Below are positions 1-24,713 of a stretch of 24,713 bases of DNA, piece by piece (position 1 is the first letter of the stretch; each line of letters begins with the position of its first letter). The notes under the pieces are model-generated. The model worked only from the letters and a program-made list of their open reading frames with translations. It did not search any database and had not been told where the DNA came from. The DNA is taken from positions 1-24,713 of the forward strand of contig JAEOTC010000044.1 in the NCBI GenBank assembly GCA_016840035.1, read 5' to 3'. The DNA is from Candidatus Hodarchaeota archaeon. Its GTDB lineage: Archaea > Asgardarchaeota > Heimdallarchaeia > Hodarchaeales > Hodarchaeaceae. A program made the translations under genes and the position numbers.

Positions 1-299
1 ATCGGTCGATTGTCATTCTCTGTGAAGAAGAAGAATATTGCGAGGCAGACAAAGATTATTCCCATAATGGCAGAGAAAAGGTAGAGTACAACTCCTATAA
101 GTGCTATAGATAATGTAATTGAATTAGGCCATGACCAAGTCCACGGAGATCGAAATGATTGAGTTTGGACTGAAATACCACCAAGAGAAGTTAAATATTC
201 AGCTACATATTCCGCTGCTTGTCTTTCTTCATCGGAAGTTGATCCACGAGGGCCAATTTCATCAGCAAGTTTCCTTATGTGCAATTGAATATCACTCAT
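1..299 (-). CDS. Partial (runs off left edge) membrane-associated M28/M20-family metallopeptidase
   Basis: Not in the ORF track. Manual translation from ATG at 299: MSDIQLHIRKLADEIGPRGSTSDEERQAAEYVAEYLTSLGGISVQTQSFRSPWTWSWPNSITLSIALIGVVLYLFSAIMGIIFVCLAIFFFFTENDNRP..., open to base 1. 'IGPRGSTSDEERQAAEYV...VQTQSF' resembles the M28 N-terminus and is followed by a TM hairpin. Zinc ligands would lie outside the window. Confidence 0.7.
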   Translation of the reverse strand, partial: MSDIQLHIRKLADEIGPRGSTSDEERQAAEYVAEYLTSLGGISVQTQSFRSPWTWSWPNSITLSIALIGVVLYLFSAIMGIIFVCLAIFFFFTENDNRP

Positions 300-419
300 T
301 CGAATATTCCTCTATTTGTGCTCTATAATCTATTATTTCACGAATAGAGAGTAGTCGATTCATTCAACAATTTAAGTGTTCCTTAGCAATGAAAAACCAA
401 AGAGTTTATTCAATCAATC

Positions 420-1106
420 TTATGAAACTGGATCGACGTAGAGAGTGGTAGCAAGGCTTTGAGGAATAGTATATTCTGAACCTTCGGTCTGAACTCTCGT
501 ACCTTTTTGAGAGTGCTGAATTACCTTAATTTTAGTTCCTATTCCCTTTATCCCTAATTTAAGCAACTTTTGAGCTGTTTCATGGTTGTGGATTGATACT
601 CGAGCCAAACTAACCGTTGTCCCCTCAGGAGTATCAGTAATTGTTTGATCTGAACATGCGAAATCCTCACTTACCTTCATTGGTATCATAATTCCAAATG
701 GTGTCTTTTTCTCTGGAAGTACCTCGTAAATATGTTCAGCCATTAAATCCGAGATTGCGTGTTCAAGAAGACATGCCTCTTCGTGAATAGTTTCGAATGG
801 CATCTTGAAAATTTGAAAAAGCAAGGCTTCAGCTAATCTATGATTACGTGCGATCTTTTGAGCTACTCGAAATCCCTCATCCGTAAGACGAACACCTTCG
901 TAGGGTTGATAACGGACATATCCCAATTTTTCAAGTTTTCTTTGTACTATATTGGTTAATTGTGTTTTTGATACTTGCGGCCCAAGTCTATTGAGTATTT
1001 GCTTCATTTTAAGGTAGGATTCGTCACAGAGCGCTAGATGAAGGTCAAAAAGTGCCTCCATTATTTCTTCCTCAATATCTCGAAGATTATGAGATTTACT
1101 GTGCAC
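420..1106 (-). CDS. DtxR/MntR-family metal-dependent transcriptional repressor with C-terminal FeoA/SH3-like domain
   Basis: wHTH 'KLEKLGYVRYQPYEGVRLTDEG'; dimerisation/metal site 'RNHRLAEALL...HEEACLLEHAIS'; 'TPFGIMIP'; FeoA-like tail 'KLLKLGIKGIGTKIKV'. GTG start. Confidence 0.9.
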   Translation of the reverse strand: MHSKSHNLRDIEEEIMEALFDLHLALCDESYLKMKQILNRLGPQVSKTQLTNIVQRKLEKLGYVRYQPYEGVRLTDEGFRVAQKIARNHRLAEALLFQIFKMPFETIHEEACLLEHAISDLMAEHIYEVLPEKKTPFGIMIPMKVSEDFACSDQTITDTPEGTTVSLARVSIHNHETAQKLLKLGIKGIGTKIKVIQHSQKGTRVQTEGSEYTIPQSLATTLYVDPVS

Positions 1107-1321
1107 AATTATCCCAACTATGATCTGTCATGTAAAATGATGACTAAGTACTTTTAACTCTTAGGATCTTAGAATTTAAGATGAGGAAATTCAGTATTCA
1201 ATACAAGATTACTCTTAATAAGTAACTATTAAAAAAGGTAAAAATAAAACTACCCTCGTACTTAGATACCTACTCTTCTTGTGGTTAGTAATTGATCAAA
1301 GTGTTGTGTGGGTGATCAGAT

Positions 1322-1810
1322 ATGGAAGATACACAAGGATTTATTGGTCTCTGGATTATAGATAAGGATTCGGGAATCCCAATTTCCTCTTTTGAATTTG
1401 GTCACTCAAAAACAGATTCTGTTCTTTTTGGTGGATTCCTAGTGGCATTGAGGGGAATGGCACACGATTTTGAGATTGGACAACTGACATCCTTCCAGAC
1501 AGACAATGCTAATTTAATTATAACGGGTTCAGAAGCAATACTTAGTGTGATAGCAATCACTCGAGAGTCAAATTCCGATTGTTGGTATCCAACCTTAGTG
1601 ACAATCAATAATCACGCAGAAAATTTCTATCGATCCTATCAAGAAAAGGAGTTAATTGTTGATACTGGTGTAAATGAGCATCTAGTACCTGAATTTAAAC
1701 GGATTATTGTTAAAAATATTAATTCCTTGAAGAGTAATTTTAACGATCATTGTAATTCAAAAAAAGAAGAAAAAGTAGCAGATAAACTTAAAGATAGTGG
1801 TTTATGGTAG
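1322..1810 (+). CDS. Longin/roadblock-like (profilin-like fold) domain protein
   Basis: 'LWIIDKDSGIPI...DSVLFGGFLVALRGMAHDFEIGQLTSFQ...LIITG..ILSVIAI' fits the beta-beta-alpha-beta-beta-beta-alpha pattern of Asgard longin-like proteins. GGGTGA SD-like site upstream of the ATG. Confidence 0.6.
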   Translation: MEDTQGFIGLWIIDKDSGIPISSFEFGHSKTDSVLFGGFLVALRGMAHDFEIGQLTSFQTDNANLIITGSEAILSVIAITRESNSDCWYPTLVTINNHAENFYRSYQEKELIVDTGVNEHLVPEFKRIIVKNINSLKSNFNDHCNSKKEEKVADKLKDSGLW

Positions 1811-2589
1811 ATGTGGAAAAAATGATTTCAGAGATACTACTAATTCAACAACAAGTTTCAGAAATTCCTCCTTTAGCATTAATTGCAGAGGGTACAGCTT
1901 TACTAGTATATGCTTTTTTAACTTGGAATCTCTCCTCTAAATGGAGGAGTACAAGAAAAGATGCGACAAGGAACTTATTTTTAAGCTTTACGTTATATTT
2001 TATCGCTGTGTTAATGTTATTCAGTACTAAAACGACCAATTTCCTAACAGGTGATGAAATTGATATTTCTACACTGGGAATTAATACTGGTTATGCATTT
2101 TCATTACTTGGTAATGTATTCCTATACTATTTCACTGATAACATCTTCTTTGATGAAGAGAATAGAAAAACATACTTGAAAGAATTCATAACTCTTACTA
2201 ACGGAGTGACTCTGGGTTTCCTGATGGTATTCATCTTTCAAGTCCAATCAGCTCCCTTTCTCGAGATTCCAGGGACGTATATCTCTGTTCATCTACTTAT
2301 TTGGCACGTACTGGTTTCTACGGTAGGTTTTATAATTCTCTTTGTGAAAGCATTCCAATCAACGATCAAAGCTAACACCAGGGTGTCTAGAGGTGGTTTT
2401 CTTATGATTAGCTTTTCCGCAATCTTTGAAATGCTAGTTTTTGTCTTTTTCTTTCTAGATCTTTTCACTGGTGCGGGTTATAGCACTTGGTATTTCATTG
2501 CTTGGGTAACTGCCTCTTTAGCAGGATTATGTAGTATGATTGGATATTTAATGCCAAATTGGTTTAGAAGATTACTAGGTGGAAGCTAA
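1804..2589 (+). CDS. Stand-alone 7TM membrane protein (HisKA_7TM-like sensor type, uncharacterised)
   Basis: Seven hydrophobic segments ending in 'GYLMPNWFRRLL'. No soluble output domain. ORF overlaps the upstream gene by 7 nt (the start could be a later Met). Confidence 0.65.
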   Translation: MVDVEKMISEILLIQQQVSEIPPLALIAEGTALLVYAFLTWNLSSKWRSTRKDATRNLFLSFTLYFIAVLMLFSTKTTNFLTGDEIDISTLGINTGYAFSLLGNVFLYYFTDNIFFDEENRKTYLKEFITLTNGVTLGFLMVFIFQVQSAPFLEIPGTYISVHLLIWHVLVSTVGFIILFVKAFQSTIKANTRVSRGGFLMISFSAIFEMLVFVFFFLDLFTGAGYSTWYFIAWVTASLAGLCSMIGYLMPNWFRRLLGGS

Positions 2590-2630
2590 GTAATCTAATC
2601 CATTAGTTTCAAAGGGAGGGATAACTTTTT

Positions 2631-3695
2631 CTAGCTCGGATTACACTTCGAGCATTTAGGGTCGCAACCGAACATATCTCCAGAATAGTAATATGCAGAT
2701 GAACGGCATCCAAAGCATATCTCGTTTTGATCACAATCAGAACATGGTTCAGGTAAATCCTCTGGATTTCGAAGCTTTTTCATCAGAATATCCCCAGGAT
2801 TCTCTTCTAATAATTCAACTAAACTCAGATCTTTATGATTTCCAAATTCATTAGTTCGAATAACGCTACAAGGTGTGTAGTTCCCTTCATTTGTAATGCA
2901 TATCATACTCCCACAATAAAATTTGTTTACATCCATGGTGGAAAATGAAAGATCATTCTCATACATGATTTCATCGCGACCTTGATAGGCTTTTTGTATT
3001 AACGTATTAGAAGGTACTAACTCGTCCCGAGGATCAGAACTAGCAACTGGATTATAGAGTGTAAGAACTGTTCTTATTCCTTTATTATTCCAAAACCATG
3101 CCATAGTTTCATACACGTCAGCAACAGCAATTGGCTTAGTCAGTGTTATGCAGTTCCAAATTTCATTTGGATCCTTATCTGAAGAAAGGATATTTTCTAC
3201 TCCTTGGACAATCGCCTCAATATTCTCCTCGACTCTGAATTTGTGAACCTGTTTATACACATCTGGATTGAGCGAATCAAGGTGAACAGAAATAAAACCA
3301 CCATTTTGTGTCACACTTACCGCTTTCTGAGCAATATTTATGTTCTTTAGTGGAATGCCAGAAGTCCAAATGTTGTTGATCAATCCCTTTTCTTGAGCAT
3401 AAAGTAATAGTTCATACCAGTCACTCCGTACAAGAGGATCACCACCTAACCAGTCAATACACCTGACATTAATCTCTGCAGCTTCGTCGATAATTTTTTT
3501 AATTTCACTTGAGCTTAAGAGTTCAGGACTGGTCGGTGTGGATTCCGCATAACAATAAGAGCACCCTTGCGAGCATTTCAAAGTTAATTCTATTTGCAAT
3601 GTATAGATTAAACCCTCATTGAAATACTTTTTTTGAATGAGAGCTTCAGATGACATTCCTCCATGTAGAAATGCAGAATTTGGTTCATCGTACAT
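2631..3695 (-). CDS. Radical SAM/SPASM-domain protein
   Basis: CxxxCxxC 'CSQGCSYC'; 'GGDPLVR'; SPASM cysteines 'CGSMICITNEGNYTPC...CSDCDQNEICFGCRSSAY...DPKC'. Confidence 0.92.
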   Translation of the reverse strand: MYDEPNSAFLHGGMSSEALIQKKYFNEGLIYTLQIELTLKCSQGCSYCYAESTPTSPELLSSSEIKKIIDEAAEINVRCIDWLGGDPLVRSDWYELLLYAQEKGLINNIWTSGIPLKNINIAQKAVSVTQNGGFISVHLDSLNPDVYKQVHKFRVEENIEAIVQGVENILSSDKDPNEIWNCITLTKPIAVADVYETMAWFWNNKGIRTVLTLYNPVASSDPRDELVPSNTLIQKAYQGRDEIMYENDLSFSTMDVNKFYCGSMICITNEGNYTPCSVIRTNEFGNHKDLSLVELLEENPGDILMKKLRNPEDLPEPCSDCDQNEICFGCRSSAYYYSGDMFGCDPKCSKCNPS

Positions 3696-3698
3696 TAA

Positions 3699-4502
3699 TT
3701 ATCGACCTTTAGGCTTTTCAGCAATCCAGAGACCTCTAGTTACTTTTTTGTGTTCAGCAGCCTCTTTCCACGCTTTTATTCCTCCCTCAGCAATTTTATA
3801 AAGTTCCTCACCAAATTCCTCAATAACTGTATCTTTTATCTCCTTAATCTTTGCATGATAGTACTGCATATGAGATGTAAAATCGTCTTGGAGATTTTCA
3901 ATTTCTAAAACTTGGCAATTATTCCGTTCCAAAAGAACCTTATAACCGTCTACTGTTTCTAAATTCGGGAATATCATGAATTCATAAAGAGTATCAGCTT
4001 CTTCTTTAGATAGAGGATTCGTACCTAGTATCCAATCGGTAAAACCTATTTTTCCACCTGGTTTACAGACTCTAACTGCCTCTTGAATCAACTTTGATTT
4101 ATCAGTAATATAGCACCATGCATCTTGACCCCAAACAATGTCTATACTATTACTTTTTACAGGTAAATCCAAAGCATTTCCCATTCTAAATTCAACTTTA
4201 TCTTGCAATTCAGCTTCTTGAGTGCGAGCCGTTGCTTTATCTAACATGGTTTGTGTAATATCTACACCAAGAACTGATGCATTGTAGTTTTTAGCAAGGA
4301 ATCTTGCTGGGCCACCTAAAGCTGAGCAAATATCAAGAATGTAGCTACCAGAAATGACTCCTAGCTTGTCCGCTAATCTCTGAGTTTCCTTCTCTCCTCC
4401 AATATGTATATGTTCACCCATCAATACTTCCCAGAGGATGCCAACAGCCCCGTTATATGCATCTGATACATCTTTTACCGTAAAATCATATGTAAAATTC
4501 AT
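3699..4502 (-). CDS. Class I SAM-dependent methyltransferase (phosphoethanolamine/sarcosine-dimethylglycine N-methyltransferase-like)
   Basis: Motif I 'ILDICSALGGPARFLA', 'VLGVDIT', 'GNALDLP', 'DIVWGQDAWCY', 'VCKPGGKIGFTDW'. Ends 3 nt before the radical SAM start. Substrate class is inference. Confidence 0.85.
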   Translation of the reverse strand: MNFTYDFTVKDVSDAYNGAVGILWEVLMGEHIHIGGEKETQRLADKLGVISGSYILDICSALGGPARFLAKNYNASVLGVDITQTMLDKATARTQEAELQDKVEFRMGNALDLPVKSNSIDIVWGQDAWCYITDKSKLIQEAVRVCKPGGKIGFTDWILGTNPLSKEEADTLYEFMIFPNLETVDGYKVLLERNNCQVLEIENLQDDFTSHMQYYHAKIKEIKDTVIEEFGEELYKIAEGGIKAWKEAAEHKKVTRGLWIAEKPKGR

Positions 4503-4718
4503 ATTTCTTAAGACCTTTTATGAACACTCACAATGCATCTCAGTTTTACCTTCCTATAAAACTCGCGATTCGAAATATGGGATTTATTTTCTGAAAAAAA
4601 CAGTCTATTAAAATGAGATTAATCTCTACGGAATTAGTAATGAATACTCCGATCTTTCAAGGCATAATCATATATAGACTATTACCCTAAAATTAGTAAA
4701 AGGATAGGAGAATTGTCT

Positions 4719-5222
4719 ATGTCACGAGAAATTATTCAAAAAATGCATGAACAGAAAATTTCTGGGGGATATGTTGTTATACTACGACTCTTTCTGGGTT
4801 TTGCCTTCCTTACTACTTGGTTACATAATTTAGTTGAAGGTGTATTTACAAGTTCAGGTTTTGTTGGAACGATTAATTATTTTCTTGAAGATCCAAAACA
4901 TATTGCCACACCTCTTGATTCTATTATTCGCGAGGTAGCTTTTCCAAATGCATTGTTTTTTGGGCTTGGGTGGATGATAATTGAACTAGCTATTTCTCTT
5001 TCACTAATATTCGGAATTTTTACAAGGTTAGGTTCAATAGTAGGTGCTGGTTCTACAGTAGTCCTCGGTTTAGGGTCATTAGGAGTCGAATGGATTTGGA
5101 CGCAACCAATGCTCTTCGTTGGTTTTCTTACTTGTGCTTTAATCGGGGCAGGTAAATGGTATGGAGTAGATTTCTGGTTAAAAGATAGAATTCCTAATAA
5201 ATACAGTAGGATTCTTATTTAA
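4719..5222 (+). CDS. DoxX/DoxD (TQO small subunit)-family membrane protein
   Basis: 'LRLFLGFAFL', 'IELAISLSLIFGIFTRLGS', 'GAGKWYGVD' are DoxX-type motifs. GGAG at 4707-4710 favours ATG 4719 over TTG 4713. Confidence 0.8.
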   Translation: MSREIIQKMHEQKISGGYVVILRLFLGFAFLTTWLHNLVEGVFTSSGFVGTINYFLEDPKHIATPLDSIIREVAFPNALFFGLGWMIIELAISLSLIFGIFTRLGSIVGAGSTVVLGLGSLGVEWIWTQPMLFVGFLTCALIGAGKWYGVDFWLKDRIPNKYSRILI

Positions 5223-6553
5223 GAGGATTTTACTTCCCTATTTTTCTTGAAAAAATGAATAGCTTTTACAGCCGAGCTAGAAAATAATTTACGGAAATCA
5301 AGGAAAAAGAGAGAATAAAACGGGATATATTGAAGTAAACGAATACTTACTGATTCGTACCAAACATTGTTTGCATCGTATTGTATGTATACCGTATACG
5401 AAAAGATAATCAAACCTGACAAGATAATCCAGCTCCATGGTGTGATTTCCTCATCCATTAAGATGAATGGAAAAAGCCAGAGGAGATACCAAGGGTGGAA
5501 TGTTGGTTGTAATAGAAGAAATGAACCAATCACTAATCCAGCATATCTGTATGGTATAACGTCCCTTTCTTGAGCTTTTTTGCTTAGAACTAAAAGAATC
5601 AGTAAAAAAATAGAAGCTGCGATTTGTTTGGCAATCAAAAAGGATGTTGTAACCTCGATTAATAACCATATGATGCTTGCATTGAAATACCATGCTTCAG
5701 CAAAGATGAAAAGTCCAGTTACTAAAACTGGATCTATAAACACTAAAAATAGATAACTAAGTATTCCAATCAAAATAATTGATTGTCCTTCTTTTCTTAA
5801 ATGCTTCCAGAATAAAGGAATTAGGAAGATTGCATAATATTTCAAAAAAATCGCACCTAGAAAAGCAAAACTGCCCCCTACGCTATTTCCTTTTTCGAGA
5901 AACAATAGCCCTACTAACAAGATTAGGACTATCACTGATTCAAAGTGGGAGCCATTTCCGACTTCAAGATGAAAAAGAGGATTCCATGCAAAAATAATGG
6001 TCTTCCACTTATTTTTTCCTATTAATAACTTATCTAGTAATACGATAGAAATGATGAAGGATAGTGAAAACACTATTCTGAATATTAAAGGATCCTCATT
6101 TATCCATGCTAAAATTGCAAACAGAATTAATGCAAGAGGAGGATAAGGAGAGGTTATGTGACTATTATTTACTAATGGGAGGAATTGACTTTGGAAATCC
6201 CCAGGTACTTCATTCAATGAGGTTGCATAAGGATTTAATCCATTGATGATCATCTTTCCCTCTAAAATAAACCGATAAATATCGTCTGATAATGTTATTT
6301 GTGTATTTAAGATGATAAATTGGATTAAAATCGCAAATAAGACAAGGATTGATAAAAAGTTCCCTCTTGATTCGAGATCAAAATGTCGAACACTAATTAC
6401 TAACAGAAGATAAATCGTAAACGGTAACAAGAACATAAGTCCGAATTTTAACTCTGATCGATTTAAACTCGTAGAAGATATCAGTAATAATATTGATATC
6501 ACTAACATACATCCCCCAATTGGAAGAAGAATTGCCCATATATCGGAAATCAT
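5219..6553 (-). CDS. GT-C polyprenyl-phosphate-sugar-dependent glycosyltransferase (GT87/DUF2029-like)
   Basis: 'LSDDIYRF...GLNPY', 'SPYPP', 'AWNPL..LE..GSHFES', 'KYY', 'PTFHPWY'; many TM helices. Start uncertain (ATG 6553 or TTG 6592); the track's 6643 overlaps the upstream gene. Confidence 0.8.
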   Translation of the reverse strand: MISDIWAILLPIGGCMLVISILLLISSTSLNRSELKFGLMFLLPFTIYLLLVISVRHFDLESRGNFLSILVLFAILIQFIILNTQITLSDDIYRFILEGKMIINGLNPYATSLNEVPGDFQSQFLPLVNNSHITSPYPPLALILFAILAWINEDPLIFRIVFSLSFIISIVLLDKLLIGKNKWKTIIFAWNPLFHLEVGNGSHFESVIVLILLVGLLFLEKGNSVGGSFAFLGAIFLKYYAIFLIPLFWKHLRKEGQSIILIGILSYLFLVFIDPVLVTGLFIFAEAWYFNASIIWLLIEVTTSFLIAKQIAASIFLLILLVLSKKAQERDVIPYRYAGLVIGSFLLLQPTFHPWYLLWLFPFILMDEEITPWSWIILSGLIIFSYTVYIQYDANNVWYESVSIRLLQYIPFYSLFFLDFRKLFSSSAVKAIHFFKKNREVKSS

Positions 6554-6602
6554 GAAATTTCTTGAATACGAGCCCTTATTTGACTTCTCCAACCTTTTTC
6601 GC

Positions 6603-8051
6603 CTATTTTGAAGTAACTGACCAGGAATTATATGGTTTACCAACTATCCATCTGATTGAAGCATATAATGCGCTAAATGATTCAATGGGGCCTGCAAGGG
6701 GAGTAATAATTAATAACTTTATAATTTCAATTATTTTCTCTTTTTGTGTAATCTCTTCTATCAATTCTAAGTTCTTCAAGGAACCAATTAATACTCCAAA
6801 TAACCAGAATATTGTACCAGGTAGAAATATAAACCGAGTAATAATGAATTGCGCAGTTCTATAAGATGGGGACACTAGATTTGGATCAAAGTGGAAATCC
6901 ATAAAAAACGAAGGAAATAGAAAAATTGCAAGACTGAAAATAACGAAGCTTGCTGCAAAGAAACTAAGAGAATGAGTCATGATTCTTAGTCGTATCCGTA
7001 CCTTGATAGATAGTTGTTGGCGTTTCGATAAGTATCTGAACTCTGGGATATTATTAAGGAGCTTTAACGCTTGCCAAGCTCCCGTTACCCATCGTGTTCT
7101 AGCATTAAAGGAAGATCGAACTGTAAATGGTGGTTGTTCTGATAGTCGTCCTCCATGCCATCCAAAAATACTTCCTCCATATTTAATGTAAGCTTTAAGG
7201 CCAAATATTAGGTCTTCAGCCAAAAGTGGTCGATTATCCACTCGTCCGAAATCCCAACCGATTTCATCAACAACTTCTTCATCCACTAGAAGGTTTGATC
7301 CATGTAAATGGGTGGGCGGAGGATTTTTCATTACATGGGCACAATGGTGGCAATTAAAGGGACGTGAGGCCTCCATTTGTCGACTGAATATATTTGAGTC
7401 AAAATACTTGTGAGGATAAACAATAGGACCCTCAAATATTTTCTTGGTTGGAGAACTAATTACTGTATGGATAATTTTTCGAAAATCTTCCTCTCTAATG
7501 GTAGATTCAGCATCAAAATAAAAGATAAACGATCTTTGATCCCCATTTATGTTGTTAGAGATCTTTGATTTTCTATATTCAACAGAATATTGAAGACTTC
7601 TTGCTTTATAAAGTGTAGATTTTAAGGTGTTGTATTCAGGAGGAACTGCTAATACTTCTGTAGGAAATAATAAATTTAATTTGGTGAAATAATCATTAAA
7701 TATTTCAATTTCTGAAGGATTATCAGTAACTATTAGAAGTTCAAAATTTGAATTAAATAGTGGATTACCCTTTGATACTTCATATATACTATGGATGCCT
7801 CTTTTTACAACTTCGGCTTCATTTCCACGCGTAGTGATCTGGAACTTAATCTTTGGAAATACTTCACTTGTTTGGCTAAGGAGAATAAATATTTCTTCAT
7901 TTGATGGAGTGAATGGATTCAGATAACTCTTTCTATGTTTCAGATACGAAGGAATCATTTCTAATATATAATAACTTGAACTAAGGAAGAAGAAAAAGCC
8001 ACTTATCATCCAAATTAATACTCCTAGTGGAATTGGCATGTGATAAACCAT
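6603..8051 (-). CDS. Membrane GT2 glycosyltransferase, egghead/BRE-3-like (Glyco_trans_2_3)
   Basis: N-terminal TM; 'TTRG', 'YKARSLQY', 'FDAES', 'HGSNLLV', 'LAEDLIFG', 'EQPPFT...RTRW'; three C-terminal TMs. Confidence 0.8.
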   Translation of the reverse strand: MVYHMPIPLGVLIWMISGFFFFLSSSYYILEMIPSYLKHRKSYLNPFTPSNEEIFILLSQTSEVFPKIKFQITTRGNEAEVVKRGIHSIYEVSKGNPLFNSNFELLIVTDNPSEIEIFNDYFTKLNLLFPTEVLAVPPEYNTLKSTLYKARSLQYSVEYRKSKISNNINGDQRSFIFYFDAESTIREEDFRKIIHTVISSPTKKIFEGPIVYPHKYFDSNIFSRQMEASRPFNCHHCAHVMKNPPPTHLHGSNLLVDEEVVDEIGWDFGRVDNRPLLAEDLIFGLKAYIKYGGSIFGWHGGRLSEQPPFTVRSSFNARTRWVTGAWQALKLLNNIPEFRYLSKRQQLSIKVRIRLRIMTHSLSFFAASFVIFSLAIFLFPSFFMDFHFDPNLVSPSYRTAQFIITRFIFLPGTIFWLFGVLIGSLKNLELIEEITQKEKIIEIIKLLIITPLAGPIESFSALYASIRWIVGKPYNSWSVTSK

Positions 8052-8298
8052 CGAAGAGAATTTGTTGATATCTATGTGCTTGAACAGCTCATGAAAACAC
8101 TTTCTAAAGATGAACGGTCTGTATATTATACTATTTTTGAAAAATATGAATAATTCCTTACGGAAGACGAAACGACATAAAAATTACGGATAATTCAGAA
8201 AATCTGCGAATATAGTAATATATTTAATTGTATAGAGAGAAAGGCAATATCCAGATCCACTCGTTTTTGTAAATTCTTCAAGATGAAGGTTCAAAAGT

Positions 8299-9120
8299 AT
8301 GCCTAGATCAAGATTATTTATTTGGTTACTAAAGAAAGGATTCCCTCTAAGGATTTTCTTCTCGAAATTTACTCGTGTTCCCCTACTTGGAAGAGTAATG
8401 GATTACATGATGTTTGCAGGGGATGATATACTATACTTGCCAAAAGATGAGAGTACTAAAATTGTTGAGATTAATCAACCCCTTGAAAGACATGGGGAAA
8501 CAATTGTACCCTCTAGTATAGTTGAGCATTTTGTTGAGGAAGCAGAATATCATTTTATCATGGATTGGTGTATTTGCCGTTCATCTTCAAAGTGTGACCA
8601 TTATCCAATAGAGTTAGGATGTCTATTCTTGGGCGAAGCCGCCATGAAAATAGATAAGAATCTGGGAAGAAAAGTAACAAAGGAAGAAGCGTTAGAGCAC
8701 GTCGAAAAATGTAGGGAAGCTGGTCTAGTTCATCTGATAGGTAGAAACAAATTAGATACTGTTTGGCTCAAAGTAGGTCCCGGGGAAAAACTACTCACAA
8801 TTTGTAACTGTTGTGATTGCTGTTGTTTATGGCGAATTCTCCCTCATGTCTCAAATAAAATTGCCTCAAAAGTTACTAAAATGCCTGGAGTAAACGTTTC
8901 CGTAAATAATGAATGTGTTGGGTGTGGAACATGTGTTGATGTGTGTTTTGTTCAAGCGATTGAGATAGTTGATGGTAAATCTGTGATAAGCGAAGACTGT
9001 CGTGGGTGTGGTAGATGTGTACTTGTGTGTCCTGAAAATGCTATCTCCCTTACCATTGAAGACGCTAAGAATCTAGAAGAATCTATAGATCGAATTGAAT
9101 CACTCGTTGATCTTACATAA
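8299..9120 (+). CDS. 4Fe-4S-binding (polyferredoxin-like) protein
   Basis: 'CICR...C......GC', 'ICNCCDCCC', and two ferredoxin motifs 'CVGCGTCVDVC' and 'CRGCGRCVLVCP'. Confidence 0.88.
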   Translation: MPRSRLFIWLLKKGFPLRIFFSKFTRVPLLGRVMDYMMFAGDDILYLPKDESTKIVEINQPLERHGETIVPSSIVEHFVEEAEYHFIMDWCICRSSSKCDHYPIELGCLFLGEAAMKIDKNLGRKVTKEEALEHVEKCREAGLVHLIGRNKLDTVWLKVGPGEKLLTICNCCDCCCLWRILPHVSNKIASKVTKMPGVNVSVNNECVGCGTCVDVCFVQAIEIVDGKSVISEDCRGCGRCVLVCPENAISLTIEDAKNLEESIDRIESLVDLT

Positions 9121-9154
9121 TATCCCGAAAAACAAGAGTTTATTCCTGAGAAAA

Positions 9155-9916
9155 TTAATCGTTCCAAATGTTGTCTTCTAATGTTTTAATTACATTATTG
9201 GTGTGTTTTGGAAAATATCCAGTTTTTTTCCTGTTATGATTTAAGGATAGAAGGTGTATAATGGATCGAATGGTCTTTAAATCTTCAAAAAGGTCAACAT
9301 CTGTGACCTCGGGTAGGAGATGAACATTCGAAAACTTAAGGAGGAAGTCCATTGCAGCCCCTAATTCTCGGTATGGGGAGTCTTGAGCAAAAATATTCCC
9401 TATCGTGTCATGAAATGGTTTATTATGACCTAAAAGATAAAACCCTCCTCTTTGTGAGGGACCAAGAACTGAATTAGCTTGATCAGTCTTTAATAATTGA
9501 ATACTTGTTTGTATTATTGATGGTTGAATGTGAGGTGTATCTGATCCTAGAATGAGTGCAGAATTCAGATCCAAATCATGAAAGACGAATTTGAAGGCGT
9601 TTTGGAAACGATCATTAAACGAATCCCCCGTTTGTGGGACAAACTGAATTGAAGAAAGGAGTTTTGAGTTTTCTTGTTCTAAAGGTTCAATAATTAATGG
9701 TTTCAAGTCATTAAATCTGTGTTTTGGATAATAAGTAATTATAGGCACAAATTTTCCAGATATGAATTCTAATGTACTTATTGTATCGAGTAGCATTGCT
9801 GTTTGTAAGCGAGAAGTGAAATCTGGAGGTAAATTAGGCTTTTGGAGACGAGTCTTAACGAACCCAGGTGATGGAATTTTTGTAAAAATTATAACTCCTA
9901 TTGAGTACTTAATCAG
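9155..9916 (-). CDS. DUF2064/TIGR04282-family GT-A/CofC-like transferase
   Basis: 'QTGDSFNDR', 'GSDTP', 'VLGPSQRGGFYLLG', 'DVDLFEDL'. The frame stays open upstream of the track's ATG (9796) and encodes the family N-terminal motif 'GVIIFTKIPSPGFVKTRL'. Proposed CTG start at 9916. Confidence 0.85.
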   Translation of the reverse strand: MIKYSIGVIIFTKIPSPGFVKTRLQKPNLPPDFTSRLQTAMLLDTISTLEFISGKFVPIITYYPKHRFNDLKPLIIEPLEQENSKLLSSIQFVPQTGDSFNDRFQNAFKFVFHDLDLNSALILGSDTPHIQPSIIQTSIQLLKTDQANSVLGPSQRGGFYLLGHNKPFHDTIGNIFAQDSPYRELGAAMDFLLKFSNVHLLPEVTDVDLFEDLKTIRSIIHLLSLNHNRKKTGYFPKHTNNVIKTLEDNIWND

Positions 9917-10664
9917 ATGAAGGCCTCCAAAACAAAAGAACCTGACAATAAGTAATCATCATAATCCAGGCAGCTTTAAACGCATTCCAAAAATTACCCG
10001 AAATTTTACTTTTTCCTTTCATTCGTTTCTCATAGTGGACTGGAATCTCTGCATGAACTGTCCCAGTTTTCAGAATTTTTGCAGACATTTCTATGGTCCA
10101 ACCGAAAGTAGACGAATTCATTCCCAGAGTTTTTAGAGCATCCCACGTGATTATCCTTAGCGGCCCTATATCAGTTATATTCTGCCGAAAAGTTATTGAT
10201 AGGATATATGAGAAAAACCGATTCGCTATACGGGCTAAAACATCTAGGGAACCTTTTGATGAAGAGTAAATCATACGTGATCCTTGACAATATTCTACCT
10301 TACCTTGAAGTACTGGATTAGCAACCCTTAAAATGTCAGTAACTTTACTCTGACCATCTCCATCAAAAAAACAAATTACTTTAGGTTTTTCCTTGAGGGT
10401 ACTTAAATATTTAATTCCTTTAAGGCACGCATTGCCATACCCTAACCTCTCTTCATATATGACTTGAGCTCCCACACTTTTTGCGATGTTACTTGTCTGA
10501 TCAATCGAAGCATTGTCTACTACAATGATTTTATCTGATATTGATGATTTTATATATGTTATAATTGCTGGAAGAGACGCTTCCTCGTTATTAGCAGGGA
10601 CAATAATTGCCATCTCTTCTTTTGTATATTTTGGAACCATTTTAATCATTGAATATATTGTCAA
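9909..10664 (-). CDS. GT2 polyprenol-phosphate glycosyltransferase (DPM1/ArnC-like)
   Basis: 'IIVPANNEE', 'VVDNASIDQT', 'GYGNAC', DxD 'FDGDG', 'GSR', 'TDIGPLRII', 'FGWTIEM', 'R..GKSKISG'. Confidence 0.9.
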   Translation of the reverse strand: MTIYSMIKMVPKYTKEEMAIIVPANNEEASLPAIITYIKSSISDKIIVVDNASIDQTSNIAKSVGAQVIYEERLGYGNACLKGIKYLSTLKEKPKVICFFDGDGQSKVTDILRVANPVLQGKVEYCQGSRMIYSSSKGSLDVLARIANRFFSYILSITFRQNITDIGPLRIITWDALKTLGMNSSTFGWTIEMSAKILKTGTVHAEIPVHYEKRMKGKSKISGNFWNAFKAAWIMMITYCQVLLFWRPSSD

Positions 10665-10891
10665 TCAATCTGAATGGGAGTAGAAGAGGAACCAGGTAAG
10701 ATTTCAATTATTTGATAACCAAGTAGTTCTACGAGTATAGTTATTATAAGATTTGAAGATAACCCTGAATTTCTGATGACAAGGAGATTCCGGAATGCTG
10801 TAATCGCACAGATTCTTCCTCTTTGTAGAACTATTCCTGTGCTTAAGCCTATTAACAGTGCTAAGATTATATCAAGGAGTTGAAGTGCCAT
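10661..10891 (-). pseudogene. N-terminal fragment of a YeeE/YedE (thiosulfate/selenium transporter)-family protein
   Basis: 'LIGLSTGIVLQRGRICAITAFRN' matches the YeeE TM1 G-x-V-L-Q-R-G-R-x-C motif. Only 76 aa, and I found no continuation in the window. Confidence 0.6.
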
Positions 10892-10939
10892 CTGTTCAAT
10901 ACTTCCAAGGCTTAAATTGGATGAAAGGGATTAAGTCAT

Positions 10940-12310
10940 TCATTTCTGTTTAGCTAATAAATTATAATCTTCAAAAACCACAATATGTGATTGTGGAGTA
11001 CGTTTAATGAACTCAGCAACGAATTTTCTTATGCTATCTTGTGGAGAAGAACTTAGCGGTAGTAGATTTACCCTGAATACATCCTTCATTAGGTTAGCAT
11101 CAAGAAATGTAGAATACAAATATAAATTACCTTGAGTATGTTCTAAAATTCGAAAAAGATCCACTGCATTCTGTATTCCGATTTCGAAAGTTGTGGGGGA
11201 GCACTTGTTTTTGATGACACTCTGCATTGCTTCTTTATAAGGTTTATCTTGAACCTCACGCATTGTTTCTAGATATTCCTTTGGACCAATACCTTCTGAG
11301 CAACCTGCAAGTAGAAGAATGGACCCCCCTTCTTTTACAGCATGACTGGCGGCGTTCAGACCTTTTCCAGCTTGATAATAATTCACTGACGGCTTCCCAA
11401 TGATGACAAGGTCTCCAAGGTGTTTTAGTGGCACATCACGGATTTTCGAGAGAGAGATCAAGGCTTGTTCATGGATTGTTAGAGGATCTCCAGCAACTAT
11501 ATCTACAAATTTACCCTTATCAAGGATTGCATCAATTACAAAGATTTGTTTAGAATGGGTTTTTTGAAGGATCGAGACAATTTCACGAATATCTTGAATT
11601 GATACATTACCCGTGATATTTCCCATTCTACATTTATCTTTAAATCCACTTTCCAGATCAAAGATTCTTGAATGATTCACTCGGACTGTTCTTCGACCAC
11701 TCACTCCAGGTAAGATTAATTTCACAGAACCCGCTACACCAGCGAAGTAATGGTATTCCGAATCTGATAAGGGAATGATAAGATCACTGTTGAAAACTCG
11801 TTTATCGAGGAGTATTGGTGTTTGAGTAGATGATACACCCAAATCAATGTGATCTTTTTCTGAATCACAATCATGAAGCCAGATTCTGTCCTCCCATTCT
11901 ACATATAAATCCCCCAGAATTTGTGTTTGTATCTGGGATTTAGTAGGAGGTTTGTGTGTACCAGTTGCAATCATTATTTTAATATTTGACTTTGAAACAC
12001 CTAAATCAATGAGTTGTTTTTCAACTAATGGCAGAAGAATTCTTGTGTGAATATTTGGACGAGTATTATCATCTATAAGGATCGAAATTCTGTTCCCTTT
12101 GTATTTCGTATCAATTATTTCTTTCAACTTTAATGAATTCAACGGATTTTCTAAAGCCTTAATCAGTTTCTCCTGAATTTCCTCCTCAGTTAAATAAACC
12201 GTTTTCGGAACTTGAAGATAATCACACTTTAATTCCTTTGGTACAAACTTCTCCAATTTCACATTCTCATAGTAAACAGGAGTAAAATGGAATTCTTTTG
12301 TTTCTTTCAT
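10940..12310 (-). CDS. larA: LarA-family nickel-pincer-dependent 2-hydroxyacid racemase/epimerase
   Basis: 'DDNTRP', 'ATGTH', 'HYFAGVAGSVKLILPG' (cofactor-tethering Lys), 'NHS', 'NYYQAGKG', 'CSEGIG'. Actual substrate not determinable. Confidence 0.85.
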   Translation of the reverse strand: MKETKEFHFTPVYYENVKLEKFVPKELKCDYLQVPKTVYLTEEEIQEKLIKALENPLNSLKLKEIIDTKYKGNRISILIDDNTRPNIHTRILLPLVEKQLIDLGVSKSNIKIMIATGTHKPPTKSQIQTQILGDLYVEWEDRIWLHDCDSEKDHIDLGVSSTQTPILLDKRVFNSDLIIPLSDSEYHYFAGVAGSVKLILPGVSGRRTVRVNHSRIFDLESGFKDKCRMGNITGNVSIQDIREIVSILQKTHSKQIFVIDAILDKGKFVDIVAGDPLTIHEQALISLSKIRDVPLKHLGDLVIIGKPSVNYYQAGKGLNAASHAVKEGGSILLLAGCSEGIGPKEYLETMREVQDKPYKEAMQSVIKNKCSPTTFEIGIQNAVDLFRILEHTQGNLYLYSTFLDANLMKDVFRVNLLPLSSSPQDSIRKFVAEFIKRTPQSHIVVFEDYNLLAKQK

Positions 12311-12978
12311 TTAACCAAATTCCTAAGGATTTTTGCCTGAAAAGAATTCGTTATTCCAATTCTATTGAGATATTGACCTATTCCCCCATAGTTATCAACG
12401 GATCGGAGAATTAGGTCAATTAATTCCTGCTTCATGTTAGGTCCAGAAGCAAGATAATCTTCAATTATTTTTTCACGAGATGAGTTTAGAAGGAGATGAA
12501 TTAAAGCAAGTACTATACCAGTTCTATCCATCCCTATATGACAATGTATAACCAAAGGAAAGCTATTCTTGATTGAAAGTAGTAAAAATATTGCTTTAAG
12601 CTTATCTCCCTCAGATTCCAATACCCAGGAGTAATATTCAGCATTATCTCTCCCAATAAATTGTGTTTCAGTTTCCTTTGAAACCAGTTTGATGTTGTAA
12701 TAATTGATGTTTCGTAATATTCGCTGGGAATAAGTCCTTCTCATGATATCTCCATTATTTCGAAGATCAATGATTGTCTTAATTCCTTGTTCTCTAAGCC
12801 AGGAACTTAACATCGGATCGTTCTCATACGCAGATAAATCTGAAGAACGAAAAAGAAGAGAAGATCTAACATTTGGATTCGAATATTGAACTATATCTCT
12901 TAAATTTCGGAATTTTTGTTCAGGGCTCTTTAACAGGCCTTTTTTCATACGAAAATGAATTTTTCTCTTTCTTCTCAA
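12307..12978 (-). CDS. Cys-based tyrosine/dual-specificity phosphatase (Y_phosphatase3/PtpB-like)
   Basis: 'NLRDI', 'LFRSS', 'IIDLR', P-loop C-x5-R 'HCHIGMDRTG', 'EDYLAS'. ATGA overlap with larA. Start could be ATG 12948. Confidence 0.88.
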   Translation of the reverse strand: MRRKRKIHFRMKKGLLKSPEQKFRNLRDIVQYSNPNVRSSLLFRSSDLSAYENDPMLSSWLREQGIKTIIDLRNNGDIMRRTYSQRILRNINYYNIKLVSKETETQFIGRDNAEYYSWVLESEGDKLKAIFLLLSIKNSFPLVIHCHIGMDRTGIVLALIHLLLNSSREKIIEDYLASGPNMKQELIDLILRSVDNYGGIGQYLNRIGITNSFQAKILRNLVK

Positions 12979-13181
12979 AAAGGTTATTAACTATCCTTGT
13001 AAATAATCGCCAACTACCCTAATGGAGAGCTAAAATTTATTATCATTGTACCTTATCCATGTGGAACAATCTTTTCTATCCTTATAGTTATCATGGGAAT
13101 TTTTACACTCCCGCTGATCCTGGAGCAGGAATTGGGATGATTTTCCCCGGAATCTTTTTTTGGTTATTAATCAAGCTATAA

Positions 13182-13424
13182 TTGGCTCTAAATTATAACA
13201 ATGAGAAAAAACTCATCACAAAAATAATTGATATTGAAAAGAGAAATGTCAAGGTAGTAAACAAGAATAAAAATTCCCCAGAAGCTGAATTTTTAATCAG
13301 GAAGGTTAGACCTTTAAAGAAGTATAATACCTACTCAGTTAGATCATTAGGAGATCATGCATTAATAGGAATACTGCTTGTTGCTTTCTCGATTTTTCTG
13401 ATACTTCTTGATCTATTTCGATGA
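13182..13424 (+). CDS. Small hypothetical protein with C-terminal TM helix
   Basis: 80-aa ORF with a basic N-terminus and hydrophobic tail 'ALIGILLVAFSIFLILL'. TTG start, no recognisable motif. Confidence 0.4.
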   Translation: MALNYNNEKKLITKIIDIEKRNVKVVNKNKNSPEAEFLIRKVRPLKKYNTYSVRSLGDHALIGILLVAFSIFLILLDLFR

Positions 13425-13498
13425 GCTTCAGCAAAGAATATTTATTTTTATTCTTATTTGTTGCCCAAAGATTGAAGATATGAAATAATGGGAGCATA

Positions 13499-14857
13499 AT
13501 GACTTCAAATTATATTAGAGGTAGAGAACTCATTATTCAAACCTATCATCATAAAAATATCAATGTACCATGGGTTCCGTTTGCAGGGATTCATGCAGGA
13601 CGTTTAAAGGGATATTCTGCAACTGAAATGCTGGTAAATAAAACCAAACTTCTTGAATGTCTGCTAGAAGTGAAGAAAACTTATTATCCCGATGGTATGC
13701 CAGTTATTTTTGATCTTCAAGTCGAAGCAGAGATTTTAGGTTGCACTCTTCGTTGGTCAGATAAAGCTCCTCCGATGGTTATTGATCATCCTTGTTCTGA
13801 TGAAATGATAATTCCCGAAAAAATTCCCGAACAACATGAGGGTAGACTTCCAATTATTCTTGACGTAATGAAGTCATTAAAAGAAGAAATAGGGACTCAA
13901 GTAGCACTCTTTGGACTAATATGTGGCCCTCTTACTTTAGCCTCACATTTAAGAGGGACTAATTTTTATATAGATCTAATTTCTAACCCCCAATATGCTG
14001 TTGAGTTGCTGACGTACACTTCTAGAGTCACAAAATCTATGACTGAGTATTATACTGAAGCAGGTATGGATATCATTGCCGTGGTTGATCCAGTCGTATC
14101 TCAAATTTCTCCCACCATGTTTAAGGAGTTCTTAGTGAAGGAATTCTCCAGTATATTCTCCCACATCAAAACTTTGGATGCTTTTTCGAGTTTCTTTGTT
14201 TGTGGAGATGCAACAAAAAATCTTGAACCTATGTGTCAAACTCATCCTGATTCTATCTTTGTTGATGAAAATATTGATATGGTTCAAGCTTACAAAATAC
14301 TCTCCAATCATAATGTCATTCTTGGGGGAAATATTCCTTTAGCAACAACCATGTTATTTGGGACACAACAGGATAATATGAAGTATGTTGTGGATCTTTT
14401 AGAAAAGATTGGAACAGAAAATTTGATAATTGCCCCAGGATGCGACATGCCATACGACACACCATTTGAAAATGTAGTTGGAGCAATTGAGGCGGTTCAA
14501 AAACCTGATTTGATTAGGAAATCCTTGGAAAATTATCATAAGGTGGAATCTGATATTTTAGTTGAACTCCCGAATTATCATACTCTCCATAAACCATTAG
14601 TGGAAGTATTTACAATTGACTCCGAAGTTTGTGCTGCCTGTGGTTATATGCTAGCAACAGCTGTTGATGTAAAGGACATGTTTGGAGATAAAATCGACCT
14701 TATTGAGTATAAATGGATTAAACAGGAAAATATTGAACGAGCCAAGAAATTAAATATCCAACATCTTCCATGTATCTTGATTAACGGTGAAGTTAAGTAT
14801 TCATCAATTATTCCTACAAAGGATAAATTATTTAGTGAAATTGAGAAGTATCTTTGA
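13499..14857 (+). CDS. UroD/MtaA-CmuA-family (methylcobalamin methyltransferase-like) protein with C-terminal thioredoxin-like domain
   Basis: 'DLQVEAEILGC', 'GPLTLASHLRG', 'FFVCGD', 'GGNIP', 'APGCDMPYDTP.EN'; C-terminal 'VEVFT..SEVCAACGYM...LPCILING'. Confidence 0.85.
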   Translation: MTSNYIRGRELIIQTYHHKNINVPWVPFAGIHAGRLKGYSATEMLVNKTKLLECLLEVKKTYYPDGMPVIFDLQVEAEILGCTLRWSDKAPPMVIDHPCSDEMIIPEKIPEQHEGRLPIILDVMKSLKEEIGTQVALFGLICGPLTLASHLRGTNFYIDLISNPQYAVELLTYTSRVTKSMTEYYTEAGMDIIAVVDPVVSQISPTMFKEFLVKEFSSIFSHIKTLDAFSSFFVCGDATKNLEPMCQTHPDSIFVDENIDMVQAYKILSNHNVILGGNIPLATTMLFGTQQDNMKYVVDLLEKIGTENLIIAPGCDMPYDTPFENVVGAIEAVQKPDLIRKSLENYHKVESDILVELPNYHTLHKPLVEVFTIDSEVCAACGYMLATAVDVKDMFGDKIDLIEYKWIKQENIERAKKLNIQHLPCILINGEVKYSSIIPTKDKLFSEIEKYL

Positions 14858-15789
14858 TGTCAACACGAACCATAGACATTTTTCTAATTACCGGTTTTCT
14901 AGGATCTGGAAAAACGACATTTCTCCGCTATCTCCTTGATCAACTAATTTTTTTTCCTGAGGTTAAAATAGGAGTTTTAATGAATGAATTTGGATCGATA
15001 AATGTTGATAAAGAGTTAATACCACAAGATAGAATCGTCTTTACTGAGATAAATGGAGGATCAATTTTCTGTAATTGTTTGCATTCAGAATTCATTGAGG
15101 CATTAAAACTATTTTATGAGTCTAGTGGGGTCAACACTTTATTTCTTGAAACTTCTGGGTTATCGAATCCATCAGTAATCTTGCAAGATTTAAACATTGT
15201 AAACAATCAAATAGGAAATGTTTACAAAGTTAGAGAAAGCATATGTCTTGTAGATGCATCTCTCGTAATGAAGCTTCTTCATGCTTTTCCAAATATAACG
15301 ACTCAACTTGAAGTTTCATCTCAAATAATAATTAATAAGATTGATCTTATTAATTTAGATGATCTAGACTACATTAAACAATCTTTGTGCAAGATTAATC
15401 CTAATGCCAAGATTTCGACGACAGAATATGGACAATTTAAACTGCAAAATCTCGTCTTACAAGATGAAATTCAACGATCAAAGATATCTTCTGGAAAACG
15501 GGATGTTAAGGGCAAAATATCAAGCGTGACAATAACCCAATCTAAACTTATATCAAAAAAAGAATTTTCCATTCGTATGAGAGAGATTAGAGATTATCCC
15601 ATTCGGGTGAAGGGGTATATCCAGCTGGAGGATCGAGGCTGGCATCGTGTTGATCAAGTAGATAATAGATATTTGTTAACACGTGTTTCTTCCCATCCAG
15701 ATCAGGGATCTCTTGTTTTCATACTAAGAGATAAGGATGACATCAAAATAATCCGATCGCAATTTAGTTCGCTTATATCCTGTGATTAA
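14854..15789 (+). CDS. CobW/COG0523 G3E-family P-loop GTPase metallochaperone
   Basis: Walker A 'GFLGSGKTT', 'NEFG', 'GGSIFCNC', 'ETSGLSNP', 'INKID', C-terminal 'RVKG'. 4-nt overlap with the upstream gene. Confidence 0.9.
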   Translation: MMSTRTIDIFLITGFLGSGKTTFLRYLLDQLIFFPEVKIGVLMNEFGSINVDKELIPQDRIVFTEINGGSIFCNCLHSEFIEALKLFYESSGVNTLFLETSGLSNPSVILQDLNIVNNQIGNVYKVRESICLVDASLVMKLLHAFPNITTQLEVSSQIIINKIDLINLDDLDYIKQSLCKINPNAKISTTEYGQFKLQNLVLQDEIQRSKISSGKRDVKGKISSVTITQSKLISKKEFSIRMREIRDYPIRVKGYIQLEDRGWHRVDQVDNRYLLTRVSSHPDQGSLVFILRDKDDIKIIRSQFSSLISCD

Positions 15790-15805
15790 TTCTACTCTAG
15801 GATTA

Positions 15806-16501
15806 CTATTCAACTTGGTATCCAGATTCTAACCATGCTTTCTTCATTACTGGATTTTTGTTTAAATATGCGTCAACAATTTTCTTTGGGACTCTATTGA
15901 GGGGACAGGAGAAATTAACGCATTTTGGACAGATGTTCCTTTGCAAGATATAGAAAAAGAATATTCCTCCGATTAGTCCTAAAATGATAAGTCCAAGCAG
16001 AGAATAAATAAGTAGATCTGAGCCAATAGACAAACGATATATTTCCATTAACCCGTATATCTCTACTAATACAGGAAAAAATACGAAGAATAATGCCCCA
16101 GCGAAAAACCCAAACTTTTCGAAAGAATTCATCGGATTGGGATTATAAGCCCAGACTTTAATCGTTCCATGATTAGCTAAGCAATGGAGGACTCTTCCTT
16201 CTTCTGCATAATAGGGACAATGACTACAAAGCACTTTTATTTCAAAGAAGCCAAAGAAAAACACCCAAAACCCAATGTAGATGAGAGTTGGAATCCAAGA
16301 AACATTTAACCCGATAATGATGAATCCTATGATTGCAAAAACCATTAATGGACCAGCCCCCTTGTAGAATCGTAATAATAAATGGTTCTGCCATTTACAA
16401 TCTAATTTTCCCTTAATGTTACAATTAGCACAATCAGAGTTTTCATTCCACGTACAAGTAATGTTGAGATTTTGGGATTTGGATTTCTCATGTTCTAGCA
16501 A
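15806..16501 (-). CDS. Cys/His-rich 4TM membrane protein of unknown function
   Basis: 'CTW....CANC......C', 'CSHCPYY.....LHCLANHG', 'CPKCVNFSCPLN', four TM segments. GGAGAG 7 nt upstream favours TTG 16501 over the track's 16573. Confidence 0.7.
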   Translation of the reverse strand: MLEHEKSKSQNLNITCTWNENSDCANCNIKGKLDCKWQNHLLLRFYKGAGPLMVFAIIGFIIIGLNVSWIPTLIYIGFWVFFFGFFEIKVLCSHCPYYAEEGRVLHCLANHGTIKVWAYNPNPMNSFEKFGFFAGALFFVFFPVLVEIYGLMEIYRLSIGSDLLIYSLLGLIILGLIGGIFFFYILQRNICPKCVNFSCPLNRVPKKIVDAYLNKNPVMKKAWLESGYQVE

Positions 16502-16652
16502 TAGTATTCTCTCCAATCGGACTTCTGACTTAGTGATTATAAATTTCTGTGCACACTGTGTTTTTTGTACCAATCATTCTCGAGATAAATATTTAACTCA
16601 TAAGACTCATTTAATGTCGTTCATAAGGATCTAATAAGATTGATGAGGAATT

Positions 16653-17495
16653 ATGAGTATTGAGTTACCAGAGGCATTAATACTTGCAAAACAAATGTAC
16701 AAGGTACTTATAGGAAAAAAAATTGCATCCTATCACTTACAAAATTATGAACGAATGCAAAAAGTAGGTTTTCTAAACAAAAATATTATCGATTTTGATC
16801 GATTGTTGAATGGGAGTATTACGGACGTGATAGCAAGAGGAAATACCATACGTATAGAATTAGATAATGGTATGAATCTCTTAGTAGCCCCAGAATACGG
16901 GGGTGAAATATTTTATCATAAAGATGAGAGAAAAGGTTCCTCCAAGTATCATCTGAAAATTTCATTTATGGATGGGGGTTCATTAACTATCAGAATCAAA
17001 AGCATGGGATGTATTCTAGTTCATACTAAGGATGAATTAGCTGATTCATACATGTACAAAAGGGATTTTCTAAGCGGAATTTCTCCAGTTGAGGATGAAT
17101 TTACATTAGAACGATTTTCTCAAGAACTCAGTACTATTAATCGAAATCTTAAAGGAATTCTAGTTGGAAAGGATGCTATACTAGTTGGTATCTCGAATAG
17201 TGCATTTCAGGACATCATATATCGCGCTAAGTTATTTCCGAAGAGAAAAGGATCAAGTTTAAACGTGAATGAAAGAAAAGCGTTGTTTGAAGCAATTAGT
17301 GCATTAATTCAAGAAAGACTTCAGCTCAACGGAAAGTCAAATTTCATTGACATTTATGGTGAAGAAGGGAAGTATCCTCCAAGAATGGGCCCAAATAGAA
17401 AAGGATCTAGCTGCTCTGAATGTGGAACAGGTATAGAGAAGATGAGTTTTGGAGGAGGGCAGATCTATTTTTGTCCTACTTGTCAGGAACTCTAG
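16653..17495 (+). CDS. Fpg/Nei (MutM)-family DNA glycosylase homolog with divergent active site
   Basis: 'ELPE' N-terminus, H2TH 'LVGISN...DIIYRAKLFP', C-terminal zinc finger 'CSEC...FCPTCQ'. Confidence 0.85.
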   Translation: MSIELPEALILAKQMYKVLIGKKIASYHLQNYERMQKVGFLNKNIIDFDRLLNGSITDVIARGNTIRIELDNGMNLLVAPEYGGEIFYHKDERKGSSKYHLKISFMDGGSLTIRIKSMGCILVHTKDELADSYMYKRDFLSGISPVEDEFTLERFSQELSTINRNLKGILVGKDAILVGISNSAFQDIIYRAKLFPKRKGSSLNVNERKALFEAISALIQERLQLNGKSNFIDIYGEEGKYPPRMGPNRKGSSCSECGTGIEKMSFGGGQIYFCPTCQEL

Positions 17496-17715
17496 AATTG
17501 AATTCTCACCAAGATAAGGTCAAACAAATATTATTTCCTTCTTCCCCCACAACCTCGCAAGGTGTATGTATATATTACTGAAATAGAATCAATATGGGGA
17601 GAAATTCTTACAGGAACTAGTGAGGTAGAGAAATAAACCTAGTATTAAAGTCATATTAAACCGAATTTAAAAGCGAAATCCTAAATTACAGGTGTCTTCA
17701 ATCTGCGTTGAATTT

Positions 17716-18369
17716 TTATAGCTTAACCTTCTTAAGATCTTTAGAGGTGTCCTTATGAATTGATTCAAGTTTTTTATTAGATTCTAAGAGAATCTTTAAG
17801 CTTTTTTCGATTTTTTTAAGTTTTCTATCGATTTGTTTAACGTTCGCTTCGAATCTCTTTGCTTGAGATTCAGATTTCTTTTGATGAGAGTTTATCTTTT
17901 TGAAGTGAGATTCTATTTGCTTGAATCGTTCATTGATATCATCAATAGGAACAGTTATTCCGGAATCGTCTTTTGAGATCGTAATAGATAGCTTGGGGGG
18001 AGTTGGTGGAGATTTTATTTTTATCTCTTGTTCCACGATAGGGGTGGGAGGTTTGGAAGGTATTGGTTCTGGAGTAGCAACAGGAGGAGGTGTAGATGAT
18101 GGTCTCATTGGAGGAGGGGGAATATGAGCACTTTGTGTAGAGACAGGTGGAGGCTTCGGTTGGGGTTTCGAAGGTTGATGAGGGGGAATAAACGAATCTT
18201 CTGAATTGTCTGGTGGAGGTGGGGGTACTTTAAACGATTCTTGGAGATCTAAAGGAATAATAGGTTTTATTTCATCAGCTTCACGATCTGTGAGTGATTC
18301 TTCAGCCCCACAATGAGGACATGGAAGACGCATTACATAATTCCTACATTTCTTGCAGACTGGACTCAT
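17716..18369 (-). CDS. Zn-ribbon + proline-rich linker + coiled-coil protein
   Basis: 'CKKC......PCPHCG'; Pro tracts 'VPPPPP', 'IPPPPM', 'PPTPP'; heptad-rich basic C-terminus. Confidence 0.75.
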   Translation of the reverse strand: MSPVCKKCRNYVMRLPCPHCGAEESLTDREADEIKPIIPLDLQESFKVPPPPPDNSEDSFIPPHQPSKPQPKPPPVSTQSAHIPPPPMRPSSTPPPVATPEPIPSKPPTPIVEQEIKIKSPPTPPKLSITISKDDSGITVPIDDINERFKQIESHFKKINSHQKKSESQAKRFEANVKQIDRKLKKIEKSLKILLESNKKLESIHKDTSKDLKKVKL

Positions 18370-18554
18370 TATGAGTCAACTCTATTTATTTTTTAATCCA
18401 TATGTAGTTCTGGTTTTATCACATAATAATTGATATTTTTCTTATAATGTAACAGGAAGGGATATCATTTTAAGTTATCTAGAGAGTCTATCGTTACATA
18501 AAAAAAGAAGATCTCATTGGGATTCCTCTATTAACCTAACTGAAATCTTGTTGT

Positions 18555-18608
18555 CTAGATCACGGATCTTCTGAAAAGATCAGTGAATTCTTGTGCTATG
18601 TTATTCAT
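18555..18608 (-). pseudogene. Truncated 5' remnant of a paralog of the hdrC-like gene
   Basis: Translates MNNIAQEFTDLFRRSVI*, versus MDDIAQEFNDLYHIMK... at 23231. Homology stops after about 12 codons. Confidence 0.6.
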
Positions 18609-18815
18609 CAGGTAACTCATGTAATTAGTGTTTGTTGTTCATTTATAAATCTGACATGTACAAAGTTCACAGCATCTACATCCGCAAAATAGCAGAGAAG
18701 TCAAAATAAGAAGTTTTAAAGATATTTGGGGTAAAGGGAATTATCTAGATAGAAATAAATTTGACATGTTTTCGATCCTAGTAGATTTTGTATATTCTAT
18801 AAATTATTAGATTGA
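18575..18815. repeat. Diverged direct repeat, copy 1 (partner at 23198-23440)
   Basis: 18585-18719 aligns without gaps to 23208-23342 (20 mismatches in 135 nt by manual count). Weaker similarity continues about 95 nt to the right. Confidence 0.9.
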
Positions 18816-18978
18816 TTCTCATTCATCTATGTAGTGAGGCAATGCTGCTGGGAATTAAAGAATCCAAATAATACAAAAGAGATGCTTCATATTTTACTAA
18901 ACACGATTGAGATTATCTAAAACTAAGATTAGAAAAAGGAGGAAAGGAAGGAGGTTTATCAAATATAATATTTACGTT

Positions 18979-20319
18979 TTATCTCCTCCTTCTCAATTTA
19001 AGAGCTGAGACTAGAATAATTCCAAGAAATAAAAGTGGTGTAGGCCATCCAGAGGAAGATACAGAGGTTGTAGTGGTTGATTCATCGCTTGTAGATGTAT
19101 GAGAAGGAATTACAGTAGCAGTAGTTGTAGTAGTTGTGGTTGAAGTTGTTGTCTCTGTAATCGTCTTATTTTCAACTATTGAATTTAGAATAAATCCAGT
19201 GAAAAGTGGAAAGATATTTCCATAATGAGGATATTCACTCGCAGTGATAACGGCAATCATAGACTCGTCGAGTAGGACAAAGATATTTTGTCCTCCATAA
19301 CCTTGTGCATAAAAGTAATCTGGATCGGTTTTAACCCACCAGTGGTACCCATAACCAGTACTTGGATTATAGTCTTGAATTGATTCGTCCACCCACGTCG
19401 AGGGAAACACTTGAATCCCATTCCACAGGCCTTCATTCAGGACCAAATATCCAATCTTACACATATCAAACGGTGTCATCCATAATCCCGATCCCCCTAT
19501 GGTTATACCTTGAGAATCATTAAACCAGACATAATTGGTAATATTGAGAGGAGTAAACAAATATTGCTTGGCAAAAGACTCAGCATTCAAACCTGTTTTC
19601 TTTTCTAAGATTGCGGAAAGCAGATGTGAGTTACCACTACTGTAAGAAAATTCAACTCCTGGATTATTAACCATTGGCTTATCTAAGATATATTGTATAC
19701 GATCAGAACTATTAAGCATCTTTACTGAATCGTGATTGAAATTCTTTGGCCAATTCTCCCACGTAGTATCTGTAGTATTTGTTAATACTGCATAATCATC
19801 TTTGTCTACCGTTGATGATAGAAAGTTTTCATAACTCCACTCGAGCCCACTCTGCATTTTCAAAAGATGACGAATAGTAATTGCTTCTTTTCTGGAATCT
19901 AAATTAGCAAATGTTCTTTCAGTGAAAATATTTAAAATTGGTTCATCCAGATTTGAGATAAATCCCTCAGTATGAGCGATCCCTATTAGAATACTTAGTA
20001 CACTCTTTGTACAAGACCATAGGAGATGAACTTCTGAATGATTGTAGTATTCAGAATAATACTCATACCCAAGATAGCCATATCTAATAATTTGAATGCT
20101 ATCAATTCCAATATCTTGAGTAAAAATGGTCTGATTCATTGAACCTAGTTTTTCCGAATCTAATCCCAAGAATTCTGGTGTTGCTTTTCTCCATTCTTCA
20201 CTTGGATAATAAGTATCAATGAATGAAGAATAAGGTTTCACTAAATTTTGTTGAAAATAACACAAATTAAGCAAAAAACTGATCAAGATTATCGATATCA
20301 AAAATGAATAATTTTTCAT
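18979..20319 (-). CDS. Secreted, C-terminally anchored serine hydrolase (beta-lactamase/AmpC-like family)
   Basis: Signal peptide; SxxK 'SCTKS'; 'ITIRHLLKMQSG'; 'FSYSSG'; 'AQGYGGQ'; Thr/Ser-rich linker; 'SSGWP'-TM-'RRRR' tail. Confidence 0.88.
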   Translation of the reverse strand: MKNYSFLISIILISFLLNLCYFQQNLVKPYSSFIDTYYPSEEWRKATPEFLGLDSEKLGSMNQTIFTQDIGIDSIQIIRYGYLGYEYYSEYYNHSEVHLLWSCTKSVLSILIGIAHTEGFISNLDEPILNIFTERTFANLDSRKEAITIRHLLKMQSGLEWSYENFLSSTVDKDDYAVLTNTTDTTWENWPKNFNHDSVKMLNSSDRIQYILDKPMVNNPGVEFSYSSGNSHLLSAILEKKTGLNAESFAKQYLFTPLNITNYVWFNDSQGITIGGSGLWMTPFDMCKIGYLVLNEGLWNGIQVFPSTWVDESIQDYNPSTGYGYHWWVKTDPDYFYAQGYGGQNIFVLLDESMIAVITASEYPHYGNIFPLFTGFILNSIVENKTITETTTSTTTTTTTATVIPSHTSTSDESTTTTSVSSSGWPTPLLFLGIILVSALKLRRRR

Positions 20320-20707
20320 TGCTCAACCCTCATTTGAAATATTCTAGGGTGAATTTTCTCCTATATAAGATTTATCTCCTATCTCCCTAGATACTAACAA
20401 TAGTAGTAACTCATTCGAATGTGGAAAATGGTTTAGTTAAGATTTACGATCATCAAATAAAACAACCATACGTTCTGCCCCACTTGTCAAGGTCATTATT
20501 GAGATTGGTTAACTTAAACTTATTCATTTCTCTCTTGTACTCACTATATTTCTTAAGAACGAAGTTGAATTAGATTGCTTTCGGTTCTAAATTCCAAGAA
20601 ATCTTAAACAATCATTCGACATTTTTTACATTTACGGGTGAGGTACCTGAGAAAGTGTTATTCAAAGCACTAATAAATTTATAAGAATAAATTAAATTTA
20701 ATTAGAT

Positions 20708-21055
20708 ATGAAGTCAAAACGTAACAAGTCTCTCCTGTGGATATCACTGTTAATTGGGAGTGTGATCCTGACAATCTATTTCTCCCTCTATCTCTTCTAT
20801 TACTATATAGGAATTTATTGTGTCCAGACATCCGAAGTGTTTGGAGAACTTATCTGGTGTTCTGCACCTGCAGGCACATTTTTCCCTCTTCCCCTGGAAT
20901 CAGGACACGAAATGGCAATAACCAGCAAGATTTCAACCATCGATTATCTGCTATACGGGCTTATCATTGCCACAAATCTTGTCTACGTATTACCCCTACT
21001 TTTTGGAGGTATAGGGTTATTAAGTGGATGGAAGCTAAATCAAAAGGAGATCTAA
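20708..21055 (+). CDS. Small 2TM membrane protein, hypothetical
   Basis: Basic N-terminus and two hydrophobic helices flanking a loop with two Cys. TTTATAAG TATA-like box about 20 nt upstream. Confidence 0.6.
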   Translation: MKSKRNKSLLWISLLIGSVILTIYFSLYLFYYYIGIYCVQTSEVFGELIWCSAPAGTFFPLPLESGHEMAITSKISTIDYLLYGLIIATNLVYVLPLLFGGIGLLSGWKLNQKEI

Positions 21056-21101
21056 AGGTCTTCCGAAAATTACGATAGAACTGTAAGGAGATGAAAAAAA
21101 A

Positions 21102-22754
21102 CTGGAACCTCTGAAAAACGCCACAAAATGGGGAGATCGGGAGTCTATTCACATAAAAGTTACGGAACCGCTTAAAAAATTTGTTTTTCAACACTTAGGA
21201 ATGGATGCTAATACTCTTCCTAAAGAATACTCACAAAAAGAATCTCTAAATGCACTCCTCGGTGATTCTCAACTTTCAGATGATTTTTTAACCGAAATGG
21301 CCGAGATATCTCCTAATCTGCAGATACACACAGAGCCTTGGACTCGTATAACTAATTCATTAGGCCAAGGATATATAGAATCACTACGAGCACGATTATT
21401 GGATATTCCAGCAGTAGTTGAAGGGGTTGTTTTTCCTAGTAATCACAATGAAGTTGTTCAAATTGTTCGATTAGCGAATAAATTCCGAGTACCTCTATCA
21501 ACAGTGGCTGGAGCAACAACTGTCACATTAGGGATTGAGCCTTCCCTTGGAACTCTTGCAGTAAACTTAACACGGATGAAAAAAATCCTAAATATTAACC
21601 CCGATGCCCAATATATTACCGTAGAAACAGGAATTATGGGGCCTGATTTAGAATCACAGTTAGAAGCATATGGATTAACTCTTGGTCATTTTCCCCAATC
21701 ATTTGAATATAGTGCATTAGGAGGATGGGCAGCAACTCGAGGAGCAGGACAAAATTCCACTCTTTATGGAAAAATTGAAGATATGGTGATGGGTATGAAG
21801 TTTGTAACAGGACTAGGAGAAACAATACAGACAAAAATAGCCCCAGCAAGAGCAACTGGTCCAGATATCAATCATATCCTTCTCGGGTCGGAAGGAACCC
21901 TTGGAATCATTACTGAACTCAATCTAAGGGTGTGCAAAGTACCCCAAAAAACACGCTTTGGTGCATTTTTCTTTAAACACTTTGAAGATGGGCTTCTCGC
22001 ATACAAAGAAATACTCCAAAATGGTTATCTGCCAGCAGTCATGCGGATTTCAGATAGTGAAGAGACTTATCATAATATTGTAGCTCAGACATTAATGCGT
22101 GAACCCCCTAAAATGCCCTGGTCATACCGTGCACTCCTAGAGATACTGGAACGAAGAGGATATAAGGAGAAGACGCGATGTATGGGTATCCTTTCAATGG
22201 AGGGGGAACCTAAGCTAGTAAACTTAACGTTTAAACAGGCAAAGAAAAGTATTAACAAGTACAAAGGAGTATATATCGGGTCTAGAGCTGCAAAAAGTTG
22301 GCACAAACGAAGATTTGAATTACCATTTATTCGAGATCCTCTGATTGACCATGGAATTCTCGTGGAAACATTTGAAACCAGTACCACCTGGGACAACATT
22401 ATAGATTTATATCGAAATACAAAGAAAATATTAAAACCAGAGTGTCCTATTCTCTGGACACATGGAAGCCATTTTTACCCCAATGGAGCAAATCTCTATT
22501 TTACATTAGTCGCTTCACAAGAAGAGGGTAATGAATTTGAGCAATATTATAGGATCAGAAAGAAAGTGTTGGATGTATTTCAGGCAAATGGAGGAACCTT
22601 AAGTCATCATCATGGGATTGGTCGCTCGTTCATTTCTCATTTTCCAGCTGAAATTGGTGAAGTGGGGATGAAATTACTTAAAAGGATAAAACTGACTCTC
22701 GACCCGAATAATGTCATGAATCCTGGCATCTTTGGATTGGAGAACTCGATCTGA
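21102..22754 (+). CDS. FAD-linked oxidase-family protein, alkyl-dihydroxyacetonephosphate synthase-like
   Basis: 'GHFPQSFEYSALGGWAATRGAGQ.S..YG.IED', 'GSEGTLGIITE', 'PAVMRISD', 'ETFETS..W', 'SHFY..GANLYFT', 'SHHHGIG', 'DPNNVMNPG'. The frame is open upstream of ATG 21201 and encodes 'KWGD'; proposed CTG start at 21102. Confidence 0.8.
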   Translation: MEPLKNATKWGDRESIHIKVTEPLKKFVFQHLGMDANTLPKEYSQKESLNALLGDSQLSDDFLTEMAEISPNLQIHTEPWTRITNSLGQGYIESLRARLLDIPAVVEGVVFPSNHNEVVQIVRLANKFRVPLSTVAGATTVTLGIEPSLGTLAVNLTRMKKILNINPDAQYITVETGIMGPDLESQLEAYGLTLGHFPQSFEYSALGGWAATRGAGQNSTLYGKIEDMVMGMKFVTGLGETIQTKIAPARATGPDINHILLGSEGTLGIITELNLRVCKVPQKTRFGAFFFKHFEDGLLAYKEILQNGYLPAVMRISDSEETYHNIVAQTLMREPPKMPWSYRALLEILERRGYKEKTRCMGILSMEGEPKLVNLTFKQAKKSINKYKGVYIGSRAAKSWHKRRFELPFIRDPLIDHGILVETFETSTTWDNIIDLYRNTKKILKPECPILWTHGSHFYPNGANLYFTLVASQEEGNEFEQYYRIRKKVLDVFQANGGTLSHHHGIGRSFISHFPAEIGEVGMKLLKRIKLTLDPNNVMNPGIFGLENSI

Positions 22755-22886
22755 TATCGACTTAAATCTAGAGTCTTGATTCGTAATTTATGCATGAATT
22801 AGAGAATTTTTCTGAACTAAAAATAATTTTGAAAGAAAATAGCGGCAGAAAAAACAGATTTATTCCTTTGTGGTGTGGTGTTTAAT

Positions 22887-23231
22887 CTAATCAGTGACTA
22901 GAGCTTTCTGAGGTTTCTTAAGACTGGTATTTCCAGTATGAGAATTGGATATTTTCAGCGATATCTTCTTTAATTCTTTAATGACATATCCCACATCAAT
23001 ACCTTGAGGACACCGAGTACTACATACAGAACACATTCTACAGTACCAGATCTGTTGTTCATCAAGGGTTTTCTTGTTAAACTCTCCACTGAGTAATTTT
23101 TTCATGATTTTTCTTGGATTAAAGTGCGAATAATGCCTAAAAATGGGACATCTCCCAGCACAAGCCCCACATTGATAACACATCTTCATGATGTGATAAA
23201 GATCATTGAATTCTTGTGCTATGTCATCCAT
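22887..23231 (-). CDS. HdrC-like 2x[4Fe-4S] dicluster protein
   Basis: 'CYQCGACAGRCP', 'NPRKIM', 'IWYCRMCSVCSTRCPQGID'. Start placed at ATG 23231 because the upstream in-frame sequence is the duplicated promoter region. Confidence 0.85.
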   Translation of the reverse strand: MDDIAQEFNDLYHIMKMCYQCGACAGRCPIFRHYSHFNPRKIMKKLLSGEFNKKTLDEQQIWYCRMCSVCSTRCPQGIDVGYVIKELKKISLKISNSHTGNTSLKKPQKALVTD

Positions 23232-23440
23232 CAGGTAACTCGTGTAATTCTTGCTTGTTATTCGTTTATAAATCTGGCGTGTACAAAGTTTACAGTATGT
23301 GCATTTGCAAAACAACAGAGAAATCAAAATAAGATGTTTTAAAAGATATTAGGAGGAAAAGAAGTCCTCTAGTTCGAAATATATTTTCCAAAATCTCGTG
23401 CTTCGTAGATCTTGTACATATTGTAAATAATTACATTGGA
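23198..23440. repeat. Diverged direct repeat, copy 2 (partner at 18575-18815)
   Basis: Same alignment as copy 1, at a constant offset of 4623 nt in the ungapped core. Confidence 0.9.
23265..23294 (-). promoter_or_regulatory. Candidate archaeal TATA box (TTTATAAA, 23265-23272) and adjacent imperfect inverted repeat (TGTACAAAGTTTACA, 23280-23294) upstream of the hdrC-like gene
   Basis: The TATA box sits 33 nt before the ATG. Both elements are retained in repeat copy 1 (18642-18649; TGTACAAAGTTCACA at 18657-18671). Confidence 0.5.
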
Positions 23441-23509
23441 TTTCAAAGGTCACATCACTAAATAGTGATTATAATCGTAAATAATCCAAAGAGTCCTCAT
23501 TATTGTGAA

Positions 23510-24328
23510 TTATAATATCATTAGCTCTTCGGCTATGATTGCTTCCCCTTTTTCTGACATAATTGCTAGTAATTCGATATGATCTACGATTTGGGGAGCA
23601 CTTCTTATCTTCTTTTCCAATAGTTCTTGGATTTGAAAGATTCCAGAAGCATTGTTCATCAGCACCTCTATACGAACAGTTTTCTTTTCCCCTTTCTTAA
23701 TCTTAACACTTTCTATTGCCAGGGCAGACGCGGAGTGGATATTTACACTTCCCAGTTCGAATGGAATTCTTGCTCTACCTTTAGTCATATCTAAGGCATC
23801 TGCAATACCTACTACACCTGCCTCAATGGTGTTGGGTGTGATGAGTTTATCGTGACACAATATTGCATGAAGAATATGTCCTCTGACATGAGTTCGCTTG
23901 TGAAAATCTTCAGGATATACTTTTTTCAGAATTCTATCAAGAATGGGAATTGCGAGTGAGACTGAGAATATGTTGTGGTTTTCACGATGGACTGACATAC
24001 CAATATCATGGAGATAACAAGCCATCAGAACAATCAGTTGTGCATCTTCAAATGTACCTGTTTCCTCCTGCTCAATAGTACTTCTTATCCCTTTTTCAAG
24101 TTTATTGAGGAGGCGCATCCCGTTTTGGACAACAATCAGTGAATGAATGTGACCATGGTCTGAAAAGCCCATTCTATCAATAGCCATCCGATTTATGTCC
24201 TCAAGCATTGTTTGGACTTCGATATCTTTCTCTAACTCATCGAATGCAGTAAGACACATAGCATTTTTCTTGAATTGTCTTCTTACTCTATCTTTCAAAG
24301 TTTGTCTATGTTTCTGGGCTTTTTTCAT
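23510..24328 (-). CDS. HD-domain metal-dependent phosphohydrolase (COG3294-like)
   Basis: 'DHGHIH', 'YLHDIG...HRENH', 'HAILCHD', 'ADALDMTKGRARIPF'. GGAGGT SD upstream. Confidence 0.9.
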   Translation of the reverse strand: MKKAQKHRQTLKDRVRRQFKKNAMCLTAFDELEKDIEVQTMLEDINRMAIDRMGFSDHGHIHSLIVVQNGMRLLNKLEKGIRSTIEQEETGTFEDAQLIVLMACYLHDIGMSVHRENHNIFSVSLAIPILDRILKKVYPEDFHKRTHVRGHILHAILCHDKLITPNTIEAGVVGIADALDMTKGRARIPFELGSVNIHSASALAIESVKIKKGEKKTVRIEVLMNNASGIFQIQELLEKKIRSAPQIVDHIELLAIMSEKGEAIIAEELMIL

Positions 24329-24649
24329 TATTCTAAACCTCCATTTTCAGTTACGGTACAGTTATCTCAGGAATACTAAAACTAATTGTAAATTTTAAAT
24401 TATAGTTCATTATTCTTCGAATTTTTGCATTTAACTTTGGGTATAATTGATTGGATAGCCATTCCGGTACGTATAGCACCTGGGAAATTTTCCCTATTTT
24501 AAAACAAAAGAGAGAATGAACCTTTGGACTTAACTTATGAGGATACACCAAACCAGATGAAGATTAAGATATTTTTTTCTCATTCTAATGTCTTCAAACG
24601 GTGATTTGACGACAAATAATTAGTTAAAATGAAAGATAATATCGGTTCA

Positions 24650-24678
24650 TAAAAAAAAGAGAAAGCAGGAAAGAAAAA
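24650..24678 (-). terminator. Possible oligo-T archaeal terminator for a minus-strand gene ending at the right edge
   Basis: Minus strand reads TTTTTCTTTCCTGCTTTCTCTTTTTTTT shortly after stop codons near 24690-24705. The upstream gene itself is outside the window. Confidence 0.3.
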
Positions 24679-24713
24679 CGTTCTATCAATCAATAATAGA
24701 TGCCTATTTCCAT

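Follow-up and report, generated by a model that had tools for sequence, protein, structure and literature searches.

The region analysed here lies within a window of 24,713 nucleotides (the whole stretch of DNA under study, contig JAEOTC010000044.1) from a Candidatus Hodarchaeota archaeon and is likely to comprise two evolutionarily separate units that abut each other: a cassette with a lipid-carrier sugar route (unit A) and a PTP phosphatase–LarA gene pair (unit B). In Hodarchaeales (Asgard) archaea, the four sugar-transfer genes of unit A are a real and conserved cassette, so far uncharacterised, whose probable role is to attach an unusual sugar to a lipid carrier in the membrane, and LarA and PTP are recent neighbours of this cassette in three closely related species. 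The first-pass annotation had joined all of these genes into one glycoconjugate pathway fed by LarA and the phosphatase. The eight genes that it named, from the phosphatase to the GT-C enzyme in Table 1, were all found intact where it had placed them, and its grouping of the DPM1-like GT2, the CofC-like DUF2064 protein, the membrane GT2 and the GT-C enzyme into one lipid-carrier unit was borne out, with the four genes neighbouring one another in the genus as well as in another family of the class. The proposed input from LarA and the phosphatase was not supported, because the pair adjoins the GT genes in one subclade only and neither gene lies near any of the 25 DUF2064 loci sampled beyond the genus.

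Table 1. Genes of the two units and their companions in the window
Feature	Position	Strand	Evidence
PTP (Y_phosphatase3) phosphatase	12307..12978	-	PF13350, 107 bits; C146-X5-R152
LarA homologue	10940..12310	-	Lar_N, 132 bits; LarA_C, 37 bits
YeeE/TsuA-like ORF, 76 aa, gene remnant	10661..10891	-	Weak TsuA/YedE matches
GT2a, short soluble DPM1/AglJ-like GT2	9909..10664	-	PF00535; AglJ, 102 bits; PpgS, 61 bits
DUF2064/TIGR04282-like CofC-fold protein	9155..~9916	-	PF09837, 63 bits
Fe-S gene, Cys-rich, 2x[4Fe-4S] ferredoxin domain	8299..9120	+	Fer4 families
GT2b, membrane-embedded GT2	6603..8051	-	Glyco_trans_2_3, PF13632, 52 bits
GT-C-fold glycosyltransferase, polytopic	5219..6643	-	AF2 model; weak MptA/MptB matches
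DoxX-family membrane protein	4713..5222	+	DoxD/DoxX matches
SAM-dependent methyltransferase	3699..4502	-	Methyltransf_11
Radical SAM/SPASM enzyme	2631..3695	-	PF04055

The gene order of unit A is conserved. YeeE, GT2a, DUF2064, GT2b and GT-C genes form a cassette in 12 of the 21 other genomes in this genus and also in a second family (f5) of the same class; hereafter, G000 is the window's genome, other G numbers are relatives and L numbers are sampled loci or contigs. The order is kept in G001, G002, G004, G005, G006, G010, G015, G017 and G019 and partially in G016 and G020. GT2a lies beside DUF2064 in all 10 genus loci, GT2b follows DUF2064 in nine genus loci and two f5 loci, and all four transferase genes are present at the f5 loci L048 and L049. 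Phylum-wide, the distribution is patchy (62 of 400 genomes). The Fe-S gene, a cassette insertion limited to one subclade, separates DUF2064 from GT2b in G000, G004 and G002 alone (85% identity).

DoxX, methyltransferase and radical SAM/SPASM genes are frequent companions of the cassette and are found at 2631–5222 in the window. DoxX adjoins GT-C in six genus loci and YeeE at L048, and the methyltransferase gene is beside the cassette in G002, G004, G005, G006 and G010; the methyltransferase–radical SAM pair is not adjacent to it in G001, G017 and G019. In another Asgard family (f20), radical SAM, methyltransferase, DUF2064 and TIGR04283 GT2 genes are contiguous in all 10 sampled loci, and the orthologues there share 51% (methyltransferase) and 50% (radical SAM) identity with those of the window. 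The methyltransferase and radical SAM genes (2631–4502), which lay outside the coordinates considered by the first-pass annotation, are the real partners of DUF2064. The radical SAM protein scored 92 bits as NirJ2/AhbD-like and 37 bits against the ArsS model (cut-off, 300). At L048, the transferase genes are followed by genes for a radical SAM enzyme, a methylthioadenosine (MTA) phosphorylase (TIGR01694, 241 bits), an MTA/5'-deoxyadenosine-deaminase-like hydrolase, YeeE and DoxX, an arrangement in which the MTA phosphorylase adjoins the cassette and which was seen in one genome only. Neither an MTA phosphorylase nor a sugar epimerase gene was found within the window; the MTA phosphorylase gene of this genome is located elsewhere, on C229. 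The conservation of the radical SAM, methyltransferase and (at L048) MTA phosphorylase genes with DUF2064 points to an adenosine-derived sugar.

The proteins of unit A were assigned to families and folds as follows. GT2a, whose scores for AglJ and PpgS are both under the NCBIfam cut-offs and whose profile best matched Pyrococcus furiosus Dol-P-Man synthase (PDB 5mlz, 2e-7) and ArnC among PDB entries, is predicted to be a polyprenyl-phosphate sugar synthase. When extended at its N-terminus, the DUF2064 protein aligns end to end with TIGR04282 (89 bits; cut-off, 134); its profile matches PDB 3cgx (1e-13), it scored 39 bits against the CofC model TIGR03552 (cut-off, 105), and it is a predicted nucleotidyltransferase. 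GT2b has a hydrophobic segment at the N-terminus and two or more at the C-terminus, and its AF2 model (pLDDT 63) is closest to BcsA and the hyaluronan/chitin synthases; we predict that it makes the lipid or glycolipid acceptor. The GT-C gene yielded no Pfam match, and its MptA and MptB matches (1.5e-8 and 6e-7) were below the NCBIfam cut-off. The AF2 model of its product (pLDDT 81.6) matched only GT-C enzymes, as the first-pass annotation had expected, with GPI-MT-I (9wno), PIG-U, ArnT, ALG6 and PimE as the top Foldseek matches (TM 0.5–0.6). D120-D121 in the first loop are invariant, and the enzyme is predicted to use a polyprenyl-phosphate sugar outside the membrane.

On the model of methylthioxylose capping in mycobacteria, from which we infer every substrate and the product of unit A, a 5'-substituted 5'-deoxyadenosine, either MTA itself or a product of the radical SAM enzyme and the methyltransferase, would be phosphorolysed to a 5-substituted ribose-1-phosphate; an MTA phosphorylase is encoded elsewhere in the genome. 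DUF2064 would activate this compound with a nucleotide, and GT2a would move the activated sugar onto polyprenyl (dolichyl) phosphate. After flipping, GT-C would join the sugar to an outer-face acceptor, probably a glycolipid begun by the membrane-embedded GT2b. The sub-cut-off scores of GT2a, DUF2064 and GT-C with the curated NCBIfam models count against this mechanism, as do the lack of MTA phosphorylase and sugar epimerase genes in the window and the restriction of the arrangement with an adjoining MTA phosphorylase to a single genome (L048). Unit B would have been placed beside unit A in a single three-species subclade.

The window's YeeE fragment is the remnant of the YeeE/TsuA-type transporter gene of the cassette. 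Nine relatives carry a YeeE gene of 351–357 aa in this position, and the fragment aligns to its N-terminus. The 351-aa gene is full length in all relatives, whereas the window keeps the N-terminal 76 aa, about 275 codons having been deleted, and no close second copy was found in the window's genome. The serial overlaps described for this fragment, GT2a and DUF2064 are possible, but both are conditional on non-ATG starts. The first (TTGA) depends on the use of TTG at 10664 as the start of GT2a; since alignments with the relatives begin at approximately residue 9, translation may in fact begin at an internal ATG. The second requires a non-canonical start of DUF2064, CTG (9916–9914) or ATT (9913–9911), preceded by GGAGG, and a canonical start is also missing in three relatives. 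GT2b and GT-C overlap by 41 nt, likewise in G004.

The PTP and LarA genes overlap by 4 nt (ATGA), as annotated at first pass and as also found in both relatives that possess the pair (G004 and G020), and are translationally coupled. The best NCBIfam match of LarA is the malate racemase LarAH6 (225 bits; cut-off, 500), and it scored 183 bits against the lactate racemase model (cut-off, 460). Its residues R84, H119, H187, K197, H213, Q313 and K316 align with R75, H108, H174, K184, H200, Q295 and K298 of Lactobacillus plantarum LarA, and larB, larC and larE are present in the genome. The protein thus seems to be an active nickel-pincer 2-hydroxyacid racemase/epimerase from a subgroup not yet characterised and, as all catalytic, nickel-pincer-binding and carboxylate-binding residues are present, would most likely racemise or epimerise a free 2-hydroxy-carboxylic acid. 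2-Hydroxy acids are the substrates of LarA homologues, which among archaea are most prevalent in Asgard (PMC11770544).

LarA has no conserved tie to glycosylation. In the neighbourhood comparison suggested by the first-pass annotation, larA and PTP genes showed no linkage to the DUF2064 and GT genes beyond one subclade: of the genomes compared, G000, G004 and G020 alone have the pair adjoining the cassette, a pattern that a single event within that subclade could explain. PTP orthologues were detected only in G004 and G020 among 40 relatives, and the phosphatase is lineage-specific and outside the conserved cassette; a copy with 51% identity occurs on metagenome contig L066, with no LarA in its neighbourhood. 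LarA orthologues (56–66% identity) in G016, G011, G013, G006 and G009 have unrelated neighbours (HTH regulator, hydrolase, LigT, acyltransferase, DinB and DUF362) and no PTP. The cassette is absent from three of these genomes (G009, G011 and G013) and distant from LarA in G016 and G006, with 226 kb separating LarA from DUF2064 on the closed G016 contig. The cassette also occurs in G001, G002, G010, G015, G017 and G019, in which no LarA orthologue was found; in G002, a close relative, neither LarA nor PTP was found in a 93%-complete assembly. Outside the genus, LarA or PTP was near DUF2064 at none of 20 Asgard and none of five bacterial loci. In its three genomes, the pair is on the cassette strand, only 49 nt upstream of YeeE, and its co-transcription with the cassette is plausible there; in the window, the loss of YeeE has brought LarA nearer to GT2a. 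The shared strand with the 49-nt spacing and the loss of YeeE count against the separateness of the two units.

We regard it as very improbable that the pair works in the pathway, with LarA epimerising a hydroxy or sugar acid and the phosphatase removing phosphate from a precursor before DUF2064 activates the product with a nucleotide, GT2a loads it onto the lipid carrier and GT-C installs it. The position of the pair directly upstream of the cassette, the seemingly active LarA and the distant kinship of DUF2064 with CofC, an activator of a 2-phospho-hydroxy acid, would fit such a scheme. However, it is opposed by the confinement of the adjacency to one subclade, by the six genomes with the cassette and no LarA orthologue and the three with the reverse, and by the distribution of PTP, and the partners of DUF2064 point to a sugar derived from adenosine rather than to a hydroxy acid.

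Two other explanations concern the cassette itself. It is unlikely, though less so, to be an archaeal 'arsenosugar-type' rSAM/selenodomain-associated transferase system, in which the methyltransferase and radical SAM enzyme would build a 5'-deoxy-5'-(methylated S, Se or As)-adenosine whose sugar would pass through DUF2064 and the GTs to a lipid, with YeeE and DoxX supplying or handling the chalcogen. The end-to-end TIGR04282 alignment, the contiguous f20 genes with a near-cut-off TIGR04283 GT2 (179 versus 182 bits), the flanking of the cassette in two families by YeeE and DoxX, which belong to thiosulfate-related families, and weak ArsM-family matches of the methyltransferase argue for it. Nevertheless, all of the defining models are under their cut-offs in the window (TIGR04282 as above, TIGR04283 34/182, ArsS 37/300 and AsSugarArsM 35/400), the radical SAM enzyme is of the SPASM type and not ArsS, the window's genome has lost its full YeeE gene, and the methyltransferase–radical SAM pair is separated from the cassette in three relatives. 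A dolichol-phosphate-hexose branch of the ordinary kind in archaeal glycosylation of proteins or lipids (AglJ/AglD plus AglS type), with DUF2064 as an accessory and no unusual sugar, seems rather improbable. AglJ is the best named match of GT2a, a Dol-P-sugar synthase plus a GT-C enzyme is generic archaeal/eukaryotic logic, and the GT-C model matches ALG and GPI mannosyltransferases; yet DUF2064 invariably sits between the two GT2 genes, the patchiness of the cassette is unlike that of a core glycosylation step, and its conserved partners are radical SAM, methyltransferase and MTA phosphorylase genes.

Among known systems, the cassette most resembles the methylthioxylose (MTX) pathway of Mycobacterium tuberculosis and the arsenosugar-type rSAM/DUF2064 cassettes. 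The former caps lipoarabinomannan and involves MtxS (Rv0539), Rv0540 and MtxT (Rv0541c) with an MTA phosphorylase and an epimerase. Rv0540 is reportedly a DUF2064 protein (Angala et al. 2017). Compared by description, both systems place a short DPM1-like GT2 next to a DUF2064 gene (presumably Rv0540 in M. tuberculosis) and a GT-C enzyme, and L048 resembles the mycobacterial system in having an MTA phosphorylase inside the cluster. This pathway has MTA as its initial precursor; the decaprenyl-P-MTX donor is synthesised by MtxS, and MtxT serves as the GT-C transferase (PMC11127046, PMC12088412, bioRxiv 10.1101/2021.09.08.459334). A polyprenyl-phosphate donor delivers the sugar outside the membrane, as would also be the case for the cassette (PMC11127046, PMC12088412). 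The cassette differs in its archaeal host, in the additional GT2b, YeeE, DoxX, methyltransferase and radical SAM/SPASM genes, and in having no SDR epimerase in the cluster and no MTA phosphorylase in the window; in the absence of an SDR epimerase, the sugar need not be xylo-configured. Arsenosugar-type cassettes (NCBIfam TIGR04167 ArsS, ArsM, TIGR04282 and TIGR04283, the last two formerly 'rSAM/selenodomain-associated transferases 1 and 2') share with the Asgard cassettes the genomic tie of a DUF2064/TIGR04282-like protein to radical SAM, methyltransferase and GT2 genes. In the window, however, the four models are under cut-off, GT2a is DPM1/AglJ-like instead of TIGR04283, and a GT-C enzyme and a second GT2 are added. 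Pentofuranose side-chain/decaprenyl-phospho-arabinose systems combine a polyprenyl-P-ribose synthase, a phosphatase, an epimerase and a GT-C enzyme (three-component; PMC11127046), and the gene set of the first-pass annotation resembles them on paper. Those systems start from PRPP; their synthase is UbiA-type or dedicated, their phosphatase is of the PAP2 type and their epimerases are DprE-type or SDR enzymes, whereas in the window the phosphatase is a Cys-PTP and the 'epimerase' a carboxylate-binding LarA, neither conserved with the GTs. The window's LarA shares its domains, all catalytic, cofactor-binding and carboxylate-binding residues and the larBCE genes with the LarA superfamily of nickel-pincer 2-hydroxyacid racemases and epimerases (lactate, malate and 2-hydroxyglutarate racemases and gluconate 2-epimerases), from which it differs in scoring under every equivalog cut-off and in its coupling, restricted to three species, to a PTP phosphatase.

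Positions 5219-12978 carry seven genes on the minus strand and one Fe-S gene on the plus strand. All of the genes named in the first-pass annotation were confirmed in the window, the ATGA overlap of the Cys-phosphatase (PTP) and LarA genes is real, and each protein could be assigned to a family or fold. One correction was needed: the reported YeeE fragment is present, but it is what remains of a 351-aa gene, which all relatives have intact. The protein described as GT87-like does have a GT-C fold, because its AlphaFold (AF2) model yielded only GT-C matches, but membership in GT87 by sequence was not upheld, as no model scored above its cut-off.

Genes at positions 5219-12978 and the five-gene cassette of another Asgard family (f20; L numbers denote fetched loci)
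Feature	Position	Strand	Basis or content
Cys-phosphatase (PTP), Y_phosphatase3 family	12307-12978	-	Family scan
LarA homologue	10940-12310	-	Family scan
YeeE/TsuA-like 76-aa ORF	10661-10891	-	Family scan
GT2a, short soluble GT2	9909-10664	-	Best named matches AglJ, PpgS
DUF2064 protein	9155 to ~9916	-	Family scan
Cys-rich 2x[4Fe-4S] protein	8299-9120	+	Family scan
GT2b, membrane GT2, Glyco_trans_2_3 type	6603-8051	-	Family scan
GT-C, polytopic membrane protein, no Pfam match	5219-6643	-	AlphaFold model and Foldseek
f20 five-gene cassette	L043 6861-11188; also L042, L044-L047, L057-L059, L061		251-aa protein, radical SAM (rSAM)/SPASM, methyltransferase, DUF2064, TIGR04283-type GT2

The first-pass annotation envisaged a single pathway in which LarA and the phosphatase feed DUF2064, the two GT2s and GT-C. 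We searched 40 related genomes with LarA, DUF2064 and PTP, and mapped all window proteins on the 16 loci fetched. The order YeeE-GT2a-DUF2064-GT2b-GT-C (the cassette) was found in genomes G001, G002, G004, G005, G006, G010, G015, G017 and G019; G016 and a short G020 contig carry partial forms. Among the relatives, PTP-LarA adjoins the cassette order only in G004 and G020, which also contain the LarA orthologues closest to that of the window (72-74% identity) and the same 4-nt PTP/LarA overlap. Neither a cassette gene nor PTP was found within ~10 kb of the LarA orthologues (56-66% identity) of G016, G011, G013, G006 and G009. The neighbours of these five vary by genome (HTH regulator, alpha/beta hydrolase, LigT, acyltransferase, DinB and DUF362), and no conserved neighbour of the LarA orthologues, sought as a clue to the substrate, was found. 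On the closed contig of G016, 226 kb separates LarA from DUF2064. In G002, whose DUF2064 is the closest (61% identity) and which shares the Fe-S insertion, the 93%-complete assembly yielded neither LarA nor PTP. Within the genus, six genomes have both a LarA orthologue and the cassette, six the cassette only, three LarA only and seven neither; the presence of the two does not track.

DUF2064 relatives were detected by profile search in 62 of 400 Asgard genomes, and neither LarA nor PTP lies near DUF2064 in any of the 20 loci fetched from other Asgard genera or the five bacterial loci. A metagenome scan with a single PTP sequence gave no match, and one with the PTP alignment gave a single locus (L066, PTP 51% identical), where neither LarA nor the cassette is present beside PTP. 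Further PTP orthologues (P0004 and P0005) are carried on long Hodarchaeales contigs. The order of the cassette is thus conserved independently of the PTP-LarA pair, and the proposed link of LarA and PTP to the glycosyltransferase genes is not supported by this neighbourhood analysis. This is the outcome that the first-pass annotation itself had given as refuting its model: no linkage in related genomes. One rearrangement within a single subclade could account for their adjacency. The alternative is that, in the subclade comprising the window's genome (G000), G004 and G020, the pair was co-opted by the cassette as a tailoring module, LarA epimerising a sugar or hydroxy acid, DUF2064 activating it and the glycosyltransferases attaching it to a surface glycolipid. 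If true, LarA would be the first enzyme of the nickel-pincer kind to take part in the synthesis of glycoconjugates; we consider this reading very unlikely.

The LarA homologue matched both Lar_N (132 bits, cut-off 23.3) and LarA_C (36.6, cut-off 25) above the Pfam cut-offs. Its residues R84, H119, H187, K197, H213, Q313 and K316 align with R75, H108, H174, K184, H200, Q295 and K298 of Lactiplantibacillus plantarum LarA; in this alignment, both catalytic His, the Lys that tethers the nickel-pincer cofactor (NPN), the His nickel ligand and the carboxylate-binding Arg, Gln and Lys are kept. The L. plantarum numbering draws in part on Fig. 1 of PMC11770544. The NPN synthesis genes of the window's genome all scored above their cut-offs (LarB, 243 bits; LarC, 285 bits; LarE, 265 bits). 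The homologue did not reach the curated equivalog cut-offs (score/cut-off) for lactate racemase (NF033504, 183/460) or malate racemases (NF052593 and NF052595, 225/500 and 211/462), the nearest NCBIfam model being malate racemase LarAH6 (225/500). Because it falls below every equivalog cut-off, keeps these residues and occurs in a genome with larBCE, the protein is, as judged from sequence, probably an active nickel-pincer 2-hydroxy-acid racemase or epimerase, and its identification as a plain lactate racemase was rejected. The kept carboxylate-binding residues also speak against its acting on a lipid-linked or nucleotide sugar. On the basis of these residues and the synteny results, we rejected a DPA-like 'phosphatase + epimerase' scheme for the pair.

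The presence of LarA is not unusual here, as 87.5% of Asgard species are reported to have LarA homologues (PMC11770544). The window's genome encodes a second LarA paralogue (G000:C154:5421-6686, 40% identity), the orthologues of which make up the LarA type found more often in the genus, and larC and larB adjoin each other on contig C104 (G000:C104:29273-31262). The phosphatase matched PF13350 (107 bits, cut-off 22.2), and its HCX5RT loop is intact (H145-C146-H-I-G-M-D-R152-T153). The PTP-LarA pair, in which a LarA from an uncharacterised subgroup is coupled with a phosphatase, is a small separate puzzle. At 13499-15789, the window also encodes an MtaA/CmuA-like URO-D methyltransferase with a C-terminal thioredoxin-like extension, overlapping a CobW/COG0523 GTPase gene; this block is syntenic beside PTP-LarA in G004 and G020.

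The glycosyltransferase part of the locus is a genuine, uncharacterised cassette. The best matches of GT2a are polyprenyl-phosphate glycosyltransferases (AglJ, PpgS, Dol-P-Man synthase and ArnC), all below the cut-off or weak, and its best profile matches are Dol-P-Man synthase and ArnC. The DUF2064 protein matched PF09837 above the cut-off, its gene adjoins GT2a in all loci, and its profile matches the nucleotide-diphospho-sugar-transferase-like structure 3cgx. To our knowledge, no activity has been demonstrated for DUF2064/TIGR04282, although the family is widespread; our literature search on DUF2064 found no paper, and TIGR04282/TIGR04283 appeared in incidental mentions only. In four species (G000, G020, G002 and G005; window 9909-9928 and loci L017, L021 and L025), DUF2064 has no ATG, GTG or TTG start. 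At the GT2a/DUF2064 junction, a CTG, ATT, ATA or ATC lies 6-9 nt behind a conserved GGAGG, on or close to the stop codon of GT2a; G004 has GTG at the same position. In the window, the N-terminal family motif (K-x-P-x-x-G-x-V-K-T-R-L) is present only if the CTG or ATT behind GGAGG is the start. This arrangement suggests non-canonical initiation or termination-reinitiation.

The model of the GT-C protein (pLDDT 81.6) matched GPI mannosyltransferase I (GPI-MT-I), PIG-U, ArnT, ALG6 and PimE, with a Foldseek probability of 1.00 to GPI-MT-I, ArnT, ALG6 and PimE. The first outer loop carries the invariant acidic pair D120-D121, and the gene is kept in eight loci of the genus and two of f5, a second family of the same class. 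Against GT87 sequence models, it had no Pfam match and scored below the cut-offs for MptB (28/40) and MptA (34/439); profiles built from the GT-C and GT2b alignments matched no PDB sequence. The GT2b model was poor (pLDDT 63), and the processive GT2 synthases that it matched point to no more than the family.

The window's copy of the cassette is slightly eroded by deletion of YeeE and insertion of the Fe-S gene. Compared with G004, G020 and G002, YeeE has lost ~275 codons and retains the first ~66 homologous residues plus a short divergent tail; the window's genome (87% complete, 293 contigs) has no other close copy. Like the window, G002 and G004 carry the Fe-S gene between DUF2064 and GT2b, and its product is 85% identical there, compared with 56-63% for the cassette neighbours DUF2064 and GT-C; no Pfam family matches the ~195 residues at its N-terminus, which include several Cys clusters. 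A degenerate cassette is present on the closed G016 contig (L011, 953100-973000), with GT2a cut to 110 aa, DUF2064 and GT2b intact, and neither YeeE nor GT-C.

The true extent of the cassette differs from 5219-12978. In all 10 sampled f20 loci, orthologues of the window's rSAM/SPASM (50%) and methyltransferase (51%) genes are contiguous with DUF2064 and a TIGR04283-type GT2 (179 bits, cut-off 182); therefore, window genes 2631-4502 belong with DUF2064. The f20 cassette contains no GT-C, and its 251-aa protein has no NCBIfam match. The four transferase genes recur in f5 loci L048 and L049. In L048 (142-9243), they are followed by genes for a radical SAM protein (Rv1681-like, weak), MTA phosphorylase (241 bits), an MTA/5'-deoxyadenosine-deaminase-like amidohydrolase, YeeE and DoxX, which is the strongest hint obtained here for an adenosine-derived sugar. 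The MTA phosphorylase gene is in-cluster only in L048 and is located elsewhere in the window's genome; none of the loci showed an SDR epimerase.

We propose that DUF2064 may nucleotide-activate a 5-substituted ribose-1-phosphate, that GT2a would load the activated sugar onto dolichyl or polyprenyl phosphate, and that the GT-C enzyme would transfer it to an acceptor made by GT2b. The methyltransferase and rSAM pair may shape the 5'-substituent, and YeeE and DoxX may point to sulfur. Because a nickel-pincer enzyme feeding a glycolipid pathway is not upheld, the finding loses most of its surprise. The remaining interest lies in a conserved, experimentally untouched Asgard cassette that appears to share the logic of the tuberculosis methylthioxylose cap and is tied to radical SAM and methyltransferase genes. 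Its product, once identified, would add an unusual, possibly sulfur-bearing, adenosine-derived sugar to the knowledge of Asgard cell surfaces and give DUF2064/TIGR04282 a function.

In gene content, the cassette overlaps the arsenosugar-type set (TIGR04282/TIGR04283/rSAM), the models of which all scored below the NCBIfam cut-offs (TIGR04282, 89/134; TIGR04283, 34/182; TIGR04167, 37/300; NF038099, 35/400). In methylthioxylose (MTX) capping, MTA is the precursor, MtxS makes the decaprenyl-phosphate-linked donor, with the GT-C protein MtxT as the transferase outside the membrane (PMC11127046, PMC12088412, bioRxiv 10.1101/2021.09.08.459334). The cassette would resemble this pathway (Rv0539-Rv0541c) in having DUF2064 adjoining GT2a together with GT-C, a likeness by family or fold and gene order. 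The gene between mtxS and mtxT (Rv0540) presumably encodes a DUF2064 protein. The window cluster differs in lacking MTA phosphorylase and a nucleotide-sugar epimerase, neither of which was found in the window. Overall, the gene neighbours and profile matches of the cassette fit the published logic of mycobacterial methylthioxylose capping.
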